This document shows positions 1 to 64,000 of a stretch of DNA of 64,000 nt, piece by piece. This DNA comes from Chlorokybus atmophyticus (taxonomy: Eukaryota > Plantae > Mesostigma and Chlorokybus algae): NCBI GenBank assembly GCA_009103225.1, contig RHPI01003009.1, positions 296,234 through 360,233 of the forward strand, given 5' to 3'. The translations under genes were made by a program, and so were the position numbers. The stretch's first letter is position 1, and the number at the start of each line of letters is the position of its first letter. Below the pieces are notes generated by a model. It had not been told where the DNA came from and did not search any database. It was given only the letters and a program-made list of their open reading frames with translations.

Positions 1-169
1 GTACGGTATGTAGATATCAGTTGCTGAGGCCACGGATTGAAACGGTGGCATAAGTTCTGCACTCACAAGACGGCAATTTTGCGAAGTGCTGTGGAGGCCT
101 AGCTTAGGTTCTGTACACGTACAATCGATCTTTGCCATAAGAATACCGTCAGGCACAAAGGTTTCTCGT

Positions 170-720
170 CTTTTGGCGGGGGTATTATATTATTCGTTAT
201 AAGACTGCATAATCTTACAACGCATATTTATGATGATGTGGAAGGATTTACTGAGTTAAAACATGTATTTGTTGGTGCATAAGAATAGAATATGTAGTAA
301 TATCTTGAATGTTAAATAATATACCTATAGACATGCTAGCTACATTTATGTACATGGAACGTCGCTGTTTCCTCTCGTTGTGGGCATACCGTAGTGCCGC
401 GAAATCTTCGTAAAATAAGTAATTTGGGCTGGCCGCTAAACATTTACCGGCAAGAACTATGCGTTCTAATGGTGGTTGTTTAGCGTGCATAGTCTTGCTC
501 GGTTTCCACGACATAAACAACAAATGCCTGGCAGCTACTTTACGGAGATTTCGCGGCACTACGGTAATCGAGCAGTAACTACCAAAAAATGTTTTATACA
601 AAAGTTTTTGTGTATCCAATGCAGCCAAGACTATTCTTATGCCCGGCGGACATCGGTCCCCGAAAATTTAGTGTCATGACGGGTTATTCCATCGGATGTG
701 ATAATAGCGGGGGTGGACTG
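170..720. mobile_element. Partial Tc1/mariner-type element related to the adjacent MITE (right end only; left boundary not found, may lie outside the window)
   Basis: 700-722 TAATAGCGGGGGTGGACTG|TA resembles the MITE terminus TTATAACGGGGGTAGACTG|TA. It is preceded by GGGTTATTCC at a similar spacing to the MITE's subterminal motif. Similar motifs occur at ~170-205 (TTTTGGCGGGGGTATT, CGTTATAAGAC). Confidence 0.45.
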
Positions 721-762
721 TACTCTCGGCTTGTACCGAACCCTAAACGTTTGTGCCATGTA

Positions 763-1230
763 CAGTCTACCCCCGTTAAAAGACTTCGCTTTAAGGGAAT
801 AACCCCGCTAAGATCATGGATTATCAAAAGACCAATGGTTTTACAGGCAAATATCTTCGGTTAGTGGAATAGTCTTGTACGTAATAAGACTAAAGAGAAG
901 GCTTGAAAAATTAAGTGGGCTCAGTCTTGTAACGGGGGAATACCTTGTTAATAGCATGATTGTCTTGTTGATATTAGAATAATTATATAAATTAAATCAT
1001 AAAGTTCATATATTGTATTGTATGGTTTATTGAGAAAATATGAATATAAATTTTACCACGTCAGCAAATGATGACGTGGCTTGAGGTTATCGGTCGATAC
1101 CCCCATTAACAGAATATATATCCTTTAAACAATAAAAGAATATATAGTCTTATAAGCGCCAAGAGAATAACCCCGTTAGTGGAATGAAAAGCTGAAAGAT
1201 GAACGTGATTCTTATAACGGGGGTAGACTG
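763..1230. mobile_element. Non-autonomous Tc1/mariner-superfamily MITE, 468 bp
   Basis: 21-bp TIRs: CAGTCTACCCCCGTTAAAAGA (763-783) and the reverse complement of 1210-1230 (CAGTCTACCCCCGTTATAAGA), one mismatch. Flanked by TA at 761-762 and 1231-1232 (TA target duplication). AT-rich non-coding interior with subterminal AATAACCCCG motifs. Confidence 0.85.
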
Positions 1231-1643
1231 TACATGTGAACAGTCTGGTGCTGTAACCCTAATCCTGCGACACATCAATCAGGGTGCGCGTCATGTTGGG
1301 TGCGCCTTGACACAACAACATGAGGTGGTGTCATGCTAACAAACAACCACTGTGCCACGCCAGCTGGCTTGAAGGTGGATGCGGAGATTGCCAGCGGCAG
1401 CGGCGGCGGCGGCGGCGAGGGGGAAGAAGGCGAGGTGTAGCGTCTGCGGCTGCAGCGCGTCATCTGAGGGGGGGGTAACTGCTTGCTTGCAGTAGCACCA
1501 GACCGGCGTTTCTCGGAGTGTTTGAGGCAGGTGGGACAGCAACTAGGGCTTGTTGGGTAGTTGGTTGGAGTTTGTGCTTTGGCTGTGCGTTGGAAGGAGG
1601 AAGGTCGGAGGAGGGGAGAGGGTTAGGCCAATACCAGGCAAAG

Positions 1644-2519
1644 ATGTTCATCGTGGACTGGTTCTACGATATTCTGGCGACCCTGGGGCTATGGCACAAG
1701 GACGCGAAGATCTTGTTTCTGGGCTTGGACAACGCTGGGAAGACGACGCTGCTGCACATGCTCAAGGATGAGCGCCTGGCGCAGCACCAGCCCACGCAGT
1801 ATCCCACCTCAGAGGAGCTTTCCATCGGCAAGATCCGCTTCCGCGCCTTTGATCTCGGTGGACACGAAATCGCTCGCCGTGTGTGGAAGGATTACTATGC
1901 CAAGGTAGGTGCTAGCTTCTCTGGCCGTTCAAGTTGCGCCCATACAGCTTATGCGCAATTCTCACATGCTTGCCTGTTGATGAGTGATTTTGCGTAAAAC
2001 AGTGTCTGATTTCTCTCAGATACATGGTGTTGTATGACGGGGTTGTCACCATCATGCAGCCTCTTGGCGTGCTTTCAGCTTGACAACAGGAGTGTGTGTT
2101 TTGGCTACAAAGCTATCTTGACACAATCCCTATTTTTAAACTGCCCCCTCAGTCGGCGTTGCAAGTTACTCATATACATGGCCTCCTCTTTGTGTCAGGT
2201 GGACGCCATTGTGTTTTTGGTGGATGCTGTGGACAAGGAGCGCTTCCCTGAGAGCAAAAAGGAGCTGGACGCACTGTTATCGGATGATAGTCTGGCTTCA
2301 GTGCCGTTCTTGATACTGGGCAACAAGATTGACATCCCTTCTGCAGCCAGTGAGGAGGAGCTGCGATACGCCCTGGGACTGACCAACTACACAACTGGCA
2401 AGGGGAAGGTGGCTCTGGCAGACACCAACATGCGACCCATCGAGGTCTTCATGTGCTCAGTCGTGCGCCGCATGGGTTATGGTGAAGGAATCAAGTGGAT
2501 GTCGCAGTACATCAAGTGA
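1644..2519 (+). CDS. SAR1: SAR1 small GTPase (COPII), 2 exons 1644-1904 and 2199-2519, 193 aa
   Basis: [35 protein letters not shown] (P-loop), DLGGH, GNKID, and C-terminal [29 protein letters not shown] intron 1905-2198, in phase. Confidence 0.97.
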
Positions 2520-4220
2520 GCGGCAGCAGGACGTGCAACATGAGCAGGCAGGGTGGAGCGGCCAGAGTGGACTCGTAATCATGCGTGATCTTTCACCACT
2601 CGAGGGTTTCCCTTCTGGTGGTCAACAGTTTCCGCAGCTATGGCGAGTTCTCGCTTTGTTGCTTGAGCTATGCTTGCGAGTTACCGTGATGGTAGGTTTT
2701 TACTTGTGACAGTATGATCATTAGGCTGGGCCAATTGCGTGCATTAAGCAACTCCTTGCTTGCTATCTTGGCCTACTCGTAGTGAGCACCGTATGCAAGG
2801 GCTGATACATGTTTTCTGATATATTGATGTGAGGACCCTCGACACATGCCCCTCGATAAAGGTTGCAGTGCGGTGAACATGACTCAGGCGTTCTACTAGA
2901 GTTGATTAATTATACCCGCATTTACCAACATACTCAACACGCAGGATATGCTCGTGGCCGTTATGCATACGGCATGTTATCATGTGACTCATACACCCCG
3001 AGCAGCTTCCCCAAACTCTGTGGCTTATGTGACCTCCAGCTGAGCTGTCATTGCATCAATTTTGCTTTGGCGGTAACTGCTTTGTCACCTCGTCCATCTC
3101 CAACACGCGCTGGCTCCATGAGCTCGTGCATGTAAAGCAAAAGTAGATGTGCGCATTTTCATAAGATCTTTGTACAACCCCGAAAGGGTCTACGCCACAT
3201 GTGCACATGACAGTAGGGTCCCACCCCGATGGTGCTCAGCCTCAGCAAGCTCTCAACCTTTATTATCATTGACCTGCAACATGGCGGTCGCTGCGGATGG
3301 AGCCATGGACATTGGCAAGTTCAGTCCTGCTTGCTGCTGCGTGGCGTGGACGTGGCGGAGGCGGCGTGCTGCTGGTGCTGGCAAGTGATCCCTGGTCCTT
3401 GCTGCTGTTCTTCCCTTCCCCCAACCCCCTCCCTTCCTCTAGCGTCTAGCTAGCGCACTTGGTTAGCATAGAGGGCCCCCCACCCCGTGTTCTGCTTCTG
3501 CTGTGCTGTGCTGTGCTGTGCCGTTGCTCTTGGTCATATAATGCCATTGGCCCTGGCCCGTATCATGGCCCCTGTGTTGTGCCTTGTACAAGCGTCCAAT
3601 AGCAGTGCGGCCAAAGCAAGACCATGCCCAGACCCCACGCAAGCTTACTCTGTTTACAGATGTCACAAGCACTTGTATGGCGGCTTTTGGAGTTTGTGTG
3701 ACGTACAAACAATACTGAACACAATGACGGATGCATAGTGACATGAAATGCAAGCAGCAAGCACAGTGTCAGACATGCCACGATCAACACCATTATATGT
3801 TTTAACCACAGGGCTGATCAAGCACCTCAGCAAACTAGCGACACTACCATTAGCACCCCATTAGCCATGCAAGCATGCATATGTTATCATCTGCCCAGTG
3901 GCTGTGACACACGGCACTCCTGCGAGTGATAGTGACGACAAGTAAAGACCTACTTAAGAGGTGGGGTTGTCGGTAGATGTGTTGCTAAGATTTGTTGCTG
4001 TGCTGTATATTGTGGGGGAGTGACACCTGCTGTTACCCTGCAACTCTTGCCACATATTCCGTTTGCAACATGGCTCGGTTGATATGACACAACACTGCAT
4101 AGCAACAAGTTTCCTAACCTTGCGACCAGAGCGCATGGGGGCAGGCAAGCGAACAGGTGATGAGGGCCAAACACGCTCATACATGTGAGCCACGGCAGGG
4201 CATTAGGAAAGACATGTTAA

Positions 4221-7200
4221 TCACGGACACATGTGGCAGTCACTGGCGGAGGAGGCCGCGCGAATGCGCTCGTGGACCGTGTCGGAGAAGATGAGCTGCA
4301 GCTTTGGCGCCAGAGGCACCAGCTCCGCGTGGAAGTTGCGACAGAACATCCTCAGGTAGCCCAGCGTCTTCGCCACCCACGCCTCGCTGTGGTCTGGTCA
4401 CGCACACCGCACAAACACACAATCAGATGACCACAGTGTGATGCCTATACATTCCTTCACAAAAGTCGGCCATTACTACTGACCTGCTCTCTGGTCTTCC
4501 ACCTCCATGGTGGCTGTTCCCGCGCCATTATTATCGGCTGCCCCATTGCTTTGCGACAGGCGCTCTGATATGCTCTCCACAAAGCGCTCAAACAGCACCA
4601 CAAACAAGTCCTGCAAACACACGCATGCACAAGAGATTTGCTTTGGACTGGCCACTCCTTGTCCAAGTCCAAGTCCAGCAGCACGCCCTCTCACCTCTTG
4701 TTCTTTGATGGCTCGTCCCAGCAGCGCCTGCTTGACCTCCATCTGCTCCTCAGCGGCGTCCACCTCCTCCTTGACGTTGCCCCCTTGCCCCTTGGCCGCC
4801 TCCGCCGCCCTGCCCGCCGCCGCAACGTCCGCGCGCAAGTCCGCCGTGCGCGCGTGCGTCTTGTTCACCGCATTGCGCAGCACCTCCCACACCCTGTCCG
4901 ACACGTGGAAGACCGACGCCTGCGCCGGCGAGAACGCCCAGTGCACAATGGTGGTGTTGGCCACCAGGCGCTTGGCCATCAGCTGGTCGATCACGATGGC
5001 CGTCCACTGCGACGAGTCGCACCAGAAGGAGGCCACGATGTCCAGGAGAGACAGCTGCGCGTTGACGTCAGGCAGCAACTTTTGGAGGAGAGGCTGAAAG
5101 CGCTCGAGGACGGTGACGGTGTGCGTGAAGCTCTTGGACCCGATGTTGAGCAGCGTCTGCGCCACCACCTCCTGCGAGGCGCGCAGACCCAGACCGACCA
5201 GCTTCTCCTCCGCCCACTGCAGCGCCTCGCGCGCGCCCTTCTTCGCGCGCACGAGACCGTATAGCTCGTTCGACAGCGCCGACTCGTTACTTGTGGCCGC
5301 CATCTCCTCCTCCTTCACATCCGCCACCACCTCCTCCGAGTACTTGAAGTGCGCCTTCGGCTCCGGAGGCATCAGCTCCACAAAACCCTCTGGCAGACTC
5401 TGCACACGCACAATGCTCATCATCATCATGCATGCAACGCAACGCAAGCGTATGTGTGATGGGGTGGAGTGTGCGGGTGGCGTACCTGCCGTATCCTTCC
5501 GTGGTACGACAGGCGTATCAGTCGCTCGATGACGGACGCGACAAACACTCGCTGGGGGTGCCACGGCGACAGCTGTAGCACGTCGCCCCACTCTTGCCAG
5601 GGCCACACGTAGTTGAAGTTGGATCTGAACAGAGAAAGAGAGACTGAGAGCACTAGACAGAAGCGCCCTTCATCAGCGACTCCTGTAGTGCTTCAGTACA
5701 GAGGTTGCTGCAAAACACGCATTGCATTGATCACGATGACCACATGACAACCACCCATGTGGGGCTTACAGGTGGTGACTGAGCCATTCTGCCAACCGCC
5801 AAGCGCAGTCCACGTCCAGGCGGGGCAGCTCTTGATATAGACTCTGCGCACGACACACACGCGTGCTCCAGTCAATCTCTCAACGCGACGCACAAACGCC
5901 ACATTCTCTTTTGCACGCGACTTGCTGCTTACATTGGCTGCGCGTGCGAGCAATGGGGGAAACTCGGTGGGTCGCATCTGCCAAGCACACAAGCACGCAT
6001 GCGGTCATTGCATGCTTAAGCGTGCAGGGTGATCTGGCAACGCTGTCTGTCATGCCCGCTATGTGCGCCAGCCATGTTCACTGCTGCTCGCCAGCTCCTT
6101 ACCTTACATACATCCATGATCACGACAGCATAGTACACGGGCTTGAACGGAGGGGACGGGAGCATCATCATCTGCATGCGAGCATTGACGAGACTACGTC
6201 AGTACTCGACTTCTTCTGATCAAGCAACATCACACAAGGCGCTGCTGGCAGCAAAGAAAGGGGCGCGCGTGGACATGCCTGGCCCAGGATCGTCTCCACT
6301 AGCAACGAGTCATTGCGGGGGATGAGCGTGGCCAGCCTGAACGAACACTCCCTACGACTGCAAACAACCAGCAACAGACTCGCTCAACTTTACCAACAAA
6401 GCATAATGATGGACAGCCCACGCAATCCCTGCGCACAACGAGGCGCTGACTTGGCATTGAAGTGGTACAGCGTGTCGACTATGCCGAGCTCCGCCACGCT
6501 GCGCTCCAGAGGTTGCAGATTCTGCGCACACCACAACGATGAGCCATGCCACAGCGCAGAAGCAGCAACCAATGAGCGAGTGACCTGCTCTGTCTTTGCC
6601 GTTGGCAGCAACCGGAAGAGCACGCGCGGCGGGTACGCGCGGATGATCGCCAGGCGAGCGACGTCGGCATTGCCGCCCGGCAGGTCAAAGCCCGGGAAAC
6701 CCACGGCACCAAACTCGTGAGGCTCCGACTCTGCGAGCTGCTGTCCAAACGCCGCGTGAAGCGTCGGCACTGCCGCGAGCGAGACAACCAACCACATCAG
6801 TACATCGATGGACAACCAACAAAAGCACCAACACGCAGACACAGGTGCGTTCCGCCGCTCTCACCGCAGTTGAGCGACCAGGCTGAGGTCGCTCTTGTCT
6901 CAGTGACTCGCTGCCAGATGTCGTCCAGATAGTCCTGAGCACAACAAAGCAATGAGTATGGAGTATGGAAGCGGCTTGGGTGCCGATTGAGGCGGTGGTG
7001 TGCAACCAAGTGTGCCCCCGTGCGTTATTTGAGGATACGCTGTGACTGGAGTTGGATGGGTCTAAACCTGGCTTGTCGCCTCCGGTGGCTGTTGCAGAGC
7101 GTGCAGAGCCGCAGGTGCAAAGCTCCGTCTCTTTTGCATGTACTCTTCAGTGCTGGACAGCAGCGCCTCAAACCCCTCTGTGGCCTTCTGCAAGCGACAG

Positions 7201-9677
7201 AATGCATCAATAGACCATGCAACGCAGCACGCAAATGAAATGAGAGTTGTGGGTTTTTATAGGACGTACCTCCGCGAGGGTTAGCGCTCCCCATGGCAGC
7301 ATGGCCAGCACGGCAAACACGTAGTAGTCCGCGCGCGGCTGCCACACCGGACGGTCCGGCCTGCCCGCCGTCTCCAACGCGTACCCCACCATCTTGCCCG
7401 CCACTTCCAGCAATGTCGCCGGCGCCAACACGCTGCTGTTCACCTGCTCGATGCACACGAAGCAGTTGGTACGCGACACAGTGCGGGGACTTCACGAGTA
7501 TGCATGAGTAGCGCTTGAAGAGGAAGCCAAGGCACGTACCAGTGCTGCCAAAAACCGGAGTAGCACTTTGATCGTGTTGACGCCAGCGCTGTCCAGGCCG
7601 TGCTGTGGTGGTCAACACAATGCGCAAAACCAGTCAGTCAGTCAATTGGTCCATACTGAGCCATAAGCTCATCACTCTTTCAGCACAGGAATGACACTGA
7701 CCTGCAACTCTGTGTGTGTCCTCTCAACGATCTCAGCCACAACTGGGCGGTTGTCCTTGTTCAGCAACCCCACCTAGCCAGAGCGACGCATGCCGTCCAT
7801 CAGCACACGACATGCTTGGCAATCGCTACACGAGCATCAACGCCCATACCAAGACGCCGTAGATGTGCACTTTGGTTGGCAGCTCCAGCACGGACCGCAC
7901 AACCACCTGCTCAGTGCAAGGAGAGAGAAAGATAAGCAACAGCAGTCATGGCATCGCATCAGCAGCACGAGAGCGGACGAGCCAGGTGCTTACGTCGATG
8001 ACGTCTTGCTGGTACTCTTCGAGCGCAGCCGGCAGCATGCTCACCAGCTGCACCTGCCACCACCACCACATACACATGTGCCAGCATTGAAAATGGCGCT
8101 TTCAACCCACTGACTGCATGAGGGGTGACACGCACAAAGGGGGGGCGGGNNNNNNNNNNNNNNNNNNNNNNNNNNNNNNNNNNNNNNNNNNNNNNNNNNN
8201 NNNNNNNNNNNNNNNNNNNNNNNNNNNNNNNNNNNNNNNNNNNNNNNNNNNNNNNNNNNNNNNNNNNNNNNNNNNNNNNNNNNNNNNNNNNNNNNNNNNN
8301 NNNNNNNNNNNNNNNNNNNNNNNNNNNNNNNNNNNNNNNNNNNNNNNNNNNNNNNNNNNNNNNNNNNNNNNNNNNNNNNNNNNNNNNNNNNNNNNNNNNN
8401 NNNNNNNNNNNNNNNNNNNNNNNNNNNNNNNNNNNNNNNNNNNNNNNNNNNNNNNNNNNNNNNNNNNNNNNNNNNNNNNNNNNNNNNNNNNNNNNNNNNN
8501 NNNNNNNNNNNNNNNNNNNNNNNNNNNNNNNNNNNNNNNNNNNNNNNNNNNNNNNNNNNNNNNNNNNNNNNNNNNNNNNNNNNNNNNNNNNNNNNNNNNN
8601 NNNNNNNNNNNNNNNNNNNNNNNNNNNNNNNNNNNNNNNNNNNNNNNNNNNNNNNNNNNNNNNNNNNNNNNNNNNNGGGGGGGGGGATCGCACAAGCGTG
8701 CGGGTGGCTTACAAGTGTTGGCTCAAGAGGAGGAGGCGCCATGCCTGTGTTAGGGTCTGCATCGCCCAGCCTCACGATGTGCGCGCGGAGCCTGCATGGA
8801 GGGAGCGGGCGTGTTACGACCACAGCACTGTTGGTGGTGATGAGTTCATCCATGGACACGCTTCATTGACTCCAAGCACGACAAATTTGTAGGGCGCGAG
8901 TCCTTGAGGGGTGTGCGTGTAAGAGAGCTGCCCCACATGAAGGAGCAGAGACGGCAAGACTTCATGCACGCATACCGGGTACACCACCATCACTCAGGCT
9001 CAGTGTTGTGAAAGCTGCTGCTTACTCTTGCAGTTCTGGTGGCGGTGGGAGACAGTGCTGGCGAGCGTGCCGCACCATCGGTTCCTCACTTCCGTCATCT
9101 GAGGACAGAGACAACCCACTATCATCTCCATCAGCAAATACAGACGGAATCATCATGGCTGAATGCTGGCTGCATCCCCACTTCAGCTGCCAACCACGCA
9201 GAACGCAAGCATGCAGCAAGACAGGGCAGGGAATCTGCGTGCGTGTATCTATCTGCATTGCGAGCGCGAGTACAAGATTCTCTCTCCAACAAGCAAGATG
9301 TGACCCGATCATGACACAGGTGATAGCTCCATGCGTAATCATGTAACAATCTGTTTCGGAGAGACAGAAAGCGTAGCGCAGCATGCATATCCGTCGCTGC
9401 AACCGATGCTGTTCGTGCACTGCAAGACAGTGACTGAGACTTTGGCTGTGTGTTGTTCATGCCAATGCCATGAGCCTTGTCGATGGGTGTGCATGCGTGA
9501 AGGACGAATGCAAAAGCCACACTCCACCCCACCTTGGTATTTGAATCGTCGTGGCCCGCCGCCACGCAGCGTTTGCTGCGCATTTTGCTGCGGCGGCGGC
9601 AGTTCGACCTCCGGCATCGCGCCCGTGTCGTCGCCGACGGGGTCTGGCCCGGCGTCAGCGTCAGCGTCGTCCGCCAT
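4221..9677 (-). CDS. CBP80: Nuclear cap-binding protein subunit 1 (CBP80/ABH1), multi-exon; one intron contains an assembly gap
   Basis: Exon translations LRAHIVRLGD, VLELPTKVHIYGVLV, WQPRADYYVFAVLAMLPWG, IGSKSFTHTVTVLERF, WCDSSQWTAIVIDQLM and KTLGYLRMFCRNF match the plant CBP80 pattern as I recall it. ATG 9677; exons ~9533-9677 and ~9025-9097 splice in phase to the exon at ~8750-8800. Stop TGA at 4221-4223. Internal exon boundaries are approximate. Confidence 0.9.
8150..8677. other. Assembly gap (528 N) flanked by G-runs, inside a CBP80 intron
   Basis: N-run seen directly; G-rich runs on both sides. Confidence 0.98.
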
Positions 9678-10009
9678 CAACCGCGCCTGCCTAGCCTACC
9701 CCCGCCCCTCCGCCGCCCCTCCCACACCAACGGCACACGCAACCCTAATGTAATGCTGGCGAACTAGGCGAGTGGGATGCGCAGCCCGGGCGGAGAGTGG
9801 TTATCGCAGGCCCATGCAGGATGCTGCTGATGGCGTATGTGTGTTGTTTGGGGGCCAGCAGGACAGGACTGGTAGTCGTCGTTGGCTGTTGGCTGAATAT
9901 CAGAAACGGGCAAACCACAACCACCTCGTCCCCATGCACACAGTAGCGTTCCTGTTTGCTGTAGTGGCAGTGGCGGCGTGACTCCATCGACCAGACCAGC
10001 CCGTCCACC

Positions 10010-13000
10010 ATGTCCTCCTCCTCCGCTCCCGGCCACCGCCACCACCGCACCGCCAGCCGCCTCCACGACAAGGTGATGGGCGTCCGTTCCCGCGCGCGTG
10101 CCAAGACGGGGATAGGAGGAGGAGGCCATGGGGGACACGGGGGAGGAGGGTCCACCGCCAGCAAGGTCGATGAGGCGATGGCGCAGGAGCTGATGGCGCT
10201 CGAGTCGCTGCAGCACAGCCTGCAGGAGAAGGAGTACGACGCGGAGGGCTTTGTCAAGAGACACTTCACGCTGTTCGGAGAAAAGGTAGGAGGACAGGAG
10301 GGAGGGGGTTGTTAGTAGTGCGAGCGTACATACCGCACACCGGTAGCACATGTATGCTCATGCATGTGTGTACACGTGCATGCGCTATTTGAACATTACA
10401 TATGTATCTTAGTATATATGCACAGCTATCTATCTATGCGGATATGTATCGTATCTATGCTATCGTGATGCAGTCCTTGGCGAATTGATCATAGCACGTC
10501 GCACACTCAACTCCCCGTGTCAGAATAATGTTCAACCTGCAAAGGTCATGCTGACAGACACTCGTCATCACACAGCTGCCACACCACCAAACACTAACAA
10601 CCAACCCCGTGTGCGTGCGCATACCAGAATGTAGCCATCATTGTCACACTCACACGTCCATACAACCAGAGAGCCTGTCTGTTTGACACGAGCACACAGC
10701 AGCAACACTCCGCGCAGCGTGTGTGCAGATGAGTGCTGTCAAGCTCGACTTATGGTTGTCTGCTATGTTTTTCAATCCAGTAACATAGCAGTAGTCCTAC
10801 TATGTGTGTGCAACTGCAGCGCTGACTAGCTCGGTCTTGGGATGGACATTGTAGTGCGCCAGTGTGCCACTCACGTGGTCAATTTGATGATGCAGAAAGT
10901 GCGTATGCTGTGCGAGGAGCTGCAGAGCATGAAGCAGAAGGTGGCTGCAGACATGCGCACGACCGTCTACACCAACTACAGCCACTACATACGGTACTCC
11001 TCACTCGCAGCATGCATGTTGCACGCACACTGTGCACGTGTCAACACATTCACCCTGCGCAGTACGTCCAAGGAGATGTCTGATCTCGAGGCTGAGGTTC
11101 TTTCCCTCCGCGGCCTCCTCTCCTCCGCCGCGGCCGTGGTCAACAGCCTTCAGGACGTCCCCGCCCTCGCTCCCACGGGAGTAGACTCGTCCACCTCCGC
11201 CAAGCCACAGCCACGCGCAACGGGCGAGGACAACGACGACGACGACGACATGGACGAGGAGATGACGGAGGGCCTGGACGCCATCGACGTGCTTCTCGCC
11301 GAGCGCCGCGTGGACGCCGTGATCGACGCGCTGGAGGAGGGCGCCGAGATGGTGCGCGAGATGGGGTCGGGTGCGGCCGAGTGGGAGCGCGCGTTGGCCG
11401 AGAGACGTCACCGCTTGGCGGAGATGCTCGTGTCGGCCGCGCACGAGCCCTCCGCTGGCGCCAACGAGCTTCGTGGCGCCGTGGCCGCCTTCGCTCGCCT
11501 CGGCGACCGCGCTCGCGCCCACGCCCTCCTGCTCGCGTGCCACTCGGAGCGTCTCCAGCGCGCCACGCGTAGCTTACGGCCCACGGCGGCGGCGGGGTCG
11601 GGGGCGGGGTCGAGCGGAAGCGCGTATGTCTCGGAGATGAGTCAGATGGTGTTTGCGACGGTGGCGGCGGCGGCGAGAGACGCCACCGTCGTGTTTGGGA
11701 CGGAGCCGGGAAGGTCGTCGGCGCTGTTGTTGTGGGCCATCGCGGAGACGGAGAGACGCGCCGCGCTGCTCAAGAGAAACGTCCTCGCGTTCACGTCCAG
11801 CGGCGCCGCGGGGTTCCACACCGCCGTCGAGTGCTTCCAGGTACGCACACGTGATGTGCTGCCGCTCTCTGCCAAAGCCCTTTCCCTCACGTTGTGTTGT
11901 TGCGTGTCAGATAGCGTCGGCGCATTGCGCGGGTTTGGCGTTGCAGCAGCAGGGGCTGGCGCTGCTGCCCGTACTGGAGAGGGCGCTGCAGCCGAGCCTC
12001 GCCGAGGCCCTCTCCCTCGAATTCGCGCGCCTGGAGGAGGCCATCACCGCTGCCGGTGCGCCGCGTGTTTTCATGTCACTCAAGCGCGCGCACGCAACCA
12101 GCTCACTAATGGCAAACTCTGCGCGCAGCCATCTACGACGACTGGCAGGCGCACCCTTGCCCTGAGCTGGAGGCGCTGGCGGGGCAAGAGCAGGCCGTCG
12201 GTCTGCTGCAGCCGGTGGAGGGCGGACTCGCATCGGACAAGCGGGCCTCCACCAAAGTCAGCCTCACAAGCAGCGGACTGATCGTCTTCCAGCACGTACA
12301 GGTACCTGTGACTATGCGCATGCATGTAGGACACAGGAACACCCGAGCGTAGTGTACATGAACGCTAAGCTCAGGGTCTGCGGTGAGTAGGACTTCATTG
12401 TGGACGCGGGGCCGGTTGCAGGGATGCTGCTCCCCGCCATTGCGACGGGGCTGACCGACCTGTACGAGAAGTACCTGCGCATGCTGGGGCAGGCACTCGC
12501 CGTGGGAACGCCCGCCACAGACACGCCACCATCGTCATCCGACGGCAGCACCAGCGATGCAACTCTCCCCGAAAGCAGCAGCAAGAGTCAAACGGTGTGT
12601 GCACGAGGGAGAGAAAGGTTGTCGTGGTTGGTGGCGCGTATCCTCATTTGTGTTCCCTGCTGAGAGCAGGTGCGGCTTGCGAGCACGGCGGCACAGCAGC
12701 TCGCGGTGATGGTGAACGCGACGGCCATCGGTGAGGGCCTGCTGGTGCACTCCATGAAGCAGCTCGTCGACATGGCCGTGTCGCTCGCGGCCGCAGCGGG
12801 ACTGCGACCCGCCGCCACAGACCAGGCAAGTGCAGGGGCAACAACGTGTTGTCATCAAAGTCATGGTTTGATCTCACCCAGAGCGCGTTGTGGTGGTGGC
12901 AGACGTGGCCCGAGCAGGACGTGGTGAGGCTTCGCGTGCTGCGGGCCTCGCTGAAGCTCAAGGACCTGTACTGCAGCAAGCGCGTGGGTGAGCTCGTTCA

Positions 13001-13556
13001 GGCCGAGGGCTCCAGCCTCCGCCTCCCCGCCGACGGCTACCTCTCCCTCGACCGTCGCATGGCGGGTCGCCTCGCCGACGTGCGCTCGCGCATGCCGCCC
13101 TCCCCGCCCGTGCAAGCGCTGCTGCGTGTGATGCAAACCTTCCAGGCCGAGGCGGCCGCGAGCTTCCCGTGGGGCGGGCGCGGCGCCGTGGCACTGCAGA
13201 CACGCCTCCTCGAGGCTGTGGTAGTTGTGCTCGCGGGTGATGCCGCCTTTTGGGTCAAGCTGCAGAGCGGGAAACTTGGGATAATCGGTCTCCAGCAGTT
13301 GTATGTGGACTTGCACTTTGTGCTGGAGATGGCCACAGCGGGGGGGTACCATTCCCGCGGACTGCGCAAGGTTGTGCTGGACAGCCTCCAGAAGGCTATC
13401 GAGCTATGCGCCGTGGGAGCCGACGCATTGCGAGACTTTCATAAAGACCTGCAGGAGGCATGGTTCAGACAGAACGCCGCACTATGCCTTCATGAGCTCT
13501 CACGCGCCAACTCACTACTACTATCCGGCACCAGCGCTGGCAGGACACCCGCTTGA
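10010..13556 (+). CDS. EXO84: Exocyst complex component EXO84 (Vps51/Exo84 family), multi-exon
   Basis: KVRMLCEELQSMKQKVAADMRTTVYTNYSHYIR-TSKEMSDLEAEVLSLRGLLS matches the plant Exo84 N-terminal coiled coil. Also LDAIDVLLAERRVDAVIDALEEG and C-terminal GIIGLQQLYVDLHFVLE. Exon 1 is 10010-10285; stop TGA at 13554-13556. Confidence 0.92.
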
Positions 13557-16500
13557 CAATGAGCGAGGAAGCTGGCTGCATGCGCTGGTTTGAGTCATTC
13601 TCAGTTAATGCACCCGCAGGGAATGTATCATGCTATGCGCACAAGTCACGCCTGGCGCTCAAGGTGGTGCGGGCGGTCTAATCAACATCAATGCGCAGTG
13701 CGTGGGGCTGAGGGGCCGATTTGGTGAATGTGTTTTGTGGCTGCCAGCACATATGTGGCATACAATCTTTGTGCACCACGCATGCTCGCATCACAGCATA
13801 CCACCTTTTGTACACACGTGTGCGTCCAGCCGACCTCAAGGACTCGCTGTAAACTTCATTCAATTGTTCTTGGTTTTCAAATTGTGTAGCTTCCACAACA
13901 ATGCAGAATTCCGTTTAACAGTTATTGCACAACATGCTCATCTTCCCAATCAACTGTTTCCCTTTGCATCTTTTAGCAGAGCGCCACTGTTTTCTTGTCA
14001 GCTATAAGCATGATGAACGCACACAAGTTTGCACCTGTATTGTTGTACCCCTGAACCACCATTACTTATTCATAAAGCCGCGCAACACCCTTGTATGCAG
14101 CGAATACCATAAAGACGCGCTTCATGTTGTAATAGAAAGCCGAAGCAGCTATGACGATGTTCAATCACACAAATATAACAAATGGGGAAGAATTCGCTTG
14201 TTTTAGTGTGTAGTCGAATGTATCACATCCAACTGTATAATCATGATTATATACTTGCACACATTGTTTTACAAGTCTTCCCGATCTTTGATGACCTTGG
14301 ATGTGTGCAGTTAGAAAGTTGTGTGCTACTTGCAATTTGATACATAATGATCAGCACCGCGCTTGCGCACGAGCGCAGTATTAAAGGCTTGCGCACATAA
14401 TTGAGTACTGCAAAGCGTTTTACTCTGCAACGTAAACATGTTATTTTCGCATGGTATCTAAGTTGCATTCATAAAAACATGTACGAGACATACGAGTTTC
14501 ATTGTGCCTTTATTGCAAATTTAATACTGGATGGCACTCATGATGTGCACGTGTCAATTAATAATGAAAAAGCTTATCCGATAATGTAGCACATATTAAA
14601 ACTGCAATTTAATCAATGACCATGATAGTTGCAACGCGACATCATGTCACTAAGTAGTACTTCGTAGCATGTGTGCGGGTGTGTCTTGAATATGCAGGCA
14701 TCAAGATATATAAGCACTCATATGCATTACAACAGATATTATCATCGGACTACATGCATATCGTCAACCATTATTTTTATGTGCTTATGCGAATGCTATT
14801 GATTGTAAGTGCTGGCCCCTGAGTACTACCCCATGCTGTTAGCATGACGCAACCTATTCGGATAAAAACAAAGACTCCCTGCCCTCTGCCTAAGCGAAGC
14901 GAGATTTGTACACATAAATGTACACAACATATGCAAATGATTATGCGTATTGATGTAAATTTGCAATATTATATTAATTAGGTTGTATTTACTGATTTAT
15001 AACTACTATATTGTACTTTACTTTGCACTTGCAATGCTGCAATCTACTTGGTGTTTTTGGTCAAAACGCGTGCGCATATGAATTGTGCAAAAGAATTAGG
15101 TAAAAGAATTGCGGGATTGTTTGCAATAAACTTAATTGTGACATGTACAATTTCCACAGGAGGAGTTATACAAGGTCTTACTTACCAGCATGCAACATGG
15201 TCGTGCCATACCAATGTCATGCTGAAGGGCATAACTTAAATTAAAATTTTCGTTTAAGTGTTAAGTTATAAGCATGGATGCGTGTATATATGTGTGCGTA
15301 TTTTTGTAACATTGTGTCACGTATTTAACGGCTGAATTGCACTTTTTAAATAAGCATGTTTGTATGTGTCATCTGCTGTTTGTGTCACATGTTTGCTTGA
15401 TGTGTTAAGTGGTAATGCAAGCATTCTTGCGTACGTAAACGTTGTCACGAATGTGTTACAATTAATATCAGACGACCACAATTTGGGACTTGCCTGCTTC
15501 ACTACTTACTTGCACACACGTATGCTTAGCCTGTCTAATGGAGCTGGCTAGCTGTGTGTTGCTTGTTGTGGTGTGATGATTGCCTTCATTGTTGTTGCCT
15601 TGCTGCTTATTTACACTATTGCTTGTGGCGCCTGTGCTATATACACCCTATGCATTGTCAGCAACGCTTACCATTTACAGGGAACTCCTTGTACACACTA
15701 CCCATTGAGGTGAGTTCGGAGGCACACCAATTTTGCAAGATCTGGCGCATCGTTGAACCGCCAGCGGATAATACTAATGTCAACACGACAGAGAGATCAA
15801 CCTGACAACCGATAGTTTAGGTCATACGCTGCCAAGCGGGGCACAAGATGCCATTCAAGCCGGCGGAATTGTTCCGCCACCAGTGGCCACTTCCGTTGAA
15901 CACAGAACCGGTACATGTACTACCGGTCTATTATTGACCTGTGTGTCATTAACACACAGTTGTAAGACTTACACCTTGTAAGTCATGAAACGACGTGAAA
16001 TAGGAAGCGGTTGTTCTCAACACCAAGATTCAACTGCCCTTCACCAAAAATCACAATCACATTGGGTATGACTCATACCGTATGAGGGGTTGGCGCCGCC
16101 TTGCAGGTCTGCCTCACACAACCAGCTGTGTACCTTCCCATGCTTGCGAGTGAGTGTCCGCCCGTGGTGTTGTCCGTGTTATGCCCTGCAAGTCGGACAG
16201 TGTGGTAGGCTGCCACTCGTCGATGTTGACTCATCGTCCCTGGTTCAGGAAGGTTGTGCAATGCAGTAGGCAAGCTACGGTCTACAGCACAGCGTAGCCT
16301 TCGTCACGGCACCTGAGTCAGTCGTCAACTGTGCCGCGGGCGGTTTCACCGTGGCGTTTGAAGACAACCTGTGCCTGTCACGACTATCCAGCGGCGTTTT
16401 AACGTGAGATAAGCCACCATGAGAGATGCTCTTTTGGATGCTCGTTCCCTTCCGTTCATTGGTCGAGGTTGACTGTTTGATGCCAGACACCCGTCCGTGT

Positions 16501-17581
16501 CGCCATAGCACGGCCGCCTGCAACGTTGTACCGGCCGCGCACCGCCCCCGCCGTTTGAAGCAAAGGAATCTTTCGTCAGGTCGTCAAAGATGCTTAGTTA
16601 CCTACCAAGCCTGCCCTTCGCGGTTTCCACAGTTTCTGCGGTTTTCCGTGGCGAATATGCCTGCATGTCGACGAAAACCCCTCAAAACCATCCGTTCAAG
16701 GGGAGGCCTCGAAGGTTTTAACCTGTGCCCGCCGACGGTTCACAGAGAGGAGTATCGTGCAGTAGAAAAGGCATCCCCTCCTCGGCGGCCGTGAGCTTTG
16801 CGGCCGCGGTGTTGCGGGGGCCGTCGTTGGGCGGGGGAGGACGAGAGCAGGAGGGCGCGGAGCGCATCGAGGGCAGGTTCGGAGAAGATTTGGCGGCGCT
16901 GCGCAGCGGAGTCCAAGCCAGAGCGAGCAGAGGAGCAAGCAGCTGAGGCGAGCGAGGTGAGAAACATCTAGCCAGTTGAGGGGGGTGGGGGGGTGGGGTG
17001 TGTGTGTGTGTGCGCGTGTGGGAAGTGTGCTCGTGAAGGGCAATTCTCTCGACGCGTCGTTGTCGTTGTTTGCTAGGACGGGCGTGCCATGCTTGCGAGT
17101 GCGAGTGTGTCCTCTTGCTTGTCGCGTCGCTGTCAGCCCAGCAGCGCTTCTCGTGCAAACGTCCAGAGAGCTGTTGGTTGTTCCAATAGCTGGCAAGTTG
17201 TTTCAGCGAGTAGTAGTAGCACGAGTGTTTCTTCTGTTGTTGAGCTCGCTAGCGGTTGCTTCGGTCTGCTGTGCTTTGGGAGTCACACTGCCGCGGTCAG
17301 TTCGCTCACAGCGTGGTTGTCTTCGTGCAGCCTGCGTAGGCGCACAGGGTTGACGTTGGCGAGGCCACACGTGGCGTAGACCAACGGTCTGTTGCGATGC
17401 CTACTTGGAAGACGCGAGCAGGGGAGTTCCAAGTGTCCGCCCATACGCCTTTCGGGGAAGATCTCGTTGAGATCCCTCAAGGGTACGTGCACTCCCACTC
17501 CATGCCAATGTCTCACTTGCACACGCACACACGTCGTTGTTGCTGATCAGCCACTTGTCAATCCGCAGGCAGGATGAAGTT

Positions 17582-18385
17582 ATGCTGCTGGGCGAGCCCG
17601 GGGTGGCTTTTGTGTTGAAGGTGCAGACGCCGTGGTCGTGTAAGACCAGGCGGCTGCTCATCACCACACAGATGGCAGGCCAGGACGCCGGCTACACCGC
17701 CCGCGTGCAGCGCGGCCTCTCCGCAATCCTGCCCGGCATGCAGCTGCGCGACCACTACTCCTCCTTCCTCGTGCCCTTCACCTTCGAGCAGAGCGCCGCA
17801 TGCAACAACAGCAAGCACGATGACGTGGTGGACCTCGACCACCTCGGCGTGGAGGTCACCGACATCCACAAGAGCAGCAAGAGCCACTTGCGCAACCTCT
17901 CTAGCGGGAGCGACACCGACACCGACAGCGAGATCGACGCCGAGGACGCCGCTCAACCCCACACGTACAGGCACCCTTCCACCAGCGGCGTGACCAAGTG
18001 CGCCCCGTGGCCGATATCCACCTGCTCCTCCTCTTCCTCCACCTCGTCCATGGCCTCCTCCGACTGCGTGGTGGTGCGCATATGCGAGGAGGCCGTCGTG
18101 CTTTGCGAGGGCAAGTGTTGCTTCTATTGCGAGGCGCCCGCCCCGCTCGATGGAGACGCGTCCTCGGGCTCTCATTACACGCTCGGCAATGAGGTGGCGA
18201 GCTGCCGACTGCGGATGGTCAGCGTGGATGCCATGCCGGACAACGCCTTGTTGTCGGTCATGACCAGCAAGTACGAGCGGGACGCCTCACGCACTCCTCA
18301 CGACTCTAACAACAACAGCAAGAGGTCGTTCTGGTCCAAGTGCAAGAACCGCCTTCGGCCCACGCGCGTCTCTGTGGTCGTGTAG
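17582..18385 (+). CDS. Hypothetical protein (~267 aa), single coding exon, no family recognised
   Basis: Long ORF with strongly GC3-biased codons like neighbouring real exons. Splice acceptor ...TCCGCAG at 17568 just before ATG 17582, and a GC-rich 5' UTR-like exon ending at a GTGAG donor near 16957. Confidence 0.7.
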   Translation: MLLGEPGVAFVLKVQTPWSCKTRRLLITTQMAGQDAGYTARVQRGLSAILPGMQLRDHYSSFLVPFTFEQSAACNNSKHDDVVDLDHLGVEVTDIHKSSKSHLRNLSSGSDTDTDSEIDAEDAAQPHTYRHPSTSGVTKCAPWPISTCSSSSSTSSMASSDCVVVRICEEAVVLCEGKCCFYCEAPAPLDGDASSGSHYTLGNEVASCRLRMVSVDAMPDNALLSVMTSKYERDASRTPHDSNNNSKRSFWSKCKNRLRPTRVSVVV

Positions 18386-18609
18386 TTGGGCTTCCGCGCC
18401 TGCTCACCACACCCTCTTTTTGCTTTTCGCCTTTGTAGCATACGTATTGTTCCTCAGCCCCGTGTACAGTCTTCTTGGTTTGTTTTTGGCTTGAGCTTGA
18501 GAGGTAGCGCGGCCGCCTGCCTCAGCAGTTGACATTGGTTGGGTTGTGCCTCCAACATGTAAGCGTATTCTATTCAACCGCGTATGGAAGTGTTTGCTAG
18601 TACTTGTGT

Positions 18610-21600
18610 GCATATTTGTGCGGTTCATGTAGGCAGGGTCGCTGCACGCTGACGTTGTGCCGCATGCCAACCGGTCTGTGCCAAATGCATGTGCCCAACA
18701 CGGATGTGATTGCCTGGTCAATGCTGTGGCAGTTGCACATCTGTCTGTTGCCGCTTGCGACCTTGTCACAGCCACAGTCACTTGTCCACAGAGGCTCTGG
18801 CTTACCAATGTGAGAAAGGGGTGCAGTCGGGTGTAGTCTACAGCTGATGCAAAACACTAGCTATGTGCGGAGCAGTGGAATGAGGAACCGCGAGTTCGAC
18901 TCAAGCGTGCAACTCTGTGGCTTGGGTTTGCTTGTGCAGGCCAACGCCAGTGCGTCCTACAATGCATGTGTTGCATGTAGTAGCTTCGTATCGACTGACT
19001 GCTGCAATTACTGTGTCGCTCCAGCCTCGTCCGCTCCATCCGGTGTGTATGGGAATGTTATGGTTGCTGTCACATAGGTGCTGCCAATGCGTGCACACGT
19101 GTGCGCATGCCGCACACATGCAACACAGCACCACGCACACGTGTATAGGTACACATCGGGATCATACCATGCACACACCACACAGACAACTCATGGCAGC
19201 GCGGGCATGCATGCATGCATGCACCACGGTGTGGTATGTCGGTTACGAGCATGCACTGCCCGCGCATGCTCCTTATCGACACACAGTTCATGCCAGCAGC
19301 TTGATTCTCATGTCAACTACCGACTGCAGCAAGGGGCCAGCCTTCTGTGACGGTGGTCCTGCATGTTGCTCCACCCTTCTCTGCTGCCACTGAGGCACAA
19401 CGCTGGTACACAGGTATGCTGGACGACTGGCTGCATGGTTGGGTTTGCATTGTCACAGCGTATGCTCTTCGTGATGAAGGAAAACCTGGTAGGGGAGGCA
19501 AGCATGAGCAGCAGACTTCGCACTTTCTTTGCTGCATTGCAGGCGCGGTGATCTCATGCTCTGGCCTTGCTGCCGGCCTGCTAGTTCCTGCACGCTCATG
19601 CTATGATGGAGAGACACTCTCTTTGCCTTCTCAGCTGAGAACTACTTGTCGTTTTCCCTCCATCGGTTACTCATGTGTTGCGAGCTGGCGTGCACACTTC
19701 TGTTGTTTCCTAAACCACGATGTGGTGATGTGATGTATACTCTATACATGAGTAGACACTGCATGTGACCAGCTGCTACCGGAAGGGGCTTCTCCCTGGG
19801 CCTGTTGGCTTCCAGCATATCCACCGCCTGCCAGCACCGGCTCGCTTTTCCATTGCCCGGGGAAGCGTATCTCTTCTGGCTTGCTCGTTCCAACACATCC
19901 ACGCGTACCTGCACTTGCATGCGATCAGGCAGGCAGGACATGGCATCGCAGTTGAGAGACACACACGTAGCGGCTGTGCTGACCTCTTCAGCTGTGGCAA
20001 CATGTTGGCATGATGCTCATCCTCCTCCCCCTTCCCACCCCCCCCGCACAGTCAGCGCAGGTGCTCATGATCACCTACCTGAACTACCTCATCATCCCCT
20101 CGAGAGTCTCGCCCACCACCGCTGCGCGCTCTCTCCTCTTCTGGCTTGATACGCTTTGCGTGCTAGTGCCTCAGGCCAGTGGAGGGCCCTTGAGACACAC
20201 TTCCTTGCGCCTCGCTTGCTCTTGCTCTTGCCTTCTGCTGCCTTTGCCAACTGCCTACCCCAATGAAAATCAGGCAGACACACACCGCGCTCTGCACAAC
20301 TGTGCTCAGCAGCCCTACCTAGCACCCCTCTCGGGAGTCGTAGGGTGTCTGCTTTGTGGGTTGTTCACGCTTGGTTGCGTGCGGTGTCTTTGCTTCGCTT
20401 CACATATCACATATCTGATGTTAAATCTGTGCTGGCTCCGAACCCACCCGGCTTTGCACAACTGCCGCTGTTGCAGTGCCATCGCTTGACAGAACTTCAG
20501 CAGAAGCATGCGTGTTCGGGGTGTGCTGTAACTGTTCATCATTGTGCTCTCTTGGCTACCAGTCGCACCACTGCTTTTGCCTATGCCACGTGTGCTGGCT
20601 CGGTAGCTCTGTTCCGGCAGCAGGTTGGTTTCGCTTGCCGGCTGCGGCTGTGGCTGCTGCCTCCGCCTGCTCGTGTGTTGCCTGCGTGCTTCTCATGTTT
20701 TTCCAACTGGTTGTGAGATCATCGGGGCTTTTGCTCGTTTCATGTTACGTTTGCACCAAACCCTTGGTCACCCCTGGTCGTGTCGTGCATGCCAGTGCCT
20801 TGTTGCACACCTACCTAGACCAAAAACCAGTATGGTGTGACGGTAGTCGTAGCTAGATCGGAGTCAGTCGCACCGCGCGCGCTGTGTCTTTCCAATCACT
20901 CACTCACTCGCCGTTGTTTGTGTGTTGGCCCAACACAAGGCAGCACGCGCAGGTAGAGGAGACATAGAGGACTACGCCAGGGGCCTCTAGCTCGATGCGG
21001 TACATGTGTGTGCTCTACGTACAGTACAAGGAGGCAAGGAGCAGTAGGGAGTAGCGGCTCTCAACTGACCGATCAATCAACTCCACAAAGATCACAGCGT
21101 ACTTCCAACTGAGGGCGCCCTGTGTTGTCTCTGTCTCTGGCCTTGTATGCAATGCAATGCCTGCCCGCAGCCGCCTGCGACTGGTGCACCACTGTTTGTG
21201 TGTGCGTAAGTGTCGTATCTGAGTGCCTACATGCCAGAGAGAATGTACGACAATGAGACCACAGCAGGGTGCATGATCTCAACTTCACCCAACCCCCAAC
21301 CCCAACCCCAAAGTTGCCAAAGTGCATGGTATGCATGCATCAACATGCGCATTCAACAATGGCAGCACAACCTAGCCGGTGCACGTGGGCCCTCGACCTG
21401 GCGTGGTAGACTTCTGTGCCACGTTTTGCTGGTCATGCTGTGAGCATGCGAGTGTTGGGTGAGTCATACATACATACCGTTGCACGAACTGCTGTTTGTT
21501 GCATGGGATGCCAGTTGCGTGCTAGTGTTCCCCTCATGTCTGAGTATAGGGATAGACCACGGCAAGATTGAGTATACACAACCGTACATGTATCTGTTTT

Positions 21601-22159
21601 ATCCTATACTTGGTGTTATACACAGGCCTTGCAGTAGTACTACTAATGCAAGTCAAGCACAAAGACGCACGCGCACACAACCACAGCAGGTAAACACAGA
21701 CAGCAGCAGCAACTTAGTACATGAGAGCCCACGGTACTTGATGCAAATCCAAGTACTTGCATGCACACGTGCAAACAGTGGTGCCAATGCATGAATGGGT
21801 GAGAGGTGACGTTGCTATACGTGCGACACACTATCTGTTGCATGTCTGTGTCTGCTTGCATTACTAGAGCATGTGTGTTTGCATGCTCAATGTCATTGCG
21901 ATGTGTACCCTATGCGTATATGTTGATGAGTCAGTCACTCAATCGGTCAGCCAGCCAGAGTTATGCGCAGTGTCATTTGCAGACGGTGAAGCTTCTGACA
22001 TGGAGGGTATGTTTGACACACCCTCCATCAGCGGGGATGCTGTCGCCCTGGGTGCCTGTGTATTCGGTGCTTAAGTTGCATGCTAGTCGCTGCGAGTGCT
22101 GCGACATGAAACCCCGGAAGGAAGATGCGGGGTATAAACACTGGTGGGCCACAATCTGA
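18610..22159 (+). CDS. Possible multi-exon membrane-protein gene or pseudogene (weak model)
   Basis: A series of AG...GT bounded segments give hydrophobic peptides (e.g. VLMITYLNYLIIPSRVSPTTAARSLLFWLDTLCVLV, PYLAPLSGVVGCLLCGLFTLGCV, WFRLPAAAVAAASACSCVACVLLMFFQL). No start exon or family identified; boundaries are guesses. Confidence 0.25.
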
Positions 22160-22830
22160 GGAGTTGAGGGCCCAGCGCTTCACTGCTGTCCTGCTTAACT
22201 CGCATACTGCCTTGACACTGATTTGTGCTGACCGTTACAGAGGGTAGTGCGGGACTGTGTGCATATGGCTGCTGCACACTGTGCTTGCCAAAGCACCTGC
22301 TTGGATTACTTAGCTCTGCTTGTTGCTCTAGAGAGTCTTAGCAAGTTCTCTGCAAATGCATGTACACCATGTTGTGTGAGTAAACAACGTGTCACTGCTG
22401 CGTGACAGGTACACACTGCGTTCACATCCCTAAGGCGTAGATGCTAGCAAGTGGATGTTCCAGCAAGCGTCCGCGCAGGCTGCAGCGACGGCAGCTGATG
22501 TGGGTGACACTAGTTGTCCTTGTCTGTAGTGTGGGGTTTGTTGATGCAGCACGCACTTCGACGTGCCCCCGTGCATACTGTGGAGTCCAATAACAGCCAG
22601 CTCCATGTTTGCAGCTCTCTATTTGTGGACATTGCTGGCTTGCTACATGCATCATGCACACAATACAACATGGCAGGCAGGCGCAATGAGGAAACAAGTG
22701 CAATCATTTACAGCAATGGTGTCATAGTTCTATGTCAACAGACGCAGGGGCTGCAACAAAGGTAGCTTGTATCAATACAGTGTATATGCTTCAGTTTGCG
22801 CTGGAGCCAAAACTCCTTCTGACTAGTAAT

Positions 22831-24460
22831 CTATGAAAGGTGGCTCCACTCGCTGGGGAAAGAGAGAGGTGGGATCCTTCCGAAGTTGGTCTGTGCACAC
22901 AGCAAAGCAATCAGCACACTCCAACATCCCTGCAACATACACTGCACGACTGTGCCGCCCGCATGCGCAGCTGTGGCAGTATCGTACCAGGATGTTGTTG
23001 TTGAAGGGGTCGGACAAATGGTCGAGCAAGTTCTCAACGGGGCCCTTGCCAGTGACCATAGCCTGCACGGCGAAACCCAGGAAGGCGATCATAGCCAGAC
23101 GGCCATTCTTGATCTCCTTGGTCTTGTTGACCTGCACCACACAGAGTTCATGTAAGCTAGCGGAGCACGAGGCATCCCACGGACGCCGTCACTGAAAAGA
23201 GCTTCCTACCTGGTCGGCGGGGTAGTTGAGAGGGTTGAAGAAGGGGCCGCCGGGGTAGGGGGCATCGCCGGTGCCCTTGAAGGCGCCCTCCAGGCCCAGG
23301 AAGTACTGGGTAGCCTGGGAGCCGGGCTTCTGGTAGTCAGCCCAGCGCTTGACCTCAACGAAGTTGAAGAGGATGATCATGACCCAGAACAGGGTGTAGG
23401 AGTCGGCCCAATACGGGTAGCTGCCCTGGGGAGGGACGGCGCCAGCCTTGAACCACACCAGCCTGGTGGACTCGGGGATGATGCCGAGCTTGCCGAACAC
23501 CTCGGGGGCGAGGATACCGGCAACACCGAGCATGGCGAAGCGACCGTTGATGATCTCACCATACCTGATTCACATCAACAGTATCAACACACAAATTCCA
23601 GTGCATTGTACGTGCCCGCTTCCTGTCAGACCCATGCCTGACCTCAGCCAAGCGGGGTCAACGAAGCCACCAGCGCCCTCGGGGTCGCTGAGGCCAAGAG
23701 GATCGAAACCGAAGTCACCGGGAAGGCTGCGGACAAATTGAGTCAGTTCGAATGTTCTGAACCACTGCCTGCAGCAGATCACATGAGGCTTTCTCGTAGG
23801 ACGTACCTGCCATCCAGGTAGGCGAGGGACTGTGGGGAGGCGAACCACAGAGTGTCCTTGGAGCGGTCCCTCTGCAGACACCAGCTGGGGATGAGAACAA
23901 AGTCCTCATAACGGGGGACAATAGCATAAGTTCAACTTCAACTGAACAATGCATAGAGTGGTCTAGTAAAGCGGACGGTGAGGTGCAGATAGGTTGGATG
24001 TGAAGCGGTTGACCACCCTTGCGAACGGAGCATAGGACGTAGCACGTGGCACAATGCAGCACAACACTACGTTGGCATGCGCCGATCGCATGCTTTGTAG
24101 GCAATGTGATCAGGTGATGGCCACCAACGACTACAGCTACTGTGTCCAGCGCGCTACCGCTCACACAGCAAGCCCCAAGTAATGTCGTTCAATCAGACAC
24201 AACATGCGGCAATGAGCTGCACGTGCTTCCAACTTGTAAGGGTAAGTTAAGAAATCACCGGCATGCACACGAAAGCCCACCAAAGCCATGCCTGTGAACG
24301 GTCCTACCTTGGCGGGAGGGGCGGCGTCAGCGCGCACCGAGAGGCGGGCGGGCGCAAGCTGCACTGGCGCAACGCGTGCGCGGGGAGCCACGGGGGATCC
24401 GGCCAGGAACCCCGGGCGCACGGTGACGCGGGCCATGGTGGTGGACGCAGCGGCGGCCAT
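22831..24460 (-). CDS. LHCA3: Photosystem I light-harvesting chlorophyll a/b protein Lhca3, multi-exon, with plastid transit peptide
   Basis: [82 protein letters not shown] and [10 protein letters not shown]...[13 protein letters not shown] are Lhca3-diagnostic. ATG 24460; exon 1 ends 24308; stop TAG at 22831-22833. Confidence 0.95.
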
Positions 24461-27032
24461 TGTTGCTCCTGCAGTTCCCCGCTCCTGACCCCGACAACAA
24501 CAAGTTCCTCACCGCCCACACGCACTGCACCCTCTCAACCCCTCTCCACTTTGCGCACAAGTCTAAGGCGCTATCCGTTCTACGGAAACCGCCTGCGGGA
24601 CGGCAGGAAGGTTCCCCTGCAGCCGCAACCTGCCCGGCACTGCACTAGGTAAACCGCCTGCCTTTAACGCCTGCATGCAAGTGAAAATGAACTGCATGCG
24701 GCGGATAATCGAGCTGAGCCGTCAACTCGCCGCTAGCCGGACGCGCCGGTCGAGCTGACCGGCGCAGCTCAAGGGGTGAGCTTGCTTGTCGGTCAGTAGG
24801 TCAGGGGCAAAGTAAGCATTGCGTTGAATAACCTGTTGTTGTCTCGGCCTTAAGACCGGTGCAAAACAGCGAGGTGGTGTCAGAGGGAGGGGTCTGGGGC
24901 GGGCCCAATCAGAGTTCGCGCAGAGATCGAGCGGATGCCGCCGAGAGCCATTGGCCCGCCCTTCGGTTGTGGAAAACGGCAACGGCAAACGGCGACAACA
25001 GTGCCGCTGGTGGTCAATCTCATGGAGCTGAGGGCACCACGCCTTGTCATACCGGTAGGTTATGGCTCATTATTTCGGAGGCCTACTGGCACAGAATCTG
25101 AGTTGAAGCTTGACTTCAAGTCATTGTCGTATCAAGGCTTATACTATTCATAAAGGTTTATCAACGGCAATGCGTCGTGGGTCGTTTGTGGCACGCAATT
25201 TGCGATGTGAGTTATCATATATGTAGACGAACGCATTATACTCAGACCTCGTTCTCAGCACAGCATGGGAGCCAAGCAAAGATGTGCTTGCACTGAGGTG
25301 TGCTTCTTTCGATCTATGCACGTTGTGCATACCGAGCATAAACCTCTCAATATGCACAGTTGCAAATCATTGCATTTAACTATACGCTGTGGATGTTGAA
25401 TATATCTTGGATGTATTAATAAAAGTTGGATAGTTATGCAGTGGTGGACCATTTAGCTGTGCTTAGATACTTTGTGCGTGTGCTTGTTTGTGCTGCATCA
25501 GGTGAAGTATGGCGGGAGGGAGATGTCTTCCCAAGCAAAGTGTGCATACATAGAGGGTGTGCATACATGGAGGTTGGACTGCATTACTCATTGTTTGATA
25601 TGAATGGCCATAAAAAAGACTACCGTTGGTATCAGTAGTAATGGTCATCACCTTGTGCCACAATTTACTAAACAGCGATGATGATGCAAATATTTCATGT
25701 TGCCTTATGTTAATCTGGATCTGACAATTACACCTTTGCCTTAGCCCCGATCTAATCTGTCATTTGCTCTATCTCTTGCTTGTGTGTGCATTTGCGCATA
25801 TCTACACTTTCGGCCCGTTTAAGATTGAGCTTGGCACAAGTTTAAAAGCTTTTATGCAAGTTGTGTATATGCGTATATGTATTCTTTATAAAATGCAACA
25901 TTTTTATTGGTTGTTAAATCGCAGCACTTCGACACATCAGTACTCGATCCACTCAATACAGACGTTTCATGTTTTCTCTCTCTCATATATTTGAAATTGT
26001 ATGTGAGACACATATCAAGTACATATATATGTGCATGGATTAAGCGCGCGCATTACATGCATGTATAGCATGCTTACTCCGACATGTCGTTAACATTTTG
26101 CTACACTTACTTGTCATTCAGATGGCTCATAAGTTATGGGCAATTAAAATTCAACCCACTTGTACGTGCATACAATATATTATCCTTATTACCTTTTCTA
26201 GCAGAAGAGCCTCGGCGAACGAGAGCAAACGCATGCATGTTTTTGATGGTGCATTGCGCATTCTGTGCATGCATACACTGTCAGTGTACACATAATATGA
26301 ACATACACAAGGCGTGCATATATATAATATAATATACTATCGTATTGATTATTGTGGCATATCGCAAAAAAGAAAATCAATATGCAACGATTATGACTGC
26401 GAGTGCGGTGTCAACAAGTGCAAATATGTGCAGTGATGAAGCTATAGTCAATTCTGAGCATATTATATAACCTGAGTTACAATCATACCTTAATTATGCT
26501 TAACTTAATGGGACATATTAGGTTCATCCGATTGCAAACTTTATCTGAAAACAATGGCATACTACACTTAAGGTAGTATTGTGATGTCACGCTATGATAT
26601 TTTGATGATGTGAGTGACTGGCTTGGCTAGCCAGCGGCCAATCACCAAGGTGACGAATCTCACCATTGCTTGAGTAAGTAGCAGCCTCGGTCGGCAACAC
26701 ATTACGAAGTGGCGAGACAAACAGTACTGCATGCTAATGCGCTATATAAACATTTTGTGGATCATCAAGCATAGACAAGGCAACAATTCCATGCAGAGAC
26801 GCAAAAGCCAATTGACACGACTGTGTCACACTCTTTAGCACCAGTAGTTGTGCATCATGTTGAGTGGCTTAAGACAAGTAAGTGAAAAGCGCTCATGTAC
26901 CAGCTGCTTGCATGAGCATTGTTACACCAAAATGGCAACTTTTGCTGGTTTTGATCAGAATGCACACAGCAAAATGATTGTGTGCTCTTTGATTTTGTTA
27001 ACTAAGATCAACGTCCTACGAATGCATGCACA

Positions 27033-27284
27033 CAACGCGCGCGCGCGGGGGGCTAGGCTTACAAAGGATCTCATGAGGACTCTTGTTCAGAACTCTGGGT
27101 GTACGGTGATCACCGCGTACCCAAAGTTCATGACCGCGGCGGGCCATGGTGGTTTCACGTGGCGGCGGCCATTGCTATTGTTACTCTTTCCCGCTCTTAA
27201 GCCAGCCAGCAACAAGCTCTTTACCACCCACAACCACAACACATGCTCATTTCTGTGCACGTGCCAAAGTTTAAGGCACTATCC
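27033..27284 (-). pseudogene. Decayed duplicate of the LHCA3 proximal promoter, 5' UTR and start of exon 1
   Basis: Collinear similarity to ~24370-24576. GGGCCATGGTGGT is shared exactly. GCGGCGGCCATTG is shared exactly. AAGTTTAAGGCACTATCC vs AAGTCTAAGGCGCTATCC is 16/18. In-frame TGA after ATG GCC GCC GCC ACG. Confidence 0.8.
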
Positions 27285-29008
27285 AATATTCCAAAATCGA
27301 ATGTGTAAAAATTGATGAATCGGTCCATCCGATTCACAAATGATTTGTCAGTCTTCGTTGCGGCTTTTTGTCACCCGGTGCTACGCTACGCCAATCGCCT
27401 GCAACAACACCGCAAAGCGCATGCGGCCAATAATTGTGCCCTCCACTAGCTTACCAAACATGCTGCAGTTTAGCAGCTAAACGAGCTGACCCGCTTGGTG
27501 GCCGGGTTTGGAGCTATGCGTTGGTCATGCTTGACGAGCAAACCCTGCTTAAAGGCTAGTTATGGAGCTATGCGTTGGTAAGAGCAATGTTATTACCAAA
27601 CCATATACCCTCAATTACAATTGTTAACTTAACGACCTGCATGCATGACTTAATGGCACAATTCTCATCACGCCTTTGGCACGTTACAAAAAAAGTAATA
27701 CCACCGCATTCATTTTCATGTCATATAGGTTGATGCACCGCAGGTACAAGACATATGCAACGGATTGAATTGCAACCACACACGCTGTGTGGCAGATGAT
27801 TGCGCATTCATGTGCATGTTTGCATGACTGACGGGGTGCTAGCAGTAGTGTGGGTAGTGAGTGAGGTGAAGTAGAAAATTAGCCCGGCGGTGTTAGTGTA
27901 CAGAGTATGCACGTGATGTATGTAGCATGCACGACACATGCATGGACACTTCACCACAACCACACTCACCACTATCACGACCACCGTGTATGGAATATCT
28001 GTCGTATAAAAGTGATTGCTATGACCAGCACTATGCATGAGCCATTCTGTTGCGTATTGTTTGTACAAGCAAGCAATCACACCACAACCAAGACAAGGCC
28101 TTGGGAAGTTCAACAATATGTGCACTTGCTAGCTATCTATGTGCGCTAGCTTTGTGCATGCAAGGTGGGGCGGGGGCAAGCAGAGCCAGGGTATACACTA
28201 TACGCATGGTGTCATGCTTTATAACGTATAATATAGTATTCAAGGATTGTGTGAACATTGTTGCAAGCGAGCAAGTGGCTAAGTCAAATGCAGCCTCAAT
28301 TGGTGACATTAGTGGCAAGATAAACAATACTGCATGCAAATGCGCAAATCATACACCTTACACATTACAAGGTGCAGACCGGCCAACAACTCCAGGCACT
28401 GATTCATAACGCAAAAGCCAACTGACATGACTTTATCACACCATTCACCACTAGCAGATGTGCAACATGTTTGGTGGCCTCAAAAGAGGACACACAAAGC
28501 GATCCTATAGCGGCTCACAACAACTTCCCGTGAGCAGCGTGACACCAATATGGCAACGTTTGCTGGTTGCAGTTATGGTGCTAGGCGCGGCAGGTCGTGT
28601 ACTCTTTGGATCCAACCCATCAGATGTCCTGCATCCTGCGAACGAATGCACATAAGGAGCAACGTCAGTTGAGAAGAAAGGCATGCAGCTAGGGGATGTT
28701 GCTAATGGTAACGGTGATGATACACTACGTATGTCTTAGATGGCGAGCACAGACATAGCAATGTCACAGAGTTGTCACCATAGACACAGCGCCATGTTCC
28801 ATGCCTGGTTAAGACTACATATGTGTAAGTCAGGCTGTGCACCGAGGGCACAGCCTGTCTTTTTGTGGACACCAAATGCAGCTTACCTGTGTTATTGCAC
28901 AACTGATGGCTGAAAGGCCATGACGAGACGCTTCACCACACAAACCCTCAATGACCCCTCTTCAACCTGCTGTAGACCTTACAGCAACCTGCACCATGCA
29001 GCACCCCT

Positions 29009-30719
29009 CTAGTCTACAATGAAAGAGTCGGTTCTAATGAAGTCCAGTCCATGCAGGGAACTTGCAGCAGGGTCGTCATCAGTGGCGAAGCGCATCTGTA
29101 GTTGGAAACAGCTTACATTATGTAACTTGTCACACGTGACATCACGAGCAGTACTTGCAACCGGTGCAACAGCACTCCACTTGACGCACAGCACCATAGC
29201 ACACATTGCAAGTACATACGTCTGCGTCATTGAGGTCAACGCCCTTTGTCTTCAACACCTCAATAAAGTGCTCAAAGCAGTCCCGTGTAGGCTTGTAATG
29301 TCCGGAATGAGCTAGAATGCGCTGCAACACAGTGACTGTCACCCATACGAATATGCGCAAAAAGTTGAAAGTATCATGTTGCATGTGCGGTCACAATGCT
29401 TGCAGTAGTGAAGTTCATGTGACCACAGCTGCGGGTTACCTTGAGTTTCCCTTCAGAGTCAGTCTCCAGTCGGCCAGCGGCAACGGCAGCTCCTCCGCTC
29501 AGAAAACTGGAGTGTTGAAAGATGCCCTTCTGCTTCTGTTATAGGGACAACAGCGATGTGGGTCATTACTATGATGCAGTGCAGCCGAGCACGCAGTACG
29601 CACCGTGTGGACATACAGGGTGCCCTTGGTATCCATGACGAAAATGTACTTCAGCGAGGGCTGAGTGACCAAAGGAGCGCCAGTGTCATGCACAACCAAC
29701 CGGCCGTCGATGATGTCCACTTGGTACTTGGACCGTTGGCCCTACATACACAACAAATCAATCTTCTCAACTGCAACACAGGCTGCCCGACATGCAACTG
29801 TAAAGAGCAGCGCTGCATGTCGTTATGCCACCACTCACTGGTCCAAGGTAGGCAATCAACTGCTTTCTTAGCTTTTCCCTTGAGCATTCATCGCTTTCAA
29901 CATCAACACCCTCACCGCAGTCCAACCTAAAGTGGCAATGCATGTCACAACACACCGCATTTAAGCTGTACAAACATACAACACGCAATGCAACCCACCA
30001 GTAAAAAAAGGGTTCCTGCGTCGGGCTGTCAAGCCACAGCTTGTAGTAAATGTGCAGGTTGTGGCCATATCGATGCTTCGAGTCCACCGCTTCCAGCCAG
30101 TGCTCAAGAGACAACTGCCTGGCAAACTCGTCCTGTGACAAGCCCCGGCCTACCACAGCCGCTTTGCGCGCGCTTCGCTGCCAATTGCTGCGTGCTATTT
30201 CAGAGCGGATGTCACCCGCTGCGCTCGTTCTGCGCGACGAAGATGATGCCAGCAAGCGGGCACTCTCAAGTATGGGCCACCTGCCAACATGAGAGCATAA
30301 GCACCCATGCATGTGGACAACATTGCACACGGAAGCTTGCCAATTTATCAAGCGACTGCCAGCTAGCATGCTCGGCAGCATAAACACCCGAGGCATTACC
30401 ATAAGGCGTTGTGCTTGCTTAGGAAATGTCCGCTGAGCTCCCTTCTTACGCGGTAGCCCCTGTACAAGCGTTGTATTCGAGTCGCAGCTACCGAAGCCAG
30501 CGCACCATGCTTCATGCTGTAAGATCGGCTGAGCACAATGGCACCATCATCGGGACCATTGCCTTCGACGCCAATTGGACTGCTACCGCCATTGCATGCT
30601 TGATCTTCGTGCTGTGGAGTTGGCGCTTGCTCTACAGCAGGCTGATGGTGCACTCCATTCTCCTCAGTGCATGCTACTGCAGCACTATCAACATCTTGTC
30701 TCTGCTGATTGCACTCCAT
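29009..30719 (-). CDS. IQM: IQ-motif calmodulin-binding protein, plant IQM family, multi-exon
   Basis: IQ motif AATRIQRLYRGYRVRR, then LEHWLEAVDSKHRYGHNLHIYY, FFYWLDCGEG, HSSFLSGGAAVAAG and GHYKP, all IQM hallmarks. ATG 30719; last exon MRFATDD...IVD* ends at 29009. Confidence 0.9.
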
Positions 30720-32397
30720 CCCAAGTGCACTTGTGGATGCAAGAATTTGACAATCACTACGAGGCGCTTGGGGAGGGGCAGCCAGTCTTCCACCTGTGCA
30801 GACAATTAGCTTAGGTTTGGCAGGGCTGCAAGTTGGGTAAACACGAATCTACAGCCAGCACTTGCAGAACAGTCTCGGTCCTGTCGTGCGGCCAGCGACG
30901 TCTCCGGCCGCTCATCAGGCCACGTACTTTGTGCTCTATGTGTATGCCTGAGCCTCGCAGGCTTTTGTGCTGCGCAACGTGTGGCCGTTATGCCAGGCTA
31001 TGCTACAAGTTGCGGCATGCATGCGCCTGTGCTTCGCAAGCATGAGCTCACCAATCTTACAACCGCGACACAGCCCCACCCAGCCCTCTACGACCCGCCA
31101 ACTACGCTAGATTACGTTTCAGACTATGCAACAACATGAGAGCAAGCTCACCTCGGCACTCCAATTCGCCGCTGCTCTGAGAGCTCTCCAACTTTCGACC
31201 AAGACTGTAGCAGCAGACGGCGGTGGCGCAGTGAACAGCAACTCTCTCGCCCACCACCTTCGCCGCACTCTCGCCGCCGTCGCCGCCACTGGTTTAGGCT
31301 ACGACTTACCAGCAGCCTGCTGCCGCCGCAGAGTCTGCGGCGCAGACTGTGTTCGCTGCGCAGGCTGCGTGCCGGTTGCCGACGCCATAGCGATACTTCC
31401 TAGGCGATACTTTCTATATCCAGTACGCGCGGATGAACAAACTAAAGGGGCGTTGGGATCCACGGCCTGACTTCGATTCAATTTGACATTCTGAATGGGT
31501 TGAGGGCCTCAAGTTGAGGCCTACCGGTCTCCGGTAGGCCTACTTAGCTCCAATACGTGGAATGGTGTCACCACTTCATCTGCACTCACCACGATGTTGC
31601 ACTTCCACCTTTTGTATTCGGTTTCCACAGTTCAGTATACTTCAGTTTGCTTCAATATACTTCAGTAAAGGGTAAACACGCCAATACAGACTTTTTTGTA
31701 TCATGCGTTGCTTTTTATATAAGTGTTGGTTTGATAGGTTTATAATGTGCGTGAATATGAAAGTTATACAATACAAGTTGTTCAACTTGTCAAGGCTAAG
31801 ATTAAGAAAACAATATATGCATGTAGCAACTTTTTGTGTGCATCAACGGTTCGATACATCATGTTGAGAGTTCGTGTTATCATATTTCAACACGTTTAGC
31901 AGTAGAATGCACATTCATACAATGAGGTGCTTCATGCAATTATTAGATGAACGCATTGTTGTAACTACAGACAACACCATACAGTTTGCACTCGCATGCC
32001 CATGTTTGTGAATGCAGCCATTGCAAGTTTGGGTAGGCATGCGAACAATCACAAGAACAAACTATCTTAACGCATCACAATTACGCAGCCTGCTACCAAC
32101 GACAATGCACGCCGCACGGACCCTCGGTGTTTTCGATAAAGTGTACATCGTTTGCAAGCGTCAGTCACATCAAGCAGGCAGAAATCGCCAACAACTCGCG
32201 CGGCTACAAGCGTGTTCTTACCCGTCCGTCCGCCGCGCACGTCGCCGCCCTCCGCCGGTGTCGTAGACAGGAGGCGGCTAGGCACGGCAACAACAAGTGA
32301 GCTGCCAGCCACCTGCCTTCTCTTGTTTGCGTAATCGCAACCTGCTGTCGCAACCTGCTCGCTGCTGAGTTAGGGTTTGGTTGGGTTGGTGAGCGGC

Positions 32398-34199
32398 ATG
32401 GCTGCGGTGGCGGGGCCGGCGCAGCTGCTGCTGGGACCGCCGCCGACAGGGTTGTCGTCTTCCTCCCCGTCGTCCTCTCTGTCCACCACCTCATTTCTCC
32501 CGCACAGGACGAGAAGGCGACCGCCGCCCTGGCAGACATTGCCCAGTGCGTGGTCCACTCCCGCCTCATCGTCTGCCTCCTCCACCGCTTCTTTGCCCTC
32601 TTCCTCCTCGTTCAAGCTTGGCCCCTCCCGCTCTCATGCCAACAGGTAGGTAGTTGCAGTAGCCTTTGTTGCTTTGCTGGCTAGCTGCTTGATGTTCACG
32701 CCATGTATGGCAAGAAGAAGCTCTTTCTAACATTCATGCAGGCAGGGGCGGCGGTTACGACAGGGGGCAGGGAGGAGGGCTGCGGTGAGGGCTGCAGCCA
32801 CCACAGAGGAGGAGTTGATAAGGCCAGATGCTGTAGCATGTGGAGCGGCAGGGCCGAGGCCGGAAGGCACGCGCATCCGCCATGATGTCCTGCAGCTCAT
32901 TGGCCGCACGCCCATGGTCATGCTCAACAAAGTGACCCGAGAGGTGAGTGTGTTGCTTGCCTTCTAAGCATTGCTGTCATGGGTTGTACATATAGTTGTG
33001 TTTACCTGCTCACCAACCAATACATGTGTAACAAACCTTGCAGTTCTGTTGTGCTCCATGTGGTTCATACACGTGTGCAATGAATGTTTTCCAATGCTTC
33101 AGTCTCAGTTTTATTTAATGCTTTTTCGTACCCTCAGATTAGCATAGTCTTGCAAGTGACAGGCGTACAGTGCTCAGCTGGCATAGTGCAGTTCCACTTT
33201 CTGCAGGGCTAGTTGCGATCATGATATGTGCTAAACAAATGTTTGTTGTTGCAGGCACGATGTGTTGCACGCATTGCTTGCAAGCTAGAGCTGGCAGAAC
33301 CGTGTGTGTCCGTGAAAGATCGAATTGGGTACGCAATGGTTCTGGCAGCAGAGCGGGAGGGTCTGATCTCCCCCGGCAGGACAACGCTGGTCGAGCCCAC
33401 CTCCGGCAATACTGGCGTGGGGCTGGCCTTCGTGGCCGCTGCACGGAAGTACGACCTTATTTTGACCATGCCCGAGACAATGTCGCTGGAGCGCCGCATC
33501 CTGCTGCAGGCGTTCGGGGCGCGCGTGGTGCTCACGCCAGGGCGTCTGGGCATGCGCGGCGCAATCGCCCAGGCGGAGCAGATTGTGGCTTCAACACCTG
33601 GCGCGTTCATGCCTCAACAGTTCCGCAACCCCGCCAACCCGCAGGTGCATTACGACACCACGGGTCCCGAGATCTGGGAGGCCACGCATGGCGACATTGA
33701 CGTGCTCGTGGCCGGGGTCGGGACGGGCGGCACCATAACAGGCGTCTCGCGCTACATCAAGGACCCCGCGCGCAAGCCCAGCCTGCAGGTTGTGGCGGTG
33801 GAGCCTTCAGAGTCTCCGGTGCTCTCTGGTGGCCGCCCAGGATATCACCAGATCCAGGGCATTGGGGCGGGCTTTGTCCCCGAGGTCCTGGACATGTCTA
33901 TAGTGGACGAGGTCTTCAAGGTCACTGGGCGGGAGTCCGTGCAGATGGCTCGCACGCTTGCGAAGGAGGAAGGCATCCTGTGTGGCATTTCCTCGGGGGC
34001 GGCAGTGGTTGCGGCACTGGAGATAGGCAAGCGCTCTGAGAATGCAGGCAAGCTGATTGTGGTGGTGCTTCCGTCCTTTGGCGAGCGCTACCTCTCCACT
34101 GTGCTGTTCAAGGAGCTTTGGGCAGAGGACCGGACATCTGAAGATAAGCTGCCCCCATCCTGGCGCAACACTGAGCACATCTTTGGCGGTGCCGGCTAA
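32398..34199 (+). CDS. OASTL: Cysteine synthase / O-acetylserine(thiol)lyase, plastid-type transit peptide; exons 32398-32645, 32742-32943, 33255-34199
   Basis: [14 protein letters not shown] lysine in [60 protein letters not shown] checked the intron phases. Ser-rich N-terminus. Confidence 0.95.
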
Positions 34200-35451
34200 A
34201 GCAAACATGTGAACTGATGGTGGTGGAGGTGGTGGTAATGCGAAGTGATGAACATTGCTTCTGTCTTGGCTTCCACTCTGCCAAGTCAGTGTCATTGTTA
34301 TGGCAAAGCGTTTTGCGATGACAGTGCGCACTGACTTTTTTGTGACGACTGCGTATGTACGCTGCACATGCGACCTGTAGATTAGCCTGTGCATACATCT
34401 ACAAGCCGTGTTATATAGATGTGTAACTGCAATTGCTGTATATAAGGGTACCACACATTGCTGAAGCCTGCCTGCTCACTTTGGAAACACCCAATTTGCG
34501 CTGCTGAAACTGAGGCCATGCATAAACCATGTGGCTGACTGCCAGTCATCAGTTCCTGCTCCATGAGTCGAGGGCCCGCTGTACGAAATCAGCTTGTGCA
34601 CATAGTAGCACACCCCTTTTGTACACTTAGGCTTCATTCAGCTCCTAGGTTACCAAGCTCTTGGGTCTGGTAACCTGCAACTACTGCCTGTGTAAACTCG
34701 TGTAATCAGTAGTGTACACTCGCCTTTGACACCGCTTCGATTCATTGCACAAGCCATGTGACCGCCAGCTCATCAGGTTTGTCGGTCAGTGGAACTCAGG
34801 TCTGTGCCTGTTGCACGCGTTGTGTGCTGTTCTTCGACCGTGAGGTGCGCCGCAGACTGAAGTATTGTAAAGTTACCAAGTCGGGCGCCATTGCCGTCCA
34901 TGTCTGCACGGGCTCAAAGTGGTGAAGCACAGCAAAGTTAGGCGTTGCAACAATATTGGACAGTTCTTCGTGAAGAACTGCACATTAGCTTCAAGGTCAA
35001 GGGACCTTCAAGCTTATGTTACATACTCCAGAACACATAACCCTTGTTGATTGTCTGACTAGCGATTTGCATCCTTATCTAAAACACTTGCATCCTCCTT
35101 GATACCATATACTGCGTCTTAGCCTGCTGTGCTGAGCATGCATCTGCTAAGTATTGCAGAAGGTGCTACCAATTATGACACCAAACAGCCCGACCATGCA
35201 GCTCAGGTCGGATGCCACAATGTCCATCCACCTACGCTATATCCTTTGGGACAGCAAAGCATACTGCAATCTGGCCGCGAGTCACGCCCATTGCGTAATA
35301 CACAATTAGTTGCATTGGCTACAACGCGCAGCTTCATTTGGAATGTAGAATATAACAAACACATGCAAACAGCCAAAACTCAACAAGTAATCTAACTGCA
35401 TACCCTGTACACAAAACTGTGAGCCATAACTCCGAACAGATGTCCCAACTG

Positions 35452-38400
35452 TTACCTGAACCGCATGCAATAAACGCGCCTTCGCGTGAGCACAATCAGC
35501 GTATTACTGTCTGGTGCAGCAGCACCGAGGACCGCATCATCATCAGCAACAGGTTCGAGCATGGCAACATGGGAAGGCGCCTGCTCAGCACCCTCCTCAG
35601 GGCGATCGTAAACGTAGACAGTGCGCGCAACCTCGCAGACAAATGCACGGCTGGCAGCTGGAAACACGCCAATGTGGCGCCTCTCGCGCTTGGAGGATAC
35701 AACGTACTGCGAACGCGGACATTGTAAGTTGACACATGCAGTAAACTTGTAACAATGTGCACACTTGCAATACAAACACATACAAGCACACTCAAGCACC
35801 ATCCCATACTTGCAGTGCGGGGAACGTTGCGCAGTGGGAGACTGAGGGCGGAGACAGCAGCAAGGAGAGAGCGCACACGCAGCCATGCACATCATCCGCA
35901 AGCACCATCGCCGGACGCCCATCGACGTGTGCCTCACACATAAGCCTCCTCCCATTTACATCGATTGCAGTCGGTACTTCCGCGGCTGGCCGCCCCTTGC
36001 TGTCAAGTTTGAACACATACAGCTGATGCGGCCCGGCATCACCATCTGGACCTAGCGCACAAACAGTTGACTCATGCTGCTTGACAAGTCAACTCGGATT
36101 CACTAGCGCAGGTCTTACCAGACCCGAGAACATGACCATCCTCATCCTCATCGTCTGCCCCCTCGCCAAACAAATCCGGGATCTTTCCTTTGTCCATTAA
36201 AGCAACCGAGAGAGGGACGCCCGCGTCTGCCTCACCAGTCTCAGGAGTTCTGACATACAGCAGGTCAGCCAGATGTGAGATGCATACACAAAGTTACAGC
36301 ACTACCTTGCAATGGGAGTATCGGGGGCACCAATGCCAGCGCGAGGGCCACGCGTGGTGCCAGCATGCAATACATCTGCAGGGAGGTCGCCTTCATGCGT
36401 GAAGCGCGAAAGGGCGGCACGCGCAGCGGCCACATGGTCTTCCGATAGCGTCTCGTCAACATTAAGGCCAGCGGCGTCACCTTCAAAGACAGTTGGCCAA
36501 CGCACGCTGCCGTCCATCTTGCGCATGCGCACCTCGAGCACGTCCTCTGTCCAAGCCCACGTCGAGAACCCAGGCACAATGGCACCGTACAGCTTCCCCG
36601 ACAGCTGCCAGATCAACGGCTCTGTAGCAGCCGAAATACTTGTATCGCCCTCAACAGACTGCTTCTTTGCCATAGGTGCCCTCACCTCACCCTTCCCAAT
36701 GACTTCAATGCGCAGGTGCTCTGCGGTGTGCTTCGTGTGAGTAAGCTAGCTTGTGATCATACACGTTGTTTGCTGCGTGATGAACACCCTTGCCTTGTCT
36801 TGTCTACACAATTGCAAATCAATGGCCTTGCTTTCCATCAACAAACACTTTGCAGACTCACCTGGGGAGAAGGCCACAAGGACGTCCTGCACGTCCTCAC
36901 GGTTGATGTTCTTATGCAATACGACCTCACTACCGTCCTGTGACCACGAATACCGCGCAGCCGCTTCCGTTGGGCCGCCATGCATGCGCGTTCCTTGGTG
37001 AGGGTCCTCCTTGCCGCCCTCGCCATTGCTGCTCGCATTCAGTCCATCAGCAAGCTCCGCACCTCCGAGGGCGGCAATCCGAAATCCATCACCGGAAGTG
37101 GAAGCTGCGGCAGTAAGGAAAGCGGGTGTGTAGCGAAGGGTTCTAAAAGGTGTGCGTGCATGCAGTTTCCACTGCATCAAGCCACCGGCAGACTGGTCAT
37201 CGCGGGCTAAGGCAGCTGCCACAAGCGTGACATTGCACCTCGCAATGCTCCTGACCTGCGGTGGCTGCTCCTGACCATCTGTTCCTCCATCTTCACGCTG
37301 GTCGACAGCCTCATCAACGCGCTGCACCACGCACAACAGTTTGTCGCTTCCAGGAGCCATTGCAGCTGCTCTGACAACGAACCCTTGCCCCTGGTCCCCG
37401 CCAAGCACCCCATACACGCTCCCACTCAATCGCCAGCTGGCAGTGGAATCATCAGCCACCTCATACACGTGCAGAGCGCCAGCACCATTGGACACAACGG
37501 CCACGTCACATGCGGGGAAGGCCATGCTGGGAGGCAAAGCTTCGCCTTCATTACCATTGGTGGTGGAGACGGTATCGGGGTGAGGGAGGCGAGCAACATG
37601 CGTGGGGACAGGGTCGTTGGAGGAATCATCTGTGGTGACAGCCGCTATGGTGCCCCTGGCTGAAACATAGTAGGCAGTAGGAGAAGCAGAGTGCGGGTTG
37701 ACGAAAAGGTGGTTGTGCATGCGAAATTGCCGCACATACTCCAGCGAAAAATGCGAGTCCTCATCATCAGGCCGCCCTTCACGAACCTGTGTATCAATAT
37801 CGCCATTGCTCCCAATAGACGCAACGCTCACCTGCAGAATGGCACGAGTATTCTACACAATTCTCCAATACCGTGCTTGCGGACAGACTTGGTGTCCATG
37901 CAAGAGGGACGTGTCCGTCAACTATTGCGCAGCTCGTCAAAAGTAGGAAGATAACTACCAGCAGTATAGGTTGCTTGAAAACGCCCTGGTAGCTGACAAC
38001 CCCATGACTCTCTGCGCGCCCTCACATGCCCAGCACAATGCATGTGTGCTGTGTTGAGTGCGTCTCCTACTACCTCTGCGTGTGCTTACGTCCGTTGTGT
38101 TCGGCCGATGGCATAGCAACAACAACAAACAGTTCGAATCTGCATGCGGCACACAACTTTCGCGGGGAGGGGCTTCATGCCAAAACCATATTGCATGCAA
38201 TGACGCATACCATTGGGCAAAGCGGTTCACAGCACAGGGCATTGCCATCATGTGCTATCATGTCATGTTGCAGTAGCATCGCGATATTGGATGACAACTA
38301 AAATTAATATTGAGAAATAAGGGGCTGAGCTGCCTGGCATGCGTTGGTGTGTTCTGGCAAAACCCAAGTGTGCTTGCTGCCTTTACAAGCCAAATGCATG

Positions 38401-38798
38401 GGCTCCCAACCGTTGCGCCTCAGTGCAATGCGACACATGAATGTGTACAAACAACAATACTGTCTCGAGCATAAGCACAATGCACCTTGCATTGCTATGG
38501 ACCCTGGGCCTTCCATGCATGCAATCTGTGAGTAATGCAGAGCAAAAGAGTGCAGAGGTCAAAGCAGCAGCCACGAGCGTAACAAACGGCGCTTGCACAA
38601 AAACAGCTGTCAAAGGTGTAAGCTAGACCGACAGACAGACGTTCGCTTCAACGCTGGTGTGCGCAAGCAGTAGGGGCAAAGCAGCAGCGAGTAAGCAAGA
38701 ACCTGCGGATGGTGGGCTGCGTCCAGCTTGTAGCCCTTGAAGCGCGCAGCTGCGCCTCCGTCGCCATCGCCTCCGTAGTCTAGCCTAAAGCGCAGCAT
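35452..38798 (-). CDS. NUDCD1: NudC domain-containing protein 1 (NUDCD1-like), multi-exon
   Basis: N-terminal RFKGYKL...FSLEYVRQFRMHNHL resembles NUDCD1 FEGYKL...YTLEHMHAFGMYNYL. YSWSQDGSEVVL (CS domain start), LSGKLYGAI...WAW (CS domain), and C-terminal YVVSSKRERR...CEVARTVYVY...LIVLTRR. First in-frame ATG 38798; stop TAA at 35452. Confidence 0.82.
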
Positions 38799-39254
38799 CT
38801 CGCCGCTGGCGCCACTACCGGAGACCGCCGCCGCCGCCGCCGCTTGGCAAAACTGCTGTTCCACGTCATCGTGCTATCCATCCACAACCAACTTCTGTAA
38901 CAGCAATAGTGTCGTGCTGCACAACTGTGCATGATTGCACACTGTTTCACAATGCAACATGCACAACGCTGTTCTTGGCTGCGCACAGTTGTAGCATGAA
39001 TTGCCAGTTAATCGTGAAGACTTCACAATGGCCCAGTTTCAATGGCTGTTGTCATACCGCTGACAGCCCGTTGCAACATGCATGTGCATGTGTGTTGCTT
39101 ATTTCGTATTTACAAGGTGAAGGCCCTTCCCCCCTCATTGAGACTGACCCTCAAATCTGTATAGTGGTAGTTGTAATCACAGAAAGTTTAAATACATTGA
39201 TAAGGGGTGTAGGGCTTTATACAGGGCGGGCGTCCGTGCAGATGGCTCGCACGC

Positions 39255-39670
39255 NNNNNNNNNNNNNNNNNNNNNNNNNNNNNNNNNNNNNNNNNNNNNN
39301 NNNNNNNNNNNNNNNNNNNNNNNNNNNNNNNNNNNNNNNNNNNNNNNNNNNNNNNNNNNNNNNNNNNNNNNNNNNNNNNNNNNNNNNNNNNNNNNNNNNN
39401 NNNNNNNNNNNNNNNNNNNNNNNNNNNNNNNNNNNNNNNNNNNNNNNNNNNNNNNNNNNNNNNNNNNNNNNNNNNNNNNNNNNNNNNNNNNNNNNNNNNN
39501 NNNNNNNNNNNNNNNNNNNNNNNNNNNNNNNNNNNNNNNNNNNNNNNNNNNNNNNNNNNNNNNNNNNNNNNNNNNNNNNNNNNNNNNNNNNNNNNNNNNN
39601 NNNNNNNNNNNNNNNNNNNNNNNNNNNNNNNNNNNNNNNNNNNNNNNNNNNNNNNNNNNNNNNNNNNNNN
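39255..39670. other. Assembly gap (416 N)
   Basis: N-run seen directly. Confidence 0.98.
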
Positions 39671-39933
39671 GTGTCTCTCCAACCAGGTACAGATGATAGC
39701 GTAATTGTCAGAACTTCACACGTGAATATTTGAATTCAACCTATGATTTGCACTTGATTGGCAAACCATTGTGTTTAAAGATACAACTCAATCTGGTCTG
39801 CATAATATTAAGCGCTGGATGTGCACACATACACACAATAGCGTCTTCGATTTTCTGTACACACGCGCATGCGCGCACACATTTCAACAGCTAGAGCTCT
39901 GGTGGTTATGCTAGGCCTAGCCAAGTTCCTTAA

Positions 39934-39937
39934 AAGA

Positions 39938-40001
<64 letters not shown>

Positions 40002-40010
40002 NAGAGAGAG
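39934..40010. repeat. (GA)n microsatellite
   Basis: Near-perfect GA run with one GG interruption and one N. Confidence 0.97.
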
Positions 40011-41580
40011 ATGTGTGGACGTATGTTTAAATGCGAGAATGCACTTACAACTACTTGTGATAATCGTTGCATACAACAGTTGCTAATGTGGCCCCCAAAC
40101 TTGAGTTGCAATTGCTGCTGGGCTCTTGTTTTTTAAAACCCGTCGCGTAGTTTCCTATGAATTGAACAGTGACATATCATGTAGAAAAGGGTCGCTTTTT
40201 ATTCCTTATTGCATTTAAAAGAAGTATAAAAGTCGAAGCTAAGATACTTGTAGTAATGGCTTCGCAATGCATGACATGTATATATTGTGTTTGCTTCAAT
40301 ACGAGTTGACAGAATAGGCAGCAAGTATACCTTGATATGCAAAAGGTAGCGCACCAGCCTGGCAGAGTAGTTTATGCATGAAGATAATAACCATAGCGTG
40401 GCTCCTTGCTGACTCGGCAATGAAGATGTTCGATTTGTTGGGTACCTAAAGACTTGAACTTAGGTACCGATGAGCTACTGATAACATTATCAATAGCACA
40501 TCAGTACCTATCTTGTGACAGTATCTCTGCAAGATAATAGCGCTGTTAACGTACATGCGTACGACATGTACAACAAATATCATTTATGATAATTATGTAT
40601 GAATGATACAATGCAAAAATCACGTATTTAATGCAATCAACAGTAAACCATATACGGTGGTTCTTAAGTTCGAGTCATTATGCTAATGTATCATTATTAT
40701 TAACATTCATATGACTATTACCCCGCGTTAGCAACTTCAATGGTAACTTGTATGTGCACAACACGTACAGCAAATGCAGATTATGATAAGTTTACATACA
40801 CACACTCATAAAGCCCAATTCACATGTTGGTTGCATTCAGAATTGAACCATCAAGAGTTGTCAATTCTATTCACCTGTTGATTTGTGGATCAAGGAACGA
40901 ATGTTCATAAGATGTAGAAAACACATATATGCGTTTTACATCTAGATCTTTGCTGCGAACAAAGTCGGACTTCAAAGTCCATCACGCATCTCATGAGTAT
41001 CGTGCCACACTCTGTCCGCGTCAACATCGCGCAAGGCACTTTCCCTAGCGAACTTTTGTCCTCCCGCCTGCAAGCGCACGACCCTGTCAGTTAAGGACTT
41101 CTCAGACTTTTTGGGGGTCCTTTTGCCAGCCTCTGTGTGGCGATGATAAGCACATGAGATGCTGACAGGCAGCAGATCTGTCCGAGGCTCTGTACCGGCA
41201 GACGTGGCCGGTCAAGACCCGCCGTCGCAGTCTGGCAGCAGCGCAATCTCGTCTCGTGGGATCCGCCCGTCGTGCATTTGCGTTGCGTTCTATTGAGGGC
41301 TCGTGTCTATCTCTCCCGCCATTGGAGTTATCGCCAGCCTGAGCACTGCATGGCGCCACATTGAAAAGACCACGGAGAGGAAGGGCAGAAGCTTGGGAGG
41401 TTGTTAGGGCCCTGTGTGTGTTATGTTGCTATTGTTCAGGCGGTGGCCATCGCGGGGTCGCCACGCTAGCTTGGCTTCCTGTGTGTAAAGGTATAACAGG
41501 CGCAGCTCAGCTATCGGCGCCTCGTTGTTGGTGTACGTGGTGCCCGCACAGCTGTCTTTGGAGCCGTCCTCTTACGGGTC

Positions 41581-44424
41581 ATGCCAAGTGAGTGTCGCTG
41601 GCAATCCTTCGTGTAACATTCTGGGTGCTGTATTTCTGTGCTGCTTTGCGTGCTGACCGCCCTTGGCGCAGACGGTAGGAGTGCCGGGGACGTTGCCGCA
41701 CCTGCCGGAGACATGCCGTCCGCTAAGGACCGCGAGGAGGCCCGCCAACGCGCTCAGCTGGAGACCAAGGCGCGGAACGGCCGCATGGCCAAGGGCGGAC
41801 CTGGCGCCAAAGCTGAGTCCGCTGTGGACAGGGGAGAATCACTCCCTCCTCTGACCGACGAGGAGGCCCGGCTACTGGAGCAGGGCGCCCGCAAAGTGCA
41901 GCAGGAAGCTGCTGACATCCGGGAGACGCTGGTGCAAGCTGCCAATGCTGGAGCGACCGAGGATCTTCGTGTTCTTGAGGAGAGCAACTTCGAAAAGGCC
42001 AAGAAGTATGGGATCAGCCCTGGCGAGATTGCGGGGCAGGCAAACGGTGGTCAGGTACACATGATGCCCATAGTTGTTGGTGTGTGTGCACTTGGCAATC
42101 CTTTGCCAAGTGCCTTCTGTAATGTTCATGTCAGCGAGTTTATGTGCCAACGGGTTGCCGGTCACTGTTTGGGTGCAGGTGTTGCTGCATGCCTAGTTGT
42201 CTCGCGTCCATATGTGTAGACTGCGCACAGTTGTGCACCCATGTAATTGCCGTATATTTTCTGGCGGTTACACTGCAAGTGTCTGCTTTGTGCGCTGTGC
42301 GGTGCATCATATGCTCAGCTGTTGTCTGTTCCAGGGTAACTCCTAGGGCACCCTTGCTTATACGCTTCAAGTAAGCCATCAGGTGTTTAGATAGTGATTG
42401 TCATGCCATCTGGCCGGCTAAGTTGTGTAGTAGGGTGAGGTTGTAGTTGCTACTCCCAAGAGTTGTGAGTTCCTAGCTTTACATCAGATTAGCCGAGATT
42501 TAGTTAGCAAGCATGGTTAGGTCAGAAGCAGGGTAATGAGTGGTAGGAACGCTGGGTTCAGTTCTCAGCTAAACAGTGCCTTGCTGGTGGAATACTGTTT
42601 GTGACCTTGCAGATTTGTGTGACAGCCCTGCAATATGAAGTTGTGCACAAATATATATGTTACCACTGTGTTGCACCAGTGTTGGTCTGTGCCTTCCACA
42701 AAATCTTAATTTCGGTTTGTACATAGGCTGGCCAACAGAGGCAGGGGAGTTTTGAGGCAAACGCCGATCAGGTCAAGCGTTCCGCCCAGCAGCAAGCTGG
42801 GAAGGCAGTGGACTATGCACAGGTGGGTCTGTCTGTGCGGCATTGGCATTGCATTGGCTTTATGAACATCAGCCCTGCGGATGTCTGCACTGGCATTGCT
42901 TTCGTGTCATCATCCGGATTGTGCTGACGCCGCTCTATGGTCAGTCCGCAGGTCAGCAAGCATTGGGTGTAGGGTTTGCCGCTGCTGACATGGCAGGCGA
43001 GGCCAAGAACAAGGTCGGTGAGAAGGTTGGTGAGGCGCAGGCGTATGGAGCAGACAAGGCACGTCAGGCTCAGCAATATGCCCAAGGTGTCGTGGCCAGG
43101 GGCCAGGAGTATGGACAAGAAGCTTATCAGAAGGGTCAAGAGTACGCCCATGAAGCCTACGACAAGGGGCATGAAGTTGCTGATCGTGCGCGGGGAGTTG
43201 CGCAAGAGGCATATGGCAAAGGTCAAGCTGCAGTTGGTCAGGCACAGGAGTATGCCAAGGACACATACAGCAAGGGCGTTTCCGCTGCTCAACAGGTTCG
43301 CTCTGACCTTGCCAGAGCCCGCGAGGAGGCCGCCCAGGAAGTGCCCCCAATCTCTGTTTTTCAGGCAAGTCTCACAGTTTAAAATTTCTGCTCACACTGC
43401 GCCCATTGACAATGTGTTTTGCCCATTGAAACGTATGAATTGTGTTCTTAACTGTGGCCGACAGGTGGCCAAGGATGCTGCTGGACTTCTCACCGATGTA
43501 ACTACCATTCTGCGGGCAGCGGCCGAAGGTGGCACCATGGATCTAATCTATGCCTCAAGAGACCTACTGTGGCGGGCGGTGACTTGGGCACGTGGTGCCA
43601 GTGCGTCAGCAGCACACAAGGCGCAGGACCTGGCTGCCACAGCACAGGCCAAGGGTTATGAAGCTGCTGAAGCTGCGCAAACAAAGGCTTATGATATGGC
43701 TGAGTTGGCACAGACGAAGGCACATGATGCCGCTGCCATGGCCCAGGGTAAGGCACAGGATCTGTCCGTTGCTGCACAAGACGCTGCTGCATATGCGCAA
43801 GTCAAGGCCCAGGACGTGACCCACAAAGCCCAAGAGACAGGTTGGGGCTGGAGCTTTTGTTATTATGCGGCTGCAACATGATGGTAGTTACTGACAACCA
43901 GGGTCTGCCAGGATCGGGAATCATATTCACTGTGAGAGGCATCCTTGCTGCTATCCTATCAAGGGGTAAAGACTACGTTGTTGCTCAAGGTGCTGTTCAC
44001 AAGTTTAGCCGCTGGCTTGGCTCATACATTGCTTTGGTGTTTAGGTGCGGATACTGTCGACAGCACTGGGGAGCGCAGGGCGTTTGTACAGCAGAAGGGC
44101 GAGCAGTACAAGGGCCAGGCCGAAGAAGTTGTCCGCAGCGCTCAGGAAAAGGGCGAGCAGTACAAGGGTCAGGCTGAGGATGTCATCCGCAGCGCTCAGG
44201 CCAAGGGCGAGCAGTATAAGGAGCAGGCGCAGGATGTTGCAGCAGGAGTTTCGGTTGATGCACGACGTGCTGCGAATTCTGCTGCTGACCAGCTGAAGGG
44301 TTTGGTTGGTCAGGCTGCGGACACTACTGAGGGTGTGATTGAGGCTGGCAAGCAGAAGACACAGGCCACACTCGAGGCCTCCAAGCCCCGCATCCAGGAG
44401 AAGGAAGTACGCCTTACCCGTTGA
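41581..44424 (+). CDS. Large LEA group 3 (LEA_4)-like hydrophilic repeat protein, multi-exon; true start and last exon uncertain
   Basis: 11-mer periodic A/Q/K/E repeats (ARGQEYGQEAY-QKGQEYAHEAY; AQAKGYEAAEA-AQTKAYDMAEL-AQTKAHDAAAM) and three 18-aa repeats (KGEQYKGQAEEVVRSAQ-like, 54-nt period from 44092). ATG CCA A|gtgagt at 41581 splices in phase to the exon at ~41671. Confidence 0.72.
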
Positions 44425-45380
44425 GTGCCAGGTTTCTGTGGCGTTGGCTTTCATGTATACTGTGCATGTGTACCATAGGTAGTTGTTTGCTGTGCGTGTA
44501 CAGCTGTTGCGTGCGTTGTATAGGATTAGTTGTGTGCACCAAGTTGGTGCTTTGTGTAGCACTGCAGTGTTGGCCCGCAAACTCATGTAACCTGAATCAA
44601 GTCTAGCCCCTGAACGTGCTATGCCTGCTTGTGAATCACGCCGACATATATTGTGGGTCGCAATGCTATGTCAGTGGTTTTGTTGCACAGTTGGTGTAGT
44701 TGGAGTGTAGCTGCACATGCAAGCACTTGTCTGCATGCACGTTGTTACACTATGCTACACCGCAGCATTTGTTCACCTTCGAATGCATGCTGCAGCTTTA
44801 ACAACTCTACATTGCATACCACCGGCCTACTGCACCTGCCTAGCCAAGATAACCTGCATACGCAAACACCATGGTTCTTGGGTTGGTAATTTGCTATTTT
44901 TGCTTTACTGCGTGAATTGTCAGTTGCTGACGCATACACATCTGACACTTTGTGCTGACCATAGCCTTTGTGTCTGTTGGCAATGGTAGAGCGGCACTAC
45001 AATGTGGTGCATGCAAGTAGAGCAGTTCAGTTGATGCATCCTCCATCATGGTAGTATGTGCGGGATAGGTGCGAGACAATTGGCGACATGCATGACGTTA
45101 AATAGTATAGCATGCAAACACAGTTACGTACACCATCTGTGTGATCGCATGCATGCATGTGCGTGTACCATAATCATAGACGCTATGTGTAGAATATATG
45201 CCATGGTGTGCATAAGTGAACTTGAGGGCTGTCTGCGTGCAACATACGCCACGCGTTGCATGGTGTTGTAGCACGTCATATATCCTATACACACAAGCCC
45301 ACCACATACATGAGATCGCTTGTACTAACTGACCATGCCTGCTACCCACACACAACCACATACACCGACACGTGTACACG

Positions 45381-45860
45381 CTATGTCACACATGTGTCTA
45401 AGCGCCTGATGCAGCCGCTGTCGCCACCGATGCTCGCGGTCCCGTCCGCAGCGGGCTCCAGTCCGGTACCGCTGCTACCGCCACGCTTCAGCAGCGCTAG
45501 GCCCTGCAGCTGATTCAGCAGCGCCACGGCTACGCGTTGCTGAATCAGGGCCACGTACCCATCAAGGCGTTGCAACGGCAGCCCTCTCGTGTACACCGCC
45601 TGGCGTGCGCATGTCCTCAACACCTCTGCAAAAGCTGCCCCTATCTCGTGCCGTGGGTCTCCACCGCCAGCGGGAAGGATGTGTCCGCCGGTGGGGGTGA
45701 TCACTGTACTGGCGCCGTTTGCCATTCTTCGCGTCACGTGCTGCCGAACCGAGCGCGACGCCACACGCCGTGACCGTCACGTCCAACCCGGCGATCCTTC
45801 CCCGCCACCAAAGCTACGCGCCGCCCGCGCGTCTCACCAGGGCGAATCGGCTCCATGGCA
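45381..45860 (-). mobile_element. Frameshifted 3' remnant of a non-LTR retrotransposon with a restriction-like endonuclease (CRE/NeSL/R4-type)
   Basis: Three minus-strand frames reconstruct LDVTVTACGVALGSAARDAKNGKRRQY...(L/F)PLAVETHGT-IGAAFAEVLRTCARQA...LIQQRVAVALL. This follows the RLE consensus DVTV..AA..K...Y..PLAVET.G..G...L..QR.SVAL. Two or three frameshifts are needed. Confidence 0.6.
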
Positions 45861-45896
45861 TGCCGTGCAACGGAGGACATGCAGTGCAATGCAGCG

Positions 45897-45900
<4 letters not shown>

Positions 45901-45988
<88 letters not shown>
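45901..45988. repeat. (TC)44 microsatellite
   Basis: Perfect dinucleotide run seen directly. Confidence 0.98.
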
Positions 45989-45992
<4 letters not shown>

Positions 45993-47206
45993 ACACTCTC
46001 ATAGGGCTGCTAGGCTCATACACATGCAGGCGCTCTAGCCCGGTGGTCGAGTGGGTGAGTGCTTGTGGTGTTTGTGACATTGCATGTACAGATTGCCTTT
46101 TCCATCCTGTGTACACTGCCTGTCGTACGTACTACGGGCAGGGTCCCTGCTGCGCTGTGTGCTGCAGCCAGCGCCAGCGGTGCTGCTGGTGATCATGGTG
46201 CCGGGGTGGGGTTGTGCGATTGTGATGGCATTTGCAAGCTGTATTACCACTGCCTGCTTCCCATGCTCGTGCACAATGTCACGTGCTGGCCTGCACGTGC
46301 GCTGGGTCCTGCAGCATCGCCTGAGCGGTGCCGTCGCAGGTCTTCGACCAGCACCTTGACCAGCAGCACAGCGGGGCGTGCAGTACTTCAGTACACGTAG
46401 ACGTCGTTACGGAGCATTTTATGTCGCACGTGCATAGGGTGTGCGTAGTGCAGTGAGGTAGTGAGGTAGTGCTTTACATTGCGCGTAGTTATTGTACTTG
46501 GTGTTGCTGTGGGTATGGGCATATGAACGGTGTTGACCTTTGCTGGTGCTATCGTGCAGCTACTGTACAGTGTTGTTGCAGTTTCCATCCATTGTGCAAC
46601 CATTGCCTGCTTGCATGCATTGCAGCAGGGCTTGGGATCCAACATGAAATGAGCGGGGTAGAGCGCACGGGATGCGGGATGTAACCTGTGTACATGAATC
46701 AAATTGTAGTGTGTGACTGTGTGTACTAAAAGCATGTTATTGTACATTCAGTAACACCCAGTGCTTCCTTCAGGCAATTTGTAATAACAACACAACCAAG
46801 GTAGAAACACATGGGCTGGCCAAGCACGAGGCTTCAGTTTTTGAGCACGGTTTAATCACACAACAGGTGCCAGGCTCCACGTAACCAACCCGTTTCTTTG
46901 AACGTGCACAATGTGCAACAGTTACAACAAACATTGCCTCCATACATCCTGCGCGTTTCACAGCACTGGACACCTAGCAGAGCTACGGCCGCTTGATAAC
47001 CAACAAGGGTAAGATTTTTGTGGCAAGCGTTCCGACGACCATGCTCTCAGAGTTGTAAAGTTCTACGACTGAGATATGACTCGCTCGCATGTGCATGCGG
47101 AGCAGAGTGGGCAGAGCAAGCCAGCCATGTGCCTGCACCAGGCCGTATGTACGAGGCGCAATGGCCATGATGGGTGTGACCCGTCTTGCGAGCTTGAGTT
47201 TGTTAG

Positions 47207-49644
47207 CTACCTTCTGTTCAGCACTGCTATGGTTTCCACATGCGGGGTATGAGGAAACATATCTATCGCACGGAGGCTTGCCAGCTTGTAGTTGCCTTCG
47301 GTGCTACCATCCTGATGCAAGCCAACATAGTACAACTCAGCAGACAAGCACAAGTCGACCCTGTGCTCAACAACAAGCACCAACAAAGAAGACTGCATGA
47401 AATACAGCCTACCTTGTTGAGGCCACAGAGAGTGGCCACATCCCGCGCCTGCGTGGCTGGGTTACACGACACGTACACAATCCTGTGAGCACCGCACTCA
47501 GCCAAGAAGCTGAGCAGTTTTGGGGTCATGCCGGGTCGGTTGGGATCCGCGATGACAATATCCGGGACGGGGACCTCAGTGCCAATCTCCGCGGCAACCT
47601 TGGCAAGATCCGCGACACGAAACTCCGCATTGGTAATGTTGTTGCGATTGGCGTTGCGCTGCGCGTCCGCCACGGCTGAGGGAACAATCTCATACCCGTA
47701 CACGCGCGCACAACGCGACGCCATCGACAGGCCGATTGTGCCCGTACCGCAGAACAAGTCCAATAACACTTCCCCGCCTTTGAGCTCGCATGCTTGCTCG
47801 ACCAAAGAGTAGAGCACGTCCGCTTGAACCGTGTTGGTTTGGAAGAAAGAGTTGGCCGACACTTCGAAGCGCAAACCCCTCAACGTCTCCGTGATGTAAG
47901 CGCTGCCGTGCTCGACGAACTCCTCCTCGCCCATGGCCACACCCGAGAGGGTAGACGTAGTGTTGTTGACGATGCTCGTGACGGTGGGGAAGCGTGTGGC
48001 AATCCCCTTAGCGAGGGCGCCGACGGCTGGGGCGTCGCGGTACGCTGTAACGATGTTGACCATGTGTTGCGGGGCGTTGTTGTTGCGGGCGTCGCTGCCT
48101 CGCCTAATCATGAGGTGGCGGAGGAACCCCGTGTGCTCGCGGGCGTCGTATGCAGGGTAGCGTGCGGGCTGCGAGCGCGTGTACTCTTCCACAAAGCTGA
48201 ATATCCCGTTGGCCACATCATCCTGCAGCAAACACCTGGTACATGTGTGTATGCGCATGACATACATCTACACCATACTCACCATGTATGCGCTTACAAG
48301 GTGTCCGTGTGTACAGGCATGTGGTGATCGTGCGTGTGCAAACATTATGTCGTGTTCACACTCAACGCTTACTTGGATATTGGGAGGATGCGGTCAAACC
48401 TCCCCGGCGCATGCAAACCCAACGCAAACCCGCGCTCTGACGTCCCGCTCCCGCCCTCTTCTTTGCTCCGCTTGGGCGGTGGCTTCTCCGTCCATGCGGA
48501 GGTCCCGAAAGAAAACTCCATCTTGTTGCGGTAGGCGTATATCCTCTCCCCGCAGCCAACTGTCGGGAGCATGACATCCTTGATGATGTTGGCATCAAAC
48601 CCGCCCATGCGCGTGAAGAGGTCCCTAACTTGCGTCTCCTTGTGGGCGAGCTGCGCAGCGTAAGCAAGGTTCTGCAGGCGGCAGCCCCCGCAGGGACCAA
48701 AGTGCGGGCACGGCGGGTCCACAATGTCAGCGTGAGGAGTGAGGCTTTGCAGCTTGTAAGCCTCTGCGTGCGAGGAAGAGCGCTTGAGTATTCGTGCGAT
48801 TAGACGCTCCCCCGGCAATGCCCTCTCGCACAGCACCACCATCCCACTGTCGCCGCTGCCGTTGTCGCCCATGTCCGCGGGAATGCGGCAGACACCCTGA
48901 TGTACACAGGCACGCGCATAAGCGTTAGTCACTTTCCGGCAATTTGCTTAAGCAACAGCATGCAACAGTATGCAAGGAACGAGTAAGGTTGCGTGTGCTA
49001 TGCAGCTGTAGCTCTCTGTACCCTGAAGTTATGCAGCAAGCTCGATTACCCATGAGTGTGAAGTACTAGAAGAATGTGATGGTCTACCTGTGCTGCTTTG
49101 CACATGCTTGCGCCAGCCATCACAACATGCCTAGACGAGTCCTCCACAGCACATACTGAACAGTGCAGTGCACACACCAAGCAAGCTTGTGCAGAACAAC
49201 ACGCCTCATTGGTGATTATTGCGCAGGCAGTTGTCATTGCCAATTGATAATTGTTGATTCGTTCAAGTGCAGTCAGTTTGAAAACATCCATATTGCCGCA
49301 TTGAGATTGGCATGAACAACCTTGGCTCCGTAGGCAAGTCCCTCGCAGACGAGCTCAACGTCAGCCCCCTTGCGCAGCACACGCTTAGCAACCTCGCCTC
49401 CGCCTCCTCCTCCTTCTCCTCCTCCTCGACTCCTATCCCGCTGGCTGCTGGTTTTCACACTCTCCTCATCCTGCACCACCGCCTCCGCCGCAGTAAGGCG
49501 CAGACTCCTGCTGCTGCCTGAGCGCGCACCCGCGCCAGCATTGCGTCCGCCGGCGGCGGCGGATAGCAGCCGGCGCGCCTGCACCCTCACCAGCAGCGCC
49601 CTGGACCCCAGCTGCACGCACAACCCCACCCTCGCCGCCGCCAT
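47207..49644 (-). CDS. TRAM-domain RNA (uracil-5-)-methyltransferase, TrmA/RumA(RlmD) family, probably organelle-targeted, multi-exon
   Basis: TRAM start VELVCEGLAYGAKGVC, Fe-S motif CPHFGPCGGC, YRNKMEFSFG, SANSFFQTN, LLDLFCGTGTIG (SAM binding), DPNRPG, catalytic YVSCNPATQARD, and DMFPHTPHVE. Ala/Arg-rich N-terminus from ATG 49644; stop TAG at 47207. Confidence 0.93.
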
Positions 49645-49852
49645 CCCCGCCGCCGCCACCACCGCGTCAAGGCTTTGGCCCAAACCTGCCTTGATGAGTA
49701 GGTTCGGTTCTGAATGAGGGTTTTGGGTCCTGGACCTAGCTTAATGAACCCTTGTTGAACTTTTGTAGGGACCCAAACAGGTGAGTGTCAGTGTTGCTGG
49801 CGGTGTTGTCGTCGTGGGCGGTGGTGGCTGCGGAGGAGAAAGGGGAAGAGTC

Positions 49853-51179
49853 ATGGTGGTGCAAGAGCATGTCGCTGGTGAGCATGCTGGGAAGCTGGCG
49901 ACGGTGACGCCGCCCCTGGGCGAGTCGGCCAAAGCGGTGGTGCTGTGGGCGGCGTTGTTCTACGTGGTGTACAGGGCGGCAAGCTGGGCGGGAGCGGAGA
50001 GGGTGGCGGTGTCGTCGAGGGCAGGGTTGAACAAGCTGACGGCAGCTGAGCGCAAATCTCTGCGCTACCAGGTGGCCTCGCGCGCGGCGGCGCTGGCCCA
50101 CGTGGCCGCCGCCCTGCCCCTGGCCGCCGGTGTCCTGCTGGGCGACCCCTCGCTGCGGGCCGACCGCCTGTTCGCCACGTCGCCAGCGTCATACGCGGCG
50201 CTGCAGGTGAGCGCCGGCTACTTCCTCTACGACCTCCTCCAGTGCGTCACCCATGTCAAGGAGGAGGGTGTCCCCTTTGTCATCCACGCTCTCGCCTGCT
50301 TCCTCCTCTTTGCCTATGGCGCCGCCCGTCCCTTCTGGTCAGTCAGTTGCATTTACACGGTGCTTGTTGTTTCGTTGCAGTACTGGTTGCAAGCATGCAG
50401 TGTGTGCTATGACATTCTGATTGAGTGTGGGCTGGCTGTGTTGTGTGCTTGTCATGGTGTTGATGTTGAGCTAGTCTGGCAAAGCACTAGCATGCGTTGC
50501 AAGCCTCCCATGTGTGCAACAAAGCATGATGTTGGTTTGCTGCTTTCAGTCATGCTTACGGAGCTGCTTTTGTCTTCACCTGGGAGTTCACGACGCCGTT
50601 CGTGCATGCGCGCTGGCTCATGCACACGCGCGGCGAGACCAAGTCCCGGGCATATCTATTCAACGCCATGGCCATGATGCTCGCGTTCTTCCTCGCCCGC
50701 AACGTCACTGGCCTCTTCGTACGTATGCACACAGCATGCTTGTTTATGAAGGAGTCATGTATTACAGGATGCTGATGGTTGGCCTCCTCCGTGCACACAG
50801 CTATCAGTGGACTTTTGGCGCACAGCCAATGCGGCCATGAGCACTGGAGACCCGAGAGCACCTCCCAACTTTGCCCTGATTGCTGGGTGAGCGTGCACCC
50901 GTAAGTTTGTTATGGTGTTCAGCAGCGTCACTGACACTGCTTCATGCGGTTGCAGGGTGTTCAAGGTTGCCAACATCGCGCTGAATGGGCTCAATGCTAT
51001 GTGGATGTCCAAAATGGTGCGTGTCATTTGTGCGAGCATGTGACGATGCCAGGTGCAACCCTACCACATCGCATTGGCAACTTACAGCAGTCTCGTCACA
51101 AGTTGACAGCCATTCGTGTGGTCAGGTGCGAGGAGCTATCAAGTTGGCAACGAATGCAAAGTCCAAGAAAACCTCATGA
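49853..51179 (+). CDS. TLC (TRAM/LAG1/CLN8)-domain membrane protein, TMEM56/TLCD4-like, multi-exon
   Basis: VSAGYFLYDLL, FVIHALAC, WEFTTPFVHARW and AFFLARNV are TLC-domain motifs; several hydrophobic helices. Ends KSKKTS* at 51179. Confidence 0.85.
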
Positions 51180-51264
51180 CACACACAAGTAGCACACATG
51201 CTTCCTGAGCCCAATATGATGCAGCTGCAAAGCAAATTTGCTTCACTTAAGCACAGCGCGGTTA

Positions 51265-54200
51265 TCAACTATAAGTTCTGCCTGGAAGCGATTTGCGCTC
51301 TGTGGCGTGCTGAACGGAGCCGTGGAGGAGTGCGAGGCGGGCGCAGAGGTGGGAGTGGGTGGAGACAAGGCGCGCACACTCCTCCGCTGCCTCATGCGTG
51401 TCTGAAGAGGCAAAGACCAAGTGCGCATGCTTGACGTCGATGAGGAGTGAGAGCCACTCGGACACCTGGGAAAGTTGTGTTGTGTTTATTGTGTGCATCA
51501 AATCGCAGACTAGTTGCATAACGCGGCTGACGAGGAAGGCTGTCACAATTGTACACAGATCAATGCATCACTGTTCTTGTTGAAATTTCTACTTGATGGA
51601 GTGACTGCTGATACTGCACGCGCACATACTGGCATGTGACCACAATCTGCTGCTATGCTTATCAGGCTTGCAGCAACCCCACTGTGTGCACACAGTGGTT
51701 GCTGCAAGCCTGCATGCTACACCACAACAACATGCCGCGCGGGTTGAATGTACCTGCATGAGTGATGGTATCCGGAATTTGGGCGCGGTTGGCGGATCTG
51801 GTACAGATGCCATCTCCTCCGCGTACACCCGCAGCCATGTGCACAGGTACTGCACCAGCCCAGTAACGGCAAGACTTGGGAGGGCTGCCATGGCGGCCAT
51901 GGCGGCAGTATCATCGCGCGAGGCGGATATCAGCGCATGCGCGAGAGCCTGCTGTGGGGAGAAGTTCTCCACGTCAGCCGCGCCGGCGATCGCCAACTGG
52001 ACGGCTTTGCTACCAAGGGATGCCCCGGCCTTGAGCGCATCCGCAGCCGCATCAACAAGCCGGCTTGCGCCCGCCGTCTTCTGCTTGTGCAGCGCTCGCA
52101 AATGCACCAACGGTAGGGTTGTGGCAAAAAGCGTATTCAGCAGCAGCGTCAAGTCTGCTGTTGACAACTCGCGCAATTGCATCAAACAGGTTTCAAGCAC
52201 CTGCAGAAACGAGCACATATTGTGTCACGGAGTTGAGGTGTCTTTCAGGACACACGCTGTGATAGGCACGTCCACATTGTTCTCATGTTTTCAATACATA
52301 ACAAACCCACCTGCAATTGTGCGGCGTCAATAAGCGCTTGCAGCAGCCCAGGATAGATATCAGTGGAGGTGACGTGTCCCCATTGTATGAACTGCGCGAG
52401 CGTGCGCCAAAACTTGTCCTTCACGCAGCGCTCGACAACAACACGCGCGAGGCGATCCGACACGGGTCGACGCACAAACCTGTACTGCTCCTTATCGCCG
52501 CCCTTGAAGCTAGTCGCCACGAGCGCGAGGTGCTTCATCAAAGCCTCGCCAAACGTCTTGTCGTTATAACTCCCCGACACCAAATCCTCAAGAGCGCGAT
52601 CGGTCTTCTCTGCGAGCTCACGCATCCGCTCCTCGTCCCACACAACACCCGCTCTCAGGAGAAATGTGTCCTCCTGGCCATCCCACGCCGTGGCAGCATC
52701 AGCGCCAGTCCACACCGGGCGGACAAGCGCGGATGTGAGTGTGTCCGAAGCCACATCGAGCGTGCGGAAGGCGCTTGCGAGGGTGGGACTCGGCAGACGC
52801 AATTTCACCGCCAAACACGCTGCTTGTGCCGATACTAACATTGACTCACCATGTATTGAAACAATATCCGTGACCCCGGGCTCAATGTCGCGAGAGGGTG
52901 TAGTCTCTCCGGACCCAACAACAACCCCGCCACGTGGACACCCATAAACGGTGTCAATGAAGTGGATGCTAACCCCATGGCCATCGCTAGCACACCCCGC
53001 CACGGCCACATACGATGAGCCCGGCACGGCAGCAGCAGCAGACCGTGTGCACGTGATGCTGTCTATGCGGCCCGAGTGCAGAGGCTGAATGTGTCCAGAC
53101 GTGCGCTTGCTTGTCGTGCAAGTGTACACCTCCCACACCCCGCACGACCAAAACACCTGACCCGCGAAACCATAAGTACCTGGAACGCGTGTATGAACTT
53201 CACGTCATCCCAACACTCTTCAATGCTTACCACTGCTGCAACAGCTGTGAGCGCAAGTGCAGCCACGCGCGCGTTCCCATCGCTGTCAGGAGCGCCCAAT
53301 TCAGCTGACATCATCGATTGCATGGACAAATCCGCCACATTGACACTCAAAACGTCCAGTACTCGTCGCCTCTGCATGCACAAACAATGATGCTTTGCCG
53401 GTACGACACGTTGTTGAAAGCTGCATGCAACCATTGCGTACCGTCCTTCCTCGTGAGTGTGCAAACACGGCAGCTATCCGCGAGGCTCCGCCCTCGTACG
53501 AGCCCGAAGTGGCTTCCACTTCCAGTCTGAGGGCATCAGTACCGTCTTGGGAAGCGTGAGCAAGGTGTGATGTGGAGGCTACTGCGCCGCTCTTTACACG
53601 GGTTTCAACAGTGCCATCGTCGTACACGACAAATGCACCTCCAGTTTCCCCTCCATCCACACTCATCGCCTCTGCAAAGTTGAACCAATGGAAAACTGTT
53701 GTCAACCATGTTTCGAATGTGGTTGAGGTGTTTCATGCAACACACATACCGGCAGTATCGCCTTTGCGTGCTGCAACCTCACTTCCTGACACAGCGTACA
53801 AAGCGCGAACCTTTCCCTGCAGAGCAGCCTGCACAAATAGCATTGCAAGCATCACTATGGCAACACACACGCACGCATACGCGCATGCGTGCGTGCACGT
53901 GCACGCACATGCGCGTATGCACCGACCTGTGTGGGTGCCTCTCCAATGTTGGCGCATCCTTCTCGGCCCCACGCAGCGAGGACATTGGCGCCTCCTTTGT
54001 CGCAAACGACAGCGTAACAACTATCGGACGCCGGGTCCCACACTGCGCGTGTCGCGAAGCAAGCATACTTGTCACCTAATGCTACACTGCCTGCACGGGC
54101 CTGCACAGAGCAAAGCAATTGCTTTTGTTGCTTGTTCTTGAGTTGAAGGCACTTGGCGCAAACAATTCGAACAGAAAAGAATTCAGCCATTCCCAAATTG

Positions 54201-54774
54201 TCGCTTAATGCGGTCCCAGTCACGTACACGCAACTTTGACTACCTACCCACCAACTTGTGCGGCGTGCATGTACCATGCATGACCTATACGAATACAGCA
54301 CGTGCTACTTGCTGGCATGTACGACGTGCATGCAGTTCACTAATTGGGCTGACCTACCGTGAACCATGCGACAAGCATATGCACAACAGAAAAAGGCTAA
54401 AACGAGGCACGAAAAGGGTAACAAAAATCTTCACACCACGCATGACTGCGACAATGCTGCGGACACAGCTGTCTCGCCGTTTACCAACTGTCTTGACATG
54501 CAAGCCAACACCAGTGCCAATACATTATCACACATGGCAATGTGTTTGATTGCTTGTGCAAGTCGCAGGTTTCAATGATGAACACCTTTGCGGCATCTGC
54601 AGCAGAGGCGTCGATGGTGAGGACGGCACGGGTCTGGGTGGTGACCAGGGCCTCCGCCCGGCCGGCGCCTGGGGCGGCGCCCAGCAGTGGCCCAGCGCCG
54701 TCTCCTCCCCGGCAGAGCGTCACCTCAGAGACCAGCTGAACTCCCCCACTGGGCCGCCCCGCCGCCGCCGTCAT
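51265..54774 (-). CDS. NOL11: Nucleolar protein 11 (NOL11/Utp8-like, t-UTP ribosome biogenesis), multi-exon
   Basis: N-terminal LLGAAPGAGRAEALVTTQTRAVLTID...SWWVG...RAVWDPASDSCYAVV parallels the NOL11 N-terminal propeller. C-terminal CLMQLRELST and PSLMQVSEWLSLLID parallel the NOL11 C-terminus. ATG 54774; the 3' end is approximate. Confidence 0.72.
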
Positions 54775-56974
54775 CCCGTCCGCCAACAACAACGCTGCGG
54801 CGGCGGCGGCGGCGGCGACGCGTGTGCGACAATGCTTACAACCGGTCGCGTCGCTCGGTTATAGGGTTGGTCTTACACAACCTGCGTGTGGCATAAGCGA
54901 CAGTTCTCTACTCTTGACGGGTTTATGATCGAGTACAATTGATCACAGATTTACTGAGTGGCCCACACCGTGATGTCAGTGACATGACGGTATCGATGGT
55001 ACCGTATCATGTTGCGCCATGTCAATCAGTACCACAATTGACAGCACCAAGTGCAATAACAGTTAAACGTCTCGCGTCACGTAATTCCTTTATGAGTATG
55101 AATAAAAGATACTTGAACATAAATGTAACAATCAGCCTCTTATAGTTGATATCATGAGTTATTGAAAAGGGAAGTGACATTGGTTGCAACGCATTTTGTT
55201 TTTTTACATGCCTTCTTGATTCATCCGTACGTTCAAATTCCACAACGTGCAGTCGTGTGATTGTGGGTGTCATGTGTATTGTATTTTGTGCATCCGTAAC
55301 ACAATATCTTCCACATATGCAAATAGTTACGTATCTACTTACACATGTAATGTATGATATTGTGTAATACGGATACTACGGGGATTCCTGCCCCCTATTC
55401 GTTGCGTTGTATAACATGAAACAAGGCTAACTTTATTACTCAATGTCGTTCAAGTCATGGGTCGCAGCAATAGCATAGTCATATTACCACACATATTACC
55501 GGGTGAATGAGAGGGGTGGGGATTCTTGATGGGAAGGGGCCGCGAGCAAATTCAAACTTAACCCTTTATAATAGTATGCAAATACAATGAAAGACCGCGA
55601 GGCAATCAAGTACGATTATTAGATACACAACAGCATACCCCTTTCGTACAACCACACAGCAACATGGGTAGAGTAGAGGTTAAGTGATGGTGAGTGCAGT
55701 GATGGATAAACTTGTGAGGATTGGAAGCAAGGCACATCACAGAGCAAGACACAGCAGTAACGGCAGTGTGTTGGCCCCTCAGCAGCAGGTGTACAAAAGA
55801 TGCATACATTATGATGATACGAGACCGGTACAACCAATAGTGCTATACTAATGTGGGCAACCACGTTTAGCAGAACATACAAACGCTGCATCGTAAATCT
55901 CACGCAGCGTCACAGCATGTCAAGCTCCCTGCCAAGCCAATCACGTCATCCAACAACATCACAATACCACAGCCGCCCAGCAGCGCCTAAGGGCAGCAAT
56001 TAAAGCCAATGTGGCGTCTGCCTCCATCTTAGTAAAGTCTCAAAAAACATGGGAGCAAATGCGGCAAATACGTGGTTGAAGAAATTTATCTTTGGGCTTC
56101 GCCATATTTGACATGGATTTGAGAGTGCATACATCAAGATGCAAATGTCATAACTATGGCAGCAGCAAATACAAACTATGCACTATGCACGCAACATGCA
56201 ATCATCAATGCACAGCACGAGCCCTATGATTGTAATGGTACGGCTGACACTTTAGCAAGGTCGACTCAAACTATCACCTAACACCTATAAGTGCAAATTA
56301 TGTTACACACACGACACAGACTACCACCGCGATCAAGGCGGCAGTGCATGCGTGCTGACGTCATGCATGCATGTTGTGGGGGACCTAACTTGAAATTGCG
56401 TAACCGGCAGCGATGCACTGAGACGGGCGGAGAGAGTGGCGGCGACATGGGAGAGGAGGGCGGGCAGTCCTGCAGTCTGCTGTTGCTGTGGTGGAGGCTG
56501 GCCGCTAACCACAACCGTGGTGCAGTTGAATACAATTCTGCGTGCTGACTGCATAGTTCACGGGCAAGGCTAGAGTTGGCGTAGCATACAAAGTACTAGC
56601 CCGGTGGTGAAGCAAATGTGTTTAACCATGAGCGTGATGCATGTCACTTACATGTCTCGGCTCAGGTTGCCAGCAGCACACCATGCATGTTGGCATAGCA
56701 GCACACCCCTTTCGTACAACCATTGTCCAGTGTTGACCTTCATTCGCAGTTTACAAAGGCTATGTAACAATACAGCATGCCACCACAGTGCAACAACCAC
56801 CACAAGGTGTGCAATATAAGAATCAGCGGATGAATGCTTGCCTGCAAGACCACTAACCAAAGCGCTCACAGAAATCAGCAACTACAAAACTGATACTACC
56901 AACTACTAGCTATGATAGGCGGATGTACAAGGGGTGCTAACTATAGAGCAACTAGTACAACACTAATACAACAT

Positions 56975-59900
56975 TCACTCCAGCGACAATGGAAGCTCTA
57001 ACTCAACAGGTGGCAGCAAAGCAGGCTCCTTCCTGAGCAAGGTAGCTGTAGTGGACAACGCGGGACGGGTGGCAAGTAGTGCCTTCAACCTCACTGCGGC
57101 TTCCAACGCAGAAAGCCTTCCATCAACCCTAATGAGAAGGCCAGGACGGCCGAGTGGCGCATTTAACGTGAGCTTTAGCCTTTCTTGTCTGGCATCATGC
57201 TGCTCGCCGGTAAAAACATCCTGCCAGAGGTCTCCCTTCGGCAGGTAAATGGCAACTTGCGAGATGCCCTCGGCCATGACGGGCGCAACCATGAAGTCAG
57301 ACCCCAACATGAATTGAGCTCGGAGCTCATACACGCAAGGGTCCTCCGGGTAATGCAGCCACGGGTGTCGCACGAGCGGTGCGCCTCGCGTGGTGGCCTC
57401 GAACATCAGCTCTCTGCGATACTCATTGAGAGCGATGTGAACGTCTGTGTACAACGCAAACTGGCTGAGCGTCTCGTCGTCGCTGTACACCTGCACGCTC
57501 TTGTGCGGAAGAATGCCCTGATGCGTGCGGAAGACTGCATCGGTAAAGGCCGACAGCTCCATCCAACGGTACAGAAGCTCCTTGGTGCGCAGGTAGCGGA
57601 TGCGGAACCTGTCCGTCATGGTGTAACCTCCAACATCAGAGTGCGAGAGCGCAAAGCCAGACACACCACCAGATAGCATGCCCGTGAGAGCTGACATGAT
57701 GCCGTCGTGCTCGTCCCATGACACCAGCTGGTCACCCATCCAGAAGAGAGGGCTGTGGGACGGGCTTCGCGTTGAGCCCGATCGGCTGAAGAACACAACT
57801 TGCCCTTCCAAGCCAGCATCCCGCACTGCCTGTCTGTTAATTTTGGCCCAGTCTTCGGGATACCTGTTGTGAACCACTGTGGCTGACTCACCAGAGTGCA
57901 ACACCGCATCAAAGGGCAAATGCTCGCCGAAATCTGCCATCCAACCCGCAACATTGACGGTCTTGTTGTTTGGGCAGATGGTGGGCATCAACACATTCTC
58001 CTTAATCAGCTCCACAACCCATGCCCGGCAGGCTGGGTTGGTCAGGTCCAGCATGCCAAAGTGGAAGTCTGGCGTGCCACTCATGAGCATGTATGCTTGG
58101 CGCTGGACGTTCTGAACGAGGTAACCCCTAGAGCGTGCTTCGCGGAAGAGGTTGCGCCTGTGGTCACCTTTGAGCGCAACATCCACAAGGTATGGGTTCA
58201 TGTAGGTCATGAGCTTGACACCATCAGCGTCCAGGTCGCACATCATCTGCTTCCAACGGGGATAATGAGCCTCATCCAGCTCCCAGTTCCACCACAGGCG
58301 CTGACCAATCTCCGTCTTCCTGATGCCAGTCCAGTCTTGCAGCCACAGGGCTGAGATGCGAACGCCGGCAGCTTTGAGGACATTGTACGTGCGCAGAACA
58401 TCATCGGTGCCGCCTTGAAGCCCCACGATCGCACCCTCACCAGACGCCCAGCTGGGCAACGCCTGCATGCGACCAGTGTAGTCGGTGTACTCCTTGATCA
58501 AGTCCAGAGGCGTCTCTCCATGCACAATGCGCCCGCGTAACCGATGGCCAGTCACGTACGCCTCAATTGCAACACGTGTTGGGCGGCGAAAGTTGAACAC
58601 CGTGTACTGATAGCCCTCCAGGAACAGCGAACGCCGCAGGGAGGACACATAGTGTGGCACAGCTGTGTATGTTGTTTGCCAGCCGCCGGCAGCACCATCC
58701 TTCAGAAGGTTTAACACGAAAGTGTACGGTTGCAAACCCCTGCCAATGCCCTGCTCGCACGACAACACAGGCACTCGAAGCCCCTTCAGGTTAAAATACG
58801 AGAACTGCTCGCCCAAGCCGAAGAACTGCTCCTCTTTTGAACTTGCATATGTAAGCACAATATGGTTCACAGCGTGCAAACTGCTGGGGCTGGACCATTC
58901 TACTTCAAAAGCCAACTGCAGGCAAGCACGTAGCAAGAATCAGCATTGTTGAACTGCATGCACATCACCATAAGCCCAAGCCTCTTGTGAATACGTGCAG
59001 CATCTGAAGATAGAGAGGCATGCGCCTTGCCTACCTGATTCTCAGCAACTGCAGACAATGTGAAGCTGTAGTTGGTTGGCGTGGTGTCCAACCACAAAAG
59101 GCCTTGCAACTGCAGATGTGTGTCATTGTATGCAGATATCCTGTCCACACTTTGGTAGAGGGTCCTGCAAACATTACCACAGCTCAGCTCATGGTACACA
59201 TCTGCAATGCTGCATGCATGATGCCTCATGCACTCTGCACTTGTTTCAGCTACTATGACAATTAATGCACCAATTGGCGACATTCATCCATAACCACCCC
59301 ACTGCTTGATGTGACGTGTATGCAGCCTAGACCAAAGCATTTGCTGTACAAGGCCATGCAGGGCCACAACAGCGACCCACCTTCCTTCCCAACGGTCTTT
59401 TATGTGAAAATTGGCATCCTTGTTCCGCACTTGCATGATCCCGCCAGCAACCGATATAAACGCCCGTCCAGGTATACTGGACCACAGTGGCCTGGACAAG
59501 TTCCGCTGGTGCAAAACTGTTGATGAACCACAGCTTAATACATAATATCCCCTGCAACAGCACTGCAACAGATGACATGCACGTCTTGCAAGCACAGTCT
59601 TACCTTGAAGGGTGGCTCCATTCCAATCAACGGTAAATGCACCTAGATTGTGCGTGAAGTTGGCGAGGTATGAAGAGGAGATGCGCCCGTTTATGCGTGC
59701 GTCAACAGAAGTAGCCCAGTCGGGCCCAAGCCAAAGCGCAGCAGCCAACGGTAGCACAAGCAGAGCCCGCCAAAACACACGCCTCGCAAGGGACGTCCCT
59801 GCAAGAACGTCCTGCTTGCTTAACGCCTCCATACCTGTCAACAAAGGTCAATCAACCAGCTGTTTTTCGCATATGAAACCACGACAGCGCAAGCCTTCCG

Positions 59901-60054
59901 CATTGTTCGCAATCGTGGGCGTAAAAGCATAATTGAGAAGCACAACTGCAGGTTGAGCAACCTGAGCGGCCTCTGGTTCAGATGATGACAATGACGCAGG
60001 CAATACGCTCCTACATAGACTCACATTGGGCTTAGCTGCCCTGAAAAACAGCAT
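56975..60054 (-). CDS. GH31 glycosidase, YihQ/sulfoquinovosidase subfamily, with N-terminal extension and a hydrophobic helix; last exon ~56975-58918
   Basis: FFGLGEQFS, EQGIGRG, GLQGG, QDWTGIRKTEIGQRLWWNW, YMNPY, LDLTNP, nucleophile GWMADFGE, acid/base WMGDQ, HSDVGGY, FRTHQG. Four upstream exons splice in phase from ATG 60054. Confidence 0.92.
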
Positions 60055-60814
60055 TGAACCGCAAGCCACAACGCCCTCTGCAAGCTCACGGTGTAAACTT
60101 TGCCAGACACTGCGTGCACTATAAATAGCGCTAGACAAGAGCGCAAATTGGCTAGCCCGAGCAGAACTGCGTGATCAGCGCGAGTAAACACCTTGATACC
60201 CACCAGCAACACAATATGGGACAAGAGTTGCCGCAAATTAGCGCTGGTTGGCCAAGATTCCACCAGAATTGGCCAACTGGGCTGCTTGCAAGCTAGTCCA
60301 ACCTTGTGCGAGCATGGCTTGCCGCTTACGGCGCTCTCCCTCAACGCCTCTCCACTCCAACCAAGCCTCTCCCAGGCCAACTCCCGCAATGCGACCGTGT
60401 GGGCATACGCCCCCTCTCCCCCAAGGCCACCACGCCGCCTCCTAGCCGTGCCAAGTCAGGAAGCACACCAAGCAACACTTTTGCCTTGCCTCTGGCCAGG
60501 GCAGGACAAAAGATTGTGCAAAGCGACCCGCTCTTTTCTAACCTTGCTTCAACAGCTAGCCCGACCGAACCCCCACGCCCCCAGGCGGCGACGGAGGACG
60601 ACGACGAGGTGGCCGCCGCAGCGTTCTACTATAGGCCGGGCAAGGCTGCTGACGTACGTAATTGCGCAAAACTGAGCGGCCTGTCCACGGTGGACGTTCC
60701 ACGTTGGAAAGCCGCCGAACGAACGACAACAGGCATAACGTTCCTCTCGTCCAGAAGATGTGCCGTATTTGGCTCACCCGCGCTGAGCTATAGAACTCAT
60801 ACTACGGAGACGAC

Positions 60815-60965
60815 TTCCCTTATAAGGGAATCTGGCGGATTTGGTGAGTCCCGCGTCACTAGTTTGAGCCAGATTCCCTTTTAAGGGAAGTGGTTGAACC
60901 TGTTCCCTTATAAGGGAGCCTGCCAACAAGCTGCATGGCTGGTAACGGCGCTTTGCCTTTATAGG
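60815..60965. promoter_or_regulatory. Cluster of four CC(A/T)6GG (CArG-type) boxes upstream of the GH31 gene
   Basis: CCTTATAAGG 60818-60827, CCTTTTAAGG 60877-60886, CCTTATAAGG 60906-60915, CCTTTATAGG 60956-60965. The first three sit inside TTCCC-W6-GGGA(A/G). The motifs are seen directly; a regulatory function is inferred. Confidence 0.5.
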
Positions 60966-63253
60966 AATGCAGGCCTCTGAACGAGCGTGTCAGAGGTTGA
61001 TGGGTGTTGGGCAGGTCGCAATTAGTCATTGACTCAGTGAGCACTTTATGCGGAGCATGGTGAGCCACAAAGTTTGGCAATTGGCGGCTTGCGATTGACG
61101 CGTACACAGACTCCGCAATAGCAAAGCCGCACAACTGAATGCATGATGTTCGCAAATTATTCTGCAGCTTGACAAGAGAGCTGCAACTGGCAGGCTGCAG
61201 CACTGTACGTGTGCATGGGATGGGTAAGAAAAGTACTACATTGCACCCAATAAAAGCGTGTATAAATGATGCAATGAAGTTAGCACATTATTGACGCCTA
61301 TGCAAGCAGCTGTTCATCATCAATTCTCATATGTACGTATCATGCAGTGTTCATGCACATCACATTCGAATCATGTAACACCGTTCATACAAATTGTACA
61401 ATTCTGCACCCGGTATGCATGTTGAATCTTAGGAGTAATAACTTAACATACGGATGCACGCAATTCTTTTATACGCAAAAATAATTTAAAAATAATGGTA
61501 TAATAACCATTATATAATAATAAATTAAAAAATACTATATTACACGAAACGGTCATCGATGATCATGGCATCATGATTGCCATTTATATAACGCATTTAC
61601 AATCTGATGTGACATTGTGTATATTGAGGTGTGGTTAATAAAGATACGGGGGCATTTTATAAGTATAACAAACGTTTTCATGAACTTGATACATACAACT
61701 TCAACGCAGTTCAACGGCTATCAATCAATTCAAAATGTATGAAATTCTCTTGTTACACCGCCATGCATCCTGCTTTATGATTTTTATTGATTTGTACAAT
61801 ATACATTTACATGTATTTATGATAATAATTTATGTTTGCGAGGATGCAGCATGTTAAATGTTTAAATGTTTCTCGCTTCGCATAAGGTGGCAATTACCGT
61901 AATCACGACATCACACATAACAATTATTGACAATTTTATAATCATCACTGAGGGGTGAGAGTACAAGCATTGCTTTATTTCCATTAATTGATTAAAACAA
62001 ATCAATAGAGCAAGTAAGAAAGAGGTGCATTCTTATTGATTGGTAAAAATAGTTAATATAATATCACACGATCACACCATGTGTATGGAAGCAAACCCAA
62101 CATGTTCAATGGCATGCTTAACGTCGCCATCGAAAGCAATTGATGGCAAGGTTACATGTTGCATCGCAATAGCACTACAACCCGCCACATTACATAAGCT
62201 GCAAGGATTTTGTAAGAAAAACGGGTAGCTCATTGCACAATTGCAACTCATGGCAAGTGGGCAAGGTACATTGCTAAGTGGTGTTGGTATAAGCCAACCC
62301 TAACAGTGGTGCCTCCCTTCTTGACGGTTTTGGTCTGCGCACGAACCTGCATAAAGATGACCATACGCATGTTCCTTAAAGCATATCATTAGCGAAACCA
62401 CGCGCATATCGCACGAGAACATCACATCTGGCTGACATATACAACGATATATAAAAGCAATGCTGTACAATCCTCTGCAGCCAGGCAGCAGCAAATTTTG
62501 GCTATGGCCCATATACATCAGCATTCTATTTGCACATGGCTTTTCGTGCTTACTACGTGGTTTGTCGCCACCTGATTGACCGTGTCAATGCAACAACAAC
62601 TGTGCAACAGTTCCATCACAACCAGGACAACGCACAGCGCTTTCACTTTGTACATCTTTCGATACTTTAGACACGAGCATCGCTGCAGGTGACTGGTTGC
62701 AGCTCTGAAAAGTCCTAAGGAAAGCGGTCGGCATTGATCTGTGCCCGCTTGCCGTGTGTCTGAAGCGCGGCTGCATTGTAGGCCAATGCAGCAACACGTT
62801 CCTGCTGATTGTAGCCCAAGAACGTGAGGCAGAGTCTGTCAGGACACTCGTTGCGACTGGCCAAGAGGTTGGACAGCTCACCGGTACTTTCGGCGTTGAT
62901 AGTTTCGTATTTGTGCAAACCACACTTCCATCTCTGAATCCCCAGTGCACCCCTTTGTACTTGGAAATGCGTGCTGGTACTGCAGCATCGCACAGTTAGC
63001 TGAAGCAGACTCAATTACATGAACGACTGCACACATGAACTCACATTCTGGCAGGTGTTGCTCTTGGCTGTCGGTGTGCTTATCGCTGCCAGGCTTATCA
63101 CGCCGCCTTGACAGTGAGGAAAAGCGATTGCGCATTGGCTTTGTTGATGGCTCTTGCTTGCTTTGACTGCATGGCAAGCAGTGTGTATAGTTGCTCAGCA
63201 CACAAAACCGGTTGCTGGATATATGACTTGTCCACTTACCACACGTCGGGCGT

Positions 63254-63592
63254 TGTAACGGAGTGCTACCTCTATAGAGGTTCCCCGCCCTTATTTAGGA
63301 TTAAATAAGGGTCCCAACGGGTATATACAGCCAATTAAGCCGTATTAGGGCCGTTAACCTAGTGTTAAGGCCCTAATGTAGTGTTACTTAACTGTAACAC
63401 TGATATCGACATGAGACATGAGTCTCATGTCGATATCAGCTGTATGGCGGCACTGCTAACGCAGCAGCCGCCATAGCCAGGGGATCTTCTGCTTCGGCAG
63501 TTGCCCCTGGCGGCGGCGGTGTGGTCGGCGTGGCTGGTGGTGGTGTTGGGGGAGGGGATTAAAGGGAGGAGGTAGCACCCCCTCTCCTTACA
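63254..63592 (+). mobile_element. 5' LTR (339 bp) of an LTR retrotransposon continuing beyond the window
   Basis: Starts TGTAA (63254) and ends TTACA (63592), with an additional subterminal inverted repeat GTGCTACCT/AGGTAGCAC. Followed one base later by an initiator-Met-type PBS. Confidence 0.75.
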
Positions 63593-63593
63593 T

Positions 63594-63605
63594 TGGTATC
63601 GGAGC
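63594..63605 (+). promoter_or_regulatory. Primer-binding site complementary to the tRNA-iMet 3' end
   Basis: TGGTATCGGAGC vs the canonical TGGTATCAGAGC (one mismatch), directly after the ...CA LTR end. Confidence 0.75.
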
Positions 63606-63630
63606 ACGGGCGGCAAGGGGCCTGTGGGAG

Positions 63631-63815
63631 GGGCGGCGGCAGGCGGCAGGGGCGGCGGCAGGCGGCAGGCGGCGGCAAGCGGCAGCGACGTTAAACTAGT
63701 GGTAGTTAAAGTGTTTTATGTTTTAACTATAATAGTTAAACGCTGCTGCTGGTGCCTAGCCTAGCCTAGCCTAGCCTAGCTTGCCATGCCATGCATGCCA
63801 TGCCTAGCCTAGCAT
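63631..63815 (+). repeat. Short tandem repeats in the retroelement leader: (GGCGGCA/GGCA)n and (GCCTA)n/(GCCAT)n
   Basis: Seen directly at ~63631-63686 and ~63755-63815. Confidence 0.85.
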
Positions 63816-64000
63816 GCCTGTCCTTGTCTAGTTTCTTATTGTGTGAAGGGATCCGGCCATTCAGGCCTGTCCCTGAAGCATTACATTGCAGCACAACACA
63901 TAGTAAAAATACATTGATTGTATTATATTGTGTGTGTACCACCACGTGGATTCGTGGTGGTGTAAGGGTTTTTCTATTAATTTGGAAACTCCCTTGGGGG

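What the first reader, a model, noticed from the sequence alone, without database searches (positions are those of the whole stretch)
56975..60054. Algal GH31 with the complete sulfoquinovosidase motif, a possible targeting peptide and a membrane anchor
Seen: GLQGG, Q-D-W-x10-R-x2-W (QDWTGIRKTEIGQRLWW), HSDVGGY and RTHQG, plus both catalytic Asp motifs. Established knowledge, recalled rather than aligned: E. coli YihQ sulfoquinovosidase binds the sulfonate through the QQRWY set (Q262/Q288/R301/W304/Y508) plus H537, and the Q to R to W spacing here (+13, +16) is the same. The N-terminus (MLFFRAAKPNVSLCRSVLPASLSSS...) looks like a transit peptide and is followed by a hydrophobic helix (RRVFWRALLVLPLAAALWLGP). 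Inference: a membrane-anchored enzyme that could cleave the thylakoid sulfolipid SQDG or its products. SQDG breakdown under sulfur starvation is known in green algae, but to my knowledge the enzyme is not established. Plant homologues of YihQ exist, so the family is not new; the function and location would be.
Basis: partly seen in the sequence, partly recalled or inferred. Interest (0 to 1): 0.75.

Follow-up and report, generated by a model that had tools for sequence, protein, structure and literature searches.

The report
Green-algal sulfoquinovosidase with secretory-type anchor
This is an expressed, five-exon Chlorokybus atmophyticus gene for a YihQ-type enzyme that should cut the sulfosugar off the plant sulfolipid, but the supposed chloroplast transit peptide lies in an intron and the true N-terminus looks like a secretory signal or anchor, so it is a good but not new kind of candidate.

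Summary
The motif observation is confirmed. The minus-strand gene is JGI model Chlat1 6842 of Chlorokybus atmophyticus (816 aa). It passes NCBI's YihQ equivalog model and matches E. coli YihQ at E 2e-118. Its fold matches all four solved sulfoquinovosidases (TM 0.90-0.95). It carries every YihQ pocket residue: Q337, Q363, R376, W379, D498, D565, Y601, H635.

Spliced transcript contigs from two studies define five exons. The real N-terminus has 21 residues, then Arg-Arg and one hydrophobic helix. Ninety-five of 120 bacterial relatives have a helix at the same place. An unidentified, probably green-algal transcript that shares two private indels has a classical signal peptide there. This points to the secretory pathway, vacuole or cell surface, not to a thylakoid anchor.

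One new point emerged. The sulfonate-binding arginine is Gln in 121 of 128 nearest relatives and in 120 of 120 angiosperm homologues, many of them named "sulfoquinovosidase". Chlorokybus keeps Arg. Monophyly with the land-plant proteins is not rejected, so there is no sign of recent gene transfer.

GH31 sulfoquinovosidase homologues in algae are already published, and activity here is untested. The scan also flagged a second candidate (s1-194441) elsewhere in this genome.

The parts
56725..60605 (-). Whole transcribed unit (about 2.99 kb mRNA after splicing); ends extrapolated from the X1 contig
   Evidence: table 8: the X1 contig of 2991 letters lies on 56800-60450 with 75 letters beyond one end and 155 beyond the other.
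60303..60605 (-). Exon 1: 5' UTR plus the first 13 coding bases (ATG at 60315-60313, MLAQ + first base of Gly5)
   Evidence: Joints; this ATG is the first in-frame ATG after an in-frame stop.
60341..60406 (-). Upstream ORF of 21 codons in the 5' UTR, out of frame with the main ORF
59835..60302 (-). Intron 1 (468 nt, GT..AG).
   Evidence: skipped in X1, X2 and X3, with zero depth over 59850-60093; splice sites; the ORF 59848..60138 ends in a stop.
59604..59834 (-). Exon 2: N-terminal tail, hydrophobic helix, start of the N-terminal beta-sandwich domain
59722..59784 (-). Residues 22-42 (RRVFWRALLVLPLAAALWLGP): signal-anchor or signal-peptide core
   Evidence: this is the only 19-residue window with Kyte-Doolittle mean of 1.6 or more (1.65, residues 24-42); helix 19-53 in the AlphaFold model.
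59381..59516 (-). Exon 3 (N-terminal domain)
   Evidence: aligns to the N-domain of bacterial relatives.
59035..59164 (-). Exon 4 (N-terminal domain)
56975..58915 (-). Coding part of exon 5: end of the N-domain, GH31 TIM barrel, C-terminal beta-sandwich, disordered tail, stop TGA 56975-56977
   Evidence: PF01055 at 5e-33 and PF21365 at 4e-17. Also.
58289..58417 (-). Sugar and sulfonate recognition residues Q337 (58415-58417), Q363 (58337-58339), R376 (58298-58300, codon CGC), W379 (58289-58291)
57521..57934 (-). Catalytic nucleophile D498 (57932-57934), acid/base D565 (57731-57733), Y601 (57623-57625), H635 (57521-57523)

Best explanation
This is a nuclear, intron-containing, expressed gene of the streptophyte alga Chlorokybus atmophyticus. 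It encodes an 816-aa retaining alpha-glycosidase of the GH31_13 (YihQ) sulfoquinovosidase type. The catalytic domain most likely hydrolyses alpha-sulfoquinovosyl glycerol, and possibly intact or lyso-SQDG, to free sulfoquinovose. D498 would act as nucleophile and D565 as acid/base. R376, W379 and Y601 would hold the 6-sulfonate, and Q363 with Q337 the 4-OH. The protein starts with a short tail, an Arg-Arg pair and one hydrophobic helix. This would insert it into the ER membrane as a signal anchor (N-terminus in the cytosol) or act as a cleavable signal peptide. The enzyme would then work on the extracytosolic side, in a vacuole or lytic compartment, at the cell surface, or secreted. It would act on sulfolipid headgroups delivered by membrane turnover or scavenged from outside. 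Shown here: gene structure, expression, family, residues and fold. Inferred: substrate, topology and compartment.
For: Gene model. Spliced contigs from two studies give five exons with GT..AG introns. The joined exons translate exactly to database protein P0001, which is EukProt Chlorokybus_atmophyticus P006490 / JGI Chlat1 6842.

Family. PRK10426 scores 681.8 bits against a cut-off of 553. YihQ matches at E 2e-118, followed by the other solved sulfoquinovosidases (SQases). The AlphaFold model has pLDDT 88 and pTM 0.88. Its 23 best PDB matches are all SQases (B. megaterium, E. rectale, E. coli, A. tumefaciens) with TM 0.90-0.95 at E about 1e-70. The next fold scores 1e-44.

Residues. All eight YihQ residues are identical. 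The Q/E-RWY motif is the published signature of this subfamily (PMC12780224).

Constraint. Another Chlorokybus strain (X2) shows 13 synonymous and 6 non-synonymous differences. No non-synonymous change falls before residue 726, no motif codon is hit, and there are no indels in the CDS.

N-terminus. There is a single hydrophobic window at residues 24-42. Ninety-five of 120 bacterial relatives have one at the aligned place. The nearest algal-type relative P0112 has a textbook signal peptide there and 7 N-glycosylation sequons. A preprint predicts that most animal SQases are also secretory.
Against: No enzyme of this anchored clade has been assayed. Most of its members, including all 120 angiosperm homologues, have Gln instead of the sulfonate-binding Arg, so the clade's ancestral substrate may not be a sulfoquinovoside. 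The bacterial relatives are not in recognisable sulfoglycolysis operons. The nearly invariant Glu after the conserved His (RTHEG) is Gln in Chlorokybus. No signal-peptide or targeting predictor was available here. The helix core after R27 has only about 14 hydrophobic residues and a borderline hydropathy of 1.65. The five sequons are not more than chance gives (p 0.22). SQDG sits in thylakoids, which are not directly reachable from the secretory pathway.
Confidence: 0.6

Rival explanations
1. One reading: a chloroplast enzyme anchored in, or translocated across, the thylakoid membrane, acting on SQDG in place. The RR-hydrophobic segment would serve as a thylakoid Tat-type transfer signal.
For: The substrate is a thylakoid lipid. 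Residues 22-28 (RRVFWRA) resemble the twin-arginine consensus RRxFLK and are followed by a hydrophobic stretch and a small-residue site (WATS).
Against: The proposed transit peptide is intronic. Only 21 residues precede the RR pair and they include Glu7 and Asp13. No in-frame upstream ATG exists. The bacterial relatives and P0112 have ordinary anchors or signal peptides without RR.
Confidence: 0.1
2. It is not a sulfoquinovosidase. It would be an alpha-glucosidase-like enzyme for another glucoside, for example a neutral or differently 6-substituted glycolipid headgroup, like the Gln-type majority of its clade. The Arg would be incidental.
For: Gln stands at the R301 position in 121 of 128 nearest relatives and in 120 of 120 angiosperms. 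No sulfoglycolysis genes lie next to the bacterial relatives. The RTHEG Glu is changed to Gln.
Against: All eight residues of the assayed enzymes are present. Every solved SQase has Arg at this position. Arg is kept in both members of the algal pair, which are only 44% identical overall. The fold matches SQases far better than any other GH31.
Confidence: 0.2
3. A bacterial contaminant, or a recent horizontal transfer from bacteria into Chlorokybus.
For: The 119 best non-self hits are bacterial or metagenomic at 48-53% identity, against 46% to barley. The N-domain also finds only bacteria.
Against: The gene has four GT..AG introns and spliced transcripts. Its neighbours have eukaryote-type domains. 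The tree that holds Chlorokybus, P0112 and 10 angiosperms together has a log-likelihood 7.4 higher than the free search, with p-AU 0.65. Two indels are shared only with the eukaryote-like transcript P0112.
Confidence: 0.05

Closest known systems
E. coli YihQ and the other assayed GH31_13 sulfoquinovosidases (A. tumefaciens SQase, E. rectale, B. megaterium; PDB 5aed, 5ohs, 6pnr, 8r56)
   Same: The N-domain, TIM barrel and C-domain fold is the same (TM 0.90-0.95). Both catalytic Asp residues, Q262, Q288, R301, W304, Y508 and H537 are identical. It scores above the NCBIfam equivalog cut-off.
   Different: Identity is only 30-35%. About 60 extra N-terminal residues carry a hydrophobic helix, whereas the assayed enzymes are soluble and cytoplasmic. 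There is a 9-residue insertion with a Cys and an N-glycosylation sequon before the nucleophile motif, and a 1-residue insertion before RTHQG. A 37-residue C-terminal tail is present, of which the last 23 residues (794-816) have very low model confidence and are probably disordered. There are no neighbouring sulfoglycolysis genes.
Membrane-anchored bacterial GH31 proteins of 740-770 aa (Chloroflexota, Rubrobacteraceae, Thermodesulfobacteriota and others; uncharacterised, some named sulfoquinovosidase by JGI)
   Same: These are the closest sequences (48-53% identity over about 90% of the length). The N-terminal hydrophobic helix sits at the aligned position, and the N-domain is the same.
   Different: Most have Gln at the R301 position. 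Only a small Rubrobacteraceae-like clade (P0003, P0004, P0005, P0007, P0017) has Arg. They lack the two algal indels.
Angiosperm 'sulfoquinovosidase / sulfoquinovosidase-like / alpha-glucosidase YihQ' proteins of about 870 aa (from memory, the HGL1 At3g23640 group)
   Same: Identity is 46% in the catalytic part. Q, Q, W, Y, H and both Asp residues are conserved. Monophyly with the Chlorokybus protein is not rejected.
   Different: All 120 examined have Gln in place of the sulfonate-binding Arg. None has an N-terminal hydrophobic segment; instead they share a conserved basic N-terminus (..KKHHK..NNPFP..). They lack the algal indels.
Animal sulfoquinovosidase homologues (bioRxiv 10.64898/2026.02.11.705467)
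   Same: They are eukaryotic GH31 homologues with the YihQ residues and predicted signal peptides, read as extracytosolic or digestive enzymes.
   Different: Where present, their membrane attachment is C-terminal (GPI or transmembrane helix), not N-terminal. The relationship to the algal gene was not tested here.

Membership tests
Glycoside hydrolase family 31 | GH31 TIM-barrel and C-terminal domains | tested here: met
   PF01055 at 5e-33 and PF21365 at 4.3e-17.
Glycoside hydrolase family 31 | Catalytic nucleophile Asp and acid/base Asp | tested here: met
   D498 and D565 align to YihQ D405 and D472.
GH31_13 sulfoquinovosidase (YihQ type) | Q/E-RWY motif: Q288 (or E), R301, W304, Y508 | tested here: met
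   Q363, R376, W379, Y601. The motif definition is from PMC12780224.
GH31_13 sulfoquinovosidase (YihQ type) | Partner residue Q262 (or Lys when position 288 is Glu) and H537 | tested here: met
   Q337 and H635.
GH31_13 sulfoquinovosidase (YihQ type) | Scores above the curated YihQ equivalog model | tested here: met
   NF007746 PRK10426 at 681.8 bits, cut-off 553. The next model (alpha-xylosidase) scores 170.6 bits against a cut-off of 606.
GH31_13 sulfoquinovosidase (YihQ type) | Fold closest to solved sulfoquinovosidases | tested here: met
   The top 23 Foldseek matches are all SQases, E 1e-69 to 1e-75; the next fold scores 4e-44.
GH31_13 sulfoquinovosidase (YihQ type) | Hydrolyses alpha-sulfoquinovosides and not alpha-glucosides | not testable with these tools
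   Needs an enzyme assay.
GH31_13 sulfoquinovosidase (YihQ type) | Genomic association with sulfoquinovose catabolic genes (bacterial criterion) | tested here: not met
   The two window neighbours with a domain match are a tRNA U5-methyltransferase-like and a TLC-domain gene. The bacterial relatives also show no such association. This criterion has little weight in a eukaryote.
Chloroplast-targeted protein (transit peptide) | N-terminal presequence present in the mature mRNA | tested here: not met
   The proposed presequence lies in intron 1. The real N-terminus has 21 residues, including Glu and Asp, before the hydrophobic helix.
Secretory signal peptide or type II signal anchor | Basic n-region followed by a single N-terminal hydrophobic core | tested here: inconclusive
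   The Kyte-Doolittle window of residues 24-42 scores 1.65, with RR before it and a helix in the model. P0112 has a classical signal peptide at the aligned place. No SignalP, TMHMM or DeepLoc was available.

The most novel reading that the evidence does not exclude
Green algae keep a true, Arg-bearing sulfoquinovosidase that works outside the cytosol, either secreted and cell-surface like the arylsulfatase of sulfur-starved Chlamydomonas, or in a lytic vacuole. Land plants would have turned the orthologue into a soluble enzyme without a signal peptide, in which the sulfonate-binding Arg is replaced by Gln. If so, the 'sulfoquinovosidase' label on angiosperm genes is probably wrong or denotes a changed specificity. 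The first step of algal sulfolipid sulfur recycling or scavenging would then take place outside the chloroplast.
Probability: 0.3. Interest if true: 0.6.

Novelty: new member of a known kind. Interest (0 to 1): 0.45.

Why it matters
[quoted passage not shown] A 2022 review states that the eukaryotic sulfoquinovose degradation enzymes remain unknown (PMC9594981). This gene is a concrete, expressed candidate with a complete motif for the first step in a basal streptophyte. First, the enzyme is probably routed through the secretory pathway, which changes where sulfolipid headgroup cleavage should be sought. Second, the land-plant proteins annotated as sulfoquinovosidase lack the defining arginine, while the algal protein and one algal-type transcript keep it. 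The family itself, and its presence in algae, are already in the literature (Speciale 2016 as cited in PMC13436972 and PMC12780224).

Tried and rejected
- Transit-peptide reading: rejected, because the ORF is intronic.
- Alternative first exon: MLFFRAAKPN followed by a GTGAGT donor is in the right phase, but no contig uses it and depth there is zero.
- Bacterial contamination or recent gene transfer: rejected on introns, transcripts, the AU test and shared indels.
- The first quick tree placed Chlorokybus and barley on separate long branches with bacteria. With 10 angiosperms and P0112 added, the result changed, so the first tree is not used.
- Sulfoglycolysis operons around five bacterial relatives: none recognisable.
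- N-glycosylation sequon enrichment: not significant.
- ESM Atlas look-ups gave only generic GH31 clusters (Mucoromycota, Streptophyta, Bacillota).
- Speciale 2016 and Abayakoon 2018 could not be read because they are not held. What is said of them comes from papers that cite them.
- The run accession of P0112 occurs in no held paper, so its organism is unknown. GC3 of 87% only suggests a chlorophyte.
- No typed joined sequence was sent to any search tool. Exons were searched by reference, and after that the database protein P0001 was used. The exons were joined only inside local scripts, once to check identity with P0001 and once to classify the X2 differences as synonymous or not.
Full report
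**Observation.** The region holds a minus-strand gene. Pfam finds the GH31 TIM barrel and the GH31 C-terminal domain. NCBI's equivalog model for YihQ (PRK10426) scores 681.8 bits against a cut-off of 553, while the next model, alpha-xylosidase, reaches 170.6 bits against 606. Against solved structures the best match is E. coli YihQ (E 2e-118), followed by the three other sulfoquinovosidases; ordinary GH31 enzymes follow at E 1e-33 or weaker.

I fetched native yihQ from E. coli K-12 and aligned it. Q262, Q288, R301, W304, D405, D472, Y508 and H537 are matched by Q337, Q363, R376, W379, D498, D565, Y601 and H635.

**Organism and gene model.** The word search returned a 100% identical 816-aa protein, JGI Chlat1 6842, which is EukProt Chlorokybus_atmophyticus P006490.
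- Public runs of the same organism hold spliced contigs. Three contigs from two studies skip four stretches, all GT..AG on the minus strand.
- The exons are 60303-60605, 59604-59834, 59381-59516, 59035-59164 and 56725-58915. The outer transcript ends are extrapolated from contig length.
- Joined in a local script, the coding parts translate exactly to the database protein.
- The start ATG (60315) is the first in-frame ATG after an in-frame stop. A 21-codon upstream ORF lies in the 5' UTR.
- In the flanks only two large ORFs gave a domain match: a tRNA U5-methyltransferase-like gene and a TLC-domain gene.

**The "transit peptide".** The ORF that starts MLFFRAAKPNV (60054 down to 59851) ends in a stop and lies wholly inside intron 1 (59835-60302). 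No contig uses it, and depth is zero over 59850-60093 in all three runs. Only one 168-letter contig of depth 3 touches another part of the intron, as expected for unspliced RNA or DNA. This part of the observation, and the inference built on it, fails.

**The real N-terminus.**
- This is the only 19-residue window in the protein with Kyte-Doolittle mean of 1.6 or more (1.65, residues 24-42).
- AlphaFold models residues 19-53 as one helix. Residues 1-18 and 794-816 have pLDDT below 50 and are probably disordered.
- The helix is not an algal invention. Ninety-five of 120 full-length bacterial relatives (740-770 aa) have a hydrophobic window in the first 90 residues, and these align with the Chlorokybus helix.
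- With basic residues before the helix, the expected topology is N-terminus in the cytosol and catalytic domain outside it. The helix would act either as a signal anchor or, after cleavage near WATS, as a signal peptide.
- I could not run a dedicated predictor, so this step is inference.
- RRVFWR resembles a twin-arginine motif. However, 21 residues that include Glu and Asp are a poor stromal targeting domain, so a thylakoid-lumen route is kept only as a minor rival.

**Relatives.** The best 119 non-self hits are bacterial or metagenomic proteins at 48-53% identity. The N-domain alone also finds bacteria. Three of them were checked on their contigs and are plainly bacterial, with no recognisable sulfoglycolysis genes beside them.

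A barley homologue is 46% identical in the catalytic part and YihQ is 35% identical. Searching with barley returned 120 angiosperm proteins, many named "sulfoquinovosidase" or "sulfoquinovosidase-like" by NCBI.

**The arginine.** At the R301 position Chlorokybus has Arg (codon CGC). By contrast, 121 of the 128 proteins from the first two searches have Gln, and so do all 120 angiosperms. The other seven residues are almost invariant in all of them.

All solved sulfoquinovosidases have Arg here, and the literature defines the subfamily by the Q/E-RWY motif (PMC12780224). None of the 120 angiosperm proteins has an N-terminal hydrophobic segment.

The Arg-bearing relatives are a small Rubrobacteraceae-like clade (P0003, P0004, P0005, P0007, P0017) and one protein, P0112.

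**P0112.**
- It comes from a 3074-nt contig of a public run with a single ORF and UTR-like flanks. GC is 65% and GC3 is 87%, so it is probably a transcript of a chlorophyte, but the organism is not known.
- It starts with a textbook signal peptide and has seven N-glycosylation sequons.
- It shares two indels with Chlorokybus that no bacterium or angiosperm in the alignment has. One is an insertion with a Cys and sequon(s) just before the GWMADFG nucleophile motif. The other is a one-residue insertion before RTH(Q/P)G.
- The two pair with SH-aLRT 100 in the tree. The shared indels make long-branch attraction an unlikely cause.

**Descent.** In the 77-row tree the algal pair, the angiosperms and a few bacterial lines form an unresolved group. 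The best tree that holds Chlorokybus, P0112 and the ten angiosperms together has a log-likelihood 7.4 higher than the free search, with p-AU 0.65. One green-plant clade is therefore compatible with the data, and a recent transfer into Chlorokybus is not needed. An older bacterial origin of the whole plant clade remains possible; a 2010 study also found bacteria to be the nearest non-plant relatives of the HGL1 group (PMC3087550). The direction of the Arg/Gln changes cannot be settled with this sampling.

**Structure and constraint.** The model (pLDDT 88.2, pTM 0.88) matches the four solved sulfoquinovosidases with TM 0.90-0.95 normalised by target length. The next fold class scores thirty orders of magnitude weaker.

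A second strain (X2) differs at 19 coding positions, 13 synonymous and 6 not. All six amino-acid changes fall at residue 726 or later, none touches a motif codon, and there are no indels in the CDS. A third contig (X3) differs at about 4% of positions in the last exon, also without coding indels.

**What it most likely does.**
- Shown: an expressed, conserved gene for a GH31_13-type enzyme with the full sulfonate pocket and an N-terminal hydrophobic helix.
- Inferred: it cleaves alpha-sulfoquinovosides.
- Inferred: its catalytic domain faces a secretory-pathway lumen, the vacuole or the outside.

Two roles fit. One is headgroup removal after thylakoid lipid reaches a lytic compartment. The other is scavenging of external sulfoquinovosyl glycerol, as arylsulfatase scavenges sulfate esters in sulfur-starved Chlamydomonas (this comparison is from my own knowledge). 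A preprint reaches a similar secretory reading for animal homologues.

**Novelty.** GH31 sulfoquinovosidase orthologues in eukaryotic algae are already reported (Speciale 2016 as cited in PMC13436972, and PMC12780224). The gene model itself is in JGI and EukProt. It is a new member of a known kind.

Three things are worth carrying forward: the corrected N-terminus and likely compartment, the contrast between Arg in the algal proteins and Gln in angiosperms, and the existence of an anchored bacterial clade. The scan has a second note on another piece of this genome, "Candidate algal sulfoquinovosidase" (s1-194441). I could not read that sequence.

Noticed in passing
P0128-P0247 (angiosperm proteins): All 120 angiosperm homologues, many named sulfoquinovosidase or sulfoquinovosidase-like in NCBI or UniRef, have Gln at the position of the sulfonate-binding Arg301 of YihQ. 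None has an N-terminal hydrophobic segment. They share a basic N-terminus ..KKHHK..NNPFP...
   Followed up: partly
L006:5307-9438 and L007:5425-9536: In both contigs carrying Arg-type bacterial relatives (P0005, P0017), the GH31 gene lies divergently next to the same three genes: sulfatase-family (PF00884), Fe-dependent alcohol dehydrogenase and aldehyde dehydrogenase. L007 also has a SulP sulfate transporter nearby. This is a possible link to sulfur metabolism.
   Followed up: no
L004:12253-13215: In the contig of Gln-type relative P0125, a 320-aa NAD-dependent epimerase-family gene overlaps the end of the GH31 gene by 4 bases, so the two probably form an operon.
   Followed up: no
window 60341-60406 (-): A 21-codon upstream ORF lies in the 5' UTR of the sulfoquinovosidase mRNA, out of frame with the main ORF.
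   Followed up: no
L005 (Logan contig of run SRR7796775): An mRNA-like contig of unknown organism (GC 65%, GC3 87%) encodes the closest algal-type relative, with Arg at the R301 position, a classical signal peptide and seven N-glycosylation sequons.
   Followed up: partly
window 47263-48267 (-) and 49781-50677 (+): The neighbouring long ORFs match a tRNA (uracil-5)-methyltransferase domain (2e-16) and a TLC (TRAM/LAG1/CLN8) domain (1e-7).
   Followed up: no
window 55000-55500 and 61500-62000: There are AT-rich dips (GC 0.38 and 0.31) on either side of the gene, against a background of about 0.55.
   Followed up: no
window 56816-60450, run X3: One transcript contig differs from the window at about 4% of positions in the last exon and has several indels in the 3' UTR. 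It is probably another Chlorokybus species or strain.
   Followed up: partly
P0001 residue 636; P0112 aligned residue: The Glu of the nearly invariant RTHEG motif, next to the substrate-binding His, is Gln in Chlorokybus and Pro in P0112.
   Followed up: no
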